DNA of 64,000 nucleotides, from the NCBI GenBank assembly GCA_051294375.1, contig CM119267.1, positions 14,935,694 to 14,999,693 on the forward strand. Reading direction: 5' to 3'. A program made the translations under genes and the position numbers. Origin of the DNA: Paraspadella gotoi (lineage: Eukaryota; Animalia; Chaetognatha). This document shows, piece by piece, positions 1-64,000 of this stretch; the first letter of the stretch is position 1; every line of letters begins with the position of its first letter. The notes under the pieces were generated by a model, which saw nothing but the letters and a program-made list of their open reading frames with translations, was not told where the DNA came from and made no database searches.

Positions 1-97
1 TAAACGCAGTAAAAATCGTAAACCTGTCACGAAATAATAATAAAAAAATCGAAACGAAAAGTGACGAAAAGTTAGCTCACGAGGGGGCGGGGCAACG

Positions 98-6793
<6,696 letters not shown>

Positions 6794-8087
6794 TAGTTTT
6801 GCTGTTGAATTATTGTGATAATTTATTTGTATATAATACGTGATAATATTTGTTTTATTTTATCATCTTTTTATTTTTTTATCTTTTTACATGTACATTG
6901 AGGGAGCACATTAATTAATTTTGTAAAATAAAAAAATTGTATGCGTATTTTCAAGAATTACTGATCAGAAATTTTAGTCAACTAGCAACTAAATTCTGTA
7001 TATTTTCCGGCGCTAAAAAGGAATGGCTAATTTTTGCAGTTTGTATTTGCCTTCATTAAATTTATAGGTCAAGGAAAAACGAAAGATCGAATCTTGAAAA
7101 TGGCACCATTTCTTATGGCGCCATCTACAGGAAGTGAAATCTTTTCCAAATTCGGTTTTTTCTCTCAAAATTTGTTGCGTAATTTATGTTTGAATCATAA
7201 AAATTTATTCAAATTGATTGTTGTCATTTTATGTCAGTAATGAAGCTGACATTCGAAATTTCGTCACAGTTTTTACGTTGTTCTTTTGTTTAATGTAAAT
7301 AGTGAAATAACTTTTCCGAGTTAAAGGGTTTAACCGTAAAAGTCGTCTACCTTCTGGGAAAATAAAAAAAGAGTGAAAAAAGTAAAAACTTGAGTTTGTT
7401 TTTTGACAACAAAATTTCGATCTTAGGGACCAGATTCTTTTTTTAGAAGTTCCAGGCGGAGTGCGAAGATGATGACGATGATAGTGACGATGACGAAGAA
7501 TATGACGATGATGATGAATGTGACGATGATAACGATATTTTAGATTATGACTCGATGATGACTGAAGAATTGACGATAGATTTTTCTGGAAATAGATATT
7601 AATCTATGTTTCGTTAAATTTGAATTTAACCATGAAAACGATATCAGGCGCGCCATGAGACAAGATCACCGGCGCCACCTCCTTTCCCACAACAACAACG
7701 ACAACAAGACGAGACAGGACTGGCCTCAATATTCTTGGCGTGGTCTCCCGGAAGATTTTTTTTTCTCTGACCGGTCGCACCGATTCCAAAGTCGGAAAGA
7801 AAAAAAAAATCGTTGGCGGACTGGGTTCGGTAGTCCTTCTGTTTGTTTCACACTTTTTTCTTTGACTCTGACATTTGATATCATGATTTTTTACCTTCCG
7901 TTTGGAGAGGCGGACGTCGTCGTCATCGTTGTCGTCGTCGTCCTCGAGAAAAGTATAAAAAGGGAGGTTGTATTGAGATGCGACATCAGAAAAGCAAGAG
8001 TCTCTTTCCATCGACGAAATAAAAGAGAAAATAATTCCATTTCCAAAAAAAAAAAAAAAAAAAAAACAAAAAACAAAAACATCGAGA

Positions 8088-8276
8088 ATGAATCGGATTT
8101 TGTTTTGCGCCGTGTTCGTGGCGGCGGCGGCGCTGACGTCGGCGGCGCCAAGAATTTCTAGGTAAGTTAAACGTGTTCTGACCGATCTCAGATCTCAGAT
8201 CTCAGATCTCAGATCTCAGATCTCAGATCTCTTTGTAGTTAACTCTCTTTTCTCTTTCACTTGTTCTTTTTTTTAT

Positions 8277-8346
<70 letters not shown>

Positions 8347-9071
8347 CTTTGGTTTAAAAAACTCGGCGTAAAGCATCTACTCCTATTTTCAATATCAATA
8401 TCAATATCTCTCTAACACACAGCGACATCGCGGCGCGGGCGACCGACTTGGCCACGTCCGTGATCCACTTGACGGAGTCGGCGACGCGGAATCCGTCGGT
8501 GGAGCAGTTCGACGCGGCCATGAACGACCTCGTCAAGAAATACATCGACTTCGAACAGATCGTCGCCAAAAAGTGATTTTAACGTTTGATTTGTACATTC
8601 AATGATTGAGTTTGAATGAACATTTAAATAGTTTATGTCCTAATTGGTGAAAAAATGGAAAAAACTGGAAAAAATGGAGAAAAAAAAGTTAATTAAATGG
8701 ATTTATTGATGGATTGACCGGTACGTTTTATTGACTTTTCGCTTTTTAACTTCTTAGATACATAGATTGAGTTATGGAATGATGAATCGCTAAATTGTTT
8801 CGTTTTCAACTCGGGCCTTTTTTTTTCGATCCTCTCCGCAAGATACGTCGACCTGACGGGCGAGAAGTCGGACTCTGACGAGGCCTTCAAGGCCTACTAC
8901 GAATCCGTGGACAAGCTGTGGCACTCGGCGCTCGGGGACAAAGAGGGCGCTGACGTCTCGGTGGCGGAATTGGCGGAGGCGGCCAAATACATCGCCGAGA
9001 AGATGGTCGGACTCATTCCCTCGTTGAAGGAAAACGCGGAACACCTCGATCAACTCTTGGCCCACGGCGAG
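8088..9071 (+). CDS. Shared exons 1-3 of a secreted prepro-protein (signal peptide plus predicted helical pro-region)
   Basis: Exons 8088-8161 (MNRILFCAVFVAAAALTSAAPRIS, donor GTAAGT), 8423-8572 (DIAARATDLATSVIHLTES...FEQIVAK) and 8843-9071 (YVDLTGEKSD...LDQLLAHGE, donor GTGAGC, phase 0). Phases match across both introns. Confidence 0.85.
8183..8232. repeat. (GATCTCA)n heptamer tandem repeat in intron 1
   Basis: About 7 consecutive perfect copies. Confidence 0.9.
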
Positions 9072-9731
9072 GTGAGCCGCTTGAAGGGAGGTTTCTCAAT
9101 CACTCGCTCATAAAGGGCTTTTCTCCTTTTTCTCTATATTCTTACTTCTGTTCTTGTAAAATCGTTCATTTCTTCGCTCGTTCGTCCGTTTGTTCGTTTA
9201 ATCCTTTAAAAGTTTATATGGTAGACGGCGAGAGACAAAATAATAACCTTCTGTACATAATCTATCTTAATTCTCATTACATTCATTCAGCGGATCACGC
9301 AAATTTTACTTAACTATACGTTAGCAAATATAGCACGCTCAAATATTCGCATAGAATTTATAGAGAAATACTATATCAGTAGTACGTTAGCATTTAGTAA
9401 TAGAATTTAATTCTCTTGCCGCTTGAATAAAACATTTTACGGGATATCATCCGGCAGAGTATATCAAATGAGCATGTTAGCCGAAGATATATAGTTTTTA
9501 GTGTATCCGGCAACTTTGATCGATTTCTTTTTTACATTCCGCAGAATTAAATTTCTACGAATTAGCATTTAAAATACTCATTTCGTTTTACTCATAAACA
9601 TATTTTTAAAAAAAAGACAAAAAATTCGTTCATCGTTGCCTTCGTAGATATAAATAGATTAAAGATAATTCTCTATGTATACATCGCTTCTTTTCCCACT
9701 CATTTCGTGATAATTATTCGTGAATCACAAG

Positions 9732-10108
9732 GTGATGTTTATCATCGCCGACGACGCTCACCACGTCGTCCATCCTTCACACGGAGCCAACAACGATGAC
9801 GACGACGACGACGATCACGAAGAGGCGCCGACGTCACGCGGACATCTTTTGGGCCACGCGCGGGCGTCACGGACACCATCACCACGGACACCACGGTCAT
9901 CATCACGGTGGTCACCACCACGGACATCATCACGGACACCATCACAACAACATCTTCTGGCCGCCCGTCACCACGGACATCACGGACATCACCATCATCA
10001 TCACGGACACCACGGACATCACGGACACCATCACAACAACGTTTTTTGGGCCGCTCACGGCATCACGGCCATCACGGCCATCACGGCATCACTGGGGCCG
10101 CTGATTGA
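9732..10108 (+). CDS. Alternative terminal exon A of the prepro-protein: His/Gly-rich peptide (frameshifted as assembled)
   Basis: AAG|GTG acceptor, phase 0, VMFIIADDAHHVVHP...DDDDDD, then KRRRR-HADIFWA...HGHHHHGHH...NNIFW/NNVFWAAH spread over three frames by small indels. AATAAA at 10356. Confidence 0.7.
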
Positions 10109-10517
10109 TTGATGCTTTTTCCGCTTTTTTTTAGTCGAATGGATTTATTAGTAATTTAGTGCCTTTATTGTTAATTGCTTGTACGTATATATATATATGT
10201 TCCTTGCCAAACAGATTTGCTTGTTCCGAGAGCTATCACCTGTGTTTGATCCTGATCCGCACGTAACCGCATTTACAATTTAGTATTGTAAAGCAAGAAC
10301 AAATAATTTCAAGCCGCCGTTGATGCGTCATAACTTAATTTTTCTAAATGTTTTCAATAAAACAAAACAAAAAATTAAGTTACAATATTTTGATTACACT
10401 TGAGTTATATCTAAGTAGTCATAGAATCTAAATATTTAAATTTTAAGACAAATCATCTAAAATATGAGGTAATCTTTAACCTTTGTACACTTCCCTAATT
10501 TCTTTGTTCTTCGAAAG

Positions 10518-10853
10518 GTGATATTTATCATCGCCGACGATGCTCACCGCATCCTTCACCCGGAAAGAAATCACAACGACGACGACGACCAAAACGACAA
10601 CGACCACAAACGGTCGAGGCGTTGGGCCCATCACGGGCACCCCCAGGGCCACTGGCCTTACAACATCTTCTGGGCCGAGCATCAGTGGGGCCCCTACGGG
10701 CATCACTGGACCGGTCATCCCCATCACCATCACTGGGGCCATCACGGTCACCACGAATGGGGTCACGGGCATCACGGGCATCATGAGCATCATCATGGCC
10801 ATCATCATGGACACCATGGACACAACGACATTTTCTGGGCCGCTCACCATTGA
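10518..10853 (+). CDS. Alternative terminal exon B: His/Gly/Trp-rich peptide
   Basis: AAG|GTG acceptor, phase 0, intact frame VIFIIADDAHRILHP...DDDD...KRSRR-WAHHGHPQGHWPYNIFWAEHQWGPYG...DIFWAAHH*. AATAAA at 10940. Confidence 0.85.
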   Translation: MIFIIADDAHRILHPERNHNDDDDQNDNDHKRSRRWAHHGHPQGHWPYNIFWAEHQWGPYGHHWTGHPHHHHWGHHGHHEWGHGHHGHHEHHHGHHHGHHGHNDIFWAAHH

Positions 10854-11225
10854 TCGGAGATTTTCTTTTTCCTTTTTTTTTAGCAGAATCTACTATGGGC
10901 CTATCCTTTAAAATAGTTGACTTTTTTTCCTTATCTTAAAATAAAACATTTTAAAGACTCTTCTTCAATGATTTTGTTATCATTTCCGAAAGGAATTCAG
11001 TTTTTTCTCGCTTTTTAAACTCCCATTTCTATATTAAAGATCCTTATTTGTGACCGAGAATTCGTGTGGCATTTATTAACAGTTAATCCAAAGATTGAAC
11101 GGATTTAGAATTTCCGAATGGAAAACTGACATGTGATATTTTTTTAAAAAACCTCCGCTTTGAGTGATTCGCTTCTTGCGCTTGACCTTCCGACCAGCTT
11201 CTCACTTTTTTTAAACAAGGAAAGA

Positions 11226-11326
11226 ACTAAACTAAGCTAAACTAAACTAAACTAAACTAAACTAAACTAAACTAAACTAAACTAAACTAAACTAAACTAA
11301 ACTAAACTAAACTAAACTAAACTAAA
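11226..11326. repeat. (ACTAA)n pentamer array upstream of terminal exon C
   Basis: About 20 near-perfect copies ending ~65 bp before the acceptor at 11393. Confidence 0.9.
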
Positions 11327-11393
11327 CAACCAAGAAATCATTTTTTCTATTCCATACAAACAATAAATTTCTAAACATTTTCGTCGCAACAAG

Positions 11394-11804
11394 GTGGCGT
11401 TCATCCTCGCCGACGACGCCCATCGTCTCTTCCACGAAGACGACGACGACTACGACGACGACGACGAAGTCACGAGGCGCGGGAAGCGTTGGGCGGGACA
11501 CGATCATCATCATCGTCACCATCATCGTCACGAAGGATGGCCGTACAACATCTTCTGGGCCGAGCATCAATGGGGTCCGTACGGTCGTTACTGGACGGGG
11601 CACCGACATCACGGACGTCATTATCATCATCACGGACGTCATAATCATCACCATCACGATCACCATGATCATCATAGTCATCATTACGATCACCGTCATC
11701 ATAATGATCATCATAGTCACGATTACGGTCATCATCACGGTCATCATCATGATCATCATCATCACGGACATCATTATTCCCATCATGGTTTTCACAATTA
11801 CTAG
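11394..11804 (+). CDS. Alternative terminal exon C: His/Asp/Tyr-rich peptide
   Basis: AAG|GTG acceptor, phase 0, intact frame VAFILADDAHRLFHEDDDDYDDDDEVTRRGKR-WAGHDHHH...WPYNIFWAEHQWGPYG...HHGFHNY*. Confidence 0.85.
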   Translation: MAFILADDAHRLFHEDDDDYDDDDEVTRRGKRWAGHDHHHRHHHRHEGWPYNIFWAEHQWGPYGRYWTGHRHHGRHYHHHGRHNHHHHDHHDHHSHHYDHRHHNDHHSHDYGHHHGHHHDHHHHGHHYSHHGFHNY

Positions 11805-12499
11805 AACAAGGATGAACGATTTGAGAAAAGTAGCATGCCTTGACATCGTTTTGTTCAATCGTATGTTTTTTTTCTTTGATATCAATACAAACTTACAAAA
11901 AAAAATATTGAACATTGATAAACTTTTACTTTTGTAACTATAGTTATATTTTTATGAAATATGTATAAGAGGGCGACTATAAATTGAGCAACGAAGCGGA
12001 TAAAAATACAGTTAAGTAACTATTTAAATGTGTGATATTAAATCACTGGGATACATTTTTAAAAATTTTGGTTTATCGTATATCTGTGGATGTCGGACCA
12101 GAGAGATATTTCTGACTACATATCGCTTTTTCTTCATTCTCGAATTTCACAACATCGTTTCTACGAATCCCTTATTCTTTATATTTACAATAATTTTGTT
12201 TCGATCTTTCTGTTATTTTTAACGATTCAAGTCAACGACCGACGAGTTTACATCCGGTTCTCTCTCTCCAATCCTACATTAGTTTTACTTTTTCCCCCCT
12301 TTCAAAGAATACATTATTTTCCGCCGACTCACGGTGCCCCCCCCCCAAAAAAAAAACTCGGGAGGGATTAATTATTCGGGAAAGAGAAGCGAAGAAAATC
12401 GCTGCTGATCGCGAAGTGCAACTTGAAAAATGACTCGAAGAACTCAAAACTTCCAAGCCAAAGATTACAGCTAAGAATGTCAGAATAGAGAGAGAGGAT

Positions 12500-12598
<99 letters not shown>

Positions 12599-13051
12599 AT
12601 AGGAGAAAGAAACGACGAGGACGACGACGACGACGATGATAAAGATGATGAAGATGACGATCTTCATCGAAGCTCTATTTTTGCCGTGGGTGGGAAAGAG
12701 AATGCGATGGCCAAGGGAAAACAAAGAATCAATGAATCTTTTCAACTCATCAACGCAAACGAAAAGCAGATAATTGAAATTTAAAATAAGGAAGTTAAAA
12801 ATGAGGGAATTTCAATTTCTGCTCATCGTAATAGCTGATCCATGCTAAAAACGACCTGCCCTCTTGTCGTGCTCTAAACGCGTTTCTACTTTCGATCTCT
12901 CGACGAAAAATAGAAGTTGTGGCCGTCGATCGATGTTGTTCGTTCGGCCGAGTCTAAACTCGCACGAAATCGATTTTTGGACATAAATGCGTTATTTTTT
13001 TTATTTTTTACCAATCGTTCGCCCCTTTCAAAAATTCTAGAGATTACATCA

Positions 13052-13127
<76 letters not shown>

Positions 13128-13247
13128 TCTCTCTCGTTCTCATTTCATTCCTTTGGACTATTTCCAGAAGAAAAAAAGTGCGAAAGAAATTCTCGCGAGA
13201 AAAATAAGAAAATTCTTTCCCTATCTCTCTCAGATTCTCTCTTTCGG

Positions 13248-13334
<87 letters not shown>

Positions 13335-16079
13335 TTCTTCTCTCTTTCTCTGTGTTTTCCTCAGTGTAATTACAGAGTCGAAAACAAGCTCGGCTTGTAT
13401 ACAGAAAGAAAAAAAAGATTTTTCTCAAAACCGGGAAAACCCCGAGTTATGAGTGAGATTTAGCTTTGTGGATTTTTTACGATTTTTTTTTTGTTACCAA
13501 AAAATGAGCCACCCAAAGAAATTGGAGCGAGTCACGTGATTTCAGGCCATTTTCGTTTTTCTTCAAGGATTTCAATTCACACCACAAACGCACACAAACA
13601 AAAACCAATCGATCAAATTTTAAGATATCGATGAAAACCCCAACTACGAGGAATACGAGGAACTCTGAAAATTATTTCGATCCCCCAAAATGCTACAAAG
13701 AGTCGGAACGTTGACTGTATACATCGCGGAAAGAAGGTAAGCAAACCTAATCTTATTTATTTTTTATTTATAATATAGGAACCGTTCATTTTTCATAGTT
13801 GTAGAAAAAATAGGAGTTTATTATTTAATCGCATAATGTTAATAAAAAAGAATTTTATGTCCGTGAAAGTACTCTTTCAGACCCAAATAATGTGTTAAGC
13901 CGCGATAACTTCGATAAAAAAAAACTCCATAAGTCCTGAGTAAACATTTTTTTTATCGATTAAGAAAATATTTTTTCCCGGTTTGCTTTCTTAGAAAATG
14001 TCAAGGCGACCGATATGTATCACGTCGTAATCAAAATTTAGTAAAGATTACACGTTTTTGCATGTCTTAGCGAATTTAGTTCCGTCAATTCTTTTTTCTA
14101 AAATTTATTTTAATTTAAGGTTATATATATAGCTAACCAAAAACTGAATTTAATTGATAAAAATACCTTTTTTTGAAATTATTTCAAACGATATTCGAAG
14201 TTTTTTAACTTTTAGGGGGCATTGAGAACATCACCGCTCTAAAAACATAAGACTCGGAGAAACTCTTTCCTTTTCTGCCATCTGTCGGTTTTTCGAAAAA
14301 CAAATTGCAATGGAGGATGCTCCTTTGAGAATCTAGAAAACCAAAAGCTCTCAATCCTACTGTATCAACGAAAGAAAGGAGACGTGGTTTAAATAGGAGA
14401 AATTAGAGAAGTTTTATTAACATTAAACACACAATGTGATAACAAAAATTGAGGGAGATTATGCAGAATAAACAGACTGTAAACAATTACAATAAATAGA
14501 AATTGATGTTGATTTCGTGAAGGTAAGTTGAAGAGTGATCAAGTTCTCTCTCCCCTTTCCCTGCCTTCGGTTTCCTCTGGGAAACCTCCTCTCTGATTGG
14601 TCAATCAGAAGAAAAGACAGGAAAGCCAAGAAATGCAAACCATTTTGTCTATCATATCCATCTACAGGTCCATTTCCTGCGATGATATTATAACAGAAGA
14701 AGCCTCTTCACAAACCTCTTATTAACTTCGAAAATATACAATTATTTTTTAATTGTTTTTACTCTTTGACGAACGTTTATTCCATTCAACGCAAATCTTC
14801 TGTGAAAACGAGATATCACTAATTACCAACACTTTTGTTTTTTAACTTAACACATTCTTACTCAATTTGTCATCATCCTCAACCTCCCTAGACTGCCACC
14901 CGTCAACCGCCCTCATTTCTCCACCTCCCCCCTCATCCCAACTTCCCCATCGTTCCCCCCCCCTCACCCTCCCCGCCTTCGTGAGATTTCCCTTCCATCG
15001 ATTCTCAATCAGAATTTATTGTTTTTCATTAACCTACGTAAATCCGCGTTTCCTCCTCTCCTTCCTCGGAGATCTGTTTTCATTTTCTTCTTGTGTTTTT
15101 TGTTTTGTTTTTTGTTTTTTTTTATTTCTGTCGTCGAGATTCGAAGTTAAATTGAACTTAAGGAAGGGTCCGTACTTAGGAAGGAGTGTCTGCGGACTTT
15201 TGGTCCCGCCTGTCTTTTGTTCGCGTTTTTTTTCTTCCGCGGTCTGGTTTAAAACTAAAAATGGGTCGTTAATCGAAGCCATGTGTTTTATAAAAAAAAA
15301 GACTGTGTGAAAGCGAGAAAAAGCCCTAGGAAGATTAGTTGAACGTTTAATTTTAATCTGAGCTTTTATTTTTTTTTTTAAATTCAATAAACGTTTTGCA
15401 TCAGAAAAAAAAATTAACCAAGTTAAATTTTTTTCATGATTTTTTTTACCGGACTTACAGCGGATATCCCTGTCTGTACAGGTGAGTAGACTATTTTCAT
15501 ACAACTGATCCTGTGATCCATGACGCCTAAGCGTGAACGGATCTCCTCGCTTCGTGGATATCAGATCACATCGAATCACAATTATTCGAAATATTTTATT
15601 TTTTTCGAAATTTCCACCCGCAATATTCGGTGCAGGAAAATTATTTTACCCATGAGGGTTCGATTAGACAATAGTAAAAAAAATTGCTTGAATGCATTTT
15701 GATCTCTTTTAATTTAAAACATTTTATAAAGAATGTTCCCTGGATGAACCTCACTGTATTGTTTTGGCACCTGAAAAGCACCTAATTTGTTTAAATTATT
15801 GCACCACTTTATCAAATTTTCGTAATAAAAAAATAACATGCCGAGAAATGAATGCTTATAATAAAATTTTCAAGATTATTTGTATGTATAAATGATATAG
15901 TTAAACCCTATCACGGGGGGGATTTCTTGGAATTTAAATTTAAATTTCTCTCGGCGAATCGCTATTATATTTATAATATTAATAATTCCAGTTGGTACAT
16001 AAGTCGGTGAAATCGGAAAAATCGATGACGATCCACAAATGAGTCGCAAGGACTGTGAATTTATGAGAACGAAATGCAT

Positions 16080-16159
<80 letters not shown>

Positions 16160-16205
16160 AGGACCGAGATTGGTACCTAAAGACGCCATCTATATGTTTA
16201 ATTCT

Positions 16206-16256
<51 letters not shown>

Positions 16257-17393
16257 TCTCTCCTCTCTCTTCTCTCTCTCTCTTCTCTCTCTCTCCCTCC
16301 TCTCTCTCTCTCCCTTCCTCCTATCTCTCAGCCCAAGTATAGCTATTGTCGATCAAGTCGTACAATTGTTTCTCTTTGACCGGTGAAAAATACTCGACAC
16401 CTGTAGCCTGCGAAAGTAAATACAGCTCCCGAAAAAGATTGTCCGGGGATTAAGAAAGAGTAAAAAAAAAAGTTAACAAAACCGAAGAAGCTCAAGAAAG
16501 CCTTTGTTGTCGGGATTTGAAAGTAAGCCCGACTCTTTCGTGAAAAAAGAGAGAGATGCGTTTGTTGTCTTCAGTTTCTCGCGATTCAATTATAACCGGC
16601 GTTTTCTTTTTTCCGTGCCGTGTAGCACTGGTAGAGGCGTTGACAATGTCTGAAAACAATTACAGAATTGGAGACTGTACAAGTCCTTAATTTTTTACAA
16701 GTATTTTTATTGATTACAGTTTCAAATCAACAACGCGTATCAGAGTCCGAACGAGAACAAAACAGAACATTCCCAATTTTTTAAAAATTTTCTTCCTCCA
16801 AGAAATTAATTTTTTTCTTGTTGGGCTTCAAATATCAAATCTGCTCCAATTGAAGAAAAAAAAATGGAAAGAAAAAAAAAAGTCTAATACGTCCAATGAG
16901 GCCAAAGCCTTTCAACTTCTTTTCGATCCACACAACCTTTTTTTTCCTAAATTTTATATTTGGTTCTTTTGAAGGGTAGCCGTTTTTTTTAATATTTAAC
17001 ATAATAGTTCAACTTGGATTTTTCTTGGTACAGAAGTCTCGATATTCTGAGAAAAAACATTTAATCGCTGCAATTCAATCTTAGTAATGAGTTCTTCAAT
17101 GGGAAATGTTTAACTTCTCCCAACAATCGAGCCATCGAACAAGTTTATTACTTAACAACGAATGAATTCCAAACTTTAATCGTGAAATCTCAGCGCGAAT
17201 TGCTAGACAAATCGTCGGATGGCAACGACAAATAATCTCCTCTATTTTTTTTTTTCGTTTTCTTTCTTCCTTCGTTTTCTTTTTTCTCAAATCAAACGAA
17301 GACGATAAATTATGTTGAATAAATTTCCCCGCCTTCCCGAGCGCAATCATTTCTTGTTTCGTGAAAGGTCTTTTATCAAAGGACGCTGGCACG

Positions 17394-17738
17394 AAACACG
17401 CCCTTTGTCACAGGAATCACCTTTTTAGGCTTTTATCACTAGGAAGACCTTCTGTCAGTGATTTCGCAAAATACGCCCTTTGTCACAGGAATCACCTTTT
17501 TAGGCTTTTATCACTAGGAAGACCTTCTGTCAGTGATTTCGCAAAATACGCCCTTTGTCACAGGAATCACCTTTTTAGGCTTTTATCACTAGGAAGACCT
17601 TCTGTCAGTGATTTCGCAAAATACGCCCTTTGTCACAGGAATCACCTTTTTAGGCTTTTATCACTAGGAAGACCTTCTGTCAGTGATTTCGCAAAATACG
17701 CCCTTTGTCACAGGAATCACCTTTTAGGCTTTTATCAC
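17394..17738. repeat. 75-bp minisatellite, about 4.6 near-identical copies
   Basis: Unit aaatacgccctttgtcacaggaatcacctttttaggcttttatcactaggaagaccttctgtcagtgatttcgca; no spacers. Confidence 0.95.
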
Positions 17739-18319
17739 AAAAAATAACAGACTTCGTTCAAATCACTCGATTCACCGAAATCACGATGAATCTCTGAATC
17801 TCGGAAATCATGGAACGCAATCCAATCTCGGGAATCGCTTCAATCTTTTTTCTCCGCCTCGCAGGGAGAAAAAAAAATCGAGATCGAGGCTCTCAACTTT
17901 TCACCGAGTCAAAAACCGGAAATCCGCGCCTTTGCACATGCGCAAATCGCGTTACAATTTTCGCTCTCGTTCAGATTCTTCGTCATGAAATAGTGGAATT
18001 CATTTATTATTTCTCAATAAAACAAAAATTTATGAAACTGTAATAGTATTCAATAATCCATTAAATAACAATAGCAGATAATTTGTATCTTGCAAAAAAA
18101 GTTTGTGAAATGATAAAAAGAAACGTTTTTACTGTAATAGCGAGCACGGGCGCTCAGTTGTGGCTTCATAGCGTGATTCTTTTCAAAACCAAAAAATGCT
18201 AAGATTTGTGACGAAAATAAAAACAAATAGAATGTGCGCGAAAAAAATCTTCACGTAGATTTTTGCGACGATGGAAAACAGTTTAGGATAAAGGTTTTCG
18301 TTATTTGACATGAAGCGGC

Positions 18320-18363
18320 AAATAAATAAATAAACAAATAAATAAATAAACAAAATAAATGAA

Positions 18364-18458
<95 letters not shown>

Positions 18459-18460
18459 AT
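18320..18460. repeat. (TAAA)n microsatellite
   Basis: Direct reading. Confidence 0.95.
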
Positions 18461-18787
18461 TAAAAAATAAATTAAAAAAATCAATAAATAAATCATCAAT
18501 CGCAGAACTCTTTTGCAAAATTTAGTCACAAAGTTTTATCGAATCATCATTGGCGAAATTCGATTCCAGTGCTCGATGCTAATTCTACATTCAATTGCAG
18601 CATCAAAATGCAACATTGCAGTACAAAATCGTATCATTTGTATTATCCTCAATTAAGAAAATGTCTCAACGTTTCGTGTCTCTTTGCGGAAAAAAAATGT
18701 TTGGAAGGAAATTCCGATTTGGGAGATGAAATTGAAAAGAGGTTGAGGCAACCCGGACCTCTAATCATCGACCCATCAAGATTCTTT

Positions 18788-18912
<125 letters not shown>

Positions 18913-19688
18913 TTCCCTTCATCTCGGCCGATTCCCCCTTTGCACTCAAAAACAACATCGAAAAATATCAAGAACAACAACGATTATTCTCTCTCGCTGT
19001 CAACCTCGTGGCGTCATCGACCCGCGATTTCCTGACCAATGACGACGTCGACCAACAGGAAACGGTGACTCTGTTGGTCATGAGTCAACGATTAGCGCCT
19101 CAGACAAGGAGAGTGACCGTTAAAACCCAACTGGAGACTCACCCATCAGCATCAACAATCAATTTTAATCGAAAAGTTGTCCTCAAAAGTCATCAAAGTG
19201 AATTTTGTCGCCTACGCCAAACGTAGAAAACCACTAATTATATTTTTGCCTCTCATTGGGTGCTGTTTCATTGTTATTGATCCGCAGATCGATCGAACTA
19301 CCCTAATCTCCGTCGGAAAATTTCAGTACATGCGGCCCACCCTAGTCAACGGACCCTTTTGTTATTTAAATTCGAATAAAAACACAATTGAGGCGAGCTT
19401 CTTTTTTTCCCCCGCGGATGAGAAGATTGTCTTTCTCAAATTTTTTCTTTTCTTTTTCTTTTTTTTGTTTCTATTTTTTTTATATCGTTAAGGCGAATCT
19501 GGGAAAATCCGATTACTTCCGTTTACAGTCTTTTTCGATTTGCGTCGATGAAAGTTTGTACTCGTTTCTCTTGCTGACGATCGCTTGTAGCTTTGATTAC
19601 TTTGTAGTTTCTTTTTTTTTTTGCGCCGTTCTTAGTTTCTTACTACTTTTCTTTCTTTTTCTCTCTCTTTCTTTTTTCTTTCTTTCTC

Positions 19689-19759
<71 letters not shown>

Positions 19760-21290
19760 CTTCTCTTCTCTTCTCTTCTCTTCTCTTCTCTTCTCTTCTC
19801 TTCTCTTTTCTCTTTGTTTTCTATCATACTAACACGTTCGCATTCAGTTTCGTCGTTATTTTTATGGGTCAATCGTCGATCAAGGTCAAAAAAGTTGACG
19901 ACCACAACGACGACGACGGTGAAGTCAATGACTACGACGACGACGACGACGACGACGACAACAGCGAAGACGAAACCCAATCGCCGATCGGAGATCTGTT
20001 GGTTTTTTTGTTTTTTTTGTTTCGTCAACGATATTCAAAATTTGAAAGTTGGAACAACTCGCTCATCGTTGTCTTGTCCTTTTTCTCTTCCGTAAAAACG
20101 AATCATCGCCAAATATCTTTATTTTGCTTAGAAAATCTTTTTCCCCCCGAATTTGTTGTTATTTTTTCTTTCTTTCTTTCTTTCCTTTTTTTTTCGAATT
20201 TGTTTGCCTTTTTTATCGCTTCTGTCAGATTTGTCTTATCGTCGTCGCTTCAAAACTTTTTTTACTCTCTCTCGCTAAATCGACAATTTTTTTGTTTTAT
20301 GAAAATTGCGTTTTTGATAAAAGACTATTTACGCGTTTTAAAATTCATATTTCGCTAAACAATTTTAGCGAGAGTTTCGCCCTGAAAAAGCAGTTGTTTT
20401 TGTTTTTTTTTTTAATGCTTGGATCGTAATTTTTTTACCTTAAACAATGAACCTTGCACTCCGATTTTTAGCTTTAAGTTTTTCGTGCAATAAGGACAAC
20501 AAAGGAGTACTTCTTTTAATAATCTGGGACGCGTATTCCAACAATGCTTTTTCATCCGTCCGCTTTTTCATCTGTCCGTAACCTGACATGGTCAACCAAA
20601 AATCCTTGAATATTATATATTATATAAGGGCAAAACTCATGAAATTCCAAGTTAATTAAAACTGTTGAAAAAAAATAAACACGACAACTCCATACAATTT
20701 TTTTTTCTTTCGCTGCATCCGACGCCGCAGCTGGAAAAACACCTCAGCCAGCAGCCACCTTACTCGCCGCGGCGTCTTCAGCAGCGGCGGCAGCGTTCTC
20801 TTCCAGAGACGCGGCGGCGCGGCTGTTCTCTCTCTTTCTCTGCGCGACCATCGCATGACGATAGCCCTCGTTTTCGTGCAGCGTATGGGTCTGGAACATA
20901 CCTCGAGCCGCGGCCAGACTTACCCGACTTACCTCCTCATCCGCTTCGGCCTCGTTCCCATCGGCGCCTTCTCTTCCTTCCGCCACAACATTCCATCGTC
21001 GTCTTCGTCGTTGTCGTCGTTGTTATCATCTCTTGTGTTTTGTCTTCGTCATCGTCGGTGACATCGAAATCGTCGCTGTGTGACTTCGTCTCATTCTGAC
21101 AAGAAATAAAAAAAAATTATAAACACTCGATGAATACTTTTTTTTATTTTAAGGGAGAGAGAGAATATATACCAAGAAAATAGAGGGAGAAAGAGAGACA
21201 GAGATAGAGAGAGAAAAGAAAATTAAGGTTTTTTCGAGTTGTCAACAAAAGAAACGTGTAAAGAGTTTTTTCTCTCTCTCTACTCTCTAA

Positions 21291-21390
<100 letters not shown>

Positions 21391-21481
21391 AATTCTCTCG
21401 TCTCTTTTTCTCTTTCTTTTATCGAATAATAATTGATTTTTCAGGCTGCAAACGACGGAAGACTATTCTCAACACAACCAA

Positions 21482-21779
21482 AAACTTATTTATCCAAAGA
21501 AAGGAATGCTAACAATATAACCAAAGCGAACTAATTATACCAAAAAAAACCAAAACGAACGAACCGTACCAAAGTTTTTTTAAACCAAAGCTCAATTAGT
21601 CAATCAATCGATCACAATTCTTTTCTGGGATTGAAAATGCGGTTCTTGATGAGCAGCCACGGGTCGCTGACTCTGGCGCATACGGCGGAACCGTCGGAGA
21701 CCAGGGGTAAGTTGAGAGAGAGAGAGAGAGGAGAGCTAAAATAGCTTCGGGCGGGGAAAGAGAGAGAGATCGACGAGAG

Positions 21780-21820
<41 letters not shown>

Positions 21821-22851
21821 GTAATAAAGAGCCGCTGGAATTGCCTAAGTTCCGATGGGTGTGGTCGTCTCTAATCCTTGACGTTTCATGCATGCGGGAA
21901 TTGAGACAGCATCGCGCTGCATCAACGGCATCAACGGCATCAACGGCATCGCGCTGCACCTTGCGCCTCATTCGCGTCACGTGATATCATCTATTCGTAT
22001 CACGTGCTTTTCTGATTCGAATTCGGACCGAGATTTGATTCGTTCTGTCGCTGACGATAATGACGACGACGACGACGACGACAATCGTGTTGACTCTTCC
22101 TTGTTTACTTAAGGGGACTGTGTCTTTTTTAATTGGCCCTTATTAACTAATTTATAGTAATGATGCAATTTTTTTTCTCCCATCATGGCCTGAACCTTGG
22201 TCTGCTCTACATAAAACCGTTTTCAAAAATTTTTTACCTCATCATACAGCTGAGATATAAACAGAAAGGTTTTTTTTGCAAAAATATCTTCTTCTTCCAC
22301 TGGATTGACCTGATAAGGTCCAAACTTTGTATGCATGTTCTTTTAGTCCTAGAGAGAAATTCACCAAACGTTCGGGATAATCGTTTTTTTAATGTTTTCA
22401 TTATTTTTATTGTTCTAAGGTCCTTAGTAAGGAATTTGGTTTTAATTTTAGGGTTTTTGGGAAGGAAGTTGCCAATTCAATTTTACCTACGACAACAATA
22501 ATAACCTTATCTTTTCGTGTTTTTTTAAATGGTTAAATTTTTTTTTGTTAAGATTTAAAACTTTCTTCAATTCTACTGTCTTTGAAATTATCTTAGAATC
22601 TCAATTAGCGAAAAAAAAAGATAGTAAAAGAGAAATGAAGGCAATGATGGCAAAGAAAGAAAGTAATAAATGAATGAAGAAAAAAAAAAAGAGAAAACCC
22701 TTAAAAATGAAAAGAATCAATCGGGATATACACAAGTTTAAAAAATTAAAAAAGCACGAAAAAGAAAAGAAGAAAGATTTTCATAAAAAGGAAAAGAAAG
22801 AAACTGCGAGACACAGGCAAAAAAATAAATGGTTTTTACGCCGGACGTCAA

Positions 22852-22903
<52 letters not shown>

Positions 22904-24486
22904 TTTCGGTTTTTTTTTGTCTTCTTTTCGTCTGCTTGATCCTTTTTCTCGTTTTCGCCGCCACTGGCGCCATCATAGTCGTCTATGACGTCAAACTTTT
23001 TTGTTCAATCACCGCCGCCGCGTCCTCTTCCGGAAGCGCCAACGCCTAACTTAACCATAGTTGCTCTCGCTTTTGGAGCCAACAACTTCTCTACGATTCC
23101 AACCACTTCATACCATCCTTCGTAATCATTCCTCTCACTTTCTTTTTAACTATCCTCACGTCCCTAATACACTTCGATCTCACTACCAAATGTCAACTTT
23201 CCTACGCCTCTCCACCGCCACTCCAGCCACCGGACCACCCCCACGACCGCCTTTTTCCTCGACACCAAATCGCTCTCACTCATTTCCGGTTCTTAAGTCC
23301 ACTCCGGTTTGAATCTTCTTCCCCGGAAACGAATTCTTGCTTCTTTCACGCTTCGACCTTTCTTTTTTTCTTGCTCTTTCTCCTCTTCAATCTTTATCTT
23401 TTCTCTCTTCCCTTGCCTTGCTATTTCCAAAACCTTCCTCCATGCTTTTTTCCTTCTTTCAGCTACCAAGAGTGTACCTTTCAATTCTTACATGCTTTCT
23501 TTTCTTTCCCTCTTCCTTCTCACTTTTTAAAATTCTTTTCTATCTTCTTCTATATATCTTCTCTTACTAGATAAGTTTTTTCTTTTTTAAACCGAACCAA
23601 AGTTGATCAAATCTACCTCAAAGTCTAAGGCGATTCATTTCGTTTCGTTGTTAACGAGATATATGTTGCGGAGGGAGTAGAGGGGAAAAAACGTGAAGTT
23701 CATTGATCCGATTACCCACGACCCTCGCCCACCCTTCTTTCTCACCCACGCCCACGAAGAACCCACACCCACAAAGCCCCTTGTACACTCCCCGAAACTC
23801 CCGTAGTCTGACTCACTCCTTTCGCTCACTGTCGGGGGGCAAAAAGGCTTTTCTCCAAATTGTTTCAGATAAAAATCTTTTTTTTATTTTCTCGCTTTTT
23901 GTTCGACTGACGGGAGTTTCTTTTGCGTCGGATGAAGTAACTGATTATTACGAGCGAAAATACGAGGGAGAGGGAAAGCTGATTGTTGTGGTTCAGACTT
24001 TTTATCCGGAAACATCTGTATCGATATTAGGCACAAACTGATTAAGTTTAAAGGGTTCCGGTTTTGGCAGGACGTTAAAAAGGTCTTTTGATAATTTCCT
24101 GCTCAGTGATCATTGGTCCTTTTACATAAATCAACAAGCCATGAATGTTTGCTATCACTTAGCCAAGGCGAAGTTTCGTTGCTTTTTAATTTTCTTGTTT
24201 CGTCAGAACATAAAACTTTCTCTCGCTTTCCGATGTCTCTTCCGCCCCTAATTTGAAACCCCTGCGCTAAAAAGGAACATTCTACGTCTCCTTTTCATTT
24301 TTTTCACTTTTCACTTCGTGAATTTGGCATCGAAAACGTGTCCACTCTTGGTTTGCCGTAATTCTTGCTGACATTTTGCCAAAATCGCCGAAAAAAAAGT
24401 CCCATCATTGATATCCTTTTTTTGACGTAAAGTCGCGTAAAACTTTTTCCCCAACTTTCACTTCTCTCTTTCTCTCCCTCAATCAC

Positions 24487-24572
<86 letters not shown>

Positions 24573-25634
24573 CTCACTCTGCCTCTCTCTCTCTCTCTGC
24601 CTCTCTCTCTCTCTCCTCTTGTCTGTCTGTCTTTTCTACAGCTTTTTCACCGACTCATGTGAAACACAAACATCATATTTCTCATCATTTTTTAGGAGGT
24701 CCTACTTTTTTCTCCATTTTATAATTGACGCCCAAATTAATTTTACATTTAATCACATAATCACATAAAAGCCGAATGAAACTATAAAAGCAAAAAAACA
24801 AATAGAAAAACATCAAAATTCATTAATTTAAAATTTTAATTCTCGCCCGCGTATTGACAGCGCGATTCGCTTCTCAGCCGCTAGGGTTCATTGTCAAGAA
24901 TTTGTTTACGAAAAATATTAGTTTTCTCTTTGACTTTAAGATGTCCCAACCGCGGTTTCTGACGGTTTTGTTTTGATGACGTCAAGTTGTGAAAAAAATA
25001 TTTTATGAAAACATTTTTTTTAAATCGACCATTTGGAATTTGAATTTTCGACATTTACTAGATCTTAGTTGAATCAGCGATTTTCCGAATTATCTCAAAT
25101 TGAATTTGTTATATTTTTGTGTGATATTTCCAGTGAATTTCAGTCGGTTCAGCGACGTCTTGTGAGGCGAGAAAGACGGACGAAGTGAAGCGTTTCACAC
25201 CCAAGGCGTTTAAGACTCCCGGGCGATCGACTCGCGGGAATGGAGATCTGGGTCAGGATGGGTCAACCGTCGAGTGAAGCATTTGTCTCGGATGATTTCA
25301 CAGAAGCGAAGGAGCCGATCACTCGTTGATATTGAGAGCGTTGCGTTGAGAGAGAGAGAGTGAGAGAGTGAGAGAGTGAGAGAGTGAGAGAGTGAGAGAG
25401 TGAGATAGTGAGAGAGTGAGAGAGTGAGAGAGTGAGAGAGTGAGATAGAGAGAGAGTGAGCGAGAAAGAGGGAGAGTTGACTATTTTTTTACTTGTCCGC
25501 GCCGACCATCAGCTGAGTGATCGATCGCGTAGTTCCTTGTTTCACATTCCTCTGATTTAATCATTCTCTCGCTCAGTCTCACACCTCGCATCGCCGATGG
25601 CGCCATCTCCTCCAACTCTAGTGAAATCAACGAT
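21482..25634 (+). repeat. Copy 1 of a ~4.2 kb inverted duplication (empty-site copy)
   Basis: Collinear reverse-complement match to 30835-36015 along its length, e.g. cgccatctcctccaactctagtgaaa at 25601 vs tttcactagagttggaggagatggcg at 30845. Confidence 0.9.
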
Positions 25635-25823
25635 CTTTTGTTTATTTCCGACGAAATCTAACCGAGTTTTAAAGTCGAACGAAGAAAAGGACGAAAATAA
25701 ATTGAAAATCGATCTTTTTCAGATCGAAATCTCGCTAAAGAAAATATTTTGAGGCGTTCAGGGAGTTTGACGAAACTGGGCGGAGATGCCTTGGAGAGAG
25801 AGAGAGGAAGAGAGAGAGAGAGA

Positions 25824-25867
<44 letters not shown>

Positions 25868-25914
25868 CATTAGCTCCCCTGAACGTCAAGAAGGGCTTGC
25901 CAATGTCTATTTTA

Positions 25915-26009
<95 letters not shown>

Positions 26010-26573
26010 CATTCCTGTCCCGCCTATCTTTTTTTGCTATCTTTCTCCCGGTCCATCCAAATTTCTCCCTCTTCTGTCTCCCACCAACAGCTCGACTCTC
26101 AATGAGAGAGAATTTCCTTTTAATTTAATCTTTTTTTTTCAAGTTCAAACAAAAGTTTAAATACCAACGCCGAGCTGTTTTCGACTTTCTGAATTTAATT
26201 AAGATATTAATTAATTTACATATTAAAATACTATTGTTTGAAACTTTGAAACAACGAGAAAAAAACAACAAAACAAAAAACTGCCAAAAAATTTCAATTT
26301 TTCTTACTTAGTTTGCGCCGCCGAATCGTAAAAATCGTAATATTTCAAATTCGTCGATAACGAAATTCACTCACTTCTCTCCTTTCTCCTTATCTTTTCT
26401 TTTCTCATTTTTTAAAAAAATAAGTAAAAAAAAAGTTTTTTTCCAAATCTGGTCGAGGTTCGAAGTTTTTTCCCCCCTTCATCCGATAACAGAGTTCGAT
26501 CGATCTTTCGCATTCACAACTTCGTTATCACTTTTCTTTCTTTCTCCACGTCTTCTTGGTATTTATCCCCTAA

Positions 26574-26618
<45 letters not shown>

Positions 26619-27897
26619 TTTTAGTTTAATCGTCATCATCATCATCATCATTTATCGTCGTCTTCATTCGAACCTTTTCATTATTTTTTTAATCCCAATC
26701 TTTGAACAATCTTTCATCGTCGTCGTCGTCGTCGTCGTCGTCGTTTTCTCTTCCTTCACAGTCTTCATTTTTTTCATGTTATCATCGAAAAAAAAGGAGC
26801 TTCTGTTGTCCCTCGCATTTAAATCGAGGCCCTGGGCGGACGGAGGTATTTTAGACTGCCTCTTCCTCTTCCTCGTCCTCGTCGTTGTCGTCGTCGTCGT
26901 CATCATCATCGAACCCTTTATTGTCATAATCCTCGTACACATCATAATCAGAAAAAAAAAAAAAAACTCTCTCGTCTGTAAATTTTTCTTTTTCATGCCG
27001 AGATATTTTTTGGTTATTCCCGATGGAATTTCAAATTTTGCCGGGAAGCTGAATAGAAAAAAAAATATACAAGAGAGCGGGAAATTGTACATTAACAATA
27101 AACAAATAATAAAAAAAATGCCGATATCCATCGTGAATTGATTATCGAATCCTGATGAACGGAGCCGACCGTCCGAAGATCATGAGGTACTCCATCAGGT
27201 GAGGCACAAGTTTTTAGGTATTTTTTTTTATCTTCGCCCGCGAACGAATAAGTTACATTTGAGTTCGTTAATCTGGAAGTTAAAAAAAATAAAATTACAA
27301 ACGCAATTAGTATCTAATTCAAACGATCGATGGTGACTCATTTTCTCCGTATTTCTTAACATCCGATATCGAGAAACGGAGTTAATTATTTGCTGCGGTC
27401 AGCTGCATTTGCTGCAGCAAATATCCTCAGCATCGATGCGGCAGGGATGCTTTTCTGCGAAGCAAACAGTGGGACACCGCGATAAGAAAGGCGGTCTCTT
27501 AAAAAGATGGAAAAGCGTTCTTCTGCCTTATCTCTCTCTCTCTCTCTCTCTCTCTNNNNNNNNNNNNNNNNNNNNNNNNNNNNNNNNNNNNNNNNNNNNN
27601 NNNNNNNNNNNNNNNNNNNNNNNNNNNNNNNNNNNNNNNNNNNNNNNNNNNNNNNNNNNNNNNNNNNNNNNNNNNNNNNNNNNNNNNNNNNNNNNNNNNN
27701 NNNNNNNNNNNNNNNNNNNNNNNNNNNNNNNNNNNNNNNNNNGACTCAATATTTAAATTGGGCTGACACACACATTAAAAAAGTTTAAGTTAGCTCAGTC
27801 GGTTCGAGTTGAAACTTTTTTTTTCAGAGCGAAAAAAATCCGGAAAACCCTAATTCGAAAAAGAAAAAAAAAATCGTTAATAGTAAACCGGCGCTGG

Positions 27898-27930
<33 letters not shown>

Positions 27931-28172
27931 NNNNNNNNNNNNNNNNNNNNNNNNNCTTTTTTTATTCTGTTCTCTCCATCTCTTTTTGCTTTTCCATCCA
28001 TTCCTCGCACCCCCCCAACACCGTCTCACTCCGTCCCATTTCCATTTCCCCGTCGCCAAAGTTAAACCGCAGGGTCCAGCGCTTGTGTTGGATAATGATG
28101 AACGACGTTCTCTCTCTCTAGTTGGCTTTATGATGAATGGGTCACAGTCGAGAGTCGAGGATGGAGAGAGAG

Positions 28173-28222
<50 letters not shown>

Positions 28223-31200
28223 GCGAGAGAAGAGAGAGGAGAAGAAGACAGACAGAAGAGAGAGAGAGAATTTGCCAGCGCCGGTTTACTATTTACGATT
28301 TTTTTTTTCTTTTTCGAATTAGGGTTTTCCGGATGACTCAATATTTAAATTGGGCTGACACACACATTAAAAAAGTTTAAGTTAGCTCAGTCGGTTCGAG
28401 TTGAAACTTTTTTTTTCAGAGCGAAAAAAAAATACTGAGAGCTTGGAATGACGGACGGACGAAAATCGAACTGGTGCAGAAATAAATCGATCAATGAAAA
28501 GGTATTGTGAGCGATGGATATAAAAATGGACAATGTATCTTCGCGCAGATGGACAGCGAGACCACAGGTTCTTTCATTCTTTTCTGCGTCCCTCTAAGGC
28601 TTGAATAGCGCGGTAAGTCGTGAGACCAGATCCATAAAAATCCTGACATTATGAAGACCGCACCACATTTTTTAGCCATTTAATACTGCACGACCCTCAA
28701 GCCACTCGTCAAGTTTCCCAAAGATGATTTTTTTTCGCGATCTTGATTTTTTTAATCTTCAAAACTTCATAATGTTTGTGAAATTTTCTCCTCAATCTAT
28801 AAACATTCTCAATCCCTAGATACGAAGTCGAAAACAGTGACTCTGGAAGAGACCGGGAATCTGTGATGCGATTTTTGATCTGGGCTGTCAATGACAATGA
28901 CACACATTTTTTCTTTTACCACCCCTCTGTTCTTCACCTATCGTCTAGCCGTCGATCTGTCTGTTTTTACCCTTGTCTGTCTGAATGTCTGTTTATGTGG
29001 TTGTCAGTTTCTCTCTGTAAAGCAGATTAATGAAAATATTACTTCCCAGTGCTCGCCGGAATACTACTAAAAGTTTGTTATTTTTAAATAATTACCAGTT
29101 TTTTTCTAAATTTAATCTAGCGAAAGCTTGTCATCTGAAAATCGTAACGATTTTTAACTCCTCAAGTCTTTTAGCCACACGATTCCCGTGTTTATTATCA
29201 ACCGAATTTCGATCCCTGATTTCCATTTCTGTTTTTTTTTGGCAAAATCGGCGAATTTTTCTCGAATCCGAGTCGCTCTAACCCAAATTCCTTATCAATT
29301 AAGTGTCGCGGCCTTTCGGGCATTTTTATCTTTGGCATCCGCAATTTACTCGAGCTTCCGTCGCCTCACTTTCTGACTTCGTTTTTGACTTTTCGAATTT
29401 ATTGCTTCGTATTTTAGGCCAAGTTTCAACGTTTATGTATTACTTCGCGTTCGTTTATAGTAAAAGTTTTTATAATCAAAATCTCTACTTAAAATTTTTG
29501 GACAAATGCGTCTCATGAGGCCACGCCCAAAACGTAACTCTCATCGGGGTCCACCCGTAACGTTATCGCCACATTCCGCCATCATTACCGTCACATTCTT
29601 GCACCAACTTAATTATTTATGACTCGCCACTTAGGATAAGCGACATTCATTGTCTCTCGTCCTCAAAACAAGACGAACAATCGTCAGTGCGAACTGTTTC
29701 TTTCCGACCGTTCCTGACTGTTTTCGCCGTTCCTAATCCCATCCTTCGACGAATCGAATCCAATTAATTGATATTTCTCCCAACGACGTTTATAAAATTC
29801 GCGCCGATGACGTCGGGAACCCGCGAATCGCCGTTCGGTCAATTAGTCGATCGCCCGCTCGTGATTTGTCGAAACTTTCTTTTAACCTCGATGCTATTGG
29901 GCGTCATTGGAGGGGAAGAGGGAACGAACGGAACAGATAAAATATCACGCGTGAGCCCTCGACTTACTCCCGCTCAGTGAAACTGNNNNNNNNNNNNNNN
30001 NNNNNNNNNNTGAAAGTTCTTTTTTATGTAAAAAGAATGAAAAAAAAAACGACGCGGAATGGTTCTAAAATATTAGAAAAAAAAAAAAACCCCGAAAAAC
30101 AAAAACAAGAAAACAAAACTAAAAAGGCAAGGACTTGGACGGAGAACTAAAACATAAAGTCAAATGTATCCTTAAATCTGACCCTTGACCTCGAATGAGT
30201 TTCCGTCGTTTCATTAAAACAGTCGCATTTCTCGTGTCTAATTTCCATTGCGATCGACGACCCCGTCAGCATCGCTACAGCCGCTCGATACGATCGTGGC
30301 CGTTTGCCTTTTTATTTTATTTTTTTTTTGTGAAAAAATTTTAACTCTACTCTTCTCTCTCCTCTCTCTCTCTCTTTCTTTCTTCTTCCACTTCTCTTCT
30401 CTCTCTCTCTTCTCTCATCTCTCGCTCACCTCTCTCTTCTTCTCTCTCTCTGCTGTCTTCTGTCTTCACAAACGTGTGAGAGGGCCACCCCCAGAGCAAA
30501 AAACACAGTTCTACCTGGGAAATCCAGAAAACTCTTTCGAATGAAACACTTCTCGCTTCTCTCTCCTCTCTCTCTCTCATCTCTCTCTCTCTCTTCTCTC
30601 TCTTCTCTTCTCTCTCTCGTCTCTCTTCCTCTCTCTCTCTCCACATCTTCACACCCAAGTTTCGCAAACTCCCCTGAAACGCCTCAAAATATTTTTTTAG
30701 CGAGATTCGATCTGAAAAGATGATTTTCAATTTATTTTTTCGTCCTTTTTTCTTCGTTCGACTTAAAACTCGGGTTTAAGAATTTTTTTTTCGTTTCCGG
30801 AAAATTTTAAAAAAAAAGGGGGAAAAGAAAAAAAATCGTTGAATTTTCACTAGAGTTGGAGGAGATGGCGCACATTTCGGCGATGCGCAAGGTGTGAGAA
30901 CTGAGCGAGAGAAAATGAATTAAATCAGAGGAATGTGAAACAAGGTTAACCTACGCGAATCGATCACTCAGCTGATGGTCCGGCGCGGACAAGTAAAAAA
31001 ATATCAACTCTCCTCTTTCCTCGCTCACTCTCGTCTCTATCTACTTCTCAGCTCTCTCACTCTCTCATCCTCTCCATATCTCAGCATCCTCTCACCTCTC
31101 TCATCTCTCACTCTCTACTCTCTCACTCTCTACGCCTCTCTTCTTCTTCAACGCACCAACGCTCTCAAGTATCAACGAGTGATCGCTCCTTCGTCTGTGA

Positions 31201-31922
31201 AATATCTACGAGACAAATGCTTCACAACTCGACGAGGTTGACCCATCTGATGACCCAGATCTCCATTCCCGCGAAGTCGATCGCCCGGGAGTCCCTTTAA
31301 ACGCTTGGGGTGTGAAAACCGCCTTTTCCTTGTTCCGTCTTTCTCGACTCACAAGACGGTCGCTGACCGAACTGAAATTGCACTGGAAATATCTAAGGAA
31401 CAAATATAACAAATTAATTTGAGAATAAATTCGGAAAATCGCTGATTCACTAAGCAATCTAGTAAATGTTCGAAAATTCAAATTCCCAATGGGTCGGGTC
31501 GATTTAAAAAAAAAAATGTGTTCATAAAATATTTTTTTTCTACCAACTTGACGTCATCCAAAAAACAAAACCGTCAGAAACGGCGGTTGGACAATCTTAA
31601 AAGTCAAAGAAAAACTAAATATTTTTCGTGACAAATTCTTGAACATGAAACTAGCGGCTGAGAAGCGAATGCGCGCTGTCAATACGCGGGCGAAGAATGT
31701 AAAATTTTAATTAAAATGGAATTTTGATGTTGTTTTCTATTGTTTTTTTTTGCTTTTATAGGATTTCATTCGGCTTTTATGTGATTATGTGATTAAATGT
31801 AAAATTAATTTTGAGCGTCAATTATATAAATGGAGAAAAAAGTAGGACCCTCCTAAAAAATGATGAAATTATGGCACAGCCGGGTTGCCTGTGATGCCCA
31901 TTGGGATGAGGGCATCTTCACT

Positions 31923-32007
31923 GTTTGGCTTTGGGGCTTCCGACCCTCAGTGACGCCGTCCATCACTGCGCGGTTACACCTAAGGACGGTCTCCGCTTTT
32001 GCAAAGC
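31923..32007 (-). ncRNA. Twister ribozyme, permuted type P5 (copy in left repeat; noisier sequence)
   Basis: Minus strand: GCGG aGA CCG TCC tta GGtg TAA CCGC G CAGTGA..TCACTG AGGG T CGG AA GC CCCa. Same element order as the right-hand copy. Confidence 0.65.
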
Positions 32008-32432
32008 AGAGGGAAGTGTTAGGACTGTGGAATGGAACACTACGCCTGGAGTGGGTGTTTCCCCGCTCTGAGCCAATGGATTTGGCTGACGGATGGTGGA
32101 ATGTGGGGGCGAGTGAATATACCGCCACAGGATCCACACCGGGCCAAGACAGAATCACTCAGGTTCTCAAGCCTGAGAGGTGTCTGACAAGACTGTTACC
32201 ATAGTGGGAGAGAGAGAGAGAGCGCTGAGTTGTGGGGGCATAGTGCCGTTTTGTCGTAGCGTACCCCAGGGGCATAGGCGTTTGTCGTAGCGTACACCAA
32301 AGTAGGCAGGGCAAGGCGTTTTGTCATAGCGTACCTGAAGAAGGTTGCGTGTCGATAGTAGGGCCCTCCACACTCTATGGCCAACAGCCGGGTTGCCTGT
32401 GATGCCCAAATTTAGGGATGGGGCATCTCAAT

Positions 32433-32520
32433 GTTGGCTTTGGGGCTTCCGACCCCTCAGTGACGCTCCAGTCACTGAGGCGCGGTTACCCTAGGCTGGG
32501 ACGGTCCTCGCTTTGCCAAC
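32433..32520 (-). ncRNA. Twister ribozyme, permuted type P5 (copy in right repeat)
   Basis: Minus strand: GTTGGC aaa GCG(a)G GA CCG TCC cagccta GGG TAA CCGC GC CTCAGTGAC tggagc GTCACTGAG GGG T CGG AA GC CCC aaa GCCAAC. This reads as P5a, P2b, GA, pseudoknot strand, P1 hairpin, U^AA, P2a, GC, P3, P4a, loop U-CGG-AA-GC, P4b, P5b. Both pseudoknots (CGG/CCG and GC/GC) are complementary. Confidence 0.8.
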
Positions 32521-35500
32521 GCAGAGGGAAGGGTCGTTAGGACTGTGGATGGAGACACTTACGCCTGGGATGGGTGTTCCCCCTCTGAAGGCCAATGGAT
32601 TTGGCCTGACGATGGTGGATGTGAGGCGAAGTGGAGATATACCGCCACAAAATGATATTTTGTGTTTCCACATGAGTCGGTGAAAAAGCTGGTAAAAAAG
32701 ACAGACAAGACAGAACGAGAGAGAGAGAGAAGGCAGAGAGAGAGAAGAGAGAGAGAGAGGTAAAGAGAGAAAGAGAGAGAGAGAGAGAGAGTGAAGCGAG
32801 TGAGAGAAAGAGAAAGTGAAAGTTGGAGGAAGAAGTTTTAACGCGACTTTACGTCAAAAAAAAAGGAATCAATGATGGGAACTTTTTTTCGGCAATGTTT
32901 TGGCAAAATGTCAGCCAGAACGGGAGAACCAGAGTGGACCACGTTTTTCCGATGCCAAATTCAACGAGAGTGAAAAGTGAAAAAATGAATAAGGAGACGT
33001 AGAAATGTTCCTTTTTAGCGCAAGGGGTTTTCAAATAAGGGGCGGAAGAGACAGTCGGAAAGCGAGAAAAAATTTTTTATGTTCTGACGAAAACAAGAAA
33101 TTAACAAAGCACGAACTTCGGCCTTGGCTAAGTGATCAGCAAACATTTCATGGCTTGGTTGATTTATGAAAAAGGAAACCAATGATCACTGAGTAGGAGA
33201 AATTATCAAAAGACCTTTTACGTCTGCCAAAACCGGAACCCTTTAATCTTAACAAGTTTGGTGCCTAATATCGATACAGATGTTCCGATAAAGTCTGAAA
33301 ACGCACAAAACAAACAGCTTTCCCTCTCCCTCGTATTTTTCGCTCGTAAATATCAGTTACTTTCATCCGAGGCAGAAAAGAAAACTCCCGTCAATCCGAA
33401 CAAAAGCGAGAAAAATTAAAAAAAAATTTTTAATCTGAAACATTTTGGAGAAAAGCCTTTTTGCCCCCCGACAGTGCAGCGAAAGGAGTGAGTCAGAGCT
33501 ACGGGAGTTCGGGGAGTGTACAAGGGGCTTTGTGGGGTGGGGTTCTTCGTTCGGGCGTGGGTGGAGAAAAGCAAAGGGTGGGCGAGGGTCGTGGGTAATC
33601 ACGGATCAATGAACTTCAGGTGTTTTTTTTGTTCCCCTCTACTCCCCTCCGCAACATAATACTCTCGTAATAACAACGAAACGAAATGAAATCGCTTAGA
33701 CTTTGAGGTAGATTTGATCACTTTGGTTCGGTTTAAAAAAGAAAAAACTTATACTAGTAAGAAGAAGATATATAGAAGAAGATAGAAAAGAATTTTAAAA
33801 GTGGAGGAAGGAAGAGGAAAGAAAAGACATGTAAGAATTGAAAGGTAACACCTCTTGGTAGCTGAAAGAAAGGAAAAAAAGCATGGAGGAAGGTTTTTGG
33901 AAATAGCAAGGCAAGGGAAGAGAGAAAAGATAAAGAATTGAGAGAAGGAGAAAGAGCAAAGAAAAAAGAAAGGTCGAAGCGGTGAAAGAAGCAAGAATTC
34001 GTTTCCGGGGAAGAAGATTCATAAACCGGAGTGGACTTAAGAACCGGAAATGAGTAGAGCGATTTGGTGTCGAGGAAAAAGGCGGTCGTGGGGGTGGTCC
34101 GGTGGCTGGAGTGGCGGTGGAAAGAGCGCGTAGGAAAGTTGACATATTGGTAGTGAGATCGAAGTGTATTAGGGAAGTGAGGAATAGTTAAAAAAGAAAG
34201 TGAGAGGAATGATTACGAAGGATGTATGAAGTGGTTGGAATCGTAGAGAAGTTGTTGCTCCAAGCGAAGCCATAACTAGTGGTAAGTTAAGGCGTTGCCC
34301 TCGCGGAAGAGGGACGCAGGCGGCCGGTGATTGAACAAAGAAAGTTTTGACGTCAATAGACGACTATGATGGCGCCAGTGGCGGCGAAAACGAGAAATAA
34401 GGATCAAGCAGCCGAAAAGAAGACAAAAAAAACCGAAAGGAACGACGACGACGACGAGACGACGACGACGAACGACGAGACGACGACGACGACGAACGAC
34501 CGTTGAAGTCCGGCGTAAAAACCATTTATTTTTTTGCCTGTGTCTCGCAGTTTCTTGTCGTTTTCGTTTTTATGAGAAATCGTTTCTTGCTTTTTCTTTT
34601 TCGTGCTTTTTTTTAATTTTCTTTAAACTTGTGTATATCCCGATTGATTTTTCATTTTTAAGGGTTTTCTCTTTTTTTTTTCTTCATTCAATTAATATAC
34701 TTTCTTCTTTGGCCATCATTCCTTCATTTCTCTTTTACTATCTTTTTTTTTTTCGCGTATTGACGATTCTAAGATAATTTCAAAGACAGTTAGATTGAAT
34801 GAAGTTTTAAATCTTAACAAAAAAAATTTAAACGCAATTTAAAAAAAAACAACGAAAAGATACAGGTTTATTGTGTCGGTAGGTAAAATTGAATTGGCAA
34901 CTTCCTTTCCCAAAAACCCTAAAATTGTAGAAAAACCAAATTCGCTTACTAGGACCTTAAGAACAATAAAAATAATGAAAACAATTAAAAACGATTATCC
35001 CCCGAATCGACTTTGGTGAATTTCTCTCTAGGACTAAAGAACATGCATACAAAGTTTGGGACCCTTATCAGGGTCAATCCAGTGGAAGAAGGCAGAGATA
35101 TTTTTGCAAAAAAAAACCTTTCTGTTTTATATCTCAGCTGGTATGAGAGGTAAAAAATTTTTGAAAACGGTTTTATGCTAGAGGCAGACCAAAGGTTCAG
35201 GCCATGATGGGAGAAAAAAAATTGCATCATTACTATAAATTAGTTAATAAGGGCCAATCAAAAAGACACAGTCCCCTTAGTAAAACAAGGAAAGAGTCAA
35301 CACGATTGTCCGTCGTCGTTCGTCGTCGTCATTATCGTCAGCGACAGAACGAATCAAATCTCGGTCCGAATTCGAATCAGAAAAGCACGTGATACGAATA
35401 AGATGATATCACGTGACGCGAATGAGGCGCAAGGTGCAGCGCGATGCGTTGATGCCGTTTGATGCCGTTGATGCCCGTTGATGAGGCGAATGCGTCTCAA

Positions 35501-35605
35501 TTCCCCCGCATGCATGAAACTCAAGGATTAGAAGAACGACCAACATCGGGAACTTAGGCAATCCAGCGGCTCTTTATTTACTTATCTCTCTCTTCTCTCT
35601 CTCTT

Positions 35606-35636
<31 letters not shown>

Positions 35637-38600
35637 CCCATCGTCTCTCCTTCTCCAGGCCCCTCTTTCACCGCATTCCACTCTCTCCTCCCTCCTCCAC
35701 CCTTCTATCGACCGGTCTCTCCTCTGCTTCGATTCTCACTCTCTCTCTACTTCCTTCTCAACTTCCGCTGGTCCCGGAGGTTGCTCGGCCGTATGCGGCC
35801 AGAGTCCAGCTACAAGGGCTGGCTCATCAAGAACCGCATTTTCAATCCCAGAAAGAATTGCTGATCGAATGGATTGACTAATTGAGCTTTGGTTTTTAAA
35901 AAAGGAAACTCTTGGTACGGTTTCGTTCGATTTGGTTTTTTTGTTGGTATAATTTAGTTCGCTTTGGTTATATTGTTTAGCAGTTCCTTTTCCTTTTGAA
36001 TAAGTTAAATAAGTTTCTTAGACAAAGCGAAAATTTCTTCCAAATGAAACCAAAAACTTTTTGTAAAAAAAAACAAAAAACAAACAAACAAACAAAGCAA
36101 TACAAGATTAGTTTTCCTCTTTTTTTAAAAAATCCTTGATTCGTCGATGTCATTGTCTAAAGTCCAACTGTTCATGAGTTCGCGAACAGGATAAGAGGCC
36201 AAAACGACGGAAAGTCCGCAGCTGGAAAGGCCAAAGGCTTGACAATTAGTAATGGAGGTCATTATGTCATTATGTTCGTAGCCAATGTTTACTAAATCAT
36301 CGTTATCGTGGTTGTAATCTGTGTGAGTCTTTCGTGCTTATTTTAGTCAAATTAATGAGGAATTATCGGTAAAAAGTTATATTGAAACTAATCTCTATCC
36401 AAGTGAAATAAATACTATCTCATTTCGTGATCTTCGTCCACTGACTGTTGCACTGTTGCTGAATGCTGATGTCTTCATGCATCGCTGACAAAGTCGTCGT
36501 CTTAGTCATCATCGACGTCGTCGTTCATTAATGAGGAAACTCTTTAGATTCTCTCGGTGTTCGCCCCGAGGCCGAACAAGTCACCCTCGCTGATAGAAAA
36601 AGTTCCGCGCAGCTGTGAAGGTCAAATTCGTGACTTTTTTTGTGCCGAAAAGGGGGAACGTTGGGGTCATAGCCCTGGTTGTCGTGGTCATTGATATGGT
36701 GAAATTCTTCGCCGCGATAATATCTTTCACTTGGATGATTCCTAGGATGTCGCTCATCTTTATCAACCAAAACTTCGTCGTCGGCGTCGTCGTCGCCGCT
36801 TGGGCCAATCATCGATCACGTGACACATTTCACAATTCGTTTTCTCACCGTTAATCTGATTAAACGAAATCGAGTGAAATCGAACAAGAAAAAGAGACTT
36901 GGAGTTTAGCGACAGAAATGGGAGATGATGAATTGTCTCCCTCCCCGAAACATCACTCGGAGAGGGCGTTACGGTCGTTCTCTCTCGTCTCTGTCTTCTC
37001 TTTCTCGTCTACTCTTCCGTCGTCGTCGTCTTCTCTCGGTTCTTGAGTCGGTCAGTCATGTGTCTCATCTCTGCTCTCTCTTCTGCTCTCTCTGGTCGAG
37101 GTAATTGGAGCGGAATGTTGAAATACTCTCGGTGCTTAGCAACGGCATCCGCCTTTTTCGAAGTTGAGAGGTGAAGTGGATTTCGAAGTGTACGATGTTC
37201 ATTCGTTCGTTAACTAAGTAAAAAAAAAAACAAAAACCGAACATAAAAAACAAAAGAATTGGAGAGTTGTGTTGTGTAATCATATACGTATGCTTTGATT
37301 CTGTTGTTATTTTGGGAAATTTAAAACCGCCGTCAGGATATCTAGTAATCGCCAGTCGCTTTGTAATCCTCTTCACTGCATTCCACTCGAACCCGGAGAG
37401 GAGGGGGGGGGACGAAGTGATGTTCCAGTTTAGAAACAAATAACGATTGAGACGAAAAGAAACAAAGTCTCCTAATGAAGAAACTAAATAAATATGTAAC
37501 GAAAAAAGTTTCCGGTCATTCGAAGGGTTTTTTTTTTTTTTTTCTCGTCTGACGTCTTTTGTTTTTTTGGTGAAGTTTTTCGCGGATTTGAAGAAAGAAA
37601 AAAAGTCTACTTTGTGACGAGAAAAATCTTTTTGTTTTCCTTTTTTTTATTGGCGATTCACTTAAAGGCAAGAAACAAATAGTTTTTAACTGAAAATTGC
37701 TTGTTTGGTTATGCGTCATAACTTTGTTTATTTAAAATATAGCAATCATTATTTTAAAAGCACCATGTCAGATAGTAATTAAAAAAAAATAATATGAATC
37801 GAATTGTATACAATGTGCAATTTACAAGTTTTCGAGCAGCCGCTGACAACTTTTCTTTATTTTTTCCGACCGCAGAAGCGAAAAAGTCAAAAAAAGAAAT
37901 CGCGACTAAAATTCGCAAAAAACCTTTTTTGCGTCTTTGGCGCCAAATTGCGATCGACGCGCGAAGCTTTTGGCGAGAAATCCCCGACAGTATTTCCTTT
38001 CGGCGATTATTTTAACTCTTACATTCTTTTATATTTCATTAATTTAGTTAATTTTTTAAATTTAATTCCTCAAACGCATTTTTTTTTTCAATGCATAAGT
38101 TTTCCTTCATCGAGGGATTTACGCTCGATCGGTACATGGCCTCGAGAAAAAAAATACTCGAAACCAAATAAACTCACTCTTTCTCCCTCTCTCTCTCNNN
38201 NNNNNNNNNNNNNNNNNNNNNNNNNNNNNNNNNNNNNNNNNNNNNNNNNNNNNNNNNNNNNNNNNNNNNNNNNNNNNNNNNNNNNNNNNNNNNNNNNNNN
38301 NNNNNNNNNNNNNNNNNNNNNNNNNNNNNNNNNNNNNNNNNNNNNNNNNNNNNNNNNNNNNNNNNNNNNNNNNNNNNNNNNNNNNNNNNNNNNNNNNNNN
38401 NNNNNNNNNNNNNNNNNNNNNNNNNNNNNNNNNNNNNNNNNNNNNNNNNNNNNNNNNNNNNNNNNNTTTACACGAACTTTTAAAGGGACTTGTACGCGAA
38501 AAGATTTTTTCACTTTTTTTTCCTCGCTTTCTTTATTTATTGTCTTTTTGGTCATCAACGTCGTCATTGATCGTCGCTTCTTCCGTCGTCGCTATCATCG

Positions 38601-41600
38601 TTGTCGCAGTCATTGTATTTTTGTCATCTATTTCTTTGTCATCAATATCCTGGTTTCGTTATCGTCTTCGCTGACGTCACGAGAAGCGTCGCCTTATTTT
38701 GACGTCGGAGAATCTTTCATCGATCTCTTTATCTTTCCTTTTCTCAACCCAAAAAAAGGGTTAGACTTAGTGGGAGGGTTTTTTCCTCATTTTTCTTTCG
38801 GTTTTTTTTAAGTCGTCGTCGTTGTCGTCGTCGTCTAAACACAACACAATGACGATGACAGAAAATGCATTAAACAGCAGTCAACGTCGCTGTTCATTCT
38901 CAACGTGTTCGCACCTCGCTTCAACGGCCACCACNNNNNNNNNNNNNNNNNNNNNNNNNNNNNNNNNNNNNNNNNNNNNNNNNNNNNNNNNNNNNNNNNN
39001 NNNNNNNNNNNNNNNNNNNNNNNNNNNNNNNNNNNNNNNNNNNNNNNNNNNNNNNNNNNNNNNNNNNNNNNNNNNNNNNNNNNNNNNNNNNNNNNNNNNN
39101 NNNNNNNNNNNNNNNNNNNNNNNNNNNNNNNNNNNNNNNNNNNNNNNNNNNNNNNNNNNNNNNNNNNNNNNNNNNNNNNNNNNNNNNNNNNNNNNNNNNN
39201 NNNNNNNNNNNNNNNNNNNNNNNNNNNNNNNNNNNNNNNNNNNNNNNNNNNNNNNNNNNNNNNNNNNNNNNNNNNNNNNNNNNNNNNNNNNNNNNNNNNN
39301 NNNNNNNNNNNNNNNNNNNNNNNNNNNNNNNNNNNNNNNNNNNNNNNNNNNNNNNNNNNNNNNNNNNNNNNNNNNNNNNNNNNNNNNNNNNNNNNNNNNN
39401 NNNNNNNNNNNNNNNNNNNNNNNNNNNNNNNNNNNNNNNNNNNNNNNNNNNNNNNNNNNNNNNNNNNNNNNNNNNNNNNNNNNNNNNNNNNNNNNNNNNN
39501 NNNNNNNNNNNNNNNNNNNNNNNNNNNNNNNNNNNNNNNNNNNNNNNNNNNNNNNNNNNNNNNNNNNNNNNNNNNNNNNNNNNNNNNNNNNNNNNNNNNN
39601 NNNNNNNNNNNNNNNNNNNNNNNNNNNNNNNNNNNNNNNNNNNNNNNNNNNNNNNNNNNNNNNNNNNNNNNNNNNNNNNNNNNNNNNNNNNNNNNNNNNA
39701 CGGCTTGATTAACTCACCGCCGTAACCTTTTCTTCTATATCACCTAATCGGGCAAAGAAGAAAAGATCAAATTTCTCTTTCTCTCNNNNNNNNNNNNNNN
39801 NNNNNNNNNNNNNNNNNNNNNNNNNNNNNNNNNNNNNNNNNNNNNNNNNNNNNNNNNNNNNNNNNNNNNNNNNNNNNNNNNNNNNNNNNNNNNNNNNNNN
39901 NNNNNNNNNNNNNNNNNNNNNNNNNNNNNNNNNNNNNNNNNNNNNNNNNNNNNNNNNNNNNNNNNNNNNNNNNNNNNNNNNNNNNNNNNNNNNNNNNNNN
40001 NNNNNNNNNNNNNNNNNNNNNNNNNNNNNNNNNNNNNNNNNNNNNNNNNNNNNTTCGTTCCCGCGCTTCTCGTTACGATTGTCTCGTCTGGAAAGTCGAG
40101 TTCGTTTGACAACCTCACCTCTGACTCATCTCCTTTTCCTCACCGCATCGTTTCCTGATTACTTCCTATGACTCTTTTGAGTCTTGAACCTTACTTAATT
40201 CTTTCTTCAATTTCTTAACGTTTAATCATCCAGTTTCAAAATTTTTTTTAATTTTGATTCAGTTCTCACTCTCCTGAAGGTAATTTGGATTTAACCCGTT
40301 AATGATCTCTNNNNNNNNNNNNNNNNNNNNNNNNNNNNNNNNNNNNNNNNNNNNNNNNNNNNNNNNNNNNNNNNNNNNNNNNNNNNNNNNNNNNNNNNNN
40401 NNNNNNNNNNNNNNNNNNNNNNNNNNNNNNNNNNNNNNNNNNNNNNNNNNNNNNNNNNNNNNNNNNNNNNNNNNNNNNNNNNNNNNNNNNNNNNNNNNNN
40501 NNNNNNNNNNNNNNNNNNNNNNNNNNNNNNNNNNNNNNNNNNNNNNNNNNNNNNNTTTTTTTTTTACTTTCTAGAGAATTCGAAAAGAAAGAGTAAACTT
40601 CGTGGGTGCAAACCCACTCCTCGCCCGATGGCTTCGTCGTCGTCGTCGTCGTCGTNNNNNNNNNNNNNNNNNNNNNNNNNCTGGGACGCGCGCCCGAGTC
40701 AATGCTCAGTCGGCCAGCTACCGCTCTAATTTTTCCGCCCTTAATTTTTTATTTATTTTTTTTTTCATTTTTACCCCCCTATTTTTTTTTTTTTAATAGC
40801 CCACGGCCCAGCCGCCCCCCCTACTTTTACCCCCCTGACCCCCACCCCACCCCCCCCCCGACCCCGCACACAAGCCCACCACCCGACCCCTACCCGCCAC
40901 CCAAATTACCTTTTTATAATTAAACTAAAACCCCCCTGGCAATAAAAGGTTTTTTTTAACGTTTTTCAAAGAAAATCCCTAGAATCAAATCGGCGTTGTC
41001 GTCAGAAAGTCACGGCGCCGTTAACGGTGGATCCCGCTCTGGTCTTAAGGTTCCGACGAAAAAGACGATCCTTAGGTGGAGTATATAAAGTAAGTAGAAA
41101 GAAGAAAGAAAGATAAAAGAAGAAGAAAGAAAGAAAGAAAGAAAGAAGAAAGAAAGAAATAAAGTAAGACAGACAGAAAAAGAAAAAGAAAGAAAGAAAA
41201 AGCATCCGATTTTTTTTTCTCGTTTGTTATTTTGTTCGATTTTTATTTTCCCTTCCAGCGTGAAAGGTTCTGCGGACAACGACGACGACGACAACGAGAC
41301 ACAATTACGACGACGAATTGGAAACTTGTCCTTCAACCGTGATGCCGAAGGAAGTCGATGAAAGACGCGAAAATGGATCGGCGATTTTTCGCTGGCGCCT
41401 CCTCGCAATTCCCACGAAATGACGACCAACTTAATGGAAACTCAGAAAAACTTCAATGGTGGAGACGTTTGTTGTTGTTATTGTTATTGTTGTTTGTTGT
41501 TGTATTCTTTTATTTTAAAGGGGACAGAAGAGAAGAGAGGAAACTTCCATTTCTTGTCATGCTTTGTCTATATAAAATAAATTGACATATATTATAATGT

Positions 41601-43030
41601 TAGTTATAATGAAAGAAAAGATCGTTGGATCTCCTCCATTCAAATTAGAGAGGCGACGGAGGGCGCGCCGAAGCCACGGAACACAACCAAACAGCAAACG
41701 GAGTCAACCGCAGCGGATCAAACCGCAGCGGATCAACCGCAGCCGGAACAAACAACAACAACTCGGAGGAAAAGAAGGCGGAGGGAGAAGAGGGAAGAGG
41801 AGGAAGATGAAAATTTTGAAGAAAATGTAATGAGGACGACGACGACGACGATGATGATGACGATGATGACGATTACGATGACACGATAAAGACGCAAATG
41901 ATGACAATGATGACGACGACAACGATCTAAAGAATGCGATTGAAATCGTGTTCGTTTACATAGCGTCGTCGGTTATCGTCTCGGCTTGGTCGCCGGCGGA
42001 CGTCCGACTCCGTTGCTCTTTTATCTCCAAAAGCCGCCAATGATTCTCCAAGGATTTCGTGCAGCCAGGGTGAGAGGTCAGTGGTGAGAGGCCAGTGGTG
42101 AGAGGCCAGTGGTCAGAGAGTCAAGGTTAAAGGGAAGGGAAGAGGGAAGAGGAGCGCGTCCGTGGCTCTTTAGAGATACAGTCATTAGGAACGAGAATGT
42201 AAGAATAGTGGTGACAAAGGGTCGCATGGGCCGAAGGAAATCGTTTTTCCCTCCCCCTCCCTCTAGGCACCAAAATCGCTGGCTTGTTTGTTCGTCAACG
42301 TTGAAGTTCAAGTTAGCTCAAAGCTAGGGTAAGTTCATGTCAATGTCATGTTCATGTCACACTTCAATCGAAAACCTTTACCTCACAGCGTCGATCGATG
42401 AGAAATTGGCAAGATCTTCGACGATAGATCCCGACAAATTTCGTCTCGATTATGGCTGAACATCAATCAGAGTTCATGGACGCCGTCGCCTAAAGATGTC
42501 CTTAGCAAACGAAACGCCCGCCGTTCCTCAAGGAGTTGGGGAATACAACTGGACGCACGGGTTGTTCAGGGGTGGAGGTGGATAGTAAATTGTTGTAAGA
42601 GGGGATAGAAAAGGGCGATAGGAGAAAGTTGAAAAGGGGATACTCAGTTGAAATGGAGTTGGTTGAATTGACTACTTAAAATGAAAGAATGAAGTGAGGG
42701 GGAAATATTGCGGAGAAACGATGAAGGCGGTGAAAAAAAACCAAAGAGCCGAGGATTCTTCTCTCCTGTGAGGAAGAATTCCGAGTCAACGCCGCTCGTC
42801 GGAGGTGGTCGGCTTCTATTTAACCTTTCTTTTTTAATTCGTCGCGTCGTTTGTTTTCAAAAAATAATTTTTTTTCCGAAAGAGCTTTTTACGTTTTTTA
42901 CGTTACTCAACGAGATGTTTTTAACGCGAACCAAAAAGTTGGGAAAAATTAAGCCTTTAAGCGCATCACCGCTTTTCTCTCTTTTCTCTTTCTCTTTCTC
43001 TCCTCTCTCCTCTCTCTCTCTCGTCTCTCT

Positions 43031-43063
<33 letters not shown>

Positions 43064-43229
43064 CTCTCACAACACAGTTGGTCGAGGCGATTTGTCGCGG
43101 CGGCGCCCGGCCGAACATGAAGTGGGTCCAGTTTTTATGGAACTTGAACACTCCGAAAGGCTGCATCAACTTATTTGGGTGATCTATTATTCAATTAGCT
43201 TTGAGAAGCGCAAGTAATGAACTCCTCCT

Positions 43230-46200
43230 CCCTGAAGGTCTCTTCTTCATCGGCGAGAGTGCCTCCTACAGGACATTCCCGCGGAAATGGTCGGAGAGCG
43301 AACGACGGAAGCCAATTTCGGAAGCGGGCAAAGGATCGAGTCGAGATCCGCTCGTAAGTTCGTGCAGAATGATGCGAGTACATAGAAATGGTGAACAAAC
43401 AGGTCGAGCACGCCCACTTATCTCTTTCCTCGCCTATATTCTCTTTAAATCGGCATCTATCAATTATTCTCGCGATTCTCAGGTAAGAGAAGGCACGCGA
43501 CAGAATCGAGCAATGCGCTACGAGGATTGGCTTCGTCATAAAGCCCGGACGCGATTTGGGTAGGATCTAATTGGAACCTCACTTCGACTTCCAAGAAACC
43601 GTCGAGAGTTTTGTTACTAAAGCCCTCCAGCGTCTTAAGGCTTGCGGAACAATTGGCCCTCTGGCCGTTTTTTTCTCACGGGCTTCGTCCGCTCCAACCC
43701 AAACTATTGAACCTACCCATTCAGAGTACGACTGGGACGTGACCGCACCCATTCGAGCCTTACGTTCCTCCGGCCGGGATGAAGATTGGAACATGAATTC
43801 TACTACGACGCCTGCGCAAGTTTGGGGGTCATCCCCTTGCTTCCCCGTTTCTTGAGGTTTTCAGGTCGATGATTAGTTTATGTATTGTGGAACGCATTCG
43901 TCACAAGTATCCACATTTCTTCTTTTTAACTTATACGCGTTTCATTCTTTTTTTTTTTTTATTTAGATGTCAATCATTTACTAAGTCGTTCATTCCATTC
44001 ATTATTCTCTCATTAATTCATAAAATAATTCATTCATTATTCATTCAATTTCATTAAATCATTCATTTTTCCTCCATGCTTCATCTTCCGCATTCCTTCA
44101 AAAACAATAAGTTTTGGCTGTCGACATAGTTTAATCAATCAATCATTTAATCACCCCACAGACAATTGCACAACAACCACTTGTTGGATGCCCCATTACA
44201 ACACTCGGTCAACATCGGCGCCAAAAGCGATCGCCGTCCGATCTTCAGACGGAAGAGTCATACTCTCAACATTTCGGACAACGCGAATTCGGACCTCTGG
44301 GGGCCAGTATATCGCGCAGGTGAGATGGGGGGGAAGGCGGAGGAGGAAGAGCAGGGAAAGAGTTTGGAGGCAGGAGAGATGGAAAGAAGGATAAAGAAAA
44401 AATGTCAGAATTTAATGATGAAAAAAAGCAGAAAAAAAATAATAAAGAAACAAGGAAACAAAAATTAAAAAAACATAAGAAAGAAAGAGAGAAGAAAAAA
44501 GAAAAAAAAGAAACAAAGTAAAAGAATTTTTTTAAAAAGTAACAAAGAAAAAAAAGGATGTATGTCGAAAAAAAATGAAGATAATGTAAGGAAGGAATTA
44601 AAGCTTGTTAGATAGTGCAACCAAGCATCGAAGATAGTGGAGAAAGCCGCACAACATGCCAAATCACTCTCTCTCTCTCAGGCGATGAGAGAGAACCAAA
44701 CTATCGAAGACCTCGACGTGTCCCGACAACCGAATTCAGTCTGAAGGCGCCGTCATCTTTTGCACGGTCCTGTAAAGAAACTCCTTCCTCGTCAAGATTA
44801 ATCTCTCGGTGAAATATATTTTGTTTGTTTTGTTTTGTTTTGTTTTTTCTTAATTTTGATTGTTTGGGTATTTAATAAAAGGTGTTAGTAATTGGATATA
44901 TCCAGTATTTTTTATTTTAATTTTCTTTTCTTTTCCTTTTCTTTTCTTTTCTTCTTCTTTTCTTTTTCTTTTCTTTTTTTTTCTTATCGCCCACTATTTC
45001 CTTCCTCAGGAAATCAATCCGCGATCCGAGACGCCCCTATCATAGCACCGTTTAAACTAAGAACACGACGGCTCACCGATTGAATTTGAGTCACAACGAC
45101 TCGGCGACCGGGGCGGGAGCCCATTCTGGGGCCCGGGCGATCAAAGGCGAGGCGCCTGTTGACTGAGTTGACTTGATTAAAAAGTTGACAGTTGTTGAAA
45201 AACGATGGTATTTGTTTCGCTTTCGTTTTCAGTCGAAACAAAATTCTGACAACTTGATCTCGGATGGAATCACTTCAAAGTCGTTCCTTCTTCTTGCTCG
45301 GCGGGATCAAGGAGAAATTTGTGAGAATTTTCTTCGACGCGTTTTTGTAATTGTGTTTCTCCTTATAACTATGCATATGCAATATATAATTAAAACCAAG
45401 TTCTGGTAAATCAACTTTTTTTCGCTCCACCTCTTACGCAAAATCGTTCCAACTCTTTTTCGCCCGTACTCTTCCACTCCTTCCCATTTTCTCTTCCCCT
45501 CTTTCTAATTCCCTCTTTTTCTTCCCCTCTTTCTCTCCTCTCTTTTTCTTCCACTCTTTCTTTCCTCTCTTTTTTTCTCCCCTCTCTCACTTCCCCTCTT
45601 GTTCTTCCCTCTTTCTCTTCCCTTCTTTCTCTTTCCCCTCATTCTCCATCCCCTCCCCTCATTCTCCTCCTTCCCCTCTTTCTCTTACCCCAACTTTCCA
45701 CCGCTCTTCCACCTCCTCTTCCTCTCTATCTCGTCTATCCTCTCTCTCCTCTCTACCCTTCTTCCCGCCTTGATTATTCCCTTCCCCACTCTCCCCTCCC
45801 CCCTTATTCTCCCCTCTCCCCTTCCAAGCAAATCCTAGAGAACTGTCAATCTCGCCTTCAACGTCTGCGCCACGCCGACGCGAACGATGATCTACGAGAT
45901 CATCAGCGACATCGAACTCTCAAGGAGATCAACATCTCGGGGAATCAGTTCACTCCTGAGAACGGGGTCATCTTGGCGGGGGCCTTGAAGGGAACAACGG
46001 GTGAGACGTGAGAAAGAGCCCTGAAGGAATAACGCGCTCTTTTATGCTCACGAACATCGATTGTCCAAAAGTAAATTAGGATTCTCAATATCTGTGTTTT
46101 CGTATTTCTACGATCGATACTCAATTGATACCGGCGTTGATCTTTCACACGGATGTTTGAAGAACAGCTTCTTAATACTGGTGTAACGAGTCCACAAAGA

Positions 46201-48380
46201 TTTCACAAAGGACCAAACTTGTTCGCCTTTTTATTTCGAAAAGATTATTTTTTATTGTATCCGTTCTCGGCCCTTTCTTCAATGGAGATAGCACTTTCGT
46301 TTCTTCTTGTTTCACTCACTTTCAACGATCACGACTCATCTCTTCTTCATGAATTCCTGAGCCCAAACTCTTTCGATTAACCGAACCACCAATTGACCCC
46401 GACTCGTGCCTCCTCTTCCGGAAATGAGAAAAGCCTTCTCTGTTAAAAAAAAACATCCCAGAAGAGAATGAGAAGAAGAAAGGAGAGAGAGAGTAGAGAG
46501 AGAGAGAGAGAGAATCTTTCTGCGTCTAAAACGACAGAATGTATGTTTTCTTCTTTTCTTTTTTAAGCTCATTAATTACCTTCAAAATACTTTTAGTTTA
46601 GGCCCTCGGGTTTGGAAGAGTTGATTCGGTATTTTAAAAACATCGGTTAGCCTCTGAACGCTAGATTACCGATGTGACAATGGAGAAAGAGAGAGAAAAG
46701 AGAAAAGAAAAGGAAGAGAGCTTTTTACGGTTTTAAAATATTCGAGAAATATTACTACATGTTTACTTTTTAAATTATTTTTATCTCGTATTTTACGCCA
46801 TCTGGACAGTTTATCGTCGGGGCGTTTGGAGGTCGAGAAAAACAGTTCAAGCCGGTGGCTCTGAATTATCTCTCTCTCTCTTCTTTTCTCTCTCTCTCTC
46901 GTCTCTCTCATCTCTCTCTCTCTCTCTCCTCTCTCCATTCTTTCAGCTGGGTGTTCCGCTTGCGGCCACAACAGCATCGGCCATGCCGCTGCGCTGTGAT
47001 GCTGAAAGGCGGCAACTGGAGCCGACGAGCCGCGCCTCAAGATGCCTCGATCTGGAGAAGGTCGACGTCTTCAGGATTTCGTCCCGACACTACGAGGTGA
47101 TTTGGCCTCCCCCCACCGGATCTCGAAGCCGAAGCGGATCGTCTGAGCCCGAGTGAACCCATTTTCGCTCCAGTATATGTTGTAGTTCATTATTATTAAT
47201 TTATTTAATTGGTGTTGCGTTGGTAATGTTTTTGTTGTAGTTAAAGTGGACTGATTTTTTTTATTGTTAATCATGGGTGAAGAAATCGGTAATTGAAGAT
47301 TCACCACTTACTTTTTACTTCACAACCGAATATTCGGAAATTAAAATTAACCAAAATGTCATTTCATTTATGTCTCATTTCATGAAGACAAAGAACACGA
47401 CAAGTGACAAACACCCGACCGTTTTCGTTATTCCTTTATTCCACGTCATAACTCATCATTTCATCATCATAATGATAAACTCCCGCCCCCAATTCCCCAA
47501 CCCACTAAATCCTCAACACTCGCTCAAGAACTCCGATGCGGTCCCTCACTGACCGTCACCCACGGGTTCGTCATGGGCTCCTTCAAGATGACGGGCATCT
47601 ACCAGCGGAAGCGAGATTTTTCGCCCTCAGCGAAGTCGTCAAAGTTTTCAACGCGGAAAAACTTCGACCCGTCAAGGGTTTACATGTTTAATTCCAAAAT
47701 GAAGTTCATAGGGTGAAGGAGAGGAGGGGAAGGGAAGGGGAAAAGGGGGGGAAGTAGGGGAAGGGGGGGAGGGGAAGGGAAGGGGAGGGAAGGGAAGGGT
47801 TAGGAAGAAAAGATAGGAAGGAGGAAAAGAAATAGGAAGGATATGAAATAGAGAGAGTGTTAAAGAGAGGAAAGAAGAGAGGAATGAATGATTGAGAGGA
47901 GAGGAAAATGAGCAGAGAGAAATAGAAGAAAGAAAGAGAAAGAAGTGAAGTGAAAGAAACACCCAGAAAGCGATAGGAAATAAATGATTGAGAATTTCAG
48001 AGAGAGATGAGACTCCAAAGAGTCCTGATAGGGCAAAGGAAGGAAAGAAAGAGAAGGAAACGAAAGGGATGAGAGGGATTTAAACCGAAGGGGGGGGGCA
48101 AAGAAAGAGAAGGAACCAGATAAGGGATGAAGAGAGATTACACGAAAAGGGGGGGGCAAGAAAGAGAGAGGAAAAGGAAAATGGAAGCGAAAGAGACAGA
48201 AATCGTAAAAGAGATATGTAATTATGTATGAAAATAGTATCGGCTCCTTTGGTCAGATTTTCTGAAAAGTACGATAAAATCGGAAACTGGAGGCCCACGT
48301 ACCGAACTTCAGTGAATAGTCGCCCCTGCAGAATCCCGTCGATTTTGAGTTCGAAGGGGATCAGCTCAAGATGTTGCCTG
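43230..48380 (+). CDS. Ribonuclease-inhibitor-type leucine-rich repeat protein, LRRC74-like (multi-exon; frameshifted as assembled; ends approximate)
   Basis: Splice-bounded fragments, allowing 1-bp indels: EFYYDACASLGVIP..PRFL (~43795-43856); RQLHNNHLLD..GAKAIA..LNISDN..GGQYIAQ (44162-44319); AMRENQTIEDLDVSDNRIQSEGA..LVKINLS (44682-44808); GNQ..LNLSHNDLGD (45010-45145); VNLAFN..LKEINISGNQFTPENGVILAGAL (45839-46000); GHNSIG..LDLEKVDV (46947-47100). The order resembles LRRC74A/B as I recall them. Confidence 0.65.
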
Positions 48381-51300
48381 TGAGTAAACGGCTGATTAAT
48401 GATTCGATTGGACCTAATTGATTGATTAATTATAATAATTAAAATCTCCTCTTCAAGACTGCCTTGGAAGACTTGGCATCAAAAGCCACAACTTGGTTTT
48501 CTCGTTCTCTGAGAAAACATAAACTTTTAACTTGCAGCGGATTTAACGTCGTGTAATTTTCAGGGTGGCGGTAAAAGCGGAAAACTTCCGAAAGGAAATT
48601 ATAATGACGCGGGCTCGAAGTTCGTAAAAAAATGTTAATGAATATATAACGTATAATTATTATTATCGTAACTTTTTCACAAAATAAACGAGGAAAGAAA
48701 ATTAGAGGAGGAATTTGTGACGACTTGTAATTATTTTCTGCCTGCCACCGGAAAAAAAGAAATGCTTTAAAAAATTATTATTGTCAATAAATGTTTGAAT
48801 AAATCATACTGTCAGACATTTCCCATCAGAAAAGACAACACGACGCCTTTTCTCTCTCGGGGTTATTCCGATGGAAAAAGAGAGAAATCGAAAGAGACAG
48901 AAATATGTGTAAAAATGTTTTTTTTCTCTTTTTCAGTTTTTCGGAATGTCTTTTGCGTTTGGGTTACGCTTTCGTCAAAACAGAGTTTTTCGTTACGAAG
49001 AAATTTTTTTGGCCGCATTTAGTATCTAGTCGTCAAATCGAAAGTGTGTTTTTTAACGAACCTTCATCCGATTATGCAAAACGGTTTCACTCGCGTCCAC
49101 CGTTAAACTTCGCGTTCGCTTTGGCTTCGTGCTTCGCATCCGCATCGGCGAATGGAAACGATTAATCGCGAACAAACAATCCATAAACAAACAAACAAAA
49201 ACGTATTTAACTAATCCGTTATATAATGGTTCGAGTTGGTTTTTTTTCTCTATTCTCGAAAATTACATCTTTCGTCGCGTCGCGAAATTACGTAAACGGA
49301 AACTATGCCGTCCCATAGAATTTCTAATTTTTTCTAAAGCTTAAAAAAAAACATTTCAACCTTGAAATCCGTAAAAAAAAAAATCACTTTTGCAGTTTTC
49401 ACCAAAGTCCGAAGACTGGCGTCGATCGTTGTCCCATTGATCAAATTTACGAAGACTCAAAAACTGAAATCCGATCGCCGATGGTCAATTGGTCAATTGG
49501 TCATCGCTGCGTCTCGTCTCTCTGACTCAGAATCTACGATGACGATTGACGAATCCGCTTCTCTAATTCTTTTTATTCTTTTCTCGGTCAGTCTTTGGGA
49601 GCTCGAATGAATCCAACAGAGACGACGACGACGATCCAAAAATTCGTTCTCCCGTCAATTGTTTCCGACGACGCGAAACTAATGTTCTCCCTGACGATTT
49701 CGCTTCGCCGAAACGACTTACCTTTTTTTACGGCGCGCAGAGGCAGCGGGCAGCAGCGGCGGCTGCCTCGTCGGCCGCGTCGGCTGCGGCGACCTCACCT
49801 TCTTTCTCCCGGGGATCGAGAACCGACTCGATCGTCTCTGTCTCTGACTTTTTTTTTTCTCTCTCTCTTTATTTTCTTCTCTTCTTATCTTTCGAATTCG
49901 TTTCCACGCAATTTCTGCTAAGAGGTTGGAGTAATTTCTAAATCGATGTAAGTCGTTTGGTTTTTTTTCGTCGAATATTTTTGACTACGTCATGATTACA
50001 GAGCTATGGAATGTTTTGTTCAAATGATAGTATGGAAATAAAGGATGTGACCCGCAATAATTATAAAAAAAAAAAAAAACTCATTGGAAAATCCTTGAAC
50101 TCGCGATAAAGTTACATCTTAATACAAGAATTGAAAACAATTTAATAAACAACAAACCAAAAAAAATCTAGAGTACTGCAAAACAAGAGTGAAAGTTTTA
50201 TTTTTTTTTATCTTCTCTTCCAAACTGGGATCTAATAAAAACGTGGGCGGACGAATTTTTGACGTCGGTTTCACGAGGTTAAGACAACCTCGTATATTAC
50301 GACCTTCACGAGGGATAAAATCCATACAACGAGATGCAGAGAAATTTTCATAACGAGCTTCGTCAAAGATTAAATCTTGGGAATTAGTAGTTAGAAGTCA
50401 GGATGACGGTTCGAAATTTAAAAAAAGTTCATTATCAATCCGTTAGAAGATTCAAATATGTTTAAATCCAACATTTTTTAACAAAGTGCATTTTTAAAAA
50501 TTATTTTAAATTACGGAATTAAGAGTTTTACCTAAGTTTTCTCTGCCTCATATTTATGAACTTTAAATTTAAAAAAGCAAGAAAAAAGTTGTCAAGATCT
50601 TCACACTTGATAAAATGTTTACGGTCTTCCCTAGGGATAAAAATATTTACAACCATCTTCCTACGAAAGAACTTTTGACGAAATCTCGAGAAAGTTTCGC
50701 GAGATAGTTTTCTTCCTCTATTCACACAAGAGTCGGAAAGATTTTCACTAATTTCAAATCAGTCCCAAATCAACATTAACGGAAAAGAGTCATCTTGGTT
50801 TTCGACTATTTCGCTTGCTAACGATATCTTCACTTGAAAGCGCAGCCTACCACCGACTTCACAAGGTCATCCTCGCTGCGACGACGAAGGGCGTTCACTT
50901 GATTCTTTTTTTTTTTCATCCGGACCCCGGGTGCGACGTCACTGGGGTTTTCGATCGAAATCAAACTTCAAATTCGATCTCTGACGTCGCCTTCTCTTCG
51001 TCATCTCCAAAATGTAAACANNNNNNNNNNNNNNNNNNNNNNNNNNNNNNNNNNNNNNNNNNNNNNNNNNNNNNNNNNNNNNNNNNNNNNNNNNNNNNNN
51101 NNNNNNNNNNNNNNNNNNNNNNNNNNNNNNNNNNNNNNNNNNNNNNNNNNNNNNNNNNNNNNNNNNNNNNNNNNNNNNNNNNNNNNNNNNNNNNNNNNNN
51201 NNNNNNNNNNNNNNNNNNNNNNNNNNNNNNNNNNNNNNNNNNNNNNNNGACGACGAATTCAGCGACCGTTCCCCTTCCGAATCTCAAAACGAAGGGGTGT

Positions 51301-52648
51301 CAGCGGAGGCGGAGGGCGGAAATGCCCTCGATTCAATGCCTTCAATGCCCTTCGCCGCCCTCTCCTACGCCTCTAATGCCTTTAATGCCCTCACCGCCGC
51401 CGACGAAAAAAGAAAAAATAAAATTCGGATTTATCTTTTTCGATCTAAATTGAGAAAATATTTCTCGAGTCCGATTGACCGCGAAAAAGAAAGAAAAAAA
51501 AAAGAAGAAAATATCCGGATCTTGCGAAAGATTTCTTCATCTTTAGGATTTTCTCTTTTTCCAGATTTTCAAACATTTTTGCAATGATTTGATTCCGAAG
51601 ACTCAAGAATGAACGTAACTTCTTTGGACAAATTTTGATATGTCCGTACAGATACGAAGATAATCCAAGCGTCCGTCTCTTATTATTTCCGTCCACGTCT
51701 TCGATCCTCCATCCATCCATCCATCCATCCATCCCTCAGGGATAGAGCTACCCCTTGTTTCGCATCGGAAGTTTCTTTTCTTTTTCGAACGGAAGTCGAA
51801 ACTTCTTTCTTCCCTTCGATGATAATTGATTCGAAGACGAATAAGGGCCTGACTCTTAGATCAGAACCAAAAGGGATGACTCCGTCTCTCTCGCGTTACC
51901 AAACAACGAACATGTGCTATTAAAAAAAAAACCACAGCATCGCCTACAACATCAACATCAGAATTCAGAAGGAACCTGCGTCGTCATCCTTATTTTTTCA
52001 TAATTGGAATTTTATAGTCGAACCATTAGAATTAGGCTGTCGACGTTGACGTTTCTCCGAGTCACAACAAAATTTCGAGTTAATTCCCACTTCCGTCATA
52101 TTTCTCTCTCTCTCTCNNNNNNNNNNNNNNNNNNNNNNNNNTTTTTTTTTTTTTTGGGTGTTTGGGTTTTTTTTTTTTTTTGTGACGGGCTCACGAGCAA
52201 AATGAGGGTTCGCCTCCTAATTCCAATTTTGTTGAAAAATCAAGTTTCTTTTCGAACTTCGGGTTCACATAGTAGTTTTAGAGGTTTTTTTTTTTAGTTT
52301 AATGTTATTTTATGTTGTTTCTTTATTTGTTTTTGTTTTCTATGAAAGTAAAAAAAAATAATAGAAAGGAAAATTGCGTCGCCCATCGGTCGGAGGTCAC
52401 GCCGATCTGAGGTCACGTGACAACGGATATAACAAAATTGAAAGTAACATCCAACAAATACAATAGAAAGGATGAACAAAACAAACAAACAAACAACGAA
52501 CGAACGAACGGCAAAGAATGCAAATTACAACAGAAACTGGCTTTTTCCTGATTTTAGGTCATTCGAGAGATAATTGCATACAAGAAAGAAGAAGCCCTTT
52601 ACGATTTTGAATTATTTCCTGCCGTGCTGCAAGAGCAATTCAACGAGG

Positions 52649-52714
<66 letters not shown>

Positions 52715-54893
52715 CACTCTCTCTCTCTCTCCTCTCTCTCTCGCCTCTCTCTCTTCTCGGGCAAGAAAATTGAATTTGTGAAGTTTTCGGTCGTCCGAGG
52801 TCACGAAATCTTTTGACTCGAGCGTCGAACAGAATTTACCTTCGAAAAAACTGGGCGACACAAAAAGTCGAGAAAAAAAAAATCGAAACGAGCTGCGTTC
52901 CCGGGAGAAATTATAGGAAACAACCCGAAACTGTTGTGCTTGTGTCAGGTTTGGTGGAGAAATGTTAGAGGGAAAGAATTGAAAAAGGTTTTGTAATCTT
53001 TATCCGTTGCTACATTGTGGTTTTTTACGCTTTCTAATAGCATTTACTTTTAGATAAAAATGTGTACCAAATAACTCAATTTAGTTAAATATCGAGAAGA
53101 AAAAGACGAAAGAAGGAAGAAGAAAAGAAAAGAAAGAAAAAAGAGAAAGAAAAGAAAGAAAGAAGAAGAAAGAAAGAAGAAAGAAAGAAAGAAAAAAAGA
53201 AGAAAAGACAGGACAGACAGACAAGACAGAGCAGACAGGCAGCAGGCAGGCCAGCAGGCAGGCAGGCAGGGAGGGGAGGCGGCAGGCCACGGCAGGAAGA
53301 GGAGGCGAAAGAACAAGAAAAAGAAAAGAAAGAGCGAGGATAACATACATAAACAACAAACAAAATTAAGACAAAAGGAACACGTAGTACTAGAAAAACC
53401 GTATCCTAGTCTTTAAAAAACATTAAAGAGAAAGAGAAACGAAAAAAAAAAACAGTGAAGCAAAACGACGAAGAAAAGGAGTAACGATCAACGAGAGAAA
53501 ATAAAAAGCAGGGAAAAAAAAGTGTTGAGAGATCGACAGTTCGAGGGCGTGATCGATTTGGAAAGGGATCAAACCGGCTAAACCCTAATCTCTTAAAACC
53601 CGGGAATGGCCCTCTGCCACTCCAGCCCCCCTTACCCGCCCCCCCCCCCTTTCTCCCAACCCTCTGCCTCTTGACGGGCGTCGAATGGACGCCGCGTTGT
53701 AACAACTTTCTCGGCGCGACGATTAGGGATCAGAAGACTGATGTTTTTGAGAGAAAATGGTTAGAACTGTGCGCGACTTAGACCGTTCACTGGTGGAAAG
53801 AGATAAGAACTGTGCAAGAGACCCTCCATCTGCGGTTGAAAAGAACAGTGGCCTGATGGTAATTTCCTTATACGAAAAAAAAAACCTACGGCTAGACACT
53901 GGATTGCTTAAGTTATGATTTAAAATTTAGACTTGAATTTTTCAGATTATTATTGACACCCAAAAAAAAACTTCGATTCAAATCCTGGGAAAACCCTGAA
54001 AATTTCAAAATCACAATTTTCGTTTCAAGAATCCTCAGATTTAATTACGTTTTCTTTCTACTCTATACTTTTAAATTTCTTTCTTTTTCTTTCCCATTCG
54101 CCAGAAACTTAAGTTTGAAACAACTACGAAAATAAACAATTCACTCGCGAAAAGTAAATAAACTAAAAAAACAAAACAAACAAACTAATAGTCTGTGAAG
54201 TTTTCCTTTCAATGTCGAACTTTCGCCAGCGGCTACGAAAATGACGTTAACGGTAGACGACAGGTAAGACTGATAGCATTACAATTACAATTTCCAAAAA
54301 AAATTTCAAAAATGAACTAGAAAAACTATAAATAGCGCTAGTGGAAGTAAGCTGAGAATACCCGCTTTAAGAGGACGTAAACAAAGAGGATGTAACGATT
54401 CAGTTTCTAAATTTTGGGTCTTCGTGCTTCGAGTCGCCGACTTACGGATCTCTGGATGGAAGGGCAGAAAAAAAGTTGAAAACAGCGACAGTTTTTTAAA
54501 AAAAAATCACCGAGTAGTTTAAAATGGATTTACTGCTCACGAAAAGTTTAAATCAATACCGAACAAGGTCTTCGTTTAAGACTAACGAGCAAAGTGATCC
54601 GGTAGGAAAAGGTTATTCGCAGTTTTTATGTTCTTAAAGGGGCGATAATTAAGAATTACTATCTCTGTCCCGAATTTCATTTGCGGACGTTGTACACATA
54701 GTTTCAAAAATAGCGGAAAGGAATTTTGAATGCCTGAATTTTTTTTGTCAAATCAGTAACTATACAAAGACAATTTTAATGACAATTTCGCATGTGAAAA
54801 ATGTTTAAAGATGCCAAAAAAATGGGAAACTTAAAACCCTAAAAAGCCAAAAAAGAAAAACAATTAAAAATACGCAGAACAAACCGATCTCTC

Positions 54894-54932
<39 letters not shown>

Positions 54933-57900
54933 TCTTTTTTTAAAAGTATTTTTTTCAAGAGAAACACTACCAGAGGTTTTCACTGCAATTCGAGACGGAG
55001 ATTGAATTTGGTTCTGATTAGCCTCTATTAGCGAGAAATAAGTTCAAAACCTTTCAAAAAACTTTGCATTTTTCGAAATGAAAAATAAAAAGAAAAAAAA
55101 AATTGAAAACAAGAAAAATGGTTTCTTTACGTCGCTGAATTCTCCGGTCAGTATTTTTTTTTTGCTGCTCAACCCGTTGTGAGTAAAAACTAAGGTTCAC
55201 CGCCAACCGCGAACCGTCACCGATCGTCACGTGATTCGAGTCCGTTTTCGTTATGAAGGACGTTGACGAAAATGATGGTTTCGTCGCCTCGTGACGAAAC
55301 CGCGCGGAGAAATCTTCCACGTCATCCTGCGCCTCAATGGCGTCAGACTTTTGGGTGGCGGATTTTGTTGAACGAACTTCGCTCGAGTCACGGTTCGTTT
55401 TTTTTTGGGGGGGGAGGTGGAGGAGAAAAGCCGATTTCAGCAGTTTCGTTTTGAAAATCATAATCTATTAGCTGGTCGTTATATATAAATTCTATGAATA
55501 TTACAAAATATATATATATATATATATAAATTCTATGAATATTACAAAATATTACAAAATATTCTTGCTCCTTGCTCTTTCCTTCCTTCCTTCCTTCCTT
55601 CCTTCCTTCCTTCCTTCCTTCCTTCCTACTCTCTTTCCCTTCTTCCTTCTCCTTCTCTTCTCGAGCCTTTATACACAGCGAACACTGATGATGTAAAATA
55701 TAAGAAATGCAAACAAAATTATAACTAAAAATTTACTTTATCGGGAAGGGATGACGTATAAATTAAATATGATTGGAAAGGAACTGATAATAATAATTCG
55801 GCTTAAAAAGCTGTCATTTTAAATTCAAATAAGGGTTGAGAGGCATAAAATTGTTTATCGAAATACTCACAATCTTCCAACGTGAGCCGCGTGATTCCGT
55901 GAACCCGCTCACGATTTTTTTTAGTCGAGATGCTCAGTCACGAGCTTATTCTTCATCACGGAGAGAGAGAGTGATAGATCGATCGCGTTCGAATCCTCGA
56001 TCCAGTTTTACGATCGACACAAAGACGATCCTTCAAGATTCCTAATCAATTGACACAGTCTCGTCTTCAGCTTCTTCTGTTTATTCTCGGTCGAACAGTG
56101 AAGAAAAACTTTTTCCAGAGACGAAGAAAGCAAAGAAAAAAAATAAATACTCCCTTTTTCCACTCTGTCTCTCTCACTCTCTCTCTCTCCATTTTCCGCT
56201 TTTTCAATTCCGACTCTCGAAAAAATCATTTTAGACTCTACACAAACTCTTTTCTTTTTTTTCTTCTTCTGCCGAGAGTCTCAGCGTTCGATTCGCGAGA
56301 AGAGAAATTTTTTAAAGTTTTTTTTTCGGAGATTTAAAATTATTTTGGGAGCGAAAAATCTCGAATAGCTTTTCGATAAAAATTTTAATAAAGCGTACCA
56401 CCTCCCGGACTAAAACGTTTTTTTTTTTTGAGGAAAAAGATTTAATCAAAATATTTTTTAGATCGGCTGATCGGATGGCGACAAAGAAACGTTGCGCAAA
56501 TTCTATTAATAACAATCGCACGGAATATAATATCAATATATAAATTCCAATGTCATAAAAGCTATGGATTTAGTTCGTAACTAAAATGTTTCATTCATCA
56601 AACAATTATTGTAAATAAACATCGTTAATGGCCGCACGCACAAGCCTTTGCCGAATTTACACTCGAAGCAGGTATATTCAGCTTTTGAATTACGTATATT
56701 GGATGTACCAATGCCTAAAATTAAACTTCGCGGTTGACTTTTAAAAAATATTTTTTGGGAAAGTACAAAAGTAAATCCCCCGCATGATCTATTGACAGTC
56801 TGCGTCATTCGAAAAAACCCGTTATTTCCGAATCTCGCAGATTGGCCCTGAAAATATTGACTGCGAATCTTTAAGTTCTTGACTCCATCTGCGTTGTAGT
56901 ATTACTTCCGCCGCTAGGAGGTTTAAAAGAAAAATAAATATATATAGAATAAATATATATATATGCAGTATATACTGCACTTGAACCCAAATTCGACGTT
57001 TTTAATCAATAATTAAACAGTGCATGCGATGACTCTACAAACTCAAAAATAAACAAAGTTATATATTTATCCTATGATTAAATTTAATTTCATTATGGTT
57101 TTATTTTCAATTCCACAAGTGACAAAAACAATTTTACTTGGGCCAGNNNNNNNNNNNNNNNNNNNNNNNNNNNNNNNNNNNNNNNNNNNNNNNNNNNNNN
57201 NNNNNNNNNNNNNNNNNNNNNNNNNNNNNNNNNNNNNNNNNNNNNNNNNNNNNNNNNNNNNNNNNNNNNNNNNNNNNNNNNNNNNNNNNNNNNNNNNNNN
57301 NNNNNNNNNNNNNNNNNNNNNNNNNNNNNNNNNNNNNNNNNNNNNNNNNNNNNNNNNNNNNNNNNNNNNNNNNNNNNNNNNNNNNNNNNNNNNNNNNNNN
57401 NNNNNNNNNNNNNNNNNNNNNNNNNNNNNNNNNNNNNNNNNNNNNNNNNNNNNNNNNNNNNNNNNNNTTTTTTTTCTTTTTCCCAACCCACCCACTCACC
57501 CGGGGACTTTCCAACTTCTCTTTTTACACTTTCTCTTATCTTACCCATTTCTCTTCTTTCCTATCTTTTCCCCATTCTTTTTCCGCCGATCCCTTTTTTA
57601 AACGCTGCTCAATGCCGCCCCTCGACGCTCCATCGCATTCAGACAACTCCGACGATGTATCGCCAGTGTGGCGAACCGGGCGGAGATCTACTTGGCGGCG
57701 CGGCGACGGTTCTCGCCTCGAGAAGATCTTCCACCAACTCTCTCTGCCGCTCTACAGGAGGTGAGTACTTTTTAGAGGGTAAGGGAATGACGCTGGTTGT
57801 GAAAGGACGTTAAGGGATGATGCGACGACGATGTAACACAAACACGATTTGACACAAACTTAATCGAATACTATTGGGAAAACCATTTCTTACTAAACGT

Positions 57901-59733
57901 ATATTAAGTTATTATTGCATGCGTATTTCGCAGTTGTTGCTCGTTAATTTGACTATTATCTTCCATCTTTCATATCACAGACAAGTTCGTTTCATATACA
58001 AGCCTGAAAACGTTCGTTAAAACTTCATTGTTATAATAAATTATACAAAAACAATTCCGCCCCTCCTGCCTACTCGTCTGTTTATGTTTAGACATGAATG
58101 TAGTTCGGCCATCGCTTCAGACGAAATGGTTTTTAAATTTCAACTGTCCGTCGAGACGGAAGATAAACTGTTAAAATTAGGACAGATGTTAACCTCGATC
58201 GGCGGTNNNNNNNNNNNNNNNNNNNNNNNNNNNNNNNNNNNNNNNNNNNNNNNNNNNNNNNNNNNNNNNNNNNNNNNNNNNNNNNNNNNNNNNNNNNNNN
58301 NNNNNNNNNNNNNNNNNNNNNNNNNNNNNNNNNNNNNNNNNNNNNNNNNNNNNNNNNNNNNNNNNNNNNNNNNNNNNNNNNNNNNNNNNNNNNNNNTTTT
58401 TTTTTTTTACTCGTGGAACAAAAGAATTGGAAGATAGCAAGCCGTGGAAAGGCTCGCCGCTTTCGTTAATGGCCGAGTCCGAGTTCGCGGACAAAGTCGA
58501 GCGGCCGGTGATTGGACGCCCATAAAACTGCGGGCGAAATTAATATGATGACCACGATGGGCGCGAATGAATCAATTGGACCACCAAACTAACGGCGCAT
58601 AATGTTTTAAACCTGCAGCGTCATCTTTGGCGCGCGGAATTAAAAGTTGCGGCAGGGATAACTTTGTTTGACTGAAAAAAGCAAACCAGTGCCGCTAAAA
58701 ACAAAATGAGCAAAAAAAGGCAATGATAAAAGACAAAGTATTCGGGTCGTTTGGGAGTGAGCTTCATTCTAGGAACCAGGAATTATGGTATTTGGGTTAC
58801 AGGGGGTTTGAAATAAAACGATGTAAAACTCGTTAAAAAAAAAGAAAAAAAGATCGATTGACGATCGCCGTGGATCTTGATGAGTCTGTCAATCAACGGA
58901 CTGCGTTGGATATCGATCCCCGATCTCTTCCGCTTCGCAATTAAGTTGAATTAACACAAAAACGATTTCGTATTCATCTTCATTCAGATTCACTTATGCT
59001 TCAACGTCCGCCCCCTTTTTCGAATCCGAACAGAAAAAAAAGCTTATCCCATTCTCTTTCTAACATTCATTCGAAAGAAATGTTTAAAAAAAATAAATAA
59101 AAGGGGGAAAAAGGAAAAGCGAAAAACATATTCGTTTTAATTCTTGGGCAAACAATTCCAACTTCGTCCCCGCGTGATACCCGAGTCTTTAACCTTCTCC
59201 GCCAGGGGCGTCGTTGGCGAAACGTTGCGGTTTGGTCGAGGGTTTCGAAACCCTGTTGGCGAAATATCTTTTAATGGAAAGATTATTTGGTTAGGAGGAT
59301 TTTGAAAAAAAAGTTGTTTGTTTGTACGGTTGAATTTGAAGCATTTTTGGAGAGCTTCTTTCAGAGAATGGATCAGTCACAACTTGGAAGACACGAAATG
59401 TTTCTTTTCTTTTTTTTACCATGTCGCCCTCGTTTCATTAGCATCTCTTTCGCAAGCGCCCTTTTATCTCGATTTGATTAGATTTTCGTTTTGGTGCCTT
59501 TCGCCAAATAAGCTTACGATAATCTAACATCACCGTTCACTCTCTAAAAAAATGAAGAAAAGCATTCCGATGAGTTCGATTTTTTTTCACTAATGCCATT
59601 AATGCCACTAACGCCACTAATGGCATTAATTAGGGGGCGACCCGCCCGGCCCCGCCGGGTCACGTGACCGGCGCTCTCTCCGGTTCTATGCAAATGAGAA
59701 AGAATCGCTTTCAATTAGTCTCGGGTCCGTCGC

Positions 59734-59771
<38 letters not shown>

Positions 59772-59919
59772 AAGAAAGAAAAAAGAGAGAGAGAGAGAGA
59801 GCAAGAACGAACAAACAGAATCTCTCTGCTTCTGTCATTGTAGAAGGAAAATTGAAAAAAGCCGAGGAACGACTACCGAATGCCAAAAACCCTGTCTTCT
59901 CTCGATCGAACGGTTTACT

Positions 59920-60670
59920 TAATTGGAATTCTCCTTTTTCATCTCAATCCTTTTGTCTGATTTTCTGTTCTGGCATTTTTCATACATAAATTCAAGAGAA
60001 TCGCGAACTCCCTAGCGAAAGTATTTCAGTTTCCGTCTATCTATCCTTTAACAATTCAAGCCGTCAATACACTTAACACTTTATTCGCTTACAAGATTAT
60101 GTAATAAATTAAAATCGCTATTTCTGACCATTTCACAGCTATATACATTTTACATACACTTTTAAAAGTAAAAAAAGGAGCTTTTTTTTTTTTGAAGGGG
60201 TGGGATATGAAGTTAAAAGTCGTCCCTCCGTTCTGCTTATCTCTTTATTCTCTAACTCTTTTCTCTTTCCACCTCTCCTCTCCTATTTTAGTCTTTTGAC
60301 TTAATAGGAATTCTCCTTTTTCATCTCAATCCTTTTGTCTGATTTTCTGTTCTGGCATTTTTCATACCTAAATTCAAGAGAATGGCAACTCCTAGCGAAG
60401 TATTTCAGTTTCCGTCTATCTATCCTTTAACAATTCAAAGCCGTCAATACACTTAACACTTTATTCGCTTACAAGATTATGTAATAAATTAAAATCGCTA
60501 TTTTGACCATTTCTCAGCCTATATACATTTTAACATACACTTTTAAAAGTAAAAAAAGGAGCTTTTTTTTTGAAGGGGGGATATGAAGTTAAAAGTCGTC
60601 CCTCCGTTCTGCTTATCTCTTATTTCTCTAACTCTTTTCTCTTTCCACCTCTCCTCTCCTATTTTAGTCT
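59920..60670. repeat. ~375-bp tandem duplication (probable assembly overlap artefact)
   Basis: ggaattctcctttt...ctcctattttagtctt occurs at ~59925-60296 and ~60307-60671 with small indel differences. Confidence 0.85.
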
Positions 60671-60671
60671 T

Positions 60672-61095
60672 CCTCTATCTCTCCCCTTCTCGCCCCCCCT
60701 TTGCCCCCCTCCCTCTTTTCAATCGTCCGAATCCTCCGATTGCCCGACATCCGACTCAGTCGCCGACATGTCGTCGTTCTCTGTCTCCGTCTCTGTCGTT
60801 CCGCTCGTGATCTCCGTCTTCTCTCCTCGGCCCCTTCCTCTCCTCCTCCTCCTCCGCTTCACCACCTCCACNNNNNNNNNNNNNNNNNNNNNNNNNCCTC
60901 TATCTCTCCCCTTCTCGCCCCCCTTTGCCCCCCTCCCTCTTTTCAATCGTCCGAATCCTCCGATTGCCCGAACATCCGACTCAGTCGCCGACATGTCGTC
61001 GTTCTCTGTCTCCGTCTCTGTCGTTCCGCTCGACTCTCCGCTCTTCTCTCCTCCGGCCCCTCCTCCTCCTCCTCCCGCTTCACCACCACCTCCAC
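60672..61095. repeat. Duplicated 3' end of the carboxypeptidase gene on both sides of a 25-N gap
   Basis: 60672-60870 repeats 60897-61095. Confidence 0.85.
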
Positions 61096-62751
61096 CCGCC
61101 CCTCCGTCTCCTCCGCCTCCAGTCGCCGTCACCGTCCCCGTCGCCACGCCCACCACTCCGGCCTTTAACTGCCTGTCGATCTCCCCTCTGTACCGCCTTA
61201 ATCGGTTCAAAAACTTGGCGTGTCTCGCTACTTCGTCCTCTTCGTTATTCTCGTGCTCCACCACATCTTGGAATGCTTCGTGAATCCGGTTTTAGACGTC
61301 GACGAAAACTTGGCCATGATGTGAGACCCGTCAACGCTGCCCAACGCCTCCACCAGCTTCTCCCCATCTCCTCCAAGTGCCTCGTCGACAACTGGAGCCC
61401 CTCGTAAGGCCCTCGATCCATGCCCGAGTAGGTACTCTCCAGGGTATAGCTCATCTCCACGTTGAACTCTTTCCAGACGACCACTCGGGCCGTCGACGCC
61501 CTCTCCTTCTGCACCATGAAGGACGAATTGCGAAGAGCGAAGGCGGGCGCCGTCTCGTGGAGGATGAGCGGAAGTTCCGGTAGGAGAGAGGCTCCTTCTT
61601 CTTCCCGTCCTTCTTTCGACTCCCACGTCAGATTCCCGCTGCAGCCGTAGAGGAAGATGTTCTTGAAGAGAGAGTGGCCGTGGAGGTCGCAGAAAAGCTT
61701 GACCCGTTTGCGGGACACGTGGTGGATGTACTGGAAGAGGCCCTTGGCGTTGTAGATGGTCGGGTGGAGATCGGGGTTCGGGTTTAGCCACCGGCGGTTC
61801 AGGTCTTCGCCTGCGGGAAATTAAGTTTAATTTATATTATGTTATCTCTAACTGGAGGGCTCTGGGCCTAACTAAGTCTCACGTCTATCGAAAACGGAAA
61901 GGCATGGGAGGTGAATAAGTATATTTCATATCTGGGTTCTATACTCTATCCGAAAATATAAAAAGGTCCAAAAAAAGGGGAGAGAGAAAGAGCTAGAAGA
62001 GAGGGAAAAGATGGACTGGCACCTAAACTTGTAATCGCAACCCGAATCCCCGTGAGGAGGATGAGAGGGAGGAGGAAAAGAGAGAGAAATAGATGTGAGC
62101 TTTAGTAGTAGCCCGCGTAGTCTACCGGCCTTCGATTCTGGTTATGTTATACCCAAAACATCAAACAATAATCTCCACATTCTAACCCGTTAAAGACGTT
62201 CGGTGACATCCGTTGATGACCCCGTCGGGTTCAGCATCGGCACAACCTTGAAGATGAACTTGTCCCGCAAATACTTCGCTCCTTCGGCATCACTCAAGAG
62301 GAAGTTGACGCAACCCTAGGCGCGAAAAAATAAGAAAAACAAATTAAGAAACTAAGCAAACACACTAAGAGAGTTTGCCGCTTTCTTATCCCGCACTTGC
62401 ATGATCCACGAGGCGTTGGACTCTCCCCGATGCACCCGCGCCGTCAACACCACGTTAGTCTCGCTTCCCGACGCGATAGGCCATCGGACCGCCAGCGGCC
62501 GGCATGCTCGTGATCGTCAGCACCGGAACGTCGTTCCGCCGAAGTCTTGCAGAGAATTTGACGTCGGTAGAAGATTGTCTTTTTGTCGATGTCTTTTTCC
62601 TTTTTTCGGGATGAAGATGAATTGCATACGGAGTCGTTCAAAAATTTGAGTCTTTTTTTTTCTTTTCCTTTTTTTCAAACTCTTTTTTTTTCTCCGATAC
62701 TTTTTTGTTTCTTTTCTCTCTTTTTCTCAAGACCTCTACCTCCTGATCTCT

Positions 62752-62850
<99 letters not shown>

Positions 62851-63710
62851 CATCTCTCCCTCAAAGTCCTCACCCCTTATCCACGCCACAGCGCCGAAAA
62901 ACGTGTAAGGATAATGAAAGGCGATGTAGCAGACGTCGGCGGAATAAGGAAACCGAATCTCGAAGGAGAGAGTGTAGAAAACTTGTCCGCTCGCTTCTTT
63001 CCTTTCCCGTTGTAGATGGTGTTGCGGAAGTAGGTGATGTTGTCGCCGACGCGACGCCAACACGGCCGTCCCACCGTCGCCTCCTCCACCGAATACATCA
63101 CCGGCTGCATCCCGTGGTTGAACTGGGAGATGCGCTTCTCCAGGTTCATGATGTTGAACCTAGAATGGGGGGGAAGTTTTCTGTTGGATTAAATTTTGAA
63201 TGATTGCGGGAACTGACAACCTATATCGTATCATTTGTGACTTATTTGATGAAACATTAATGAAACTTTAATTAGTTTTTAAAATCGATTAAACAGTTAC
63301 AAATGAAATCAGTCGTCAGTTGCAGGTATCCCCGCAAAAAAAGTTCAACGTGTCACGAATTTTGTTTCGGTCAACTATAAAACATAACTATAAAAAAAAT
63401 TAATCTTTCACCTGTAAGGAACTTTTTCGGCCCATGTGCGAAACTTCGAAATAAAACCATTGGTGATGATGTCCCGTGTTGATGTCGTTTCTCAAGAATA
63501 AGTTGTAGTCTCTCTCGCCGACCTGCATTGGTTTGAACTTTACTTTTCATTAATTTCATTAATTACATTACTACATCTTAACGCTGTGATTCCCTATCAT
63601 GATTTCTAACATCGCTTCAGTGACTCACCTGACAGACTTTCCGAAGATTTCCGCTTTCGAAGCGACTCTCGAACTTGAGCGGGGCTCCTCCGCCCATCAC
63701 GACGATGCGG
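60943..63710 (-). CDS. AGTPBP1: Cytosolic carboxypeptidase (M14D, Nna1/CCP1-CCP4 type tubulin deglutamylase), 3' exons; the 5' part is probably beyond the window
   Basis: Exons on the minus strand: 63710-63629 ([17 protein letters not shown]); 63522-63412 ([23 protein letters not shown]); 63159-62874 ([27 protein letters not shown]); ~62640-62397 ([19 protein letters not shown]); 62315-62187 ([15 protein letters not shown]); 61810-60943 ([22 protein letters not shown]). Several 1-bp frameshifts. Confidence 0.88.
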
Positions 63711-63729
63711 CTGTGGAATAAAGAGCTTA

Positions 63730-63846
<117 letters not shown>

Positions 63847-64000
63847 CATTGACTATTGTTGTGGAATTCATAATTTTCCAATCACTGGGTTTTTCGTTTG
63901 CTTTTTATTAACGAAGCTTTTTACTAAAATGTCATATAGGCCGCAGAAAGCGTGCCCAACTGCCTATGGCCGCATCCGTAGATCATTCATTCATTCATTC

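Follow-up and report, generated by a model that had tools for sequence, protein, structure and literature searches.

An element of 780 bp, lying within the 64,000 nucleotides of DNA analysed here (the window), is best explained, with a probability of roughly 0.55, as a high-copy LTR retrozyme: twister folds are predicted to cut its RNA to units of 512 nt, and these would probably be closed into circles that a Gypsy-type helper copies in trans. The element itself is real, as a multi-copy family with many insertion sites and one empty site, and its host is probably an animal.

A short LTR element at many insertion sites

Taking the minus strand as sense, the element consists of a 5' LTR of 274 bp (32376-32649), a non-coding core of 246 bp (32130-32375, delimited by sequence and ORF scan) and a 3' LTR of 260 bp (31870-32129), both LTRs being defined by repeat alignments. 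On re-measurement this is the layout proposed in an earlier note on this DNA, namely two direct repeats around a 246-bp core between AAAT flanks. The 5' LTR begins with TGTGGC and ends with GCCATA, giving a TG start and an imperfect inverted end, and the termini of the 3' LTR are identical to these. The target-site duplication, AAAT on the plus strand, adjoins the 5' LTR at 32650-32653 and the 3' LTR at 31866-31869, and both copies are identified from sequence and from the empty site. By BLAST the LTRs are 81% identical; their global alignment has 238 identities, 10 mismatches and 39 gap columns, so that they differ mostly by indels, and the duplicated flanks show a like pattern (505 identities, 17 mismatches, 58 internal gap columns).

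The element, with a GC content of about 55%, has no ATG ORF longer than 51 aa, in agreement with the claim that it is non-coding, and a Pfam search of 140 of the 158 ORFs in the window found no reverse transcriptase or integrase that might serve as a helper. Within the core a 15-nt motif occurs three times, and there are also a (CT)n tract and a hairpin of 8 bp. Just before the 3' LTR a polypurine tract is not evident: nine purines occur in the final 20 nt of the core, where contigs are 7-8 gaps off the window.

That this is a mobile, non-autonomous LTR element, as had been claimed, is backed by the 4-bp duplication, the empty site and many different contig flanks. The window includes an inverted duplicate of the region (21482-25867 versus 30563-36016), and in that duplicate, at 24560-24800 on the minus strand, the flanks are contiguous without the element, with the junction near 24674-24679. 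This empty site is two 2-nt indels apart from the predicted pre-insertion site, and hence the 4-bp duplication could read AAAT or ATAT. The family is present in nine listed runs of one organism from three studies, and the contigs of four short-read runs were compared in detail, with 904, 2101, 725 and 205 contigs overlapping the element. A biofilm run, X10, has a share of 0.04 and lies outside these four; no run is listed as RNA, and X9, which may be one, is given no weight for expression. In 13, 68 and 49 contigs of runs X1, X2 and X5, respectively, the element end joins mixed AT-rich flanks (agreement 0.54-0.65). No contig of the four runs spans the full element, and one X5 contig set extends over the left flank too. 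The window copy is error-rich, in a window containing 14 gaps of N. In each of the four runs, 58-98% of the contig depth lacks its extra base at 32506; contigs also lack the P1 insert of the 5' LTR copy, and drop single bases at 32554 and 32559.

Twister-type motifs in both LTRs

Each LTR carries on its minus strand a twister-type motif, recognised by structural pattern, fold and alignment. In motif 1 (32433-32520), P5 pairs 32520-32515 with 32438-32433, P2b-GA-T1b starts from 32511, P1 occupies 32501-32489 and the UAA 32488-32486, and the P3 hairpin and P4/L4 follow down to 32442; the predicted cut is at 32488/32487. Motif 2 (31924-32006, core 31996-31933) has its predicted cut at 31976/31975. 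The spacing of 512 nt between these sites is as first calculated, and delimits the predicted unit (31976-32487, minus strand).

The core elements claimed at the outset (UAA, GA, the loop U-CGG-AA-GC and the pseudoknots) are present on the minus strand of both repeats, together with GC, T1 CCG/CGG and P4 GGG/CCC, and the pseudoknots are complementary in both LTRs, with three pairs in T1 and GC/GC in T2. Two helices described for each repeat were recovered in one repeat only: P2 CCGC/GCGG in that at 31870, the repeat at 32376 having GCGA, and P5 GTTGGC/GCCAAC in that at 32376 and not in that at 31870. Both window copies have one surplus base between P2 and GA. P2 forms four pairs plus the surplus base in the 3' LTR copy, and three pairs plus a C-A in the common contig form. 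The C-A falls on the first P2 pair, which adjoins the active site, and is shared by 1 of 32 control motifs; changes in P2 may disturb the twister active site (PMC5408937). The core positions named in the accessible text of that paper are the U-A cut site, the A-G sheared pair, T2 GC/GC, the three-pair T1, the U and two A of L4 and the 3-bp P4, and all of them occur in both LTR motifs. Among the contig differences listed, which leave aside 23 substitutions and 93 indels, none falls in L4/P4 (32442-32455) despite very high depth.

The structural pattern is found at two sites only in the 64 kb, both in the element, and in 0/5000 LTR shuffles and 0/30 window shuffles, figures that apply to a pattern written post hoc. 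Control loci pass it in 42 of 56 cases, including the Rfam-positive P5 controls L005 and L007, and 15 of the 20 control loci checked in Rfam reach the P5 gathering score. The Rfam twister covariance models, which the earlier note had put forward as a check, did not match the motifs at the gathering score or at E<=10. At the gathering score Rfam had no matches in the 64-kb window, and at E<=10 over 921 bases it gave two chance matches, neither of them twister nor hammerhead. Our own P5 covariance model, trained on 23 P5 twisters of phages and bacteria and run with filters off, gave five weak matches at E<=10, none at the element. Such misses are to be expected of models with a long P1 and fixed T1 letters. 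T1 departs from the Rfam P5 consensus (RF02684) at two pairs, and since both sides of each pair have changed, pairing is kept. The structural pattern and the LTR alignment support a twister-type fold in both LTRs.

P1, which is stunted and has no description in the earlier note, is an 8-nt palindrome in most copies. Its common form makes no stable monomer hairpin (+2.0 to +2.7 kcal/mol), and its self-duplex has -11.0 kcal/mol; P1 reaches -2.8 kcal/mol in the 5' LTR copy and -8.3 to -18.7 kcal/mol in 13 Rfam-positive P5 twisters. Since base pairing is possible between the palindrome of one LTR and that of the other, an LTR-LTR "double twister" may be the form that cleaves best, and we put the odds of this slightly short of even. 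Amphibian retrozyme hammerheads have weak palindromic stems and need a dimer for cleavage (PMC7229834). P1 of twister is conserved but dispensable for cleavage (PMC5408937), hence a dimer may be unnecessary. In the minimum-energy fold of motif 1, P3 and P5 are formed and P2 and P4 are not; the opposite strand folds equally well, and folding thus gives no strand call. The predicted 512-nt unit shows modest folding (z -1.55, 6/100 shuffles) and as a circle is 54% paired; published retrozyme RNAs are about 70% paired (PMC4918200).

A predicted transposition cycle and its alternatives

Five nt past the 5' LTR lies a stretch like a primer binding site (PBS; 32358-32370, minus strand), recognised by its likeness to the tRNA-Trp PBS in Kojima 2024. 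It agrees with the tRNA-Trp PBS of the PMC10886601 supplement at 9/13 positions, or 11/13 with two contig variants, a comparison with the published site. Since this stretch sits on the ribozyme strand, the minus strand is the sense strand. A viral tRNA was rejected as a PBS match: 120 viral loci sharing 14 bases with the PBS region gave three tRNAs, none a real match. The PBS-like stretch, the boxes described next, the palindromic P1 and the want of a visible polypurine tract are additions to the earlier note.

Pol III-like boxes lie upstream of the twister motif within each LTR. In the 5' LTR there is a degenerate box A-like motif (32582-32594, minus strand), box B being broken in the window copy, while the 3' LTR has a degenerate tRNA-like head (32030-32075, minus strand) with a box A-like motif at 32075-32063 and a box B-like motif at 32038-32030. 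The 3' LTR copy matches the box A consensus (TRGCY..YGG), and box B is one to two bases off GGTTC; the pair of boxes occurs in 1/20000 shuffles, again for a post hoc pattern. ARAGORN found no tRNA genes in the window, and Rfam no tRNA match over 921 bases at E<=10. The sense strand of the element is devoid of a T4 run (Pol III terminator), so a transcript could run on through both LTRs.

In the LTR retrozyme cycle that we favour, Pol III would start at the tRNA-like head of the 5' LTR, and the twister in each LTR would cut the minus-strand RNA at U-A to release the predicted 512-nt unit. This unit would have no terminal redundancy, and the circle would therefore be closed by a host RNA ligase, a step modelled on plant retrozymes; the circle logic as a whole is that of plant LTR retrozymes (PMC4918200). 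tRNA-Trp would prime at the PBS, the reverse transcriptase of a helper would go round the circle more than once and rebuild two LTRs, and the helper's integrase would place the DNA in AT-rich sites, duplicating 4 bp. As the joined cut ends are ordinary LTR sequence, RNA-seq junction reads alone cannot reveal the circle. A more specific proposal, which we regard as doubtful, is that this is the first animal twister LTR retrozyme, a Pol III-driven TRIM with a palindromic P1 common to both ribozymes that is cut only as a double twister; full-length RNA would be processed into units, with solo LTR RNAs and circles spared. Taken with the hammerhead-like boxes of wasp Helenus-2 LTRs (see below), this would, if true, make the ribozyme an exchangeable module of animal TRIMs.

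An active twister could also operate in a linear cycle with no circle, the element being a Helenus- or Cassandra-like TRIM in which the 3' LTR cut stands in for a Pol III terminator; transcripts that escape the cut in the 5' LTR would retain ~120 nt of terminal redundancy for ordinary strand transfer. In both LTRs the boxes precede the ribozyme, and the sense strand has no T4 terminator, which suits such a cycle, as do the predicted unit, which is not strongly self-paired, and the example of Cassandra, whose transcription begins in one LTR and reaches into the other, leaving short duplications at the ends (PMC10886601). However, the ribozymes are the same in sequence, with nothing obvious sparing the 5' one, pairing of P1 would promote cleavage at both sites, and the ordinary route needs a polypurine tract, of which none is visible. 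We consider the linear cycle unlikely. Somewhat less likely still is that the motif is a relic, a twister now slow or dead that an ordinary TRIM carries in its LTR and that plays no part in transposition. A relic could account for the failure of the Rfam and our own P5 covariance models, for the C-A mismatch in P2 and the unstable P1, and for the alternative fold of motif 1 that hides P2 and P4; against it, the catalytic and pseudoknot positions are all intact in both LTRs, the listed contig differences leave 32442-32455 unchanged, and the model misses are expected given their long P1 and fixed T1 letters.

The animal retrozymes described to date are tied to Penelope-like elements (bioRxiv 10.64898/2026.07.22.740005; PMC7229834), and minimal dimer-cleaving ribozymes are typical of these, which together with the missing polypurine tract could suggest a non-autonomous Penelope-like derivative, its repeats being pseudo-LTRs from target-primed reverse transcription. 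This is improbable in view of the sharp identical termini at many sites and of the TG start, imperfect inverted end, 4-bp duplication and tRNA-Trp-like PBS at the LTR boundary, which are Gypsy-type, whereas the non-LTR retrozymes in the accessible text of PMC7229834 have no LTRs or PBS and have longer duplications. An assembly chimera or contaminant insertion, which the error-rich window with its N gaps and inverted duplicate and the want of an element-spanning contig might bring to mind, is scarcely credible for a family that is present in nine runs from three studies of one organism, reaches very high depth and has many different flanks; in X5, one contig set includes the left flank.

Comparison with known systems

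Searches for relatives gave 0 matches to the exact 22-nt motif in JGI metagenomes, and the gapped motif with the element's T1 letters gave 35 metagenome and 4 viral loci, of which 0 pass the structural pattern; no relative was thus found outside this organism. As Rfam misses these motifs, other genomes may contain such families unnoticed.

The motifs resemble type-P5 twisters (RF02684; PMC5408937) in the order P2b-GA-T1b-P1-UAA-P2a-GC-P3-P4-L4, the core bases and both pseudoknots. They differ in the swapped T1 letters, the C-A first P2 pair, the closing P5 helix, a score below detection, and the 8-nt palindrome in place of a P1 hairpin of 6-11 bp. The twister-bearing autonomous animal LINE is also an animal retroelement with a weak or missing P1; however, it has a single type-P1 motif trimming the 5' end, and no LTRs, paired ribozymes or circle. 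If the retrozyme reading is true, eukaryotic twisters would have one more role in addition to that in Perere-3.

With Helenus TRIMs (TRIMp3; PMC10886601) the element shares the form of a short non-coding animal LTR element with a 4-bp duplication, a Gypsy-type tRNA PBS (tRNA-Trp in Helenus-2_SyJa) and, in degenerate form, tRNA-like LTR boxes; at 780 bp it is within the Helenus TRIM size, under about 1.3 kb. Unlike Helenus, it has a more degenerate tRNA-like part with short spacing and box B GTTCC instead of GGTTC, no visible polypurine tract, and a twister fold after the boxes. The word "twister" does not occur in the accessible text of PMC10886601, and three twister loop variants, searched on both strands of its accessible supplement, gave three passages, none in a twister context, in a text where line breaks or other T1 letters could hide motifs. 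By eye, the 5' part of the element's LTR resembles Helenus-2_SyJa. Also by eye, hammerhead core boxes are seen at the equivalent place of the wasp Helenus-2_SyJa and -2_SyUm LTRs, on which the accessible text is silent.

Animal non-LTR retrozymes (PMC7229834; bioRxiv 10.64898/2026.07.22.740005) are likewise animal and non-coding with paired ribozymes, and among those of amphibians, motifs whose weak stem is palindromic are cleaved in dimeric form (PMC7229834), the element's P1 being palindromic too; a dimer-dependent twister, if true, would parallel the double hammerhead. They are, however, Penelope-linked tandem arrays of type I hammerheads, 170-400 nt long, without the LTR, PBS and 4-bp duplication that the element has. 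Rfam found no hammerhead in the LTRs (64 kb at the gathering score; 921 bases at E<=10), and on these features the element does not fit a non-LTR retrozyme.

Plant LTR retrozymes (PMC4918200) have the same plan of two LTRs, each with a self-cleaving motif (predicted here), around a non-coding core, with a 4-bp duplication, a PBS, cuts giving a unit without terminal redundancy and a GC content of about 55%. They differ in having a type III hammerhead, a unit of 600-1000 nt and a tRNA-Met PBS, as against a twister-type motif in a probable animal host, 512 nt and a tRNA-Trp-like PBS; the element also has no visible polypurine tract, has tRNA-like LTR boxes, and its circle is only predicted. In the searched literature up to 2026, in which we found no twister LTR retrozyme, the retrozymes of plants are LTR elements with type III hammerheads, and those of animals are non-LTR elements with type I hammerheads (PMC7229834; bioRxiv 10.64898/2026.07.22.740005). 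An animal LTR form with a twister would, if true, break both links, and would mean that any small self-cleaving RNA can make a TRIM circle-forming.

Anatomy and mobility of the element

Two direct repeats (LTRs), at 31870-32129 and 32376-32649, surround a 246-bp core (32130-32375), with AAAT on both sides of the whole (31870-32649) as its target-site duplication, which bears out the layout given in the earlier note. Its description as non-coding also holds: the longest ATG frame within the element is 51 aa, and Pfam, run on 140 of the window's 158 ORFs, matches none of the four that lie in the element. The LTRs start with TGTGGC and end with GCCATA, an imperfect inverted pair, and their alignment, with 248 aligned bases, contains 10 mismatches and 39 gap columns. 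As the duplicated flanks of the element are equally indel-rich in their differences, those between the LTRs are probably largely assembly error, and the window copy is probably young. In the core, a 15-nt motif occurs three times (32245-32335), its copy number varying among contigs; it is possibly a packaging or dimerisation signal.

The element is a mobile repeat, as had been claimed. Within the window, an inverted second copy of its surroundings (21482-25867 versus 30563-36016) has contiguous flanks and lacks the element. This duplicate of ~4.4 kb, with 84–87% identity and differences that are mostly indels, is a paralogue or else the second haplotype, and the site is empty under either reading; were it an unmerged haplotype, the insertion would be polymorphic. 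The empty site is two 2-nt indels apart from the prediction, so that the letters of the 4-bp duplication could be AAAT or ATAT. Words of the element occur in 10 public sequencing runs, nine of them from one organism and three studies. In the four runs compared (X1, X2, X5 and X9), 904, 2101, 725 and 205 contigs were placed on the element, none of them spanning it whole, and the element end at 31876 leads into mixed AT-rich flanks in 13 (X1), 68 (X2) and 49 (X5) contigs, as does the matching place at 32382 in 27 (X2) and 15 (X9). Summed depth, which does not equal copy number, reaches 7.8e5 (X2) and 2.4e5 (X5) on the element versus 0–5 on the flank.

Elsewhere in the window, protein comparison places exons of cytosolic carboxypeptidase 1 at 61163-63688 on the minus strand, with 72% identity to one JGI protein and only ~50% to named animals; the exon at 61248-61790 shares ~50% identity with vertebrate and brachiopod proteins and ~40% with those of oomycetes. 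A 21-row tree, for which 20 of the 68 matches were picked by hand, puts the protein with animals (100/98), on a long branch sister to them, together with one JGI protein. The host, by these matches, is probably an animal of a divergent kind. On the plus strand, Pfam finds Kunitz and thyroglobulin type-1 domains (2986-4397) in exons at 2986-5181 that continue into a likely transmembrane segment, and three tandem short genes or exons (9714-11937) encode very histidine-rich peptides with a common WA(E/A)H motif. A near-perfect 75-bp tandem repeat of ~4.6 copies lies at 17394-17738.

Twister-type motifs in the LTRs

On the minus strand, the motif in the 5' LTR (motif at 32433-32520) and that in the 3' LTR (motif at 31924-32006) have the same order of elements: P5 strand, AAA, P2b, GA, CCG, short P1 and UAA, followed by CCGC, GC, P3 hairpin, GGG, U-CGG-AA-GC, CCC, AAA and P5 strand. 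All core features named in extracts from a twister review (PMC5408937) are found in both, and the predicted cuts lie 512 nt apart, as in the earlier note. T1 is CCG/CGG versus GGG/CCC in the Rfam consensus, two changes that each occur on both sides and keep pairing. A structural pattern demanding the core bases and the P2, P4 and T1 pairings, composed after the sequence was inspected, has no match in the window beyond these two sites and none in 5000 shuffled LTRs or 30 shuffled windows. It recovers two Rfam-positive type-P5 twisters (L005, L007), and among 56 phage and bacterial loci retrieved by generic patterns, 42 fit it; of the 20 that were compared with Rfam, 15 reach the P5 gathering score. 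A P3 hairpin also occurs in phage type-P5 twisters (L165-L168, L175, L180, L183, L190, L192, L193, L198, L202, L212). A second hairpin lies 3' of the motif in each LTR (32397-32426, 31889-31916), adjoining the conserved 25-nt LTR end.

Of the full twister set claimed for each repeat, the core bases and pseudoknots stand, with one additional base ahead of GA in both window copies. Base 32506 is absent from 58% (X1), 72% (X2), 74% (X5) and 98% (X9) of contig depth; its removal restores the spacing and leaves the first P2 pair as a C-A mismatch, seen in 1 of 32 control motifs. The 5' motif folds strongly (z -4.1) but with P2/P4 arranged differently, and the opposite strand folds equally well; the 3' motif forms P2, P3 and P4 (z -1.9). 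The folding stability of the predicted 512-nt unit is not unusual. The Rfam twister models, the check proposed for the minus strand, gave no match in the element, and a covariance model from 23 control twisters missed both LTR sites. Such models assume that P1 is long and that the T1 letters are fixed; the misses may stem from this.

In X1, X2 and X5 contigs, the P1 stretch is UCCUAGGG, without the insertion seen in the 5' LTR copy (from loose ends at 32507). Folded into a hairpin, this common form has +2.0 to +2.7 kcal/mol, compared with -8.3 to -18.7 kcal/mol in 13 Rfam-positive P5 twisters; as a two-copy duplex it has -11.0 kcal/mol. Since self-pairing is open to any hairpin, the instability of the monomer is the telling point. 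Taken with amphibian retrozyme hammerheads, which have a weak stem and palindromic loop and, in the part of PMC7229834 consulted, cleave far better as dimers, it makes it plausible that the two LTRs of one transcript would form a double twister. P1 is dispensable in mini-twisters (PMC5408937, in part), thus a double twister is not required.

A proposed retrozyme-like cycle and its alternatives

We consider a plant-type retrozyme cycle, with twister in place of hammerhead, the best reading by analogy (probability roughly 0.55), taking the plant LTR retrozyme cycle as outlined in PMC4918200 as its model. Beyond the observed anatomy and mobility, we infer RNA steps in which a transcript would run through both LTRs, two predicted ribozyme cuts would free the unit, and ligation would close it into a circle; a Gypsy helper would then perform tRNA-primed reverse transcription round the circle, and the copied DNA would integrate with a 4-bp duplication. 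Five bases past the 5' LTR, a PBS-like stretch shares 9 of 13 bases with a tRNA-Trp primer site in the portion of Kojima's supplement seen, or 11 of 13 with contig differences at 32367 (four runs) and 32365 (X1 and X2 only), which rest on one or two contigs per run. It sets the minus strand as the sense strand. Ahead of the 3' LTR no polypurine tract is visible, and contigs there differ from the window by 7–8 gaps.

A linear cycle like that of Helenus, an animal TRIM group (Kojima 2024, PMC10886601), with the ribozyme cut acting as terminator, is a distinctly less probable alternative. Upstream of the ribozyme, box A-like and box B-like motifs are separated by 37 nt (such a pair arose in 1 of 20000 shuffles, with a post-hoc pattern). 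T4 runs are absent from the sense strand, which hints weakly at Pol III read-through. The boxes are degenerate, in which the element differs from Helenus, and tRNA gene calling on the window returned no tRNA. That the twister motif is dead, with the failed model searches on one side and the pattern matches in both LTRs on the other, is unlikely. Derivation from Penelope, set beside two LTRs and a 4-bp duplication, is improbable, and an artefact, set beside the nine runs of one organism and the mixed flanks, very improbable indeed.

Comparison with known systems

In our search of mostly open-access full texts, no LTR element with a twister came up, in agreement with the claim that the combination is undescribed (the supplement of Roth et al. 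2014, outside that search, may list such motifs), nor did a dimeric natural twister. As far as the consulted parts of nine sources go (PMC7761336, PMC5680766, PMC6765202, PMC8501958, PMC11722881, PMC10085705, PMC13725137, bioRxiv 2022.07.19.500677 and bioRxiv 2026.07.22.740005), twisters occur in Perere-3 and RTE LINEs, viroid-like circles and viruses, and LTR retrozymes are placed in plants, with hammerheads.

In the wasp TRIMs Helenus-2_SyJa-LTR and Helenus-2_SyUm-LTR (PMC10886601, supplement in part), both hammerhead core boxes can be seen by eye 3' of the tRNA-like part, along with a TGTGG start and a tRNA-Trp PBS; the portion of the article text seen mentions no ribozyme there. Judging by their sequences, these two may be unrecognised animal LTR retrozymes.

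Under the published definition the element is not an LTR retrozyme, as it lacks a hammerhead; it is a possible member of Helenus, and its motifs fail the Rfam twister model; by analogy, it would work like an LTR retrozyme, Helenus and a twister combined.
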